Source: Octopus vulgaris
Taxonomy: Eukaryota
Reading direction: 5' to 3'
Assembly (NCBI GenBank): GCA_951406725.2
Contig: OX597819.1
Coordinates: forward strand, 59,520,001 to 59,584,000
Length of the DNA: 64,000 bases
Below the pieces are notes generated by a model that had not been told where the DNA came from, ran no database searches, and saw nothing but the letters and a program-made list of their open reading frames with translations. A program made the position numbers and the translations under genes. How positions within the stretch are numbered: the first letter of the stretch is position 1; each line of letters begins with the position of its first letter. Positions 1 to 64,000 of this stretch are shown in pieces.

Positions 1-33
1 ATGAATTATTATTATTATTATTATTATTATTAT

Positions 34-551
34 TTTTTTCCTTCTTTCTTCAAATTTTCTTTCATTTCTCACCGAGTATTTTCTGTACACCTAGCGCAGA
101 GAAACTCATTGTATGCATTCCCAGATTACACACGAAAATTCACAGGTAATATATGTATTTTAAAAAAATTAATGAATAAATAAATTCATGAATGGATGTT
201 ATTTTCACAGCGATAATGCTCTTCTCAGTACATGAGCCGTTCCAGTTAGCATGATTTTTTGCATTTCCTGTAGGGATGGTAAGCTTGGTATCATTTTCAA
301 ATAGGCTTCAGTACCTTTTTTTTATCATTCCAAGAGATCCTACAATCACTGGTACTGTAGTCACCTTGAGATGCCACAATTTTTTCAATTTTTGTTAGCA
401 AGTCTTTGTATTTACTGATCTTGTCAAATTCTTTTGCCACTATATTGTGATCACAAGGAATACTCATGTCAATTAATAAACACTCCTGTTTTCTCTGATC
501 TTTTATAATAATATCCGGTTTATTAGCTTTTATAGTTTTGTCGGTATGTAT
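34..551 (-). mobile_element. 5'-truncated R4/Dong-like non-LTR retrotransposon (restriction-like endonuclease C-terminus plus 3' UTR)
   Basis: Minus-strand translation HTDKTIKANKPDIIIKDQRKQECLLIDMSIPCDHNIVAKEFDKISKYKDL, then after a frameshift GTEAYLKMIPSLPSLQEMQKIMLTGTAHVLRRALSL*. PD..D and K..KY pattern of RLE domains. Flanked by (ATT)n at 7-33 and 552-582. Confidence 0.85.
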
Positions 552-621
552 AATTATTATTATAATTATTATTATTATTATTGTTGTTGTTGTTGTTGTT
601 ATCATTATTATTACTATTGTT

Positions 622-1067
622 AAGGCGGTGAGCTGGCAGAACTGTTTAATACATCAGGCAAAATGCTTTGCGGTATTTCATCTGCCTGTGCGTTCTGAGT
701 TCAAGTTCTGCCAAGGTCGACTTTACCTTTCATCCTCTTGGGGTCGATAAAATAAACACTGAGGTTGATATTATCTACTTACTCCTTACACCAAAATTTC
801 AAACTTTGTGCCTATATTAGAAGGGATTATCATTATTATTATCATTATGTTAAGGTGGTGAGATAGAAGATCTGATAGCACGCTGGGCAAAATGCTTAGT
901 GGTATTTTACCTGTTACTACACACTCTGAGTTCAAATTATGCTGAGATCAACTTTGCCTTTCATCCTTTCAGATTTGATAAATTAAGTACCAGTGAAACA
1001 CTGGGGCTGTTGTAATTGATTGGTTCCCTCCCACAAAATTTTGGGTCTTGTGTCTATAGTAGAAAGG

Positions 1068-1068
<1 letters not shown>
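622..1068 (+). mobile_element. Two tandem copies of SINE family A (622-828, 851-1068)
   Basis: Head AAGGCGGTGAGCTGGCAGAA, B-box-like GAGTTCAA and central CTTTGCCTTTCATCCTTT..GATAAA..AAGTACCAG; the same unit recurs at 8071, 13059, 20021 and (minus) 44290-44470. Confidence 0.8.
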
Positions 1069-1118
<50 letters not shown>

Positions 1119-1471
1119 GAGTGAAAGAGCAATACATGCCATCAAAGGGGTACTGGGGTAAAATATACAAAGTCCAATATACCCATCATGACTACCTGTC
1201 TGATAAGGGTACACTAGGCACATGCATTACAACCATATGTGCATGGCATGGTGATCTCATATCAAGATAAACAGCACATGACCTTGCAGGTGGAGGCCAG
1301 TTAGAATTTTCTTCAGGTCAAATAATCCGTTCTGCTGAAAAGGTCCCTGAATAAGAGTTGTTTAAGGATGTTGAATGCAACACCCATGTTTCCAGAGGCA
1401 AATCATTCAAACCTCAAAGGAAGTCCTCTCAACACATGGCTATGATGCTTCCCCACTACTTCTGCTCGTGA
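1119..1471 (-). mobile_element. Non-coding segment associated with R4/Dong-like elements (probable 5' part)
   Basis: Homologous to 22880-23140, which is joined directly to an RLE coding end; abuts (ATT)n at 1068-1118. Orientation inferred from that second copy. Confidence 0.55.
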
Positions 1472-1483
1472 GGGCCATATTGG

Positions 1484-1789
1484 GCCGAGTTTGAGTACAT
1501 GCTCCAACTTGGCCTCATACGCCCCTCTACCAGCCCATGGGCATCTTCCCTTCACTTGGCATGAAAAGGAGAGTCTGATTTTCACCCGGTAGGAGATTAT
1601 CAATGCCTCAATGCAGTAACAATACCAGATCGATACACCATAAGAATTCTTCAGGATTTTTCAGTGAATTATCATGGCTGTACCATTTTTTCAAAAGATG
1701 ATCTTTTACATGCTTATCACCAAATACCAGTCAACCCAGCCGATGTTCTGAAAACTGCTATTACCACCCCTTTTGGGTGCTTTGAGTTT
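1484..1789 (+). mobile_element. Ty3/Gypsy reverse transcriptase fragment (decayed)
   Basis: AEFEYMLQLGLIRPSTSPWASSLHLA*KG..GDYQCLNAVTIPDRY..IFSKDDLLHAYHQIPVNPADVLKTAITTPFGCFEF matches the N-terminal motifs of Gypsy RT; one in-frame stop. Confidence 0.9.
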
Positions 1790-2763
1790 TGGGGGAACAA
1801 GCAAGGGTTGGTGCCAGGAAGGGCATCCTTTGATAGAAAATCTACCTCAACAAATTCTGTCTGATTCATGCAAGCATGGACATTAAAACGATGGTGGTGG
1901 TGGTGGTTTATACAGTGTGAGCCGATGGCCCAACATGTTCAACAGATCACTTAATGCACATGCTAAAGCAACTTCTTTTATAATATCTTGTTTTCTTTAA
2001 TACATATAATCTAAAACAGCAAAATAATAATGTGAAACATGTTGTACAACTCTAATGAAGTCTGAAAAAAAAAAACATAGCTTGAGTATATTGGCAAATA
2101 AATTTTTAAACACTTCCCCAGAATGCATAGTTCTGGCTTTGTTCAAGCATTGTTCCCATTCTTGATTCTTTTCTAAAAGATTCAGCGTCTGGCGTATGTG
2201 TTAAAATTTTTGCAGACAACATAGTTAACAGTAAGCATATTAAAACTTTCAGCACCTGCCTTGCTGAAGGCAATAATCTAAGATAAAAGTGCTCTCCCTC
2301 AGAAGTCTGCCCTGCTAATTATATATATATATATATATATATATGCATGTGCATGTGTGTTTGCTTTCAAGTGCAATCATAGCAGAGATAACAGTGAAAA
2401 AAGGTGGTGAAGGTGACCAGGATGCTCTCACTGTATTCTTCCCCTTCTACCTCACTTGCATTGTTGATACCCTCCTACCTCCCCTTCTCTTATTTCTCTG
2501 GGCTCCCTGCACTCACCTTCTGAACTTCCCCTCCTACATCTCTTTTCCACACTGACTCCTCCCTATGGTTTCTTTAGCTCCTCATTACTCTCTATCCCCT
2601 TCAAGCACCCCTCTCTTTACCTGCCCCTTACATAATATATGATCATATATAGATATATATAAATATAGGTAGATAGTTAGATAGATAGATATGTATACAT
2701 GATATAAAATATACATATTTATATATATATGTTTGTTATCATGTATATATATGATATCAATGT

Positions 2764-2890
<127 letters not shown>

Positions 2891-2902
2891 CACACACATG
2901 GT

Positions 2903-3283
2903 GGAGGCGCAATGGCCCAGTGGTTAGGGCAGTGGACTCACGGTCATAGGATCGCGGTTTTGATTCCCAGACCGGGCGTTGTGAGTGTTTATTGAGCGAA
3001 AACACCTAAAGCTCCATGAGGCTCCAGCAGGGGATGGTGGTGATCCCTGCTGTACTCTTTCACCACAACTTTCTCTCACTCTTACTTCCTGTTTCTGTTG
3101 TACCTGTATTTCAAAGGCCAGCCTTGTCGCTCTCTGTGTCACGCTGAATATCCCCGAGAACTACGTTAAGGATACATGTGTCTGTGGAGTGCTCAGCCAC
3201 TTACACGCTAATTTCACGAGCAGGCTGTTCCGTTGATTCGGATCAACTGGAACCCTTGTCGTCGTAACCGACGGAGTGCTTCC
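2903..3283 (+). mobile_element. tRNA-derived SINE family C, apparently full length
   Basis: A-box-like TGGCCCAGTGG and B-box-like GGTTTTGATTCCC; related copies at 11580-11872 (-) and 38031-38347 (-). Confidence 0.8.
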
Positions 3284-3587
3284 AATACACACATATATAT
3301 ATACACATATATATATACACATATATATATACACATATATATATACACATATATATATAATATTAATATTAGGGAGTATAACTCCAAACTTACAGGGGAA
3401 AATTCAATTTAGTATTAAATCAAATTTCACAATATAAATATATGATATATAAATTTATATATTGTTTATTCATTTTTGAACTTTTTGTGATCTAGTTATA
3501 TGTTTTTTAAAATTATATTTTATTTTTTATTTATGATTTGGTTTATGTCTATCATTGTTTGAATTACATAATAATGGTTTTTCTCTA

Positions 3588-3635
<48 letters not shown>

Positions 3636-3697
3636 AATTAGAGAAAATCCACTATTATGCAATATATATATATATATAATAGAATTCATAAGTATTA

Positions 3698-4205
3698 TAT
3701 TGGGTCATCCCATAAATAATGCAGATTTTTAAATATTTATTTTATTTATTTTATTTTTCAAAATTAAGATAAACAAAGTTCTTTTTTAAAATCTAAAATA
3801 TACTCTTCTTCATTTTCCACATGCTCTTCCATCTATCTGGTAGACTTGGAGGCTCCTCTTCCAAAATTCACTTCCCCATGATGAAAAAAATACTCCTCCA
3901 GTACTGTTCTGACTTCATTTACATAATTCATATTTTTTCCATCCAAATGATTTTGAAGACTGTGGAATAAATGATAATCAGATGGGGTAATATCTGGTGA
4001 ATATGGTGGGTGAGGCATCGTTGCCCATTCAAACTGCTCCAGCATTTGGAATGTCATCCTTGCTGTTTGTGGCCAAGCATTATCCTGATGGAAGAACACC
4101 TTTCGTCTTGTAACCAAAGATGGTCATTTTTCTTCTAGTGATAACTTAAGCTGCTAAAATTGCTCGCAGTAGATCTCCTTTGCTATTTGGTTTGGGTTTA
4201 AATGT
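3698..4205 (-). mobile_element. Mariner (DD34D) transposase 3' fragment with one TIR
   Basis: FFHQDNAWPQTA..MPHPPYSPDITPSDYHLFHSLQNHL (YSPDLAPxD motif); TA-TTGGGTCATCCCATAAATAATGC terminus near 3698. Confidence 0.9.
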
Positions 4206-4415
4206 TCAAATTTTTATATATAAAAAAAAATGGAGGTAGAAATAGCAAAGAATTAAATCTTAGACATTTCAGTATAAGAGAGAATTTAATCAAAGATTAT
4301 ATAAATAAAAATATTAATATTTCCAGTTTCGATGTATTTCACCATCTTATCAAATATTAGTACAAATTTATAAAAATTTGAAGAATTTGAAGTAAAAACA
4401 GTCTATTAGATATAC

Positions 4416-4447
<32 letters not shown>

Positions 4448-5479
4448 ATACATGTAAATAACAAATGAAAGATAGAAGATGGAATATATGAGAATATATT
4501 ATTAATGACAACAATTGTTTCGACACATCTAGCATTTTCTACCTTTCATTTGTTATTTACTTAATGATCACTCTGAAAGTGACTGTGCTTTACCAGTAAG
4601 CTACCAGGTGTTAAGCATTCATTTTATTATCCCTTATATACATATATATGTGTATGTATGTATATAAATACAAAAAGATACGATAATGATATATTAAGAT
4701 ATTAAGATATATTAAACACATAGTTTAAGTGGCTTGCTTACAAGTCAAAATCAAAAAGGAATTAATAAATAAAGGGTACAAAATAGTACCTACAATTGCT
4801 AGAAATAAGAGTCAAAATTAACTCTAAAGCCACAAAAAATACTAACTTCATTATATTTAGAGGAAGCGGGCACAGCAAGCTAAATTATCTTTCCCTTGTG
4901 AGATGAACTCACAAAAAGAAATAGTTGGACAAAGCTTTATCACGCCATTTCAAAATTTAACCAGTAAGGACTTGTTTCTCCCCAGAAGCATCTGCACGGA
5001 TGTGCGCGCATGTGCACACACACACACACACACACTCACACACACACACACTCACACACACACACACAAGAGAGTGTAACAGAGAGGCAACTGTGTTGGC
5101 AGCACACTAACAAGGGACATCAATGCAAGTAACAAGAACACTTTTCTTGCTAATACATTTTGTGCCAGATGGACAGACCCAGCTTCTATTATGATATAGA
5201 TTAGGAATATCAAAGTTGTGCAGGGGTAGAAATAGAAGAATGATAGCTAGTTCCTTAGAATAATGAATTCCAAGATCAACTTAATGAGCACCATTCATGT
5301 ACTGAATTCAATTAAAGTGACTAACAGAGGATGTCAGACTAGCAGAGAATGTAAGCTTCATACACAAAAGTGGAACAGTACATATTCTTCTACTTATTTC
5401 ATTCACCAGACTGCAACCATACCAGGGCACCACCTTGATGCTGTTATGAGCACATTGGAAATGTGTGCTCTTAAATGCC

Positions 5480-5648
5480 CAGATTGCTCACTAGAGCAAT
5501 CTCATCATCTCTTAGTATGCTTGGTGTATCCAACTCTCTTTCCCCACACTAACCATTTTGCTTAATCCTTCATCCCCAGAGTATTAGCCCTCTGGAATCT
5601 TTTCCCTGCTGATGTCTTTCCTGTACGTGTTAACTTGCAGCAGTTTAA
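5480..5648 (+). mobile_element. LINE (CR1/L2 group) ORF2 C-terminal fragment
   Basis: HTNHFA*SFIPRVLALWNLFPADVFPVRVNLQQF resembles the SFxPR..LWN.LP..VFP motif at the end of ORF2. Confidence 0.65.
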
Positions 5649-5829
5649 CCCTTTTGATACCATCCCACTTTGAGCAATATAAATTTGTTCTATGATATAA
5701 GCTTCACATCTTAAAGTGATCTAAATTACAACCTTAAATCAAAATGTCATGTTAATTTGTTCCCAATATCAGCTTCATAACGACAAAACAAAAACAATGT
5801 ATTTCAACAGAAATATGGCCACGAAAGGG
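5649..5829. mobile_element. piggyBac-type MITE
   Basis: TTAA-CCCTTTTG...CGAAAGGG-TTAA termini; related to 9062-9267 and 30494-30714. Confidence 0.75.
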
Positions 5830-6354
5830 TTAAATGGAACATTAATGGCATCAATTCCATCAGTTTCAGAAGCCCTGCAAAGAGCCCAGGCTTTGCCCCA
5901 GCCTCCAAACTCAGCAAAGAGAAAATACAAAGATCTGGTGTTTGGATATTTTTTTTACTCAACCACAAAATGCAACTGTACAATCTCTGGGAATGTTATG
6001 ATATTTAGTCACTGCTGATTATGCTAAAAATTCTCTGTCTTTGCATGTTCAGTCTTGAATAGGAAACAGATATCTGAGAAGCATTAAATATCTGGCAATG
6101 TCAATTCAACTCCATGTTTGGTTTTGCATTACTGTTGTCATAATCAACTGAGGACATGGCTACAGGTCATCAAAGCAATTTCACCTTCAGGTCAGCTGAG
6201 AATATGTCTCCTTCATTATATTATAAAACAGTTCTAAAGTGAATATGTAATATTTGAATATGTAATATTCAATTTGTCAGTAATAGAAGAATTCTGAGTT
6301 AGTAAGCTAATCATGGAAGGTGAAATGCTGTTGCAGTGCAGACAAATAACTATG

Positions 6355-6712
6355 CAGTCATGGCTGTATGGTTAAAATGTTTGCTTCTTGGCCAGGTAGA
6401 TTCATGTTCAGTCCCACTAAATGGTACCTTGGGAAAGTGTCTTCTACTATTGTCTTGGACCAATCAAAGCTTTGTGAGTGGATTTGGTACTCTTTTACTC
6501 TTTTACTTGTTTCAGTCATTTGACTGCAGCCATGCTGTAGCACCGCCCTTAGTCGAGCAAATCGACCCCAGGACTTATTCTTTGTAAGTCTAGTACTTAT
6601 TCTATCGGTCTCTTTTTGCTGAACCACTAAGTTACGGGGGTGTAACACATCAGCATTGGTTGTCAAGCAATGTTGGGGGGACAAACACAGACAAAAACTT
6701 AAGAAATACCAT

Positions 6713-6747
<35 letters not shown>

Positions 6748-7190
6748 GGGTGTTCCTGTGTGTGCATGTGTGTGTAACTGTATGTGTGTTTGTGTGAGTT
6801 CATATTTCCCCTTGTCATCACATTTATTTTCTGGTTGTTAACAATGGTATCACTGTCTATGCAAACAGTGCCATTTACTTGCAGTCCACTGCAAAAGCAT
6901 GTTTAGGTTTCTCAACATGTTTTAACATGACATATGATCTTTATAAATACAAAGGCTCATACATATTGCGTCATTTGTTTTAGATTCTCTGCATAACTAT
7001 GTTGGGATTGTTTGTTTTTCATGAGAATGGGAGATTATTATCTCCCTTGGAAACCAGTGGGATTTGGAATTAATTATGAAGTGCATCTGACCATAGAAAA
7101 CTCAATCCCAGTGCAGTTTCATCTAATCTAAGATCTAATCCATGCAAACATTGAAAAGTAGACATTAAAATGATAATGATAATGATGATA
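6355..7190 (+). mobile_element. Old chimeric SINE (family B head, RTE-type tail) interrupted by an inverted family B 3' half (6488-6693)
   Basis: Head TGGCTGTATGGTTAA..ACCTTGGGAAAGTGTCTTCTACTAT breaks at GGATTTGGTA, resumes after 6693 and ends in GACATTAAAATGATAATGAT. Confidence 0.6.
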
Positions 7191-7590
7191 ATATTTACAG
7201 AATTTAAACTTATTTCATTCTTATCTTGTTTTTATATTTTTTCCTTTACCTAGTTTTTGTCTGAAGGGCCAAGTTTTACTACATAAACCACATGCGTCAC
7301 ATAAACCAAACCCTAAGCTTCTCAACAAACAAACCACAATACAGAAAGAGCCATATATGGCTGTATGGTTGACAAATTGCTTTACAGCCATATTCATGGA
7401 TTGTGGGTTTTGTTCTCACAGAGCATTTCCTTGAACAAGTATCTTTTGCTATAACACCATGTTGACCAATACATTATTAGTTGAGTTGAATTTCATAGAT
7501 GGAAATTATCCAGGAGGCCACTGTGTGTATTACTAATGACCCTTACTGAAATTCACAATTCAGTACTTAAAACTTAATTATTTTCTACTA

Positions 7591-7805
7591 CAAGGGGCTG
7601 CTCAAAAGTTCCTGGCTTTAAGAGTATCACAAAAGACTTGGTTAGAGGCCAACCTTCCAAATCCTTTTACAGGGCTTAGAAAAACTGTAGGACTGCTGCA
7701 ATAAGCATGTGAATCTGAGAAGGGAATATGTTGAATAAAATCATAACTAAATAACCCTCCTGTATTTTCTTTTACCCAAAGCCAGGAGCTTTTCAGCACC
7801 CCTTG
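7591..7805 (+). mobile_element. Mariner-derived MITE (215 bp)
   Basis: TA-CAAGGGGCTGCTCAAAAGTTCCTGGCTTT ... AAAGCCAGGAGCTTTTCAGCACCCCTTG-TA inverted termini with TA TSD. Confidence 0.85.
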
Positions 7806-7814
7806 TATATATGT

Positions 7815-8010
7815 GACCGCGTATGTACCGTTGGCAATTTTTTTTCCTCTGTCTTCCCTTCTCTGGATCTTTCTTTCTCCTACGTTTCTGACGAAGAGTT
7901 CCGCTCGAAACGTTAAACCCTCCTTCTTCCCTTCCTTCCTGAGCGTCCAATAATACTATATTTGTTCCACGTCCTTGCGTTGTTGTGTTTTCATGTTTGG
8001 ATTAACTATA
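7815..8010 (+). mobile_element. Penelope-like pLTR fragment carrying a hammerhead motif
   Basis: Homologous to 11285-11530; contains a CTGACGA..GAAACGT core. Confidence 0.65.
7884..7918 (+). ncRNA. Minimal type I hammerhead ribozyme motif
   Basis: GTTT-CTGACGA-A-GAGT(TCC)GCTC-GAAAC-GTT-AAAC: stem I GTTT/AAAC, stem II GAGT/GCTC with one G-U, palindromic ACGT stem III, GUU cleavage triplet. Confidence 0.65.
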
Positions 8011-8032
8011 TATGTATGTATGTATGTATATG

Positions 8033-8070
<38 letters not shown>

Positions 8071-8073
<3 letters not shown>

Positions 8074-8290
8074 GCAGCAAACAGACAGAATCATTAGCAT
8101 GCAAGCAAAAATGCTTAACAGCATTTCATCATCTTTACATTCTGAGTTCAAATCCCACCAAGGTCAACTTTGCCTATTGTCCTTTTAGGGTCGATAAAAT
8201 AAGAACCAGCTGAGCACTGGGGTTGATGTAATCAACTTATCCCCCTCACCAGAAATGACTGTCCTTGTGCCAAAATTTGTAACCAATATT
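8071..8290 (+). mobile_element. SINE family A copy
   Basis: AAGGCAGCAAAC..CTGAGTTCAAATCCCACCAAGGTCAACTTTGCC..GGGTCGATAAAATAAG. Confidence 0.75.
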
Positions 8291-8430
8291 CAACTGTATG
8301 TGTATATATATATATAAATGGAGAGAGACAGAGAGAGAGAGAGAGAGAGATAATATAACAGTTATATTTCATTTTTAGCTTAGTAATTAACTTCCATTCT
8401 TCTGTTGTTGAGAAGCAGTATTTCAAAATA

Positions 8431-8980
8431 TTGGGTTGCCGATTTATAGTAGCTTACCTTTCGACTTATTTTAGAACATGGTTGAGTTCATAAAATAGGA
8501 TTTGACTACACCTCCATTTAGAGCACAGTTTCAGCTATCTTTTCATGGAAGAAGGTTTATGTTCCTATAACCTGTGTTAATTCTGTAACCCTTTAAAATG
8601 GAAGATAAAAAAGTTCATTTTCGGCACTTGATGTTTTGGGAACCAGACAAAAATTGCTGCAGCTCAGCTAGGATGTGATACCCAACCCTCCATATTCACT
8701 AGATATCTCTCCTTCAGATATCCACTTATTCAGGTCTCTGCAGAATAGTCTTAATGGTAAAAATTTCAATTCCTTGGATGACGTAAAAAGATACCTTGAT
8801 GAATTCTTTGCCATGAAACCACCTCAATTCTGGGAAAAGGGCATTTTCAAGTTAAAAGAAAGATGGAGACGCATGGTGCAACAAAATGTTTCATATTTGG
8901 TTGATTAAAAATGTAAAAGCAAGTATTTATTGACCTTTTCTCTCCTTTAAAAATCAGCACGAACTTTCCAGACAACCCAA
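8431..8980 (+). mobile_element. Internally deleted mariner element
   Basis: TA-TTGGGTTG ... CAACCCAA-TA ends; N-terminal MEDKKVHFRHLMFW at 8598 fused to C-terminal PPYSLDISPSDIHLFRSLQNSLNGK..ERWRRMVQQN. Confidence 0.9.
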
Positions 8981-9061
8981 TATTTCAGAATTACTAATAT
9001 TCAATATTTCATATCTCTTCACTCTTCACTTGCATTCTTGTCAGTTATATTTAATGTTTAA

Positions 9062-9267
9062 CCCTTTCGATGAAATCGTCTCTGGCTCTGTAGTACAAAT
9101 GTCTCGTTTTCATAAGTTTTGAATTAAAATCTTCCCTCAAACCTTAGTCACAATTTATGTTCCTAACACTTAATGATAACTAAGTAATTTTACTAAATTT
9201 TTTGTTATATTTAAAATTAATTGAAAGAAAAACAGAACATTTCAAAATAAATTTGGTAACAAAAGGT
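9062..9267. mobile_element. piggyBac-type MITE (opposite orientation to 30494-30714)
   Basis: TTAA at 9058-9061 and 9268-9271; CCCTTTCG terminus; body is the reverse complement of the 30494 copy. Confidence 0.8.
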
Positions 9268-10564
9268 TTAAGGGCCTAATCTACCTAATTTTAGTTGTTT
9301 AGTCCTCTGTCGTCTTTGATCCAGCAGTTCTATGATAAAAGACATTCCATTTATGGCTCTCTCTTTTGCTTGCCAGAATAGTGTATCTGTGGCAACATCA
9401 TCCAATGTCTTTCTTTTTTAAGAATGTAAGGTGTGAATTAAAGGCAATTTGATTAGCAACCCTAGCAGGTCAAAATGACTACATAGAGACTCCCTCACCA
9501 GCTCATCTGTAAAAAGATACCCTCTTTGCAACCCATTGCTGAAGATTTGGGGTATGTTTGTACTATGTAATTGATAACTGTTTTCATAGTTTGCAATGCT
9601 GATCTCAAATTCCATCTTCCTAGGGGTATTCTTCAACATCTTTTACTCAGGTGAAATCTATTACCCTAAATATTCTTGAGTTGTTCAATAAGAGTTATAT
9701 TACAGCCTCACAGGATGAGAATGTTTCTTAAAACATTTGGAAGAAATCACATACCATCTTCTCTTGGAGTAGGGCATTCACCTACTATTTCAATCCACGA
9801 AAGACAATATGCCATCTTCAGGATCGTCTCTACTCCAATTTATGGGTGAATCTTTCGATCCTTTGCCAAGATGACCCCAACGACATTTGCAGAACCATAA
9901 ACAAGATGGCTCAGTCAACAGACATTTTTCTCATACATCCAATGCATTTGTTGCTTGTTTTGCTTCAATTTCACTCAGCAAATACCCTACCACCACCACC
10001 ACCACCACCACCACCAAAAATAAATAAATAATAATCACCTATATGTCTCTCTTATCAAATTCCACCTGCCTCACCACCCATTACTAAATGCAAAAACTAC
10101 TTTTCTAACTTCAGCCATGAATGATTGTGTAAACATTACTGATGTCACATACTGAATGCATGTGTTTTGGTTATGCACTTAATAATTGCAAGATAAAGTT
10201 AGTGGAAAAATTCCTTTACGACATTGAATGTTAAAAAGCATTGAATACCACAAACCAAGGAAGACAACTCACTCCATAGGTAAATGAGAACAATAGATAT
10301 TAATATATCACTGTTATTTCAGCTCTTCAGCATCATATACCTAAGTCACTGTGAAACAAATTGGAATTGCTGGTCTGAGGTATATAAATGCAACAGTGCT
10401 GTACAAGTGAAACTAAAGTAAATTTTAAATTATAAGCAGCTCTAATAGGGTAACCATTACTAATGTCACATCTAATATAATAAATGCAGATGTCAATGTG
10501 CCACACTTTTTCAACTTTACTCCTAGAGGCTGTAGACCAACATATCATACCATTTTGGAATCAG

Positions 10565-10985
10565 GCAGACTCCATGAGTAAAATTAAAAACATTCTGGGC
10601 TGAATCCAGATCTGCAATCCTGAAATTTTGGATTCCCAAGTTTTCATTTCTGTGATTGTTTTCAACGATTCTTTTACATGATTTTTTTGCGACAAATTTT
10701 TTTGTACAATGACAATTTTTATAATCCAAAAGACAGCTCCATGAGTAAATCAAAAATATTCCAGGCCAAATCCAGACCCACACTCCTGAAATTTTAGATT
10801 CCAAAGTCTTCATTACTGACATTATTTACGGCAATTTTTTTACATGATTTTTTTGCGACAAATTTTTGTACAATAACAATTTTTATAACTTGAAAATAAA
10901 CTTTGGGAATAATTGAAATTAATTCCAAAATCCAGAAATTATTTTTTGTGAATTTTTTTACATGATTTTTTGCGACAAATATGAC
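10565..10985. repeat. Diverged ~165 bp tandem repeat (about 2.4 units)
   Basis: TTTTACATGATTTTTT(T)GCGACAAAT occurs near 10672, 10838 and 10957; CTCCATGAGTAAA..CCTGAAATTTT occurs twice. Confidence 0.8.
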
Positions 10986-11284
10986 CATCATTGTGATATG
11001 ACTCCGGAGGAAGCAATTGTAACAAATTCTCCAAAACAAGTGAGAGATCTGTTTGCAGATCTTCCTATTTGGGGTCAGTAGCTTAAAAGCTATATACTAG
11101 CTTAAAAACTGCCTGATGGGACAGGTTTTATTCTAATATTGAATGCATGTGATTTGTTTATGCACTTATTAACTGTAGGATTGCATCAGAGGAAAAGTTC
11201 CACTAAGAAGCCGAGTGTCAAAAACACAGCAGATAGACTCTACACTATTTGCATATATATATATATATAACCTACTTTGCTCTT

Positions 11285-11523
11285 GTTATCGTAAACTTCC
11301 GCCTTTCACCATGTGTACTTCGTAAACACCAGTCGTTTTTTTCTCCATCTCTTGTTGCCCACTTTGGGATCTTTCTTTCCTCTCTCTTCCTTCTTTATGT
11401 TTCCGACGAAGAGCTCCGCTCGAAACGTCATACCTTCCTGCTTCCATATTTCCTGAGCGCCTATTAATAATAATACTGTAATTGTTCCACATGTTGTTGT
11501 TTTTTTGTTTTCCCATTTGGATT

Positions 11524-11530
<7 letters not shown>
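11285..11530 (+). mobile_element. Penelope-like pLTR fragment with a mutated hammerhead (11399-11433)
   Basis: CCGACGAAGAGCTCCGCTCGAAACGTC: core U4 changed to C and stem I imperfect; homologous to 7815-8010. Confidence 0.6.
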
Positions 11531-11572
<42 letters not shown>

Positions 11573-11579
11573 GCACTCT

Positions 11580-11872
11580 TTTCAAGCCTAGCCAGGCTCA
11601 TGGGCTCAGTTTCCTGGTTTCTGTGGCATATGTGTTCCCCCAGCTGGACGGGACGTCAGTCCATTGCAGCGTTACTCAAGAAACAGGAAGAAAGAGTGAG
11701 AAAAAGTTGAGGCGAAAGAGTACAACAGGGGTCGCCACCAACCCCTGCTGGAGCCTCGTGGAGATTTTAGGTGTTTTTGCTCAATAAACACACACAATGT
11801 CCGGTCTGGGAATCGAAACCGCAGTCCTTCGACCGCGAGTCCGCTGCCCTAACCATTGGGCCATTTCACCTC
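11580..11872 (-). mobile_element. SINE with family C head and a different (V-domain-like) tail
   Basis: Head identical in type to 2903; tail on minus strand reads ATGGACTGACGTCCCGTCCAGCTGGGG..GAAACCAGG. Confidence 0.7.
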
Positions 11873-11879
11873 CACATAC

Positions 11880-11912
<33 letters not shown>

Positions 11913-12144
11913 TGTATATCTCAGACCAGTGATTCCATTTCATTTGAAGCTGACTCAGGTGTACAATGCTAAAGACCTGAAATGAGAGCAAAATATGAAT
12001 ATCCATCATTCTGGTTCACCCACAGGGGGAGAGTTGTCTCACCTGTTTGAGGAATTCAGTATTTTTTAAAGCTCAGTATTTGGTGTAATCCTGCAGCTAA
12101 TAAGTGCACAGACGAAATACATACGAGTATGTGACATCAGTAAT

Positions 12145-12510
12145 TCTTTTATTCTTTTATTCATTTCAGTCATTTGAATGCGGCCATGCTGGAGCGCCAC
12201 CTTTAGTCAAACAAATTGATCCCAGGACTTATTCTTTGTAAGCCTAGTACTTATTCTATCAATCTATTGCCGAACTACTAAGTATGGGGACATAAACACA
12301 CCAAGATGGGGGGGGGGGGCGGACAAACACAGACACACACACATATGATGGGCTTCTTTCAGTTTTCATTTACCAAATCTACTCACAAGGCTTTGGTCAG
12401 CCCAAGGCTATAGTAGAAGACACTTGCTCTAGGTACCACGCTGTAGGACTGAACCCAGAACCACGTGAATGGGAAGCAAGCTTCTTACCACACAGCCATG
12501 CCTGCACCTG
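12145..12510 (-). mobile_element. SINE family B, full length
   Basis: Reverse complement of the 24680-25111 type, including the internal microsatellite. Confidence 0.8.
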
Positions 12511-13058
12511 TGTTTACATTATCAAAAGTATGTATAATTCAAAATTTGCTTTTGCTAATGTCTTTTGATGCTTGGTCAGCTGCCCTGATTGAAACAACCT
12601 ATGCTCTAATTAAGGGTCTAATGTGACCCTTAATCTATCATTTGTTTAAAATGCTTTTAATAGAATAAACTCCTCTGTAAGCACCCATTAATGAAGGGGT
12701 TTCATCAAATTTACAGCTGTGGTTTAGCACCAGATCAGCTGTGATTAAGCAGACACAGTCAAAAGTATTCTAGCAATTACCATTCCATCTTTTCCCCTCT
12801 GTGCAGAGAATCCAGAACCTTATAATCCAATATGTCCCTTTTTTTCAGATATCATAATCATCATCGTTTAATGTCCACTTTTCCAGGGTTGAGAACATGG
12901 TTGGATAGCTGGCTTCTTACCCACACAGCCAGTCCTTGTACCTAGAGTAAGGTTTAATTTGAAGAAGATTTGGTTGGTATCTCTAACAAGTCGTGGGACC
13001 ATGTAGAGACTTCCTCATTGGCTTGTGTTATTGTTAAATGGTATTCTTGTTAATTCTG

Positions 13059-13291
13059 AAGGCGGCAAGCTGGCAGAAACGTTAGCACGCCGGGCGAAAT
13101 GCTTAGCGGTATTTTGTCTGCGGTTATGTTCTGAGTTCAAATTCCGCTGAGGTCGACTTTGCCTTTCATCCTTTTGGGGTCGATTAAATAAGTACTAGTT
13201 ACACACTGGGGTCGATATAATCGACTTAATCCATTTGTCTGTCTTTGTTTGTCCCCTCTGTGTTTAGCCCCTTGTGGGTAGTAAAGAAATA
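13059..13291 (+). mobile_element. Young SINE family A copy with a 21 bp TSD
   Basis: GGTATTCTTGTTAATT(C/T)TGAA at 13040-13060 and 13292-13312; CpGs retained in the body. Confidence 0.9.
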
Positions 13292-13909
13292 GGTATTCTT
13301 GTTAATTTTGAATAAATAAATAAATAAATAAATAAGCATTGAAATTAAAACTCTTTATTTTTACTATTAAAATTACTTTCATTATTCTCTATTCAGTTCT
13401 ATATATTATAAAAAAACCTAGAAGGGTGAGAAATCAAGAAGCACTCCTATTTCCCAGACCTGTTAATCTCAAATTCACACCAGAGCAAGCTAAATAAATA
13501 TTTTACAACTCTAAAAGCTTTCAAATTGGGGTTTCTCATTTTAAAGTTAAATCAATAAAACTACCTGTAATCTATTCACCTGCCACTACACCAAAGGTGT
13601 GTCAACATAGCAACAATATAAAAACAAACAAACAGACATCGTTTTTCAGACAAGGAAGTATAAATGAGGTTGTTCAACCTGCTTAGGTACAGCCAGCAAT
13701 CACTAACAAGTGTGCCTTGGTAACATGTATATACTTTTGCTGCTTGCTTTTAGTGCATATGTGACCTCGAGCAGACACATGTAACGAGATTTATTAAGGT
13801 GATGAGAATAAATAAAAGGCATGAACACTCATTATTGTTGCTACATATTATTCCTCTGTTGGTGTTTATTTTAGATATTAAGTATTTGAGTAAAATATAT
13901 TTTTAGGAC

Positions 13910-14224
13910 ACAATTGCAGCGTGTAAGGTGTTTGTAAGCCATTTAAGAAACACACAAAAACTGTTAGATTCACTTCAACATTAAAATTTAATTTGCCAAA
14001 ATATTTTTGTTTTTTTGAGACCATGACCTATTCACTGACAAAATTCCGTGCTGCATTTCAAAGCAACGAAAATATTTTGGCAAATTAAATTTAAATGTTG
14101 AAGTGAATCTAATGGTTTTTGTGTGTTTCTTAAATGGCTTATAAACACCTACCATGCTGCAATTGTTTTCGTTCCAGCACACGATCTCAGATCAGATCAT
14201 TTGCCATGCAAGTACATCTCCGTA
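13910..14224. mobile_element. Fold-back MITE with ~100 bp inverted arms
   Basis: 13910-14007 is the near reverse complement of 14069-14166; right side extends to CATCTCCG-TA, left terminus apparently lost. Confidence 0.8.
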
Positions 14225-16528
14225 GATATTTTCAGGGGTAAAATTAGTTTAAAGAAAATGCTGGGTAGTAGGCTTAGAGAAAAAGTTGTTTTATTTTACT
14301 TTCAATTTCCTTCTCCGTGATCCAGTGGCACATGCAGGATGTTACAATTGGAAGAAAAGACAAGTGCACAAGTACCCAGCTGGTACACATTACAGTTGAG
14401 CAAACTGGAATAATGTGAAATGAAGCACCTTGCTCAAGGAAATGATGCACGACACAACATAAAATTTGAGCCCATGACCTTATGATCACAAACAGGACAC
14501 TCAGACCACTGGATCACATTTTCATGATCTGATAAAAATAGCAGCCAAATTTCACTCAAATTACACCTTGCCATTTTAAATTAGACATTTAAAAAAGATG
14601 GAACAGTCACTGTTGGAATGCCTTTGATCATAGGTTTGCCTGATCAGAGTTGACCTGGGGTTAAACAATAATGACAAACACAGTTTTTGATTCAAGACTT
14701 CAAATTTATTGAAAGACCATGTTTATGGTTATATGATAAATTTGTGTTGGCTGTTGCTGTTGTTTAGCCTCAGGAAATCTCTAATTAAATTTGCCTATGA
14801 TCATAAACATTCCAGCTATGGCCATCAAGCCCTTTGGATGGGGCATAGGGTGTCTAGAACTTCATTATGCAACGTTTCCTTAACATACTTTTTAAGAAGG
14901 TAGAGTGTGATACGAGGGAGATTTAGCTGCTATTTCTAGCATATCGATCGACTAGGTAGAGGCTTCTTTGTTGGATCATATTTCCATTTTGTTTCAGCAG
15001 GAAAATGCATTGTTGTAGTTGTGCTTCAATTTATTTTCAATGCTGTTCTAAAATCATTGGTCTCTGACAATTTGTTTAACCACTCCATGATCATATTTCT
15101 AATGGTATACATTTCCTGTGTGCTTTAATTCATTAACTAAATATTCAAGAATTTAAAGCTGGTTAATAAAATGGAATAACTTTGTCACAATTAAACTGGT
15201 GTTAGGAACATAACCGAACAAAATTACTATGAAAGGTTTTTTATTTAAATATCAACATTTTAAAATAAGGGGCTTTTCTATCAAAGAACCATAGGTGATC
15301 TCATGTGGATTGATATTGAAAAAGTTAATAATTTGAAAATTTCAAATCCTGCCAGAATTGTTTTTATCTTTCATTCTTTTAAGGTTGTTATTAAAATAAA
15401 TACCAGTAATATACTGGTGTCAAATCAATTACTGTATGTCTTTTTTGTTATCAAGTTGATTTTGTGCATAGGAAAGTTTTTGTCTTCCTTCTTTCTCTTT
15501 CTCTTGCTGTCTGTCTCTGCCTCTCTTCCACTCCCCCTCTCTTTATTTTATCTCCCTCTCTTTCTCCATTTCACATTTCTCTCTCCTCCTCCTTTCTCTC
15601 TCTAATTAGTGTTCTCTCCCATCCCCATCTCTGATTATGATTCCATTCTTCTGTCTTTTCAGTCTTGGCATTGCTACCTGTCTCCTTGCTTTCTGCTTTT
15701 TGTTTAAGGACCACCATCCAACATCTAATGTTCTACTATCATTTCCTCTTAGCATTACACAATCATCTCTGGTACATTGTTTCTTGGGATTTTTTTTTCA
15801 CTCAAGTAAAAAGACACTCATTCTTTAATATTTCTTGACACTTTGTCTTGTATTCTGTTTGTCTTCATTATAGATGCTGAATGTTTGTTTAGTTGACTAA
15901 TTTAAATATTTTTTGTATCTTATTTTTTTGTATATTTTCATATAATTGACATCATCACGTCTTTGACACTACTTTTTAGCACCCTGAAGTGAGCAATCCT
16001 GTCGATAACATGCTGAAATTGCCTTAATTTTCATTCAACAGCTGATGAGAGGCAATGGTTTTCGTGTTTGTATCTTGTCCTATGGATTTTACCTGTTGTT
16101 TATGCTTAATTTTCCTTATAGATACATATGTACATACATACATACAAACATACATATATAAACACACACACAAGAAGCCAAACTGTTTATATAGTCAACA
16201 AATGCAGCAGTTACTCTATGAAGGGGTTCCTAATTTGCATACAGAAAGTGTTTAACACTCCATAAATACCAGTGGCCTGTCAACTGAGATCTTAGCCCAA
16301 ATGGTATGATATTATAAATATGTATGACTGCATAAAACATTTACAAAATTAATTACAGATTTACAGTGTTATGGGGGCACAAGTATAGCTGGTGTGATGA
16401 AGACATTCACTTTATAAATATCTAATTCTGAGTTTGATCTCATTATGCAGCACCTTAGGCAGTGTCTTCAAGTTTTGAGAGGAATTTGTTGCTTGAAAAC
16501 AGTACAAAAACCCATTGTGTGTGTGTGT

Positions 16529-16614
<86 letters not shown>

Positions 16615-16910
16615 GCACACACATTCATGCATGCATAAGTACATGAATGAATTAGTGTTTGTGCGTTTGCGAGGATGTATCTTTCCTCAATGTGTATTGG
16701 TAAGCACATCAGTGAGAAAACCAAACACTAGTACTTTACAAATGAGATCCCTTTAGTTATTTGTTCTGCATTGAATTACAAGCACTCCAATTGTCATTCT
16801 TGGTACTAGATGTGCAGTGAACTATACCTGTAACTAACAATTCTTTTGTTCATAAGCTGAGTTATGAACTGAATACATAAGTAAATAGATAAATGCATAT
16901 ACATACATAC

Positions 16911-17210
16911 ATTTAAATCCACTGAAAAAGTTTATGCATATGTATATATACATACAAACATATATGCAAACATACATATATACATACATACATACATACA
17001 TACATACATACATACATACATACATACATACATACATACATACATACATACATACATACATACATACATTCATGCATGCATGCATTCATGCATGCATGCA
17101 TGCATGTATGTATGTATGTATGTATGTATGTATGTATGTATATATGTATGTTTGCATATATGTTTGTATGTATATATACATATGCATAAACCTTTTCAGT
17201 GGATTTAAAT
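16911..17210. repeat. Near-perfect ~300 bp palindrome centred on (ATGC)n
   Basis: 16911-16980 equals the reverse complement of 17141-17210 with one mismatch; inner arms are (CATA)n and (TATG)n. Confidence 0.9.
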
Positions 17211-18108
17211 TTTACTTAACTATACAGTAGTGTAATTACAATTAACAACTGAATGAAGGTGAGAAAGGATGGGCGGGGTTTTAACAGCAGTAACAACAAA
17301 CTCCTGTTAAGATTCATGCATCCATCCAGTGTGTACGCTAAGTCACATAAGTGAATGTTCATAATAGTCTCAATAAACCTGTGAACCATTGATGCCAATG
17401 ACTGGAGAACAGGAAACAAAATAAAGAGAATGAACAATTAACAGAATGAATGAATAGCCGAGTGAATGAATGCCAGTATTTGAACCTAACTTCACACACA
17501 AGACTCATTTTACTTCAATGACCCACTTACATACATATAAACCTCATAGGAAACATGTCAACACATGGAATAATGATCTAGCAGGAAATAATAACAGCTT
17601 AATGTTTTGTGGAGGAGTAGGTGTAGGGGTGTGATGTGGTGTGTGGGTGAGTTTGTCGAATTAGCTAAATCTAAATATTACACTGATTATTATTCAAACA
17701 TTTGAAGGGTGGAGGAATTTTAGAAGTAGTTGATTGTAGGATTATGTGACTTGTGGCATTTAGTTACATTCCTTTACATTCTGAGTTCAAATCCTTTCAG
17801 AGTTGACTTTTCTCCTTTCATCTTTTTTGGTGGAGGTCAAATTGAATGAACTCCACTTCTTTTCCCATTAAAATCTGCCACTACATGCCAGTGTGAGAAA
17901 TCTTTATTTAAACATTTGCAATAGGCACAGACATGGCTGATTAAGAAACTGCCTTTGCAATAACCTGGGGTTTCAGGTTCATCCCAACAGCATGGCATCT
18001 TGGGCAAGAGTCTTCTATTATAGCCTCAGGCCAACCAAAACCTTGTAAGTGAATTTGGTAGATAGAAATTGTGAGGAAACCTGTTGTGTGTGTGTGTGTG
18101 TGTGTGTA

Positions 18109-18940
18109 CTAGGGGGTACCCATAAGAAACTAAAATTTTGCAATATTATATTATTCACTTATTCAAAGTATTCTCCATTTGAAGCAATGCATCAGTGCAA
18201 ATGCATTTTTCACTGTTTGAAGCAGTGCTGGAATTCTTGCGATGTGATGCCTTTTAATGCCTCTGTTGTTTTTTCTTCTCTTTTTCCACATCTGCAAATT
18301 CCATAGCACCAGCTTTTGTCACCGGTGATGACCCTTCAAAAGAAGGCTTGGATCAATTTCCAGCTGTTCTTTCAGTTCATGTCACACATTCAGTCATGAC
18401 CGCTTTCGATCTTCTGTGAGCAAGTGAGGCACAAATTTTTCTGCAACTCTTTTCATTTGCAATTTCTCACTCCAGATTTGTTTGCAGGAGTTCCTGGACT
18501 CACCAGCCATATCAACAAGTTTGTTAATTGTTCGGTGACAGGCCTCCAAGATGAGTTCATGAATTTTCATGATGTTTTCACTCATTCTTTCAGGAGGTTG
18601 ATAGTTGTTCTGAACAAGGTTGGTCTTCAAGCAACAAGTGACCATTCTGAAAGTGTAGAAACCACTCATAAACTTGTGTTTTGCTCATGTCAGCGTCCTT
18701 GTAAGCTGGTTGAAGCATGACAACTGTTTTGGCCACCATTTTCTCCAGCAGAAAACAGAATTTCACAGAAGCACGATGTTCCTTCATTTCAGCCATTGCA
18801 AAAATTGACAAACAAGGCAGAAACACTGCAAAACAAAGACGTACTCCATGGCAGTACGACTTCACTTGATGAATCCAGTCGCATACTGATGCTTGAGTGT
18901 CACATCAAGTAGCTTCTAGTGATGGAAGCCTATACTAATG
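18109..18940 (-). mobile_element. Decayed mariner element inserted in the (GT)n tract of an older SINE
   Basis: MAEMKEHRASVKFCFLLEK..VYEWFLHFQNG..EDQPCSEQLSTS and KRVAEKFVPHLLTE (HTH region and WVPHEL-like motif); frameshifted. Confidence 0.85.
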
Positions 18941-19571
18941 GGTTTGTCCAACAAAAACATTTCTGCTGTGTTCTTCATTTCTAATCTGTGAAATCTTGTC
19001 CAGCCTCGAGGAAATATTATGTGGAAACAGGTGAGTGTTAGAAATGAGAAGAGTGTCTGGCTGTAGAAAATCTGTCTCAATGAATTCTAGCCAACCCATG
19101 CAAGCATGGAAAAGTAGATTTTAAAACAGTGATGATGGTGATGACGACAAGGGTATTGATGGTATATAGTCCCTGACTTTATGTCTGAACTTTATTATAG
19201 GGTTAGTGGAACCATAATTGTTTCAAATTTTGGCATTAGACCAGCAGTTTTAAGAGGGGGTTTATCATGCAGACTTTCTGTGGCTCTTGTTGTCCCACTG
19301 GAGGACACCAGCCCTATCGGTGTGCTTTTTATCTGATTATAGCTCAAGACCCATGCTGTTTTGTACGGGTGCGTCATCTATTCACGTCTGTGATTGACCA
19401 AAGTAGGTTAAAGCACCACTGGCAACACTTCAAGATGGACATGACTCTTGATGCAGCATGGTCATAAACTAGGAGAGGCAATAATTTCACTTTGTTAGTC
19501 TCTAAGGGAATATGTGCCATCTCGTTACCAAGGAGAGGTGGGTTAGTCAATTACATTAGTTCCAGTACTAA

Positions 19572-20000
19572 CTTTTTTAATTGTTTCATTCATTTGACTG
19601 AGGCCAGGCTGGAGTACTACCTTTAGTCAAGCAAATCGACCCCAGGACTTATTCTTTGTAAGCTTAGTACTTATTCTATCAGTCTCCTTTGCTGAACTGC
19701 TAAGTGATGGTGGTTGTAAACACATCAGCATCGGTTGTCAAGTGATGGTGCGGGGTACAAACACAAACACACACACACACACACATGCACACACACACAT
19801 ACATATATGATGCACATATGTGTGTGTGTGTTTGTGTGACAGGCTTCTGTCAGTTTCCCTCTACCAAATCCACTAACAAGGCTTTGTTTGGCCCGAGGCT
19901 ATAGTAGAAGATGCTTGCCCAAGATGCCACACAGTGGGACTGAACCTGGAACCATGTGGTTGGTAAGCAAGCTACTTACCACACAGCCACTCCTGCACCT
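19572..20000 (-). mobile_element. SINE family B, full length
   Basis: Ends in ACACAGCCACTCCTGCACC, the reverse complement of the family B head. Confidence 0.85.
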
Positions 20001-20020
20001 ATTAATATTTTATTGATTAA

Positions 20021-20237
20021 TAAGGCGGCAGGCTGGCAGAAATGTTAGCATGCTGGGCGAAATGCTTAGCGGTATTTCGTCTGTCTTTACATTCTGAGAT
20101 CAAATTTCCCCCGAGGTCGACTTTGCCTTTCATCCTTTCAGGATCGATAAATTAAGTACCAGTTCTGTACTGGGGTCAATCTAATCGATTGGCCCCCTCC
20201 CAAAAATTTCGGGCCTTGTACTTAGAGTAGAAAAGAA
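20021..20237 (+). mobile_element. SINE family A copy with a ~19 bp TSD
   Basis: AATATTTT(T)ATTGATTAATA at 20004-20022 and 20236-20255. Confidence 0.85.
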
Positions 20238-20997
20238 TATTTTATTGATTAATATTTAACTTTATTTTGACCCAGAAAGGATGAAAGGCAAAGCTGACCT
20301 CAAAACATAAACAGCCAGAAGAAATCCCATTAAGCATTCTGTCTAATGAGCTAATAATTCTGCTAGTCCACTGTGTTTAAGGAACAAACCATAATAAGTA
20401 GAATAAAGTAGAATAAATAACATGTTTATTCCAGCAGAACCTTGACATACCAAAAATAACAAAATAACAAAAAGAAAAAGAAAATTTTTAAGGAATTGTG
20501 CAGTGTTGTTAATGCTGGTGCACAATGTTGCATCATTGACTGTGAACCAATTTTGTGAGTAGCAAATGCATTCGTTGTTGTTTTAAACGACAATATGATG
20601 CAATAAACAAATCACTGAAGAAAAATGCAAGAACAAAACAAAAAAAAAGAAATGGAACAGAGAAGAATTACGAGTTTTCATTGTTGCCATCATTATCATC
20701 ATCATCACCATCATCATCGTTTCATTGTTGTCATCAACATCATCATCACATCTATCAGCAGCAGCAGTACCTCCACCACCACCACCATCATCATCATTGT
20801 CATCATCATCATCATCATCATCATCATGTCTTATCTTTTTCTTGTTTCAATTATTGAACTGAGGCCATGCTGGGGCACTGCCATGAAAGGTTGAACATGT
20901 TACATGTCCTCCCTCCACCCCACCTGTGTTGTGCTCATTCAATCGGTCTCTTTTGCTGAACTGAAAATTTACAGGGACACAAAAAAAAACCACCATT

Positions 20998-21237
20998 GGG
21001 CACAGGAGTGGCTGTATGGTAAGTCGCTTGCTTACCAACCACATGGTTCCAGGTTCATTCCCACTGCATGGTACCTTGGGCAAGTGTCTTCTACTATAGC
21101 CTCGGGCTGACCAAAGCCTTGTGAGTGTATTTGGTAGACGGAAACTGAAAGAAGCCCGTCGTATATATGCATATATATATGTATATATATGTGTGTGTGT
21201 GTGTGTATGTTTGTGTGTCTGTGTTTGTCCCCCCAAC
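20998..21237 (+). mobile_element. SINE family B 5' half, cut off by a hammerhead-bearing element
   Basis: GGGCACAGGAGTGGCTGTATGGTAAG head through GTTTGTCCCCCCAACA, then unrelated sequence. Confidence 0.8.
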
Positions 21238-21292
21238 AACAACAACAACAAATACCTTAGGAATGAGAACCCAGGTTCAAAATTTCCCCCAA

Positions 21293-21338
21293 GACACCTG
21301 ATGAAGGCTGGAGGGTATATCAGCCGAAACGTTGTGTT
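21293..21338 (+). ncRNA. Minimal type I hammerhead ribozyme motif in a ~190 bp Penelope-like repeat (21240-21430)
   Basis: GACAC-CTGATGA-A-GGCTG(GAGGGTATAT)CAGCC-GAAAC-GTT-GTGTT: stem I GACAC/GTGTT, 5 bp stem II, palindromic ACGT stem III. Confidence 0.75.
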
Positions 21339-21900
21339 AACAACAAACAAAATGAGGACAAATATCTGTCAATTGTAAATAATGTAAATAATGTACATAC
21401 TTCCTTAATCTCTTAAACATAGAACAAGTAAACACAGAGAAAGGACCCTGTGTCAGTTGTTAGCTGTCTATCTACTTCTCATTTCAACCATTCAATGACA
21501 TTACGACTCTTCAAAGACATCTGCTCCCATAAATTCTAAAATAAAATTTAGGATTTATGGAGGGGCAAATTCGGAACAAAAATATGACAGTGGAGACATA
21601 CATTGAAACCAAATGAAAAGAAACATGGAGGATCGTTGGACCAGAACAAGAGGAAAATAGTGAATGCTGGGAGAAACAGTTTTTTTTTAGAGAAAAGAAA
21701 GAAGAGAGAGAGAAAAAAAAACACATCTGCTCTTTTGAACATCCGTGCAGGAAAAGAAAGATAGTCATGTGAGGAAAAGAAAGATGGACAATGGTCATGT
21801 GTTACAGATGGTCACAGATACAGGATATTAAAGCCAACAATGATTAGGTAGGTAATGGTGGTGAAGTGTAAGAGTAGCATCTTATCCAGGGGAAATTATA

Positions 21901-21933
<33 letters not shown>

Positions 21934-22478
21934 TTTCACATGTGTATGTGTACGAAGATATGTGTTTGTGTGTATATATGACTGTTTCATGAGTAAGGAA
22001 TTGTTCCAGTTATAAAGAAGGATAACCTTTTATACTTACGTTGTAATATAACTGAGCTATACCGATATACATAATAATAAGCTGATTAGTAATAAAAACT
22101 TGTGTTGTTCAAAGTATTAGTTGCTTTTTCCTATCTGTGTATAACATCTCTGATCTCTTGTCTGAGAAACTTTGGTCTGCCATTAGAACCAGAATAAAGA
22201 AAGCAACACTGGTGACCTGCCATCCCACTCCTAATGAGGTAAATCTCAATAGGTTTTCTGGGTTGGTGGGTAGGAGAGTAAAAGACAAACATTATTTTTA
22301 ATCATTATCTTTGTTGGTATAATTGCTTCCAGAAAAAATGTTTTTTCTTCTTGAGCAATGAATCTTATCTTGTCTTTTATCATAATCCTAATCCCATTCA
22401 TATATAGAATATATTGTGCAGAAGTGGTACCATTGCCAATGAGGGTTTTCTAAAGCAATGTTATGGCTAGATGAAAAT

Positions 22479-22513
<35 letters not shown>

Positions 22514-22515
22514 TT

Positions 22516-23140
22516 ATAGACATCGCACAGCATACAATATCATGAGGTTGTTGATTGAAGTTATTGTGTCTACCAGGGGTTTTGTATGGTTTGTCAAGTC
22601 ACAACAAGGACCCCAAACAGACAGTACTTTACGCAATATGCGTGCAGTTCCAAGTAATGCTGACTTTTGCAGTACATCTAGATTGTAGGGTATTTCTAAG
22701 GTTTTCAGATGTTTTTCAGATTGGGTGGTATTGAGCCCAATGGTCTGATGACAATAGGGATATTCTTTATGTTTGACTCTCGTAGCTACCACAGCCTAGT
22801 AATCTCAATTCTCAGGTCTCCATATTTATCAACCTTTTCTCTTTCTTTCATGATGACATGTTGATCTCTTGGTACTGCTACATTGATTATTAGGCACTCT
22901 TATTTGTCCACTGGGGCAAAATATACCTATCATGACTACTTGTCTGATAAGGTAACCAGGCACTTGCATTACAACCATATGTTCATGACATAGTGATCTC
23001 ATATCAAGATTCACAGTGCATGACTTTGCAGGTAGGACCCAGCTGGAATTTTCTTCAGGTCAAGTAGTCCATCCTGCTCAAAAGCTCCCTGAATATGCAT
23101 TGCTTAAGTACGTTGAACAAAACAACCATGTTTCCAAATA
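22516..23140 (-). mobile_element. R4/Dong-like element, internally deleted (non-coding segment fused to RLE C-terminus)
   Basis: VAVPRDQHVIMKEREKVDKYGDLRIE and PYNLDVLQKSALLGTARILRKVLSV on the minus strand; 3' end abuts (TAC)n at 22478-22515. Confidence 0.8.
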
Positions 23141-23379
23141 TTCATTTTTAGTATTCACGTATGTGAGAACAGTCGAGTTTATTTCAGATATTCTCATTTT
23201 AAAAATCATCTCTAGTTAATCTTTGAGAGGACATTGGTGTTGCTTTGATGGAGGTTTGCTCTCTCTGAGTGCTCTTCTTCTTGTTTTTGTTGTTGTTGTT
23301 GTTGTTGCTGTTGCTGCTGCTGCTGCTTTTAGCCTCCTCCTCCTCCTCCTCCTCCTACTACTACTACTACTACTACTAT

Positions 23380-23606
23380 TATTGATGTTGCACAGTATAC
23401 AATATCATAAGGTAGGTTGCTGATTGAAGATATTGTGTCTACCAGGGGTTTGTACTGTTTGTCAAGTCACAACAAGGACCTCCAACAAGCAGTACTTTAT
23501 GCAATATGCACACAGTTCCAAGTAATGCCGACTTTTGTGATACATCTAGGTTGTAGACAGTAGGGGATTTCTAAGGTTTTCAGATGTTTTTTTCAGATTG
23601 GGTGGT
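23380..23606 (-). mobile_element. Second 3' fragment of the same R4/Dong-like family
   Basis: Homologous to 22516-22730; 3' end abuts (CTA)n at 23355-23378. Confidence 0.8.
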
Positions 23607-24344
23607 TTCTCTCTCCACAACTTCTGTCCCTCCACTATCTTCACCTCACTCCCCCCACCTCATAAACCAAGTTTTTGTCTCAAATTATTATCATTACAAC
23701 TACAAATTACATTCTGAGTTGAAATTCCTCCAAGGTCAACTTTGCCTTTCATCTTTCGCCACCACCATGCCACCCATGACAATGATATCAATGTCTTCAT
23801 CATACATGTTTGAATTTCAACTTACATGCTTTGCTGCACACTACACAATTAGTATATTCCAGACATGGTGATAAAAGATTGCTAAATGTAGATTGCTTTT
23901 GTGAACATAGCATGTGATTTCACGTGATCAATGAAGCCTGCTTTGCAAAGAACATATTCACAGGCTTTGTACTTTCTGCTTTTCAAACTATGCAAGGCTC
24001 ATTTCAGCTCAGCATTTTCGATCTATCCATTCTCAAACATGTTGCATCATTCCTTAATGGATATTTCCAGTCATTCTGAGTTTCTGTCAGCTATTTCCAA
24101 TTAGATTTATTGTTAGCTTGTTGTTAGGTTGTATTTTATGCAGCCCATATATCATTTTTTAGAATACTTTGTGATCCCCCCTCCTCCTCCGTCCCTCCTC
24201 CTCCACCTCCTTCTCCTTGCCTCCTCCATCTCTTCTCTGCCTCCTCCTATCTTACTCCTCCCTTCTTCCTTCTCCCTCTCTTCTCTGCATCCTCCTTTTC
24301 TTCATCCTATTCCTCTCTTCCTCTTCTTCTCCTGCTTCCTCCTC

Positions 24345-24850
24345 CTCAAGAAACTGCAGGTATGGAAACAAGGTCTGGAATAAAAAAGGCCTTAGAGTTA
24401 ATTTAGCAAATACCAAAGTCCTGATAAGTAGGAAAACAGACAACTCACAGATCCCTTCAAGGAGACGGTACTGCTCAATATGTAGAAAAGGCATCAGGAA
24501 AAACTCCAAGCTATGGACACATAAGAGGTGCAGCAGAAGACTAAGAGAGGAAGTAGTCATTACATGTGGCAGATCTGCAGGTACATTAAACACCAGGAAT
24601 GAACCAAAAATAGACTCCCTCATATGTCAGGTGGGATCCTTAGAAGTAATAGACATTTTCCATTACTTAGGTGACCATAGGCGCAGGAGTGGCTGTGTGG
24701 TAAGTAGCTTGCCAACCAACCACATGGTTCCGGGTTCAGTCCCACTGTGTGGCATCTTAGGCAAGCATCTTCTGCTATAGCCTCAGGCCGACCAATGCCT
24801 TGTGAGTGGATTTGGTAGACGGAAACTGAAAGAAGCCTGTCGTATATATG

Positions 24851-24904
<54 letters not shown>

Positions 24905-25660
24905 TGTGTCTGTGTTTGTCCCTCTAGCATTGCTTGACAACCAATGCTGGTGTGTTTACGTCCCCGTCACTTAACGGTTCGGCGAAAGAGACCGATAGAA
25001 TAAGTAGTTGGCTTACAAAGAATAAGTCCCAGGGTCGATTTGCTCGACTAAAGGCAATGCTCCAGCATGGCCGCAGTCAAATGACTGAAACAAGTAAAAG
25101 AGTAAAAGAGTAAGTTAGTGGTGGTGGAAGTGGTTCTGAAAGTATAACTGCTGGAATAAGAATAGGCTGGGTAAAGTTCAGAGAGCTTCTGCCTCTGTTA
25201 GTGATGAAGGGCCTCTCCCTCAGAGTGAAAGGTAGATTGTATGTCGGTGTGTGAACAGATATGTTACATGGCAGTGAGACATGGGCTGTGACTACTGAGG
25301 ATAAGCAAAGACTTGAAAGAAATGAAGCCAGTTTGTTTGCTAGATGGGTAATGTCAATGTATATGTGACAGCATGTAAGTAATTTGAGAGAAAAACTGGT
25401 TATATGATACACCAGATGTAGTGTGCAAGAGAGAAGACTGCACTGGTATGGCCATGTGATGCATATGAATGAAGACAGTTGCATCAAGAGGTGCTTATCT
25501 CTAATTGTGGAGGGAACATGTGAATGGGATAGACCCAAGAAGACATAGGACAAAGTGGTAAGAAAGGATCTTTAGACGTTGGGCCTCACAGAGAGGATGA
25601 CAGAGGACCAAGACTCCTGGTGGTTTGCTGTGCTTGAGAAGACACATTAAGCTAAGTAAG
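24345..25660 (+). mobile_element. RTE-clade LINE 3' fragment interrupted by a SINE (24680-25111)
   Basis: KGLRVNLANTKVL..CSICRKG..WTHKRC..FHYLGD | IRIGWVKFRELLPLL..MLHGSETWAVT..LERNEAS..LHWYGHV; stops and frameshifts present. Confidence 0.9.
24680..25111 (+). mobile_element. SINE family B, full length, tRNA-derived head and internal microsatellite
   Basis: A box TGGCTGTGTGG, B box GGTTCAGTCCC, internal (TA)/(TG)n, tail GTAAAAGAGTAAAAGAG. Further partial copies near 7355, 16385, 33472, 34810, 39298, 39790 and 55650. Confidence 0.9.
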
Positions 25661-26161
25661 ATCCTGGTTGTCCTTGCATACAGGCATGTACCCTGCATTC
25701 TTTTCCATGTTAGCAAGTACCAGACTGATTTCCTACAGCCGGATGCTCTTCCTAGCACCAACCTTCACCTGTTTCCATGTAACGTAATATTTTCCCCCCT
25801 TGACCAGACAGATTTTTTTTACATGCAAGGTTAGAAATGAATGACACTTGTTGTATGACAGTGACATTGGTCAGGCAAAAGAGAGCCCAACAGAATAAGT
25901 ACCAAACTTTTTTTAAAAATCAAATACTGTGGTTGATTAGTTCACCTAAACCCTTCAAGGTAATGCTTGCTTCAGCATGGCTGCAGTTCGATGGCTGCAA
26001 CAAGTAAAAAGTAAATGATAAAACATAAAAGATATGTATTCACATGTTTATCTAGTAATGCATCATGTTTAGATTTTGTTTTCACATGACTTTAGATTCT
26101 CACAGATTTTTTCTTTCCCATGTTGTTTACAAAATTGAAATGATGTCACATATTGTAGTTG

Positions 26162-26473
<312 letters not shown>

Positions 26474-26764
26474 TTACTTGGATATTATTTCAGTCGTAGC
26501 AATACTTGACATTTATTTACTTTATGATGTCACAAATCACACTTCATTCATTCATCTGATGATATTATATTGAACAAGAAAAGCAGCAGCAGCAGCAGCA
26601 CAAACATTAATGGGAGCAATGACATTATTTACATAAATTATATAATACAAACAACACACACACACACGAATATATATATATATACACACACACATATATA
26701 AGGATATATAGAGAGATAAATAGACAGACAGACAGGCGGATGAACAAACGGACAGACAGACAGA

Positions 26765-27142
26765 CAGGTGGAAATTGTAGTTGTGGCTGATGCCAGCACT
26801 GCCTGTCCGGCTCCCTGTGCCGCTAGCATGTAAAACCCACCCTCCGAATGTGGCCGATGCCAGCACCGCCTTGACTGGCTCCCCTGCTGGTGGCACATAA
26901 AAGCACCATCCAAACATGGATGATACCAGCCCCCCTCTGGCCCCTGTACCTGCGGGATGTAAAAAGCACCCACTTCGCTCTCGGAGTGGCTGGCATTAGG
27001 AAGGGCATCCAGCTGTAGAAACACTGCTAGATTAGATTGGAGCCTGGTGTAGCCTCCTGGCTTCCCAGACCCCAGTCGAACCATCAAACCCATGCCAGCA
27101 TGGAAAACGGACGTTAAACAATGATGATGATGATGATGATGA
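26765..27142 (+). mobile_element. Family D repeat (RTE-type 3' end ending in (GAT)n)
   Basis: TGGCATTAGGAAGGGCATCCAGCTGTAGAAAC..CATGCCAGCATGGAAAACGGACGTTAAAC(A)ATGATGAT; also at 32620-32780, 53970-54220, 55325-55650 (+) and 40110-40500, 56651-57003 (-). Confidence 0.8.
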
Positions 27143-27177
27143 TATGTGTGTGTGTGTATACATGTATGTATGTATGT

Positions 27178-27407
27178 ATTCTTTTATCCTTTTATTTGTT
27201 TCAGTCATTTCACTTTGGCCATGCAGGAGCACAGCCTTTAGTCAGAGAAATCAACCCCAGAACTTATTCCTTGCAAGCCTAGTACTTATTCTAATCAGGT
27301 TCTTTTGCCGAACTGCTAAGTTACAAGGACGTAAACACACCAACATCGGTTGTCAAACGATGGTGGGGAGACAAACACAGACACACAAACGGATACATAT
27401 ATGTATA

Positions 27408-27494
<87 letters not shown>

Positions 27495-27687
27495 ATATAT
27501 ATGTATATATATATGTATATAAATGACAGACTTCTTTCAGTTTCTGTCTACCAAATCCACTCACAAGGCTTTTGTTAGCCCTAGGCTTTAGTAGAAGACA
27601 CTTGCCCAAGGTGCCACGCAGTGAGACTGAACCCAGGACCATGTGGTTGGTAAGCAAGCTACTTACCACACAGCCACTCCTGCGCCT
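27178..27687 (-). mobile_element. SINE family B, full length, expanded (TA)n
   Basis: Reverse complement of the 24680 type. Confidence 0.85.
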
Positions 27688-28149
27688 GTATATATATACA
27701 CACATACATATACATAGCAAAGAATTTAAGCAATCAGCAATTTGGCAACCAGTGTGGTATGGTGTCCTTTTCTTGTCATCCCCAAAACACTCACCTCCTT
27801 CCTTCAAGCCCGCAACAAAAGAGTAAGAATAACCATGACTAATTTTAGAGAAGGAGGGTCATTGCCCATGGTTTTCTAGTCCTACTGGACTGGATCAATT
27901 GATGCAGTAACTACATCGTTTGAACGTCTGTAAACAGATATTTGCAGGAAAAGTGCGAGGAAGGGAGAGGATTCCAGTATGTATCATTTTACAGGAAGAA
28001 TGTCCGGTGGAAATGTTTCATGCTGGTTTAGAAGATGGCAAGGGTAGACAGATAACTGCTCGCGGCTCTGAAGAGAATGCAAATTAGAAATGGATTATGA
28101 GAAATGTGTATATAGTCTGTTGTAGTAGCAATGGATGGAGAAAAAGAGA

Positions 28150-29380
28150 GAGAGAGAGAAGCTGTGAGCTAGAAGTTGTGGCTTGTTAATGATTGAATTA
28201 GGGATAATCAGTTGAATGGCCTTGTAGGAATTGAAGGATATTTCTGAGTGTGTGTGTGTGTATACATGCGTGTATGTGTGTATGTGTGTGTGTGTGTGCA
28301 TGCATGTGTAGGTGTGGGTAAGTGTGCTGTGTTGTGCGTGTGAGTGCTGTGTTGTGTGCATGTGCTGTGTTGTGTGTGTGTGTGTGTGTGTGTGTACATG
28401 TGTGCGTATGTGTTGTGCGTATGTGTTGCAGTTTGTGTTGCAATATAATCCTCTGTATGTGTGCATGAGGAGAGAGAGTCTGTGTGTGTATATGTGTGTG
28501 CATTTAAGAGAGAGTGTGAGTGTGTGTGTGTAAACATGCGTGTGTCTGTGTGTGTGTGTGTGCATTCACATGTGTGGGTGTGTGTATGTTTGCTGTGTTG
28601 TGTGTGTGCTGTATTGTATTGGTGTGTGTGCTGTGTTGTGTGTGTCTGTGTGTACATGTGTGTATATGTGTTGCAGTTTTTGTTGTAATATAAGCCACTG
28701 TGTGTGTGCATGAGGAGAGAGAGTCTGTGTGTGTGTATGTGTGTGAGCGATTATGTGTGTGTGTTTGTGCATGTAAGAGAGAGTGTGAGTGTGTGTGTGT
28801 GTATGTGTGCTCGAGTGTATGAGCATGTGTGTGTATATGTGTGTTCATATGCACGTGTATGTATACATGTGTGTGAGAAAGAGAAGAGTGTGTATGTATG
28901 TAATACTTGTATGTGTATGTGTGTATCTGTCTGTAAATCAGTGCATGTATGTGCATATGTGTGAGTGTGTGTATGTGTGTTGCAGCAGCACCCTCTAATA
29001 CATGTTAAAAGTATTCCAATGTACTTTTAACACACACACACACACACATAGACATAGATGCATGCACACATACACATGCATACACTCATATGCATGCATA
29101 CAATGCACACTCACATGCATTCATACTCACATGCATGCACACATACACATGCACAGACTTGCATTCATGCACACACACACACACTAACTTAAACACATTC
29201 ACATGCATGCCGACACACACTTGCACACACACACACATGTGCACACACACACACACATACACACACACAGAGAAATATCCTGGAATGCATGCAAGGCCAT
29301 TCAACTGATTATCCCAGATTCAGCCATCAACATGTTAACAATCTCCGGCTCACAGGTTTCCTTTCATTTCTTCATCGATT
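28150..29380. repeat. Diverged inverted duplication: LINE fragment plus (GT)-rich tract / (CA)-rich tract plus LINE fragment
   Basis: AGAAATATCC..CAAGGCCATTCAACTGATTATCCC occurs on the minus strand at 28200-28245 and on the plus strand at 29270-29315; strand composition switches at 28981-29030. Confidence 0.8.
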
Positions 29381-30139
29381 CCTTCAGCCTTGCAAAGGTT
29401 TAGCAATCAATTAGAGACTACAGAGCACTTGCAGCCATTGCATTTGACCAACAGGAAGACAAACGATCTACCACGAGTGACTCCTGTTTTGCTTGTACCC
29501 CAACTCAGATCACTTTGCGACAAACCATAATAAACAACATGGAATATGGAACCGCACGCACGTATGTGGCGTTTTGGCATCGCCACTTTGCGTCCTGTAT
29601 TTGGTGTCACTGATTCATCGTTGACTTATTTGACAGCACACATTTTGACGGTTCTTTTTTAATATTTCTCTTGTTCCCTTCCTCCCTCCCTCCCTTTCCT
29701 CCCCCCCCCGCTCTCTGTTTATGTGTTTGAGCACATTTGTATGAGGAAAGTGTTTATGTGGATTGTGTTCAATTATAATCATAATGCCTCTCTCCCTCCT
29801 TCTTTTTCCCGCTCTTTCTCTCCCTCTCCTCTCTCTCTCTCTCTCTCTCTCCTTCTCTGTCTTTCCCTCTTTTTTTCCACCTTTTTTCCCATCTTCTCAC
29901 CATGTCTCTTTCCTACTTTCCCCCTCTCTACCCTCTCTCTCTCTCCTCTCTCCTCTCTCCCACTCTCATTCTTTCTGTATGTATGTATGTATATGTTTCT
30001 ACATACACATGCAAGTGTGCATGTGTGTGTATGTTTGTGTGTGTTTGTGTCTGTGTTTGAGTCTTTGTGTGTGTGTGTGTGTGTGTGTTTGTGTGTTTGT
30101 GTTTGTGTGTGTGTGTTTGTGTGTGTGTGTTTGTGTTTG

Positions 30140-30172
<33 letters not shown>

Positions 30173-30173
30173 T

Positions 30174-30204
<31 letters not shown>

Positions 30205-30493
30205 TTGCCTCCAATGCCAAAAATAAATCAAAACAGGTTGAATGTCCAGTCAACCGCATCAAACCATCAGCCTCCCAATAGGCTGTGCCCAACCATTTCA
30301 TTCCACAAAACAACACATTTCACATACTTTATCACAGGTGGCACAGAGCCCACCACCCGCAACCTACTAATGATATGAAACAAGTATACTTAAAATGAAA
30401 ATCCACATGCAAAGGGTATAATTTATTGCAGTAGCACATTCTAACCAACACTCACAGCCCCTGTCACTCATGCAGTGCTGGATTAATCATTAA

Positions 30494-30714
30494 CCCTTTC
30501 GTTATTGTATTTATTTGGAGATGCTCTGTGTTTCTTTCAATAAATTTTAAATATAACAAAGAATTTAGTAAAATAACATAGTTATCATTCAGCTAGTGTT
30601 AGGAACATAAATTGTGGCTAAGGTTTGGTGGAAGATTTTAATTTAGAACTTTTGAAAACAAGACATTTATACTCAGAGCCAGAGCTGGTTTCAGCCAGGT
30701 TGGTAACGAAAGGG
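30494..30714. mobile_element. piggyBac-type MITE
   Basis: TTAA-CCCTTTCGTTA ... TAACGAAAGGG-TTAA. Confidence 0.9.
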
Positions 30715-30916
30715 TTAAGCAAAATATGCATGTGTTTAGGACATCAAGGGAAAGCAGGGGTAAATGGGGTAAATGGTAGATGGTTTACAGCACAAAAGAA
30801 ATCACTTTAAACTTTCTAAAATAAAATTCAAAGTGGTTTATATGATCAGAAATATAATTTTGAAGTGTTCATGGTGAGGATCTGATAAAAAAAAAAGTAG
30901 GTGAAAACTTTTCAAA

Positions 30917-31365
30917 GGCGCAAGATTGCCTGTGTGGTAAGTAGCTTGCTTACCAACCACATGGTTCCGGGTTCATTCCCAATGCATAGCACCTTGGGTA
31001 AGTGTCTTCTACAATGGCCTCAGGTCGACCAAAGCCTTGTGAGTGGATTTGGAAGACGGAAACTGAAAGAAGCTCATCGTATATATGCATATGTGTGTAT
31101 ATATACATATACATATATATATATATATATATATGTGTCTGTATGTGTGTGTGTGTGTGTTTATGTGTTTGTGTTTGTCCTCCCCAACATTGCTTGACAA
31201 CCGATGCTGGTGTGTTTACGTCCCTGTAACTTAGTGGTTCGGCAAGAGAGACCGATAGAATAAGTACTAGGCTTACAAAGAATAAGTCCTGGGGTCGATT
31301 TGCTCAGCTAAAGGCAGTGCTCCTGCATGGCCATAGTCAAATGACTGAAACAAATAAAAGAGTAA
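30917..31365 (+). mobile_element. SINE family B, full length
   Basis: Matches 24680-25111 along its length. Confidence 0.85.
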
Positions 31366-31734
31366 ATATAAACAAAGTGAAGTACACAGAAATAAACATT
31401 ATTTTCCATCATACTGTTCATTTTGTTTCATTTTGAAAAACAAAAGTTTATTTCGCGGTTTATTACTGTTTACGTTTTGAATTACAGATATGTATCGGGG
31501 TGGGGGATCAAAATCTTTTAAGTGCTTAGGGCTTCTATGAGTCTAAATCTAGCCCTGCACTTATGCACAATCACCCATAAGCCACCTATATACAATAATC
31601 AACAACACCATTGGGTCAATCAGTCTCAAAATACTATCAGTTGTTTGATTGTTGCAACTTCTTTTGTAAAATCATCACCACATGGTTCTGGGTTCAGTCC
31701 CACTGCATGGCAACTTGGGCAAGTGTCTTCAACT

Positions 31735-32270
31735 TGAATATCAATCATCTGGAAGCCGTTCAGCGACGTGCAACCAAAAGAATACCCTCCATCAGGCATT
31801 TGCCATATCCTGAATGCCTTACTTCCCTGGGCATGGACACATTGAAACTCCGACGTCTGGCAGCTGACTTGGCAGACACCCATAAAATTATCAACCATTG
31901 TACAAACAATAACTCTGAGCACCTTTTCAAACTCCACCCATCTAACACCCGTGGACATATTTACAAAGTAAGAAAACAGCACAGATCCTTCCATGACTTC
32001 AGGAAACATTTTTTTCACGCTGAGAGTTGCTGAAGCATGGAACAAACTGTTGTTGGTTGTCGGAGCATTGCATCCTTCAAGATTTCCATGCTTTCTGAGA
32101 TTCGCCAACACTACACCTGATTTTCTCCCCTCCATACACACACAAGCATGTATCTGACTCATACATTGTTCGCTTTCCAGACATTTTTACATTACTGCAT
32201 GTACTTTATATGCACTTTCTGACAAGTTGTGGTGCACCTGAGCACTGTATACAATAATTTTATTATTATT
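31735..32270 (+). mobile_element. CR1-type LINE 3' end inserted into a family B SINE (31675-32517)
   Basis: LEAVQRRATKRIP..LRRLAADL..NTRGHIYKV..RKHFF..AWNKL, 3' UTR and (ATT)n tail; AACT duplicated at 31731-31734 and 32271-32274, and the SINE reads through GTGTCTTC-AACT-ATAGCC. Confidence 0.9.
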
Positions 32271-33958
32271 AACTATAGCCTCCGGCTAACCAAAGCCTTG
32301 TGAGTGGATTTGGTAGGCGGAAACTGAAATAAGCCTGTCGTATGTGTGTGTGTGTGTGTGTATGTGTGTGTGTGTGTTTGTGTGCGTGCGTTTGTTTGTG
32401 TGCCTGTGTTTGTCCCCTGCCATCACTTGACAACTGATGTTGGTGTGTTCACGTCCCCATAACTTAGCGGTTTGGCAAAAAAGGACTGATAGAATAAGTA
32501 CCAGGCTTACAAAGAATATATATATATACACACACATACACACATATATATGTATGTATATATATATATGTATGTATACATACGTATATATATATGTGTG
32601 TGTGTGTATATATATACTACACTCTCGGAGTAGTTGGCATTAGGGAGGACATCCAGCTGTAGAAACATTGCCAGATCAGATAGGAGCCTGGTGCAGCCTT
32701 CTGGCTTGCCAGCCCTCAGTCAAACCGTCCAACCCCTGCCAACATGGAAAGTGAACGTTAAACTATGATGATGATGATGATATCATATATATGCTATATT
32801 TTCTTCATTGATGGGTGCAAAAGAAGTAAGCTACTTTGAAACTTATAACTTAATATATAAATTCAATCAAAATGCCGTTATTGTAACCTCCTACATAATG
32901 TGCGTGTGTGTATGCGTATATGTGTATACATGTGTGTGAGAGAGTGTGTGTGTTTGTGTAAAAACTCTCAGCTGTGTATATGGTTACATATGTTTATACA
33001 TATGCACTTATAAATGTTCACATATGTTTCTTATCCTCCACCTACTCCCAGTTTGTACATCCAGGTATCATATGATGCAGAATGTAAATTGTATGTAAAT
33101 TTAGAACAGGTTTTCTACATGTGGATACTTAGAAGATTTGTACTAGAACCGAATAATCTTCTTTTTTTTTTGTACTAAATATTTTATAGGTTAATAACTA
33201 GCACACAAAATCAGTGATATGTACTGTAATGCTTTGTAGCTGTGGGTGGAGGAATCTTATGGATTTTTTTCCCACCTATAACACTTAAACCACACGTGGA
33301 GCAAGTCTATAGATCATTCATTCAACCTGCAAGAAATAGTAATAAAGTCTTCTGAAAATCATATCCTACTCTCACACAAATGGAAGGACAGTCTGGCTAA
33401 TACAGTACTAGGTACAATGTTTTAAAATGGAATTAGCAGACATGGCTGTGTAGATAAAAGTATGGCCATGAAGGCGCAGGCATGGCTGTGTGGTTATGAA
33501 GTTCACTTTGCAGCTATCTGGTTTCTGGTTCAGTCCCATGGCATGGTACCTTGGGTAAGTGTCTTCTACTACAACTCTGGGCCAGCCAATGGTTTATGAG
33601 AGAATTTGTAAGACAGAAACTATGTGGAATATGGTTGAGTATACATGCACACATACACACACACAAATATATATATATATATATATTTATATTTAATATA
33701 TATAATATACTTTTCCTTTTTTACTATTTTAATTGTTTCAGTCATTTGACTGCGGCCATGCTGGAGCAGCGCCTTTAGTCGAGTAAATCGACCCCAGGAC
33801 TTATTCTTTGTAAGCCTAGTACTTATTCTATTGGTCTCTATTTGCTGAACCGGTAAGTTACGGGGACGTAAACACACCAACATCGGTTGTCAAGTGATGG
33901 TGAGGGGACAAACACAGACACACAAACATATGCACATAAGTGTGTGTGTGTGTGTGTA

Positions 33959-34805
33959 TAGTGGGTGCAATGGGTAAATTGTCACCATTTTATATTTTTT
34001 ATTTCGTGCATGTGCATTGTTTGTTTTTGATTTTGTCAACTACACAGTATAGTAGGGTCAGTTGGGCACTGTCTGTGAGAAAAACAGCTCCATAACACAA
34101 TTCACTCTGCCAGAAATTTAGATACAACATGCTGTACTGCTTGGCATTCATGCCAGAATTTCCACTACGAACATTTCAGAATGTTTGAGTGTCGATCTGA
34201 GGACATGTACTGAGAGGGATAAAAATCAAACATCCAGTCAGCATCACGCTGTTTGGAGTGATCATTAGTGATGGCTATGTTATACCTTCCTTCATCATCC
34301 CACATGGCCTCAGACTCAACATGGAGGCCTACATCAAGAGCCTGGAGGAGGTTGTGCTGCCCTTGGTCAAGAGGGTGACTGCTGGAAGACCTTATGTCTG
34401 GTAACAGGACTCTGCACCATGCCACACAAGCAGGAGAACCCAGTCATGGCTGTCAGACAATTCCTGCAATCACATCACCCCTAACATCTGGTCACCTAAC
34501 TCCCCAGCCTGCAACCCCTTTGATTATTATATGTGGGGTGCAGTTGTATGAGAGACCAACAAAACTCCTAGTAACACCTAAGATGAACTGAAGGCAAGGA
34601 TTAAACAAGGAGACTGTCCAGAAGAGTTGCAGGAGATTCCAAAGTTGTCTGGAGGGAGGCCATGGTTGAAGCCAATGGCGATTTTATTGAATAAATTTAC
34701 TCTTTAGTGTTTCAAGATATTTTTATGTAATTTTGTTAAAATAAGATCTCAACGTTATTTTCATCATTTGCGTACTTTAGATGACAATTTATTGATTGCA
34801 CCTTG
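33959..34805 (+). mobile_element. maT-type (DD37D) Tc1/mariner element, internally deleted
   Basis: YVW*QDSAPCHTS..NIWSPNSPACNPFDY with exactly 37 residues between the second and third catalytic D; imperfect TIRs GGGTGCAATGGGTAAATTGTCA / TGACAATTTATTGATTGCACCTTG. Confidence 0.9.
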
Positions 34806-35164
34806 TGTGTGTGTGTGTGTGTACTTGTGTGTGTCTTTGTGTCTGAGTTTGACACTGTCCCCACCACCACCTGCCACCATAACCTCTTGACAACCAGTGT
34901 TTATCTCCATAGTTTAGTGGTTCAGCAAAGGAAACCAACAGAACTAATGCTAGTCTTTAAAAAAATGTAAGTATGAGGATCAATTTGTGCAACTAAAACT
35001 CATCAATGTGGAACTCCAGTATGGCCACAGACCAATGACTGAAACAACTGAAATATTATTTTAGGCACTTCAAAAACTACAATCTTATGGGAAGAAAACT
35101 ACAAAATTGAAAACTTGGATGTTGTCTAAGAATTCCCTATGTTTAAACAGCACTATTGTACTGG

Positions 35165-35485
35165 TTTGTACTGGCACTCTGTCAGTTACGATGACATGGA
35201 TTCCAATTGATCCAATCAACAGAACAGCCTACTCATGAAATTAACATGCAAGTGGCTGAGGACTCCACAGACACGTGTAGTTCTCAAGGAGATTCAGCAT
35301 GGCACAGAATGTGACAAGGCTGGCCACTTTGAATTACAGGTGCTACTTATTTTTTCCAGCTGAGTGGACTGGAGCAGTGTGAAATAAAGCACCTTGCTCA
35401 AGGACACAATACATCGCTGGGAATTGAACTCACAACCTTGCAATTGTGAGCTGAATACCATAACCACTGAGCCATGTGCCTTCAC
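35165..35485 (-). mobile_element. tRNA-derived SINE with a GTGTCCTTGAGCAAG core and the family C tail
   Basis: Head TGGCTCAGTGGTT..GAGTTCAATTCCC; 3' part homologous to 3100-3280; a similar head lies at 14320-14520 (-). Confidence 0.7.
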
Positions 35486-36208
35486 AGAGCACTTATTACA
35501 TGCAAACATTATTGCATACTTTTTACTTACAAATAATTTTCTTTTTTTTCAGCATCATTATATAATTTGAACATTATAGGCAGCGTTGGATTAGCCATTA
35601 ATCAAAATAAGGACATACTTAGGGCATCAGAGGAACACATTTTATTCTCCATTGTCTCAGTTCCTTTTGCTGTTAGGAGGAAGTACCTAACCACAAGGCT
35701 AAGTTACATGTTGTAGACTGGTATCCTATCCAGAGAGAGTTGTATCTCTCATCAACTTAATGATATGAAACTAGACCTAGGTGCCAGCTTTCAAGATAAC
35801 CCCCAGCATACAGGAACAGTTGCTTTATTTTAATTGTGGGGCTATATCAGTGAACTGTTGTTTGACCCATGTCAGCTCTGACTGAAAAGACCTATGACCA
35901 AAAGCTTTCCAGCCATGACCATCCCATTTTTAATTCAGACATTGCATTTAGGAGTTTATTGTCCAATGTGGTTCATTTTCTTTTTGATGATAGTAGTCTG
36001 GGATTTTCAGAAATTTGTGCTATTTCTAGCAGGACGAATGTCTACATACAAGCCTGCTTCTTTGACTTAATCAGTGGTAGATGTATTTTTCAGTATCTTT
36101 GCCAGCAAAACAACAGTTGTTGATATTCTTCAACCAACAGAACAGCACTCAATCAATTAGGCAAGCTACTTCACCCATGGATATTGTTAGATTATAGGTG
36201 ATCTAATA

Positions 36209-37297
36209 CAAGGGGTGTTCATTAAAGTTTCCCCTGACCCACTTCCAGTTATTGCAGGAAAGAGAACTTATACAGGTAAAAATCATACACGTCTCTACAT
36301 GTCACATTGTAAATTGTAGCTTTCCACTAGTATTCGTTTATCTTTTACGGCTGCTAAAGTAGACTAAGGTGTTATAATGGAAGCAGTTGAATGCAGATCA
36401 GTGGTCAGGTTCTTATACTTGAAAGAGCATACACCAGAAGAGACTTTCGATGAGATAAAAGAAGTTTACAGTGACGATGTAGTCAAGCACTGGCATAGCC
36501 AGTTCAAATGTGGTTGGACATCGATGGAAATTGCTCCTATTCTTGGACACTCACATTCTGTCATTGATGACAACACCATCCATAAAGGGGAAGCTACTAT
36601 TTTGGAGGATTGCTGCATAATTATTTGGCAACTAGCCCAAAAGTGAAGATAAATGTAGGGTCCATGAAAAAAAGCCATTCACGACCATTTGCACATGCAG
36701 ACATTGTCTACACGATGGATACCCCAGATGCTCACACCTTTTCAGAAGAAGGAATGAGTCAGTTGCTCCCAACCCTCAGCAGACAAGAAGTGATGCTCAG
36801 TCTTTTGAGAACAGAACGGAGTAGTGATGATGGATTTTCTGGCAAAGGGCACCACAATTAATGGGGTATATTATGCTTCTCTGCTGAGGAAATTACAGGA
36901 TGCCATCAAAGCAGAGAGGTGTGGCATGCTGACTAAAAGAGTCCGCCTCCTCCAAGTCAACACTCCAGTTCATAATGTGCAAGTTGCCCAGTAGAAAGCA
37001 CTCCTGCGGCTATAAAATCTTTACTCATCCAACCTCGCACCATCTGACTTCCTCCTCTTTCCAACCATGAAGTCTTTTTTGAAGGGGAAGCACTTTTCAG
37101 ATGTTGAACTTATTTCTGAGGTAAAGTCTTGGCTCTAGACACAACCTACCGACTTCTACAGATGAGGTCTTCACAGCTCATCGGAGAAGTGTGTCATCAT
37201 TGGTGGTAGCTATGTAGAGGACATAATTATGTCTAGTTTTGTTTATCCCAGTACTTGAGAAGTGGGTCAGGGGAAATCTTGTAAATTGTTCTGCATG
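36209..37297 (+). mobile_element. Near full-length decayed mariner (Himar1/irritans-like)
   Basis: TA-CAAGGGGTGTTCATTAAAGTTTCCCCTGACCCACTT and AAGTGGGTCAGGGGAAA termini; MEAVECRSVVRFLYLKE..VKHWHSQFKCG and LAPSDFLLFPTMKSFLKGKHF. Confidence 0.85.
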
Positions 37298-38030
37298 AAA
37301 TGTCTGACATATGTTCCCCTTGACAGTATAAAATTTATTCCACAGTTTGAACTATTTGTATTATTTTTTTGCCAATGCAGAACTTCACTAGTTTCCTTGT
37401 AGTCTACCAATTTATTAGCTGACAAGTAAATGGTTCATAACCTATCTCAGTTAATGTTATGTATCCGTAGTCAAGACTTTTAACTCTCAACTGCTCTCAT
37501 TCACTAACAAGTAAATAGGTGCTGGTGGGTGTGATATCATGAAGAACATTCAAATTTTAACAGATGTAAGCATTATCAGCTGAAATATGTCGAACACTTG
37601 AAAATTTTGTCTTATTAAACATTAAAAAGAATGAGAAATAATCTAAAATTTGAACATCTTCAACCATTATTCACAAGCTTTAGAGTATAACAACTGAATC
37701 TTTCAACAATTTGTTATTGGAGTTATAGTCTTTGTGACAACAGCTTAAGCAAAAATGTGTAAACATTTATTATTAATTTCAATATTTCATGCCTGGAGAT
37801 CAAGATGCTGGACTATTGATCACATTGTTCAACACTTAGTACATGGGACAATGAAAGAGCTTCTTGTGGGCACTTAAATCACACCCTACTCTTTTAGGAA
37901 AAAGACACATTTGATCACTCTGCTGGGTGTTTGGTGTTGTGAAGGGCATCCAACTGTGTAAAAACCAGGCAAAAACAAACACAGAAGTCTGATGCAAGCT
38001 CCTGTCAAAATGTCCAACCCATACCAACAT

Positions 38031-38347
38031 CGTGAAATTAACATGCAAGAGGCTGAGCACTTGAAAGACAAGTGTACCCTTAATGTAGTTCTCGGGGAGA
38101 TTCACCATGACACGGAGTGCAACAAGGCTGGCCCTTTTGAAATACAGATACAATAGAAACAGAATGAAAGAGAGAAAATTGTGGTGAAAAAATACAGTGG
38201 GGTTTGCCACCTCCCCCTGCCAGAGCCTCGTGGAGCTTTTGGTGCTTTCACTCAATAAACACTCACAATGCCCAATCTGGGAATCGAAACTGTGATCCTA
38301 TGATCGTGAGCCCACTGCCCTAACCACTGGGCCCTTGAGCCTCGACT
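38031..38347 (-). mobile_element. SINE family C copy inserted in a family D tail, 11 bp TSD
   Basis: CATACCAACAT at 38020-38030 and 38348-38358. Confidence 0.85.
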
Positions 38348-40109
38348 CATACCAACATAGAAGGCAGACATTAAAAGATGATGATGAGTTCTTGACACAC
38401 TGTACAAAATTGTCACAGCTACTACATCTATGCTCATAGATCTGCTCAATAAAGCCTGAGCTGATGTTATACATAAGAAAAAAAAAACTAAAGCAGCTAT
38501 ATTTATTATAGTTGTGACTATTTTGTCTTTTATCAAGACATTGTAAATCTCTGACTAAATTATTCAATGTGTTCTTCCTTTTTTAAGGTAAGGTACATGT
38601 TTGCTTGCCTCCGTTTGCCTGGCAGATATTAGATCCCATTCTTGCTTGCTGATTTATTGGTTAGTAACAATAATGCCACTTAGTTACTGAAATAATTGCT
38701 CAAACACCCCCATTCAGCAAAAGAAGAAAAAAAACAAAAACAAAAAAAATAATGTAAAACAAGAAAACAATTTCTAAACCATATTAACTTGGAATTAATC
38801 CAACATTACATATCATTAAATTAGTGAGAGGCATATCTTCTGGACAACAGAGAATCCTAGAGTTGTTGCACCCAGACTGTTTTGGCAGTTTTTCAGTATA
38901 AAGTTGTGAATCACCCTACTGTTGTTACCTTAATCAATTAGTCTGTTTGGCATCTCATGGCCTAGTCACACCTTCTTCACTGCTTGATCCAATTTTTGTT
39001 TTTTATTACCCATCCCAGAATGTAAAAAAACCCATGCAGGCTATGAATAACAAGACCACAATCTTCACGCTTGTTACCATCAATTCTGATAATCTTTTAC
39101 ATTGAACCAACGATCTTCTTCTAATCTTTGTATCAGTCATTAGACAGCAACCATGTTGGAGTACTACTTATGAGGATTTCATTGATCATATCATTCTAGG
39201 ATATGCACTTATTTCGTAGCCCTGTTAAGATATTGAGCATAAAGAAACCGAAAATAAGTGTAAGACAGACACTAATTATGCAGTGTAAATATTGAGACTC
39301 TTTTACTCTCTTATGTGTTTCAGTCATTTGACTATGGCCATGCTGGAGCACCGCCTTTAGTCAAGCAAATCGACCCGACTTATTCTTTGTAAGCCTAGTA
39401 CTTACTCTATCGGTCTCTTTTGCCGAACCGCTAAGTTACGGGGACGTAAACACACCAGCATTGGTTGTCAAGCGATGTTGGGGGACAAACATGTACATGA
39501 AGAGTTTTTGCATGGTCTGCCTATCAAATTTCACTCACAAGACAGAAGTTACCCTGGACCCACAGTAGAAGACACTTGCTCAAGATTCTGTACAGCTGGG
39601 ATTTTAACTCAGAACTATATGAAATTGTTAGACTATTGGAATTAGATAAATGTTTTTGAGCCTTGCAAGGATCATCTGCTTTCCATTCATTCAACAGTAT
39701 ACCAATCAAGTCTTCCATGCTTCATCTCTAAAAAAAAATCCATTTGTACTTTGATAAAAAAATAAATAAAACTTAGAATCACATCATTTTTCTTTTACTT
39801 GTTTCTGTCATAGGATTGCGGCCATGCTGGGGCACAACCTTGAAGAGTTTAGTCAAACAAATTGACCCTGGGACTCATTTTTTAAGTCTTGTATTCTATT
39901 GGTCTCTTTTGTTGAACCACTAAGTTACAGGGGTGTAAACAAACCAACACTAGTTGTCAAGTGGTGGGGGAGTCAAAGACATATATATACATACAACAGG
40001 CTTCCACACAGTTTCCGTCTAGCAAATTCACTCGCAAGAGAATCACGGTACCATGCAATGAGACTGGTTGCAAAGCAAGCTTTTTAACCAGCTATCCCCA
40101 CGCCTGTAT

Positions 40110-40500
40110 TCATCATCATCATCATGGTTTAACCGGGGTCTGGGAAGCCAGGAGGCTGCACCAAGCTCCAGTCTGATCTGGCAGTGTTTCTACAGCTGGA
40201 TGTCCTTCCTAATGCCAACCACTCCGTGAGAGTAGTGGGTGCTTTTTACGTGCCACCGGCATCACAAACAATTCCATTTGATTTTTATTTTGATGTTGAC
40301 GTACTTGACTCAATAGGTCTCCTCAAGCACAGCAGGTTGCCCCACAATCCAAGGTACTTTGAATGGGCTGGGGCTGGTTGTGTGAAGTTGATGTAGGATA
40401 CAGCCATGAACTCAGTTTGTCAGGTCTTCGCAGTCACAGCTTATCTCCAGAGGTCTCAGTCTTTTGTCATTGCCTCTGTGTATCCCAACGTTCGAAGGTC
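40110..40500 (-). mobile_element. RTE LINE extreme 3' end with family D tail
   Basis: Minus strand links GAGGCAATGACAAAAGACTGAGACCTCTGGAGATAAGCTGTG (RTE ORF end, compare 25590-25650) to the D tail and (GAT)n. Confidence 0.7.
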
Positions 40501-43500
40501 AGAAGGATATGTACACAGCCCTTTCTGACAAACTAAACCAATTTAAAAAAAAGAAGAAAAAAAAGGTTCTCTTTCTATATAAACTTCTTGTTATTTTAGT
40601 TCCTGAAAGTGAAAGAAATGACTCCAGATTAAAAGGCATTCCAGCTAATACTATTCCATGTCTTCAGGTCCAATTCATCTAACATTGTGATCATTTTTTA
40701 GTTGATAGAGTATGAATTTCTATCTTGCAGATCAAATAACCTGATAGAGGTATGATACAGCAATTAGATGGCAGAATACTAGCTTCACGGACTAAATACT
40801 TTGCAATATAAAGTTGTCTTCCTTTACTTACATTTCAGTCTTCCCATTATCAAAATTTCTTTTCATCCTTTTAAAACTGTTGTCATTTAGTCCCAAGTTA
40901 GCTCTGATTAAGCATGTCTATGATCATAAGTGTTTCAGCTATGATCATCCTACATTTTGGGATATCTCAATCAACATTATCCATTTTGTTCTTCCTAGAT
41001 TAAGTGTAGTGTGATTTAAAAGAAGTTGGCTTTTCATTAACAGAACGAGTGATCATGTACAAGCTCCTTGCTGACTCAGAATTGATAACATAAGTATAAA
41101 TCAAAAACTAAAATCCTTTCTTATAAATTTGAGACCTTGTGCCAAATGTTAGAAATTTCAAGATTTTATAAAAAAATATGATATAACTCATATCAGATCA
41201 GAAACTGTCCTAAATTATTGAAGTATAATAAGCTAAAATGTTAGTAATGAAAACATTTTATTAGTCTCGCAGCAGAAACATTTAACTGGGCATTTTGCTG
41301 CATGAAAACAAATTTATTCTTTAGTTAATTATAGTTTAAGTTTGACAAAAATCTCATTTTCAGTACCATCATTCATAAAATATTTCCAAAGATAGATGTG
41401 CTAATAAATATACAGTTACTTTGAGTGGCAGAGATTATTAGCATAGATATCTAGTTCAAGAGGCAATTAATTCAAAGTAACATTTTTTTCACACTTTACT
41501 ACTTATTAGAAAACAAGTCTCTCACACACGTGGTGATTATACACTAGTGTTAATTTTCAGGAAGTTGGTAGAGAAAGCTTGACAGGATCTAAACAGATTT
41601 ATGACAATGATTACCTCCAGCTCTTTCAGTTAATTCTGAAAACAAAAGCAGCTACAGAGTTATACACATGAATTAATTTAGTGAAAGCTTAAATATAAAA
41701 AAAAAAATGACTGATGGTTATTTTCAGTGGGGCTTAACAAAAATGACAAAAAAAAAAGGGAAACAATAGAAAATTTGTTTTGGTATATAATCACTCAGTG
41801 AAATTTTATATTCTTAAAATAGATTTTACACTTTAAAATTAGTCACCTGATCTAATTAATTTTTAGTGTTAAAATGGGTTAAAATAAGTAGCTTAATCAA
41901 AAGATAAATACTTAATGAAAGGGTATAAATAAATATTTGTAGTTTCAGACGAGGTTACTTAGAAAGATGAGTTTTAAAATCTAAGGTTGAATTAATAGTA
42001 ACCAATCAATGTATGAATGCAGTTAGATCTGTTATGATTAAGAATTTCCTTTCATAATCACAGTTCCAACTTCAATCTCACCATTTCGGAAAAATGTCTT
42101 TTGGCTATACCCTTGGTTCAATTCAAGCCTTATAAGCAAAACTGGGTAGACAGAAACTATGCAGAAACCCACCAAAACAAACTGTAATTATTTTGGGATG
42201 ACAGACTTAATCTATCAACTTAACATCTTCAGCTATGACTACTGGACTCTGACTACAACAAATGAGTCTTATTCCCTTTCCACCAGGAGGTGCTGCAAAA
42301 ATAAATACATAAATGAAGTCTTCATGGGCATTGTCCTGTCTCCTCCCTCAGCTATACAAAAAAGCAGCACTTGTGAAGATGGAGCTTAGCATATTGATAA
42401 CTGCTTGCTGAAAAATGACATTTAAAATTTGTGGAATTGATTCTTTTCTGCTTTCTATTTTAGAAAACACTTAGGATTTTTAGATTTACAGTAACAATCA
42501 TATCCAAAAGAATCGATTTTATAGCAAAAGATTAAATTAACAAAATTATACATCAGAAAACACAGAATTCAAATTTTCTTCTTCAATTTATTTAACATTT
42601 TTTTTTTCTTTTTACTTGTCAATTTTTTTTTTACTAACCTTTTGCAAACATTGTACCAAAAAGTCAATAAATACATAACAGGCAAGATCACAGGTCAACA
42701 ATACAGATAACAACTCTTCAAAATGTAATATGAGGTGGAAAGAAAGAAAATGAGTAAAAATGTGTTACTAGAGGCAGAAGAATTTATATTTTCAACCAAT
42801 CAAAAAATTCAGAATTTAACCAGCTGTTACTCAGGAAAAATAAATGCTCAAGAGGTTTAAATAAAAAAAATAAAAAAAAGGTCTGAGAGAGAGATTTATC
42901 TGACAAAGATGATGATAATAGTAGTATGGGTATTTGGTGGGTAAATGTGTTTCTGACATACACGCATACTTGGTTTAAATTGTTGATATCTTGCTATGTC
43001 AACAACAGCAGTAACAGATTATGTAGTTAGCTACAATGGAATGCTCTCTACATAGATGAGATCACAGTTGTAGAATGAACTGAATATATTTATTAGGAGT
43101 GCGTGTGTGGGGTTGTATTATATATATATACACCATACATATATTATATGAGAGATAGATATATATATATTTAGACACACACACACACACACATGTATAT
43201 AGTCACACAAACATATATATATATAGAGACACACACACATATATGATACATATATATACATATATATATATATACATAGATACATATAACTCTAAGGAGC
43301 CCATCCTACATATATATGTGTGTGTGCGCGCGCGCGCATGTGTGTACACAGACACACACACGTGTCCCCACTTGTCTTCGCATCACAGAATGGTTGTGGA
43401 CACAAGTGTCAGTCACGTAAGTGACGTCTTCCATGAAAAATGTCTGGCTATAGGAAAAACATTACTTTGTTTGATTACAGGTGAGAGGTAGCAACAGGAA

Positions 43501-43666
43501 GGGGGATCTGGTTGCAGAAAATCTGCTTCAACAAATTTCGTCTGTCCCATGCAAGCACAAAAAAAGCAGATATTGAAACAATGATGGCAAACGAAAGTAC
43601 GGCGATAGCTTCTTGTTTATATATATGCTATATATGCCTGTATGTAAATTCTTACACATGTGTGCA

Positions 43667-43709
<43 letters not shown>

Positions 43710-44289
43710 GCATTTTATTAGAGGCTGAAAATAATTGCTTTAAACTGCTGATACTTAATAGAGAGATAAACTTAATATTCTTAACAATTATATGTGAATG
43801 CTGTTTTGTATAACAGATGGAATGTGTTAAATCCCTAGCTTAAATTACATACAAGCAATTGTTAAACATCCAAAATAGACCCAGAAACTAATATATGGTC
43901 AATAAATAGCTGTAAAGCAATTCAAATAACCTAAGAAAATTTTGGGGTCGATATTTTTCCTCCCGAGTGAGTAAATTAACAGGGAGATGTTGAGGAAACA
44001 AGAACTGATTAAAGATAGAAGGGTAGGAAAATATGCTAAGCAAACAAAAAATGTAGTTGTTAGGGTAATAATAATTCTTATATAGGCTACATATTTTGGG
44101 GATTAAATCGACTTTACTCATTGACTGGTACATATTTTGTCAACTTCCAAAGAGATGGAATGCTAAATAGATCTCAACCAGACTTGAGCTCAGGAAATAA
44201 AGAGACGTAATTAAATACTACAAAACATTTTGTCTGGCACTAACCGGTTGTAACTCACCGTCACAACAATAACATTTTGGGCACAAGAC

Positions 44290-44470
44290 CAGAAATTTTG
44301 AGTAAACGATATTGGTCGATTAAATCGACCCCAGTACGTGACTGGTACTTTTTTCTTCGTGAAATGTAAAGTTGACTCCGGCAGTATTGAACTCAGAAGG
44401 TGAAGAACCGAAACTAAATAACACAAATGCAATTTGTTCGACGCTCTAACAATCCTACCAATCCAGAACC
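44290..44470 (-). mobile_element. SINE family A copy (last clear SINE before the gene island)
   Basis: TCGACCCCAGTACGTGACTGGTACTT..TTGAACTCAGAA; a more decayed copy lies at 44060-44260. Confidence 0.7.
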
Positions 44471-47400
44471 CTAATAATTAATGCTTACACTACATTTTTA
44501 TCATTAATTAAGCATTTATTGTGGAGGTGTAAACTTGGTGGAATAAATTACTGCCAATAAAAAGAGTTTCTTAATAAAACACAAGACTGGCTTTTATAGA
44601 GTTATTGCTACTCCTTACTTAACTGTCGAGAAATCCAAAGTTGATCCTCAACATAATTACTCATCCTCTACTACATTTGGTCTGGAGCAGTCCCAGCCAT
44701 TTCCACTGTTATAATGATAATATATCTTTGCTATTACTATAAGCTACCTGCGAATTACAAAATTAATAAGGTCAATTAAGAGACAGATTTCGAAAATGTA
44801 CAAGTGAAAAGAATGTATTAGTAACCTTATTCTAGTGTTCCATTATTATCACCTGAATAGTGAAATATATGTCAAATAAACATTTATGTAACAGATTATT
44901 ATTATTACTATACTTCATGACATATTTCCCAGTAAACAATACAAGCAGGTTTGAGCTCAATACTGTCCTCCCGTCGCCGCCCTGTAACTCTAACTGAGCT
45001 GCCTTTCGTCTAGTGGAAGAGACTTTGGTAAATAATCTGAATTCCACAGCAAGAAACATACTATTGAGAAGAACGCAGCCAGTCAGCTAAGGTAAATAAA
45101 ATAACAAATATGCAGGGAGGAGGAGGAAGAGGTAATGCTTGTTTATATTTGTGAATGTGTGTGTGTTTGTGTGTCTGGTCTAGGCCAGAGGTCGAAGTAG
45201 AGAAGTATCTCTTTGTGCTGAAAATAAAGTGGACGTAGAAATGGTAGAATCCAGCAAATATTGAGTATCTATAGAGGGGAAAAAAAAAAACGTATTGACA
45301 AAATCGATAGAATAAACAAAGAACAACAGAGAGAAGAAAGAAATAAAGAGGAAGATGAGAGAGACGGAGGGGGCGGAGAAATGCTTAAGTTAGGGAGTGG
45401 GTGGTCGGTGGATCTCTGTAGCAAGCATTGAATAACGACGCAAGCACATGCTTATCGACAGCACCCTGTCTGTGTAGAAGCCTCCATTCCTACCTAAACT
45501 CTAGATAAAAGTCACGTTTTGAGCCTCGTTGGACGGCAGCAGAGAGTCACAATAACAAATTAGTGAAAACAACTACCACCACCTTCAACGAAATAAGCAT
45601 CAACTAAAAGTACACAAGACACTACTTTGAGATTTATTATGTACTGAGTTTGAAATGTTTGATAAACATAGGGAATACCTCAAATGTACTGAGAAAGCGG
45701 GAAATGAGAAGTTGATACATTCATGCATCTCTCAAAGGCGTTTAAGAAACATGGTGAAAACCACAAAACAAGAGACCGAATTTTAGAATCGACTCCGAAA
45801 GAAAATAAAAATAAAAAAAAGCTACTGCATCTTAATATTGATGTGTGTGTTTTTTTTTTCTAAATAATTTTTAAAGAATACCTAGATCCTTTAATATTAT
45901 CGTTTGCAACAGTTACTATTCGCTTAGTAGACAATCTAACGATTATTTTAGATTGAGTTTATATTCCTTCAGAAAAACCTCACATGTACACATTCTAAGC
46001 AATAATATAAAAAAAAACAAAAAAACAAAGGAGGTACTATGAAGTTGTAAGGGGTGGAGAATGATATTTATGTCTTAAAATACATCTGTGATAAAATTAT
46101 TGATAAATGCATATTAACTATATAATTGCACAAAAATGCTGGCTAGGGTAGTGACAAACATATATATATATAAAATATATATATATATATATACATACAC
46201 ACCTAAACACGAGAAAGAGAAGGTAGAGGGCAAAGATAAGGAGGCCGCCAGAAAAGAGCGATGTGTCATAAATAGCAAGACGAGAGAAGGTCAACAACAT
46301 CCTGGACTTGTTGATAAACAGCCTGCTGCGAAGACTGTGTAAAAAAAGACTGGTCAATAACAGTAAACAATAACAAGATCATGTATCTTAGACATGAACT
46401 ATCTTGAGACACGCATTGTAAATAACGCATCTACACGTGTAAGCATGAAATACATGCTTAGGTAACCCCCCCAGGACATGCACACACCTATATATATATA
46501 TATAGTTATATACTTATATATACAATATACATATATATATATTCACATTCATGTGTGTGCATAGGTATGTGTAGATACAGTTAGGTGCAGATATTTAATA
46601 AACTATACTTGTATGTATGTATGTCTATATATATATGCACGTATACATATATACTCATATTTATACACATATATATATATACATACACACACACACAAGA
46701 GCATAAATTATATAAGTATATTATATTATGCTAAGATAGCTGCGTGTTATAATTGTAATTCGCAGTTAGATAGCAGTCTGCCAGGGGAAAAATGAAACTG
46801 ATAATTTGTTTTAAATTCATCTGAAAAAATATTAAGACTTCCTAGAAAAGTATTAAAGAGAGACGCTGATAATTGCATAGATTATCAACATTAATTAGCA
46901 ACAATTTAAAGACCATCGTAATTTAAATAACCTTAACGTAGAGTGGTGAGGATGTGTGAAGGAGAGAAAAAGATAGACCCAGATTGCTTTTTTTTTTTTT
47001 GGTCTTTTAAATACCTAAGTAAATTTCAACTGAAAACTGTATATGTGTATCTGAGAGTCGTTTATTCCACACCGCCCCAGATCAACCCTGAACGAGGGAG
47101 GAAACATTCAATCAATCTTTCCAACCGTGACCATTAGGTATTTTTTTCTAACTCTTCTAGACAATCCAATCTGTCTTTCCACTGACAGACAGTACGGCGA
47201 GATTTTGGCTCGTGTGTCCGAATTATTTATGGCACCGGGGTAGAGGCTGCGTCGGTTTAGAGTCGGTGTCAGCCATGCTATATTTTACCAGGGAGGACCC
47301 ATCGCTAATTAAAAAAAAAATCCTATATAGTACAGTTGTGTATGTGTGTAAGAGAGAGTTGCCTAATATACATAGCAATGAAAACAACCTTCCGCATTCA

Positions 47401-47616
47401 GTTGCACTGTAAATATTTTCATATATATTAAATTACCAACGGTCACTAATATCCACGCTGGTGGACAGAGGGAGTTGTAAATATATATGCTGATTTTTTT
47501 TTCTAATCGTGAAAATAGCCAAAATAAAAACTGATAAAGCAGAACAGTATGTATGTGTATCTATAGAGAATATATATATAGAGAGAGACATTATTTATAC
47601 ACACATATACATACAT

Positions 47617-47648
<32 letters not shown>

Positions 47649-47786
47649 CATATGCATGCGTATGTGATAAATTTATATTCTTTACCACCCTATAAAAAAA
47701 TAATAAACCACGAGGGATGTCGATTTGTTTGGGCTGATGATAAAATTGAGTGGAGTGGGAAGGTAGAGAAATTAAACACACACCAC

Positions 47787-47825
<39 letters not shown>

Positions 47826-48847
47826 CGTACATATACACACACAACACTGTTGTGGTGGTGGAAGATGAAGTGTTGTTGATACAAGAGACTAGCGTGACCG
47901 AAGAAGCAGCATATATACTAAAGACAGTGCCACCCACACAAATCAAACCAGACAAAGAGCAACCACAGAACTGCGGGCAAAAATTAAAAATATATATTTA
48001 TATTTGTATGTAATATATACAGAAAAAAAAACAACACAAAACAAAATTCAAATGATCTGATTTTTTTCTTTAAAGAATTTAAATTACGGTATTTTTTTAA
48101 ACTTTCAGCATCAATAATTACATTTGTGTGTGTGTATGAGTGTATATAAAATTTAATTAAAAATATGCATTTTTCAAATAATTATATGGTTGGGAAGGGG
48201 AACACCAAATGTAGTTATGTCATATATATGTATGTATATATATGTGCATCATACATTTGTATGCATGTGCGTATATATTAAGTACATATCTATATACCTA
48301 TGTGCATATATTTGCATGCGTGTATCTGTGTGCACATACGTATATACATATATGTGAATCATACATCTATATGCATATATTTATGACCATGCACATATTT
48401 ATATACACACAAATATAACCATAGAGATGTAACACAATATATATATACATATGCATATACACACACATATATTTTTAAAAAAGACTGTCATTGACAAAGA
48501 AAACATTTGCATTTTTAAAGGACAAAAATAATGAACGATGATGGTAATAATGATAATACTAATAATAATATCTGAATAGAATTAGTTAACAATAGTAACA
48601 AGTACTGGATATCTGACGTGTACACGTTCGATCCGAGAACGCAGCTATAATTTACACATTAAATATTACCAAAAAATTTACATTATCACTCCGTCTCGGG
48701 GATTAGTATATTTTTCCATGTATTATTATTATTATTATTATCAGTATCATTATTATTATTAGAATAGAAATATAGCAAACGAAATTGTTGGAAATCACAG
48801 ATACTATTTGGAAAAATTTTAATCGACCTCCAGCCATGAAACCATGG

Positions 48848-48874
48848 GTAAATTAAACCATAGGTTTAATTTAC
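48848..48874 (-). promoter_or_regulatory. Perfect 12 bp stem, UAU triloop hairpin in the putative 3' UTR (CDE-like)
   Basis: Minus strand GUAAAUUAAACC-UAU-GGUUUAAUUUAC, about 550 nt downstream of the stop codon. The hairpin is seen directly; its function is inferred. Confidence 0.45.
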
Positions 48875-49230
48875 TGATTATAGAGAGATCGCTATTATCT
48901 CACCACCGAAATTATATATATATTATACACACACATATTCCGTAGCCACTAATGTTGTCTTGCCGGGTTATGCGGTTTGTTGTTCATACTGATATTTACC
49001 ATAGCTACTGAAACTAGCCATTTGGCTTCCTCTTTCAATAGTTAAAATATATACACACACAAACTAACCATATAGATGCGTATGGAGTGTGTGTGTGTGT
49101 ATATATATGTATATATTATACATATAAAGGAATGCCTATATACATAGATACACACAGACTCACATGTACGCTAGTTTACCCTCACCGTAATTTAGTTTCA
49201 CAGATAAATTATCTCCTTGCATAAACGAAA

Positions 49231-49261
<31 letters not shown>

Positions 49262-49419
49262 AATATATATGTGATGTGTGAAAAATGCATGTACATATGT
49301 ATGAAGTGAGTGCATGAGTGATGTTTGTGTGTATGTTTTTGTGTGGTGTGTGTGTATGTGTGTGAGTTAAAATCCACACATTTGAAATAATGTACATAAA
49401 ATGTTAAGTCAAAAATAAA

Positions 49420-50265
49420 TCATACGGTTACATCACAAAATAATTCACATTTGTCCCTAAAACTGTTTTGCTGAAATAGTAATAGTTGTTGTTGTTGACG
49501 TTCTTGCTGTAATGTACAGCAGCTGCCGGTCCCGACAGAGACCATGCCATTGTGTCCTACAGTAGTACCATTATTATTATTATTATTGTTGTTACTACTA
49601 TTACTATTATTATTAGTAGTAGTCATTATGGTGCTACTGTTAGGATTGTTGTTATTGTTTGTATCATTATTAATGGTTGTAGAACCAGTGCTTCTATGTA
49701 ATCCATACAGTCGACGCACAGCTTCCTGAATTAAAGTCTGTGTAGAAAGCAATTTTTGGTGATGCCTGTAGTCTGTATTACAACCGTTTCTAGTCCGGAC
49801 ATCTTCGATATACACATAATTTTTCCTCCTCTTGTTGACCACGTTCCTGTGGTTTAGCCGCTTCACAACCCATTTGTTATTGTTGTCATTATTATTGAAG
49901 TTGCCGTGCCGCCAATTACTTTTCACTCGGTTTAGATGTCTGTCTCGAACGGACGGTAAAACGTAAGGCAACCAGGTGCCGGCTGAGGCAGCTTTGCAAG
50001 GTTTAGTTGGTATTACCATGCTATCGTGGTCGATGGGGACATGTGCCTGATTACCGCCACTAAAAGTAGGATGGCGACTTGGCATGCTGCTTGCTGAAGG
50101 AGAAACCGACTTCAAATGGTGACCGGTTTCGCAATGGTTATGTTGATGTTGTTGTAACTGTAATGTTTCCTCGATACCACGAGTTAACCATTCGATATCT
50201 TTTAAATCCGTTTGATTCGAAGGGCTAACATTTACAGCTCCCATGCTTTCTAACCTGATCGGCAT
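49420..50265 (-). CDS. FRAT: FRAT/GBP-like GSK3-binding protein, single exon, 281 aa
   Basis: Longest ORF in the window, not TE-like, with an upstream in-frame stop (50335-50337) and A at -3. MPIR start (FRAT1 MPCR); aa23-37 DIEWLTRGIEETLQL (FRAT1 EVDRLVAQIGETLQL); aa99-104 LPYVLP (FRAT1 APYCVA); aa164-186 TDYRHHQKLLSTQTLIQEAVRRL (FRAT1 DPHRLLQQLVLSGNLIKEAVRRL). Motif order and intronless structure match vertebrate FRAT genes. FRAT1 sequence quoted from memory. Confidence 0.85.
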   Translation of the reverse strand: MPIRLESMGAVNVSPSNQTDLKDIEWLTRGIEETLQLQQHQHNHCETGHHLKSVSPSASSMPSRHPTFSGGNQAHVPIDHDSMVIPTKPCKAASAGTWLPYVLPSVRDRHLNRVKSNWRHGNFNNNDNNNKWVVKRLNHRNVVNKRRKNYVYIEDVRTRNGCNTDYRHHQKLLSTQTLIQEAVRRLYGLHRSTGSTTINNDTNNNNNPNSSTIMTTTNNNSNSSNNNNNNNNGTTVGHNGMVSVGTGSCCTLQQERQQQQLLLFQQNSFRDKCELFCDVTV

Positions 50266-50294
50266 ATTTGCTACGATGTAGTCTCCGACAGCGT

Positions 50295-50460
50295 AACTAA
50301 GGAGTAGTGGCCTATTTCTGTGTATATTTATATTTCACATTGATAAAAGTTCTTGTTCAAGCGAACAGCCAATACACGACTAGCTACAATTAACCACGAC
50401 CAATAACGTCACGTATAGGCCAATTAAAAATCCTCGTTACTTACTTCCCTTTGAACTGGC
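50295..50460 (-). promoter_or_regulatory. Core/proximal promoter of the FRAT-like gene
   Basis: TATAAATA on minus at 50332-50325; Inr-like TTAGTT at 50300-50295; CCAAT boxes at 50369, 50400 and 50420; CRE-like TGACGTTA (minus) at 50404-50411; ETS-like ACTTCC at 50443-50448; TCF/LEF-type CCTTTGAA at 50448-50455. Confidence 0.65.
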
Positions 50461-53239
50461 TAAAAATTTGAACGCTTCACTTTTGAATGGCATTGTAGTT
50501 TGTCTGTTGACATAGACATGTTACTACGCGTCAAGAAAATAAACCCAATGTTTTTTTCAAATAACTTTCATGTTATTCAAAATTTTTCGTTTTAATTTCA
50601 TATTAATATAAACTGAAACATTCTTAGTAAACATTATCTTCACACTTTATTAATATTCATTTTGTAATAAATAATTTTTATTTTGTAAACAAAGCCTCAG
50701 CAATGGCGTAATATATTAGCTACTTTATTCAGTAAACAGTAATATCATATTTAATAACCCCCTTCCCTAAAGCGGGTTATTATATTTCGATAGTGTTTTA
50801 TTGTTGTTTTGCTAACAAATAAACATTTTTGTACTCATATGGTGATTTATTGCAGTTTCAAAACAATCGGTTTAATAATCTGTAATAATGTATACCGGTG
50901 GCAGCTGTTTATGTTTATATATATTATGCCGGTTCCATCTCGAGTGAGACTTCTTAATGCTCTTGGTGATGTTAATAATAAACAAAACTAATTAACGAAA
51001 GCTGTCATAACTATATAAGTAGTATCTTGATGGAAGTAGCTTGTATTGCTGGTTATATTCATTGTACTTTGCAGTTGTTTGCATGTTTAAACAAACAACA
51101 CATGTTGCTTTGCAATATAAGTCGCCATTGTCTACTGAGAAGCGGTCACATTTGGAATAGACAGGATAAACATAAACTAACGGTCAACTGAATTCCGTTC
51201 AGAGAAATATAAAGAAGATACAGGGGTATGAAGCTAAAAACCGGCGTGCTAATGAGAACACGATATATACTTTCGTTATATTTTTGTATAACCGCCCTAC
51301 GATGGAACCATTTTAGGATTGCAACGCATTCCAGAGTTATCAATCACATGGGATGTATATAATGTTTATTGTTGTTGCCTCTTGTATGGGGTTACTGGGA
51401 CAAGGCGTTAGTGAGCAACTTTCTAACGAATATGGATGGCATCGTCATCGAAACTATGCAAAAGCAAGTCGCAGCATCTGTCACCTGGCAGGAAATAGTT
51501 CTTGGTTCTTTGGGTCAGTGTAATACCCAATGTGCGAATGACAATATCAATTAGGTATCAACCAACAAATACCATGAAACTTTAAATAGCGCCTTATAAG
51601 ATCAAAATAGTATTTATCAATTAGATTTTTACTAGAAAAATCCTTAACCAGAAAGTAATGTTGATAATTTATTTTTAAAAAGCTAGAATGAAATAGTAAA
51701 TCGAAAAGTCTCGAAGATTAAATTAAAAGTGAAAATCATTTTTAAATGTTTGTCGAGTTCATAGACATAATATAGAACGTAATATTTCCTTTTTATATCT
51801 TTTTACTCTATAAATAACTTGAAGATGGTAATATTTCGAGAGAAAATCTGGGTTTAGTGTATTATTTCTCTTCACTTCCCTTACACAAGTGCAAACTATA
51901 AATACATATTCCACCCTCACCTCCAAAACCATCTGAAGATATTTCTTTGGTGTCAGGAATTTTGGTGTTTCCTTTAAATAATATTTATTTTCCCGCACAA
52001 ATAATTAAGGATTAGTTTTCATTTAGCACCATGTAAATTCTGACCAAAATGTTACTACAAATTAATGTTTTCCACTCTGTTACTGTAAAGAAAACTTTAA
52101 AATGTAGCTGTAAGATAGCTATTTTCTTCTCAGCAACCCCAGTCATTAAAAGGAGTAACAGGGAACTTCAATCATTGATACAGCTATTTAGAAGATATCG
52201 TAAGGAGATAGTTTTTTTGTCGCTAATTCTATAGAAACAATCAGTAATATAATACAGTACATAAAACTGTGAGCTTGTTTATGGTCCCTATTGACAACTT
52301 AATGATGCAAGTGTTTTGTCACAGCAATTTTTATTTTAAATTTAAGAGAAAAGGGGCAACACATATGATCATAACAGGCTGTCCTAGACTGAGAAGACTG
52401 ATGAAGTTGATGTTCAATTTAAATTACAGATTGATAATTGCAAGAAAATCAGGAATTTTTTAGAGTTACAATTGTGGGGAGAAAGATTGTGAAAAACATT
52501 TTGAGTGCTGCCTTAGAGGTAAGATAAAATAATAGTGAATATTTTGTGTGTTCCCTAGGAGGTGAAATAGTTACTCAAGAAGGAGAAATGGATAAAGGAG
52601 GAATCAAACTACTAGTTCAAATAGATAGAGGCCATTGTATTAATGCTAGAAGAAACACAGAGAGGAAACTGCACCTCTGTAAAATAGTTGTGTGCTGGTC
52701 ATAAAATTACTGCTGTTAACATTTCTTTTTATGTAATGTAGAATGTTTGTGTAGCAGACAAACCAGTTCATATATGTAAGGGGTATTGCAATGTAGGTTT
52801 AAAATGAATGAATGACTATATGAAACAAGATACAGACACCACATCCTTGTATCAGATGGTCAATCATCTGACTCCATATCACAGGCAAGCAACAACGTTA
52901 TATGAGATGATAACATGCAGAGGAGGAATGGTGAGGGTCTTTTGGATAATATATTCTTACCACAATTTCTAAACCTGTGTTTCATGATAGTGTTCTTTAA
53001 ATGGTGCAAGCAAACTATTCACAGTCCAACACTTATATACCAATAGTTTTTTCAATTTAAAATGAAGGCCCATCCATTCATGAATTTGTGTGGTTAACTT
53101 TTTTTTATGTGAAGACCATGGTGTGAATAAACTGTATGTGTATTATAGATACTATAATACTCACATTTACTAAATCCAGCAGGTTATTTATTTGTATTGA
53201 ACACTGTATGATACCTGTTTATGGACAGATACATAAGAG

Positions 53240-53610
53240 CAAAACATAAGCTGTGACATGCAAAGGTTTGAAAGAAATGAAGCCAGCATGCTCTACTGTA
53301 TGTGCAATGCCAGTGTGCATCTACAGCAATGTGTAAATGTATTGACAGAGAAATTGAGTATGAGAGGCATTAGTTGTAATGTGTACGAGAGAAGACTGCT
53401 TGTATAGTCATGTGATGTGTATGGATAAAGAAATGCTGATCTCTAATTGCAGAGTGAAACTGTGGAAGAGGAAGACCTAGGATGATTTGGGAGGAAGTGG
53501 TCAGAAACAAAGTTCAGATGTTGAGCCTCAGAGAGGAGATAACAAATGATCAAGACAACTGACAATATTGCTGTGCTTGAGTAGACCTGCCCAGCAAAAA
53601 ACAATCCATA
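53240..53610 (+). mobile_element. Decayed RTE LINE 3' fragment
   Basis: Homologous to 25280-25650 (GAAAGAAATGAAGCCAG..GAGAGAAGACTG..GCTGTGCTTGAG). Confidence 0.75.
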
Positions 53611-54644
53611 TCTATGATCCCTTCCCTCTCCCACAACCAACCTGTGCTCTCCACTGCTGTTTCCTCTCACTTCCCTCTATTCTCCCTCATGTGCTCACCT
53701 ACCTATCTGCACACAATATACCCCTATCAAACCCCTTCCATTTCCCTACCTCTAGCTCCCACTCTCCTTTCAAAATCTTGTGAAGTCAGCCACCTACCAA
53801 ACCTCTCCAATCCCCACTTTATTTCACTAAATATATCACGCTTTAAGTTAGGTGTATGGCCCCTACTCGCTCTCTGTCACATCTTCACCATCTTTCTCTC
53901 TCTGCTCCATCTTCTAATGCAAGACACTTTTCTGTCCCTCAACACTACTCTTCCCAGTTGAGGATGATCTTGTTCTGCAAGTTACTTGGTGATTTCACTG
54001 ATGATGAGGCCACTTAAAAAGCACCTAAGTACACTCTGTAAAGTGGTTGGCATTAGGAAGGGCATCTAACCATAGAAACCATACCAAAACAGACAGCAGA
54101 GCTCAGTGTAAACTTCTGACTTGCCTGTTCCTGTCAAAACATCCTTTTCATGCCTGCATGGAAAACAGACATTTAATGAAGAAGAAGAAGAAGGCGGTGG
54201 CGGCAACAACGACGACGATGGGTGATTCACTTGCACTAGTCTTTCTCTTTCCAACTGTGCTTTAAGAATGATGTAGTGCTTGCTTTGTGATAGTGTGTAA
54301 AAGAAGTATATTCTACTTCTGAAATGAGTTAATTGCTGATCTGTAGTTTTCTTTCATGCAGTTTCAGTTTTAGCGGCTTGATACATGCATCAGTTTTCCA
54401 AGGGCACTTCTCAGTGTTTTGGAAATTACAGTTGCCTTCTCTTTGATTTGTATTGTTTTGAATAATCCCATGATTATGCAACAAAATTATTTTCCAATTG
54501 GCTCTTATTTCATTCCTGTTAAATAATTTAATTTTTTTTTGTGTTTGAATTTAATTTCACTGAATGATGGATTGAACCAAACCATATTTCTCTCCCTTGT
54601 GTGAAGTTTTTATTGTTTGTGGTGATTGAATTATGTTGTTTAGA

Positions 54645-54970
54645 GCATGCCGGACTTAGACTCTCTCAAATGCCCAGGATGCTCTTTTGAGATATTTGAT
54701 AGTTACTGCTACTTATATGACCAAATTAGTAATGGCGGTGGATACTCAGAAAGTGTTATTTCTGGAATAAGAATAGGATGGAGGAAGTTCAGAGAACTAC
54801 TACCTCTGTTGTCAACAAAAGGTCCATCTCTCAAAGTGAAAGGTAGATTTTAATGTATTGTGTATGAACAGCTATACTCCATGGTAGTTAGACATGGGCT
54901 CTAACTGCAGAGGACATGTGTAGACTAGAGAGGAATGAAGGTAGTATGTTCCACCGGATGTGCAACATCT
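54645..54970 (+). mobile_element. RTE LINE fragment
   Basis: SESVISGIRIGWRKFRELLPLLSTKGPSLKVKGRF, same family as 25110-25330. Confidence 0.85.
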
Positions 54971-55222
54971 ATAATCACATCTATGCTCTGAACCCCATTC
55001 CTTGTGAATATATCCTGACACTTCACCATCAACTCTCTCTTGCACTCTTACTATCTCTCCCTCTCTTTCCCTTGCTCTTCACTCTGTCTGAATAATCATG
55101 TATCTCCTTTACAGCAGCACACCAGTTTCTGTCCTCTTCCTGATTACCTCTCTCTCTCCCTCTCCCTCCTCCCCCTCTCTCTTTGGTAGGGTAACCATGT
55201 ACCTCCTCTATTGAAAGACACC

Positions 55223-55253
<31 letters not shown>

Positions 55254-56283
55254 GTCACTCTCTAACCTTTTATCTTCTCATACAAGATCACCTCCTCCAA
55301 TGCCCCTTCCCCTCTCAAAGATTCCTTGTCTTGCAAAGTTACTTGGTGACCCTGCCAGTGCTGGTGCCATGTAAAAAGAGCATCAAATCCACACTGTGAA
55401 ATGGTTGGCATTTGTAAGGGCATCCAGCTGTAAAAACCGTGCCAAAACTGAACTTGCCTGTGCTGGTGCCAGGCAAAAAGCACTCTGTCCACTCTCAGGG
55501 TGGTTGGTATTAGAAAGGGCATCCAGTCATAAAAACCATACCAAAACAGACACAATAACCTGATGTAGTCTTCTATCCGGTTGGCTCCTGTCAAACAATC
55601 CAACCCATGCCAGCATGAAAGGAAGACATTAAACAATGATAATGATGATACATACAATGGGATTCCACACTTTCTGTCTACCAAATTCACTTACAAGTCT
55701 TTAGTTGGCTTCGAGTTATAATAGAAGACACTTGCCCAAGGTACTATGCAGTGGGATTGAACCCCAAAACCATATGATTGTAAAGTGAGCTACATAACTA
55801 GACAGCCACACCTAGATATTTCCAATTAAAAAATTTTGATTTCATCCTGAAAATCTTGCATGCTCACCCATAGTTTTTCATACTAGATACACTGAATGAC
55901 TCGTTTAGGTATCAGAGATTTCCTCAAAATGACTTGTGTAATCTTAAATATGGAACAGACAGAAAGCAGATGAAAACAAAAAAAGTTAGAAGTACTTTAC
56001 AAATAACAACCAACCAACAAATAGTAGTAATCTTGTGTGTATATCTAACTTCCAATATAACAAATGAGTTTATTGTTTGGATATGAATTCAGTATTCCAT
56101 GAGATTAAATAAATGAATAAACAAGAGCTATTTTGACAATATCATATTCTAATAATGAGTGGGGACCTAATTTGCTTAGTACCAATTACTGAAAGGAATG
56201 AGGATTCTAAAATGTCATTTGTTAATTGTAATCTATAAATGTTGCATATATGCATGCACATATAGAAATACACACACCCATGC

Positions 56284-56322
<39 letters not shown>

Positions 56323-56650
56323 CACACACCTACTTGTTTTTACTATTGACTGCATACTCCTACATAGAAAATATCACCTTCAAGTTTACACATGTGGTTC
56401 TCATCTATAGACTGTCAAAGTATCCCCTGCCAAACATGCCCCTACTTCCAGAGATTGAAATCTGACAAACATCCTTCAATGTGGATATGACTACTTGATT
56501 TCCACAAACTTCACCAAGTCCCTATCAGTACATACATCACAGAAAACAGACCTTTTCATTGTACACATCACAAAAAACAATCTTACACCAAGATCTACTC
56601 TTCATACATATCACACAAACTAGTCTTACGCCAAGACCTTAATACAACAA

Positions 56651-57003
56651 TCATCATCATCATCATCATTATTGTTTAACGTCCGTTTTCCATGCTAGCA
56701 TGGGTTGGACGATTTGACTAAGGACTGGCGAACCAGATGGCTGCACCAGGCTCCAATCTTGAACTGGCAGAGTTTCTACAGCTGGATGCCATTCCTTATG
56801 CCAACCACTCCGAGAGTGTAGTGGGTGCTTTTACGTGCCACCGGCACGAGGGCCAGTCAGGCGGTACTGGCAGCGACCATGCTCAAATGGTGCTTTTTAT
56901 GTACCACCTGCACAGGAGCCAGTCCCGCAGCACTGACAATGACCTCGCTCGAATGCTTTTTCATGTGTCACCAGCACAAGTGCCAGTAAGGTGGCGCAGG
57001 TAA
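56651..57003 (-). mobile_element. Family D repeat; truncated duplicate starts at 57195-57313
   Basis: (CAT)n-TTTAACGTCCGTTTTCCATGCTAGCATGGGTTGGACG. Confidence 0.8.
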
Positions 57004-57311
57004 TGATAATGCTAAACTAAATCATTCTATCAAGCACCAAGACCTTATCACTCTGAAAAATAATGCAAAATAATCTTCCTTTGCACCAAGATCCTATCAC
57101 TACAAATATAACAAAAAAATAACAGCATCACCCCACAGTCCCTCTACATTTAGCTGTCAAAGTCAGAATCTCTACAATCTCTCATGATATATATCATCAT
57201 GATTTAACGTCCGTGTACCATGCTAGCATATCATCATCATCATCATTTAACGTCTGCTTTCCATGCTAGCATGGGTTGGACGATTCGACTGAGGACTGGC
57301 GAACCAGATAG

Positions 57312-57354
<43 letters not shown>

Positions 57355-57439
57355 TATATAAAATCTGTGTATAAATCTTGAAAAAATTACAAAAATCGAT
57401 TCCAGGTGAGAATGCGATCGATAAAACTGTGGGAACATG

Positions 57440-57781
57440 CTTTTGTATGCGCAAGTACATCAGCTGGATGTATTTGCGGATGATGTTCTTGAGGCAAAAG
57501 TTGTCATGGGTCAAGGAGCAGGAGATGTTTTTATTTCCTGCATGCCATTGATTCCGTCAGACTGTGTTTACCCGATGAAACGCATTCAATTCCCTATTCG
57601 CCTGAGCTTCGCGATGACGATCAACAAAGCACAAGGGCAGTCATTGAAAGTCGTGGGGTTGGACCTCAGCACTCCCTGCTTTTCACACGGACAACTGTAT
57701 GTGGGCTGTTTGACAAACCTTTTCTACTACGCTCCAGATGGAGTAACAAGGAATGTGGTTTACAAGGCTGCACTCCACTAG
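57440..57781 (+). mobile_element. Helitron Pif1-like helicase C-terminal fragment
   Basis: MPLIPSD..KRIQFPIRLSFAMTINKAQGQSLKVVGLDLSTPCFSHGQLYVGC..TRNVVY; the SRV after YVxC is missing. Confidence 0.9.
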
Positions 57782-58669
57782 CTTTTCCATGCCCTTGAAC
57801 ATCCCGTAAAGTAAGTTAGCTTAAAAGTAGTTACTTAGTTCCTTAGGTTGTTGCTTTTCATCAAAAGTTGATTTCCTAGATGTTTTATCGGATAAACTTA
57901 TTGTTGTCCCAGGTACATTCTCATAAATTCATCATGCTTTTCCATCTAGACCTCCAGCTAACCCATTTGCATGCATCGTTTTTGTCCTGCTTTACTTCCG
58001 TCAACCTGTACATAACTGCACCTTCCATTTTTTGTTGTTTTTGTACTGCTTAAAGGCACGTTTCTTTCCTGCCAATCTTACTGTTTAAACCATGTTTGTG
58101 TTCTCCCTTCAACAGCCTTATCATTACTGGTACTTTAGACTCTTCGGTTGTATATTTGTGTGAATAAAATCATTTTTCTTTGGAATAGAAAAAAAAGTCT
58201 GTCTTTATTTCTTCTTTTGCTGGTGTCTCAAATTTAGGTTAAATTGGTGTTTCTCAAAGGGTAGGCTTATAGGACGGTCAGACAAGTTGTTTTGAGAAAA
58301 TTTGGTTTAGATGTTCTATTGAAATGCTTTATTACTCTGATATAAGAAAGTAATTTTGTTATAACTGTCACAAAAGGTGTATTTTCTGTCACAAAAAAGT
58401 ACCAAAAATTATCAGCTGGAGGAGGGAGAGATTGTTGGAGGTTGGCAAGAGAGGTTTTTGGAGGTTGGTGAGAAAGTACTCTGATTCATCGTGGCATTTT
58501 AAAGATGAACTTTTTGAAGGCTAATTTATTAAAGGTAATATATAAATGTAGTATATATGTATATAAATATATGAATAAAATGTTTAATGTTTAAGAATAA
58601 AATGAAGAAAGTGCAATAATAACATTCATACACACTGATGGTCACTCTCAGTAACTGTTATGGAAAAAG

Positions 58670-59710
58670 TGTAACTGTAAAAATGCAGAATTATCAGAGT
58701 AATGGGTCTTCAAAAAAGTATGTATGTATAGAAATGTATGAATGAAATCTTTAAGGTTTAAGATTCAAATCAAGGAAGTGCAATAATAATGTTTAGCAGT
58801 TCAAAACTGAGTAGTGAAATGTAAATTAGATCGTGATAATCAAATATTGATCGCTTCACTAAAAACTGCAGGTGGTATGGATATTTTCCCTAGGGTAGTT
58901 TAAATAAAATATTAGTAATATGTAGTAGATAGAAGGATCCATTGGAGGGGCCCTATAATCAATTTCTTTCAACAATCTAAGTATGTCATGAGGTTTCCAG
59001 ACATGAGTTCTACTCACTTGTCAAATAAAGTATAAAAGTGATATTGTCTGCAAAAATTAGAAATTGGACACACCAAAAATAAATATTCAAAGTAATTGAA
59101 CATAAACAATGAAACCTGTAAAATATTTCTAAATTCAATGGCTCAGTTAGTTTCATGAATATATTGTATGAACTGTAAATAAGCAGTAAATATGATTTGT
59201 AAAATAAGTATAAGTGATACAGGGTGTCTCAACTGAATGTGGTGTGGAAGTTTGGTTTCATTTTTTAAGAACTCTAAGCATTCAAAGTATGAGTTCATTG
59301 TATTGGGACACACTTATTAAATACATTCTGGAATGAAAAATTTATGTACTGTCATCGAAACATTTTAACTGGAAAAATGCAGAATTGCCAGAGTTATGGG
59401 CATTGAAAGTGTACATGCATCAAAAAAGTGCAATAACAAGGTTTAGCTGCTCAAAACTCTGAATAGTAAAATGCAGAATTAGGTCTGCTGATTGGGAAAA
59501 TCAAATATTGATCGTTTCACTAAAAACTAACAACCGTAAGTGCAAAAAAATATTGTGTAGGTGCTATGGGTTATTTCCTTTGGATGTTTAGAAAAAAAAT
59601 AGTTATATGTGAGAGATATAAAGATCCCTTCCAGGGGCCGTATTATCGATTTTTTCCACAATCTAAGTATGTCATGAGGTTTCTAGACATGAGTTCTACT
59701 CACGTGTCAA
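58670..59710. repeat. Diverged direct duplication (~690 bp offset) inside a Helitron-associated block
   Basis: AAAAATGCAGAATT, AAGTGCAATAA, AATCAAATATTGATCG(C/T)TTCACTAAAAACT and ACAATCTAAGTATGTCATGAGGTTTC(C/T)AGACATGAGTTCTACTCAC occur in the same order at 58680-59024 and 59372-59710. Confidence 0.8.
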
Positions 59711-59811
59711 TTTTCATCAAAATCAATAAAACGATATAGGAAGAGTTAGCTAACAACGCCACAAACAAACGCACACTAATTTTCCACATATGTAGTATAT
59801 ATACATTTATT

Positions 59812-59848
<37 letters not shown>

Positions 59849-60574
59849 GTGTATATATATATATATATAAGATCATCATCATCTGGGTTTTTTTCTGCAT
59901 TCCTCCAAAAGATGTTCTCTCCCTTGGTTGCCCAGGTCCCAGACCAGACTAATTTTCAAGCCCTACTGAGATACAAGCATACTATTTAGCCTCTGAAAAG
60001 GCAAGGCAGGAAAATTGAATTATCTTTCAAACATGTCCCAATTTACCACCTGATGTACATCCAAAGCTAGGTGCTGTGGCTTCCTTGAACAGTGACTCAG
60101 CACCAAATGAGAGTTTTAGCCTATGCAACGATAGACAAATATGGAAATTTGTTAAGTCTGGTGAGACATGGAAAATATATACGAGCTGACCTGTGGATAG
60201 TGTCCCCACAATAGGCAAGAATGAAAAAGCTCCGGGAACCTAAACAAGAACAATTCTCCATCCCCTATGTATCATCTCTATAGGCTTAAATCCCAAAGCA
60301 AATGCCTGAAATTTATGCAACAAGAATCATTTTTTTAACTCTTACATCAAAAGTTTTGACCCTGATTTCATCAGTCACAGAAACATGGGCACACTCCTTA
60401 CTCTGTGATGTTGTTTTTAGCATGGTTACATCTTGTTTCACATGGTGGTTTACTTTTGATCAAACTTTTCAGCAATTCCTTGTGATGATTTGAACCATTC
60501 ACAAGAGGTATTCTTTTGTGATATACGCATAAACACGTCAACACTGTTACTTGGAGTTGTCTGCCAGCCACCAA

Positions 60575-61385
60575 ACAATTTGGACTTATCCCTAACTCCA
60601 GCTGCTGTAAATAACTAACTGAGTTTCTTGAAAAGATCACCCAAATCACTGATGGCAGTTTATGGGTGAATGTTATCTACTTTGACTTTGCTAAAGCCTT
60701 CAATTCTGTGCCATGCAAATGGCTCATGGCAAAACTCTGCAACAGGTGTGAAAAATGATCTCTATAATTGGTTGAAAAGCGGTAGTCACAGTTCTAGGAC
60801 ATCATACTTCACCCTTTGAGATGACATCTGGTGTACCATAGGGATCCATTCTTGGATCCCTGTTGTTTGTTGCATACATTAATGACATAGATGCCAACTT
60901 GAAGAGTGTTACAGTGTTCAAATATGAAGATAACATGAAGTTGTACCTTGAGATTAAAAGAATAGATCCTATATGCTATAGACCTTTCTTGCAATCAGAC
61001 TTGGACACGATGAAGCAATGGATTACTGAATGGCAACTTAAGCTAGCTGTGAGCAAGTGCATTACCATGCATTTTGGGAGGAAACCCCCAACTTTTACAT
61101 ACTCCCTCTACAACACCAATCTTTAGAAAGTTTGTTAGTGAATGAGACCTGGACATTTTTGTCAACCACAATTTGCACTGGACGAACCGCATTTCCAAGA
61201 TTGTCAAGAAGGCTGAGGGTGTCTTAGCATCAATCAGTAAGACCTTTGTCAGCTGCTCTCCTGCTATCTATTTAAAACTGTATATGTCAATAGTACTCTT
61301 CATATTTGCACCAACAGTCTGAAACTGCTATCTTGCTAAGCATGTCAATATCCTGGAAACTGTTCAGAACCAACATGCGACCAGA
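60575..61385 (+). mobile_element. CR1-type LINE reverse transcriptase fragment (decayed)
   Basis: VIYFDFAKAFNSVP..SGVP*GSILGSLLFVAYINDI..FKYEDNMKL (degenerate YADD)..LQSDLD..WQLKLAVSKCITMHFG. Confidence 0.9.
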
Positions 61386-61749
61386 TGTGTGTGTATGTGT
61401 GTGTGTGTGTGTGTGCATGCGCGTGTGTGTGTTTTTGTGTGTTCATATGTCCATCTGTCTGTCTGTTGCTCAGTAGTTACTGGCTATATTGTTTTTCTTT
61501 TTTTCTTTTTGCTTGATGGTATTTTAATGACTTTATTTATTGGTACTTGTGTCACATGAATATCTGCCACCATAAATCTGATGTACTTTTCGTGCCCCAT
61601 TTACTTATATATTTATTTATTTTCAAGCACAGACTGACATTTCTAAGCACCACAACTGTACAGCAGACTTTCTATTGCATGTGGTCAGGCTGTCACACAT
61701 AGCTGGAGCTATAAACTATTAAAAAGGCACACAGAAGATACAGTGTTTT

Positions 61750-62200
61750 AGTCTTAGTCTTTGAGCCTTCCATACATCAGCCTGTACATTGGGCAACAAA
61801 ATGTCTGCAATAAACCCAGTTTTGAAGATAGCCTCCAATATCTTCCAATGTGATGCAATGTCACTTCAGAGCTTCATTGAAGGTGGTACACTATGTCTTT
61901 CAGGCTATCCATCTCTTCTTTTCTCTCCTCTGTTGGTATCCATTGTAAATCACTCTTGGGTATTTGTTCTGGCAGTCAGAAAGTATATCTATTTGACTCT
62001 CACTCTTCTTTCCACCACAATCTCCTGCAGACAGTGCAGATTGGTTCTTCTCAGAACTTCAGAGTTTGTGATTCTGTCTCTGTGAGTGATCTTGAATATT
62101 CTACACCAATATGTAGCGCAAGCAGGAAGTTTGGTACTCCAGTTGCCCATGAAATAGCATGCTTCCTTGAAGTGCCATCAATGTCGGGGAAGTGGAACCT
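61750..62200 (-). mobile_element. Old RTE-clade LINE C-terminal fragment
   Basis: Minus strand RDRITNSEVLRRTNL..IVVERRVR..LPEQIPKSDLQWIPTEEKRRDG*P. Confidence 0.7.
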
Positions 62201-62351
62201 AGATTTTGTCATTCTATTATATGATTTTATTACCATGATAACCCAAAACAGAAAGGCACTGTTACTTAAAAATTTAAAGGAAAGGAGCACCACATGTGGT
62301 CAGTGAGTCACCAGCCACAATGTATATACAATGCATCAGGATACATACACA

Positions 62352-62392
<41 letters not shown>

Positions 62393-62530
62393 ATGTATAT
62401 ATTGATAGATATCTGGCTAGCTAGCAAGATAGATAGATAGATATAAATATAGGTAGATACATACACACATATATATACATATTTGTTTTAATCCCTTTTT
62501 TCCTCTTATACACACACACACATATATATA

Positions 62531-63210
62531 CAGAGTGCAGTGAATAAACTGGTATCTAAATTACGCAAAATCTCCTGCAACCCTTCTGAATGGCCTCCTT
62601 GTTTAAGTTGGTGACTGCTGCCATAATCCTGGCCTTCAATTGATCTTTGGTGTTACAAGGAGTTTTGCTTATCTCTCACTAAACTGTGCCCTACACATAA
62701 TAATCAAGGGGATTGCAGTCTGGGGAGTTAGGTGGCCAGATGTTAGGGGTTCTGCTGCTTGTGTGGCATGATGCAGAGTCCTGTTACTATACATAGGGTC
62801 TTCCTGCAGCCACCCTCTTGATCCAGAACAGCACTACCTCTTCCATGCACTTGATGTAGGCCTCTGTGTCGAGTTTGAGGTTGTGTGGGAAGATGAATGT
62901 TGGTACAACATCACCATCACTAGTGATCATTCCATACAGCATGATGCTGACTGGATGTTTGATTTTTATCACTCTTGGTACATGTCCTCAGATTGACATC
63001 CAAACACTCTGAAATGTTCGTATTGGAGCTTCCAGCATGAATGTCAAGCAGTACAGCATGTCATTTCCAGATTTCTAGCAGTGCTGTTTTTCTCACAGAT
63101 GGTGCCCAACTGACCCTACTATGCTGTGTAGTTGACAAAATCAAAAACAAACAATGCATATGCACGAAATTAAAAATATAAAACGGCGACAATTTATCCA
63201 TCACACCCTG
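62531..63210 (-). mobile_element. Second maT-type internally deleted element
   Basis: TA-CAGAGTGCAG ... CACACCCTG-TA; IKIKHPVSIMLYGMITSDGDVVPTFIFPHNLKLDTEAYIKCMEEVVLFWIKRVAAGRPYV, homologous to 33959-34805. Confidence 0.9.
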
Positions 63211-64000
63211 TATATACATATACATACAGAATGTACATACACATGCATACACACACACACACACAATATTTATGTATGTATGTGCATGTGTGTGTGTGTG
63301 CACTTCTACTCTACTACACTATATCTGTCCATTAAACATCCAACACACGTTTTCAACACTGCTAATAAGAGTACTGTACTGTGATAAAAATATACGACAT
63401 TTATTTCATAAAACAATGTTTGCTTATAGCTGTAACATTTAGCTTATCTAATTTCAGTGTTCACGAATGGCACGAATACTATAGAGTATATTCAACTCCT
63501 AAATATTTGTCTCATCTGTAAAGTGCAGTTCACATTTCATTGCCTCAACGGCATTGAAATAGTTAGTCTGTACCTGGAGTAAAACAGAAAACTGTTTTTT
63601 GAAGAGAGGATGGGTGGAGCAGAGAGATAGTGTGAGAAAAGAGAGAGGGGGAGGGGAAGCTAGACAGAGAAAAAGAGACAGTAAGACCATGACTGCGAGA
63701 AGAAGAGGGTGGTTGCAATAAGCTGAAGGAAAGAGAAAGAGGGAGAGGTGGAGGTGGAGTAGTGGTGTGAGTGAGTCCTTGTCTTCAGTTGAATAATTAT
63801 CGTTTGGAAAAATTTGATTGGGTTAATGTGAAACTATTTCACTGTTTTTGTAGCCTCTTAATTTAATTCTAGATATTATAATTGTGAGCATTTATTTTAG
63901 ATATAAACCTTCTTCATTATTGTAGCTGACATTTATATTCTCTTTATCTCTTTCACACACACTCACACACTTACACATACATGTACCCTCACTTACATTT

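Follow-up and report, generated by a model that had tools for sequence, protein, structure and literature searches.

FRAT and GBP proteins bind GSK3 at its Axin site, remove Axin and stabilize β-catenin, leaving the catalytic site unblocked (PMC2169372, PMC6974163, PMC3529405). A 2020 paper states that TMEM98, like FRAT, is conserved in vertebrates and absent from invertebrates (PMC6974163). The original prediction, made for the 64-kb stretch of DNA analyzed here (the window), had mentioned such a vertebrate-specific description, which is indeed in print, and had proposed that an intronless open reading frame (ORF) encodes a FRAT/GBP-like protein in a cephalopod genome.

The octopus origin of the stretch is well supported, and the fit of the public O. 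vulgaris model described below makes the source Octopus vulgaris or a species very near it. The ORF lies on the minus strand, which the earlier description had left unstated, and no other stop-to-stop frame in a six-frame translation of the window reaches its 304 codons (the runner-up has 201). We found one match to the locus in the 2.8-Gb genome of the octopus itself, making it single copy, and the GC content of the ORF is 41%, compared with 29–32% in its flanks. The expectation of a 281-aa product unrelated to transposable elements was borne out: the sole Pfam family for the protein, P0001, is GSK-3_bind, with no transposon family. Within 300 nt upstream of the ATG there are four ATTGG (CCAAT) words, one TGACGT and one TATAAA, all consensus matches only. 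We recognized no second protein-coding gene in the 64-kb window and no Rfam match in positions 41000–52000. Elsewhere in the window, a Mariner/Mos1 transposase HTH remnant (PF17906; 18593–18904, minus strand) scored E=0.0008, below the cut-off. Four short frames at 297–653 (minus), 24175–24780 (plus), 31599–32033 (plus) and 57425–57781 (plus) gave no Pfam match at E≤0.01; by eye, they resemble tails of LINE reverse transcriptases and the end of a PIF1/Helitron helicase.

Features of the locus, with positions counted from the first letter of the window
Feature	Position	Strand	Basis or remark
ORF, FRAT/GBP-like protein P0001, 281 aa	49420..50265	minus	ATG at 50265 to stop at 49420, uninterrupted
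Start motif MPxRxE, residues 1–6	50248..50265	minus	at extreme N-terminus, like fish GBP
Box I, residues 22–38 (KDIEWLTRGIEETLQLQ), predicted helix	50152..50202	minus	shuffle test, hhalign, low-confidence model
PY segment, residues 98–105	49951..49974	minus	vertebrate box II-like; not significant; octopods only
Basic stretch, residues 134–148, ends KRRK	49822..49866	minus	sequence, alignments
Box III, residues 164–186, FRATtide counterpart	49708..49776	minus	core LIQEAVRRL at 49708–49734
N/T/Q-rich tail, residues 193–281, poorly conserved	49420..49689	minus	identity counts against P0004
Promoter-like stretch	50332..50549	minus	consensus matches only
Candidate 3' untranslated region, ~6 kb	43366..49419	minus	contigs, piecewise; 4/4 runs guessed to be RNA
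Second exon of public model CAI9724285.1	41589..41635	minus	GT at 49919, AG at 41636

A whole-protein search with P0001 returned three matches from 644 candidates, all of cephalopod type. A second search, of 1.84 billion representatives, also returned three, one of which (P0006) was dropped as a repeat protein unrelated to FRAT. The named relatives come from O. bimaculoides (98% identity), O. sinensis and Argonauta hians (72%), and the ENA/Logan proteins P0004, P0005 and P0007, which are 43–46% identical to P0001 in alignment, probably come from squid or cuttlefish. In P0007, P0016 and P0017, an in-frame upstream ATG places a basic leader of about nine residues before MPIRL; this leader is absent at the octopus locus.

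Four motifs separated by low-complexity linkers had been predicted, and in P0001 they are MPIR(LE) (residues 1–6), LTRGIEETLQL (27–37), PY (100–101) and LIQEAVRRL (178–186). The three-box nomenclature of FRAT/GBP counts a middle PY box as box II, and a PY box is visible in the fish and bird alignment rows. To gauge chance, each motif was compared in an anchored test with catfish GBP and ranked against 4,000 shuffles; the p-values are somewhat flattered because the reference sequences were retrieved with profiles holding cephalopod rows. The start motif (p=0.001), box I (p≤0.00025; p=0.0005 against bird FRAT) and box III (p≤0.00025 against both catfish GBP and bird FRAT) lay beyond chance, as did box I (p=0.008–0.04) and box III (p=0.0015–0.003) of P0004 and P0007. 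The PY box occupies its expected position in octopods and was within chance (p=0.22 against catfish GBP and 0.86 against bird FRAT). Three of the four motifs thus hold up in the predicted order, and the PY box does not. The linkers are rich in S, H, N, K and R but are not pure repeats, and most of the poly-N/Q follows box III, in the tail.

A comparison of P0001 with P0004, whose identities use no vertebrate sequence and whose block limits are taken from the fish alignment, showed 6/6 identical residues in the start motif, 11/17 in box I and 20/23 in box III. Outside the boxes, 14/59 and 24/58 residues were identical in the linkers and 22/95 in residues 187–281. Because the boxes are conserved and the linkers and tail are not, selection appears to keep just the three FRAT-like blocks. 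The start motif is 6/6 identical in all cephalopod-type proteins compared and 4/6 identical in catfish GBP, and box III falls from 20/23 in distant relatives to 10/23 in catfish GBP. The PY segment is 8/8 identical in Octopus and Argonauta, 1/8 in P0004 and P0007, and absent from P0028, a metagenomic protein described below. The basic run, also retained in alignments with distant relatives, is a possible nuclear-localization signal.

Predicted docking on GSK3

Helices that dock on GSK3 follow the pattern L/FxxxL/AxxRL (PMC9794558), and P0001 has it as L178-x3-A182-x2-R185-L186. FRATtide comprises two short helices whose main contacts are P199, L203, V207, L212 and R219 (PMC9049898). In an ungapped register in which the FRAT number equals the octopus number plus 34, the chief contacts of the C-terminal helix, L212 and R219, are retained, V207 is conservatively replaced by L173, and Q204 and L206 are kept. 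The N-terminal helix has D165 in place of P199 and H169 in place of L203, and Q176 stands where FRATtide has the turn glycine G210. The predicted GSK3-binding motif therefore stands in its core helix, LIQEAVRRL, while non-conservative substitutions affect P199 and L203, two of the five main contacts. The AlphaFold model of P0001 (mean pLDDT 41) places helices at residues 21–42, 164–173 and 178–189 with low confidence; the latter two mirror the two short helices of FRATtide.

On the kinase side, one octopus GSK3 exon corresponds to human GSK3-β 239–303 at 62/65 residues, with groove residues L266, V267, I269, I270 and F291–I296 unchanged. This exon (L013:1405–1599, minus strand, contig C5 of the octopus genome) holds the whole Axin/FRAT-binding groove. 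Two GSK3 patterns had one match each, which suggests that the octopus has a single GSK3 gene, judged from sequence; one further pattern had no match because the octopus differs there by one residue. A complex prediction for residues 157–192 with the octopus GSK3 exon, a 65-aa kinase fragment entered without alignments, scored 0.05 (mark 0.34). We found no full-length animal GSK3 in the viral or prokaryotic collections. An intron-containing eukaryotic GSK3-like gene (L023:1210–1758) lies on a Desulfosporosinus MAG contig of the prokaryotic genome set and is probably contamination. Directly after RCYRAP its frame has a stop at a position that should hold a conserved residue, which suggests a non-standard genetic code.

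With the core helix and the matching groove of GSK3 preserved, the second helix likely serves for docking, perhaps with altered affinity, and we would expect with good confidence that the octopus protein binds GSK3. We consider it probable that P0001 is a divergent cephalopod FRAT/GBP orthologue whose C-terminal helix would dock in the Axin-binding groove and compete with Axin, modulating β-catenin turnover. The remainder of the protein would be predicted disordered linker, with box I as a likely second interaction helix. By analogy with Xenopus GBP and FRAT1, actual displacement of Axin with a Wnt/β-catenin output is only slightly favored. FRAT is dispensable for Wnt signaling in mice and its activities are partly GSK3-independent (PMC6974163), so a modulator is to be expected, and a GSK3-docking helix need not change Wnt output (PMC9794558).

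The same observations would suit a true homologue that still docks by its conserved second helix, or binds weakly, but whose job has shifted to GSK3 location, other substrates or non-canonical signaling, without release of β-catenin. All aligned cephalopod-type proteins carry HHQK at the site of LLQ[EQ] in fish, bird and P0028, all lack the turn glycine, and a long basic insertion precedes box III in the cephalopod alignment; FRAT1 also works through JNK/AP-1 (PMC3529405). However, the core helix, the groove and the conservative L173 are kept, and a protein filling the groove should compete with Axin if it is abundant enough, as can be inferred from PMC2169372. We therefore regard a shifted job as unlikely.

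Relationship to FRAT/GBP

Membership by the Pfam profile, proposed as a check, was not obtained: PF05350 scored P0001 at 12.2 bits (E=0.12), against a curated cut-off of 25 bits. Residues 146–192 scored 13.7 bits and the O. bimaculoides protein 12.9 bits. GSK-3_bind was also the only Pfam family for P0002 and P0014; P0003 had no match, and P0004, P0005 and P0007 matched unrelated families instead. Against PDB, whole P0001 gave eight matches at E≤10, including FRATtide (E=0.78) and FRAT1 (E=2), and residues 146–192 gave a single match among 177,635 sequences, FRATtide (E=0.051). Profile A2, built from four cephalopod-type sequences with no vertebrate rows, had no PDB match at E≤10. When searched against 5.8 billion proteins, A2 returned nine matches at E≤10 from 3,557 candidates, five of cephalopod type and four fish-type GBP proteins (E 0.56–7.5), all four carrying PF05350. 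The three best ESM Atlas clusters carry PF05350 (0.90 with 203 shared features, 0.89 and 0.88); the Atlas warns for P0001 that recognition (1543) is under the mark, and the best family matches agree in 4/10. Four libraries (Pfam, PDB, ESM Atlas and the protein profile search) thus indicate FRAT/GBP, each weakly.

In the fish–cephalopod alignment the blocks are collinear, and fish and cephalopod proteins alike begin with the start motif at residue 1. An hhalign comparison of residues 1–43 with FRAT/GBP gave E=0.0005 (probability 32%), and local HMM profiles of box I scored P0001 below zero. PF05350 gave 29 matches elsewhere in the octopus genome, the P0001 locus not being among them; 28 of these fell on the first 63 positions of the profile and many contained stops, and we took them as probable noise from its acidic N-terminus. 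A mixed fish–cephalopod profile, searched among proteins of 469–2000 aa, found one bird FRAT and no named invertebrate. A bird protein annotated as "dapper homolog 3-like" (P0027, XP_041320456.1) contains PF05350 together with both box I and box III; it is a FRAT whose N-terminus is lengthened by a long extension that looks spurious.

A metagenome scan of 101 stretches yielded two loci, a fish-type fragment (L011) and L012, a contig whose FRAT-like ORF (667–1815, plus strand) is uninterrupted and encodes P0028, a protein of about 380 aa. Four start variants of the L012 protein, the form from the true first ATG not being among them, were absent from the protein collection. P0028 scored 21.8 bits with Pfam GSK-3_bind (E=1.4e-4), below the cut-off of 25, and aligned with the octopus protein at E=3.9e-5 by hhalign, with 13/23 identical residues in box III. 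It keeps the vertebrate LLQELI and glycine and shares the Y, T and LIQEAVRRL with the octopus protein (Y..Q.L...TLIQEAVRRL). A box III profile of five vertebrate rows scored P0001 at 11.6 bits; with P0028 added to the vertebrate rows, the score was 17.7 bits (E=0.003 per 30,000 proteins), which none of 3,000 shuffles and none of 1,750 background ORFs reached. By its sequence, P0028 is a bridge between the vertebrate and cephalopod forms of box III, and L012 is probably of invertebrate origin. Like the octopus protein, P0028 has a box I-like helix and S/N-rich linkers; unlike it, P0028 retains LL and G in its first helix, and a long spacer separates its N-terminus from box I.

The octopus protein resembles vertebrate FRAT1/FRAT2 and fish and Xenopus GBP (PF05350; PDB 1GNG chain X; catfish TTA40570.1) in its MPxRxE start, a box I helix that closes with E[TA]LQL some 35 residues from the start, a C-terminal LIxEAVRRL helix with equivalents of L212 and R219, motif order and disordered linkers. 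It differs from them in overall identity (24–28%), in having D165/H168/H169/Q176 for P199/L202/L203/G210, in the unsupported PY box, and in the basic insertion before box III and the long N/T/Q tail. Axin, GSKIP and WWOX likewise place an L/FxxxL/AxxRL helix in the same GSK3 groove (PMC9794558), but they have folded domains of their own, whereas the octopus protein has the FRAT-specific start and box I; P0001 gave no Pfam match at E≤10 to the Axin, GSKIP or WWOX domains (RGS, DIX; DUF727; WW, SDR).

An unrelated disordered cephalopod protein that had evolved a GSK3-type docking helix independently, or resembled one by chance, would explain why every whole-protein score to FRAT is sub-threshold and why our homologue searches retrieved no non-cephalopod mollusc or annelid member and hence no intermediate mollusc; docking motifs of this kind are short and turn up in proteins with no common origin (PMC9794558). 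It would leave unexplained why the start motif and box I, both outside the docking motif, agree with FRAT in place, why four different libraries recover GBP/FRAT exclusively, and why P0028 exists as an intermediate. We consider such convergence very unlikely, and common descent of the octopus protein with vertebrate FRAT very likely from the sequence comparisons. The proposed FRAT/GBP homology is thus well supported by profiles, shuffles and P0028, the PY box and the Pfam score speaking against it. As judged from these alignments, P0001 is a divergent, previously unrecognized cephalopod FRAT/GBP homologue that misses the Pfam cut-off and has a remodeled first helix.

Gene models and transcription

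Public databases hold models of this gene from O. vulgaris (CAI9724285.1), O. sinensis (XP_036359875.1), O. bimaculoides (A0A0L8HJX8) and Argonauta (GAB1598336.1). They are named "hypothetical", "uncharacterized" or "transcription factor mef2A-like", and none is named FRAT or GBP; the N/T/Q-rich tail is the probable cause of the "mef2A-like" name. The models represent the same gene as P0001. CAI9724285.1 agrees with it over residues 1–115, among them S82, a position held by N in O. sinensis and O. bimaculoides, but lacks box III: a canonical 8.3-kb intron (GT 49919 to AG 41636) yields a 130-aa product with box I, which, if real as a minor isoform, could be dominant-negative. In O. sinensis the model continues past box III and finishes with a short piece, located here at 48721 and adjoining an AAT repeat.

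Vertebrate FRAT/GBP genes are intronless, and the octopus gene had been predicted to be so as well. The 281-codon ORF is uninterrupted and one contig, from run X6, spans 49634–50317 without a break, across the donor at 49919, the RNA status of X6 being a guess; two public models, however, splice differently. The sole difference seen in the ORF in run X6 (position 50176) is silent. Among 24 runs no RNA holder is listed, and 14 of the 20 holders were guessed to be RNA. Contigs of four runs, which show presence only, left 50542–52000 uncovered, gave little cover of 41000–43200 and did not contain the 49919–41636 joint; most of the ORF was uncovered in three of the four, the filter omitting records. 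Contigs of all four runs, with RNA status guessed, lay over parts of 43366–49079. The region from 43366 to 49419 holds 31 ATTTA words and several AATAAA or ATTAAA signals, and the ~6 kb downstream of the stop is possibly a regulated 3' untranslated region, unusually long for a small gene.

That the long ORF is not a real product, being spliced to 130 aa without box III as the canonical join in O. vulgaris and the different end in O. sinensis might indicate, or that it reflects contamination or a transferred vertebrate gene, is the least probable of the explanations and is highly improbable, given that no long block is conserved better than box III (20/23 in distant relatives), that full-length forms with box III occur in O. 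bimaculoides, Argonauta and many assembled contigs, that the X6 contig is unbroken across the donor, and that identity is 24–28% to fish GBP while it grades 98–72–43% through the cephalopod relatives.

Age of the family

The original prediction held that an octopus orthologue would make the FRAT–GSK3 arm of Wnt signaling ancestral to bilaterians. The homology is supported, and the octopus shares FRAT motifs, so a regulator said in print to be missing from invertebrates is probably far older. That conclusion does not rest on the octopus gene alone, because arthropod clusters and a sea-cucumber row already exist, in line with the foreseen automated domain hits. Two ESM Atlas clusters (427 and 154 members) have Arthropoda as their commonest phylum, the phylum being known for 300 and 143 members, and PF05350 in 79% and 84%; this is a lead from cluster labels alone. 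A sea-cucumber study tabulates an entry called "GSK-3-binding protein" (PMC10740944), and its supplementary text file gives no accession for that entry. The invertebrate PF05350 entries (Atlas, sea cucumber and P0028) are automatic labels, and we compared the Atlas and sea-cucumber entries by label alone. The available portions of PMC8775565, PMC3953950, PMC12487263, PMC12095580 and PMC7339944 add nothing on the taxonomic range of FRAT. Among the matches listed in our literature search, which lay outside subscription journals, none described FRAT from a mollusc or other invertebrate, and supplements of genome papers may list such genes.

A broader reading makes FRAT/GBP an ancestral bilaterian GSK3 regulator present in molluscs, arthropods and echinoderms, with cephalopods having remodeled the first helix of the GSK3-binding region and the octopus protein displacing Axin and activating β-catenin without a Wnt ligand; we advance it tentatively, as somewhat doubtful. 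To our knowledge, FRAT/GBP is absent from Drosophila and C. elegans. On this broader reading, the family would have been overlooked because it is missing from the classic model fly and worm and because its linkers change rapidly.

The surprise is limited, as automatic labels already imply invertebrate members and FRAT is a dispensable modulator in mice. Taken together, the mollusc homologue, the arthropod clusters and the echinoderm label would move the origin of FRAT/GBP to at least the last common bilaterian ancestor, which contradicts a printed statement by a FRAT laboratory (PMC6974163). Four public gene models would be corrected, one of which (O. vulgaris) removes a functional motif. The single-copy octopus gene would allow tests in cephalopod development without the three-gene redundancy of the mouse. 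If the broader reading is true, the GBP-type mechanism of the frog dorsal axis would become testable as an ancient switch for axis formation or neurogenesis in spiralians.
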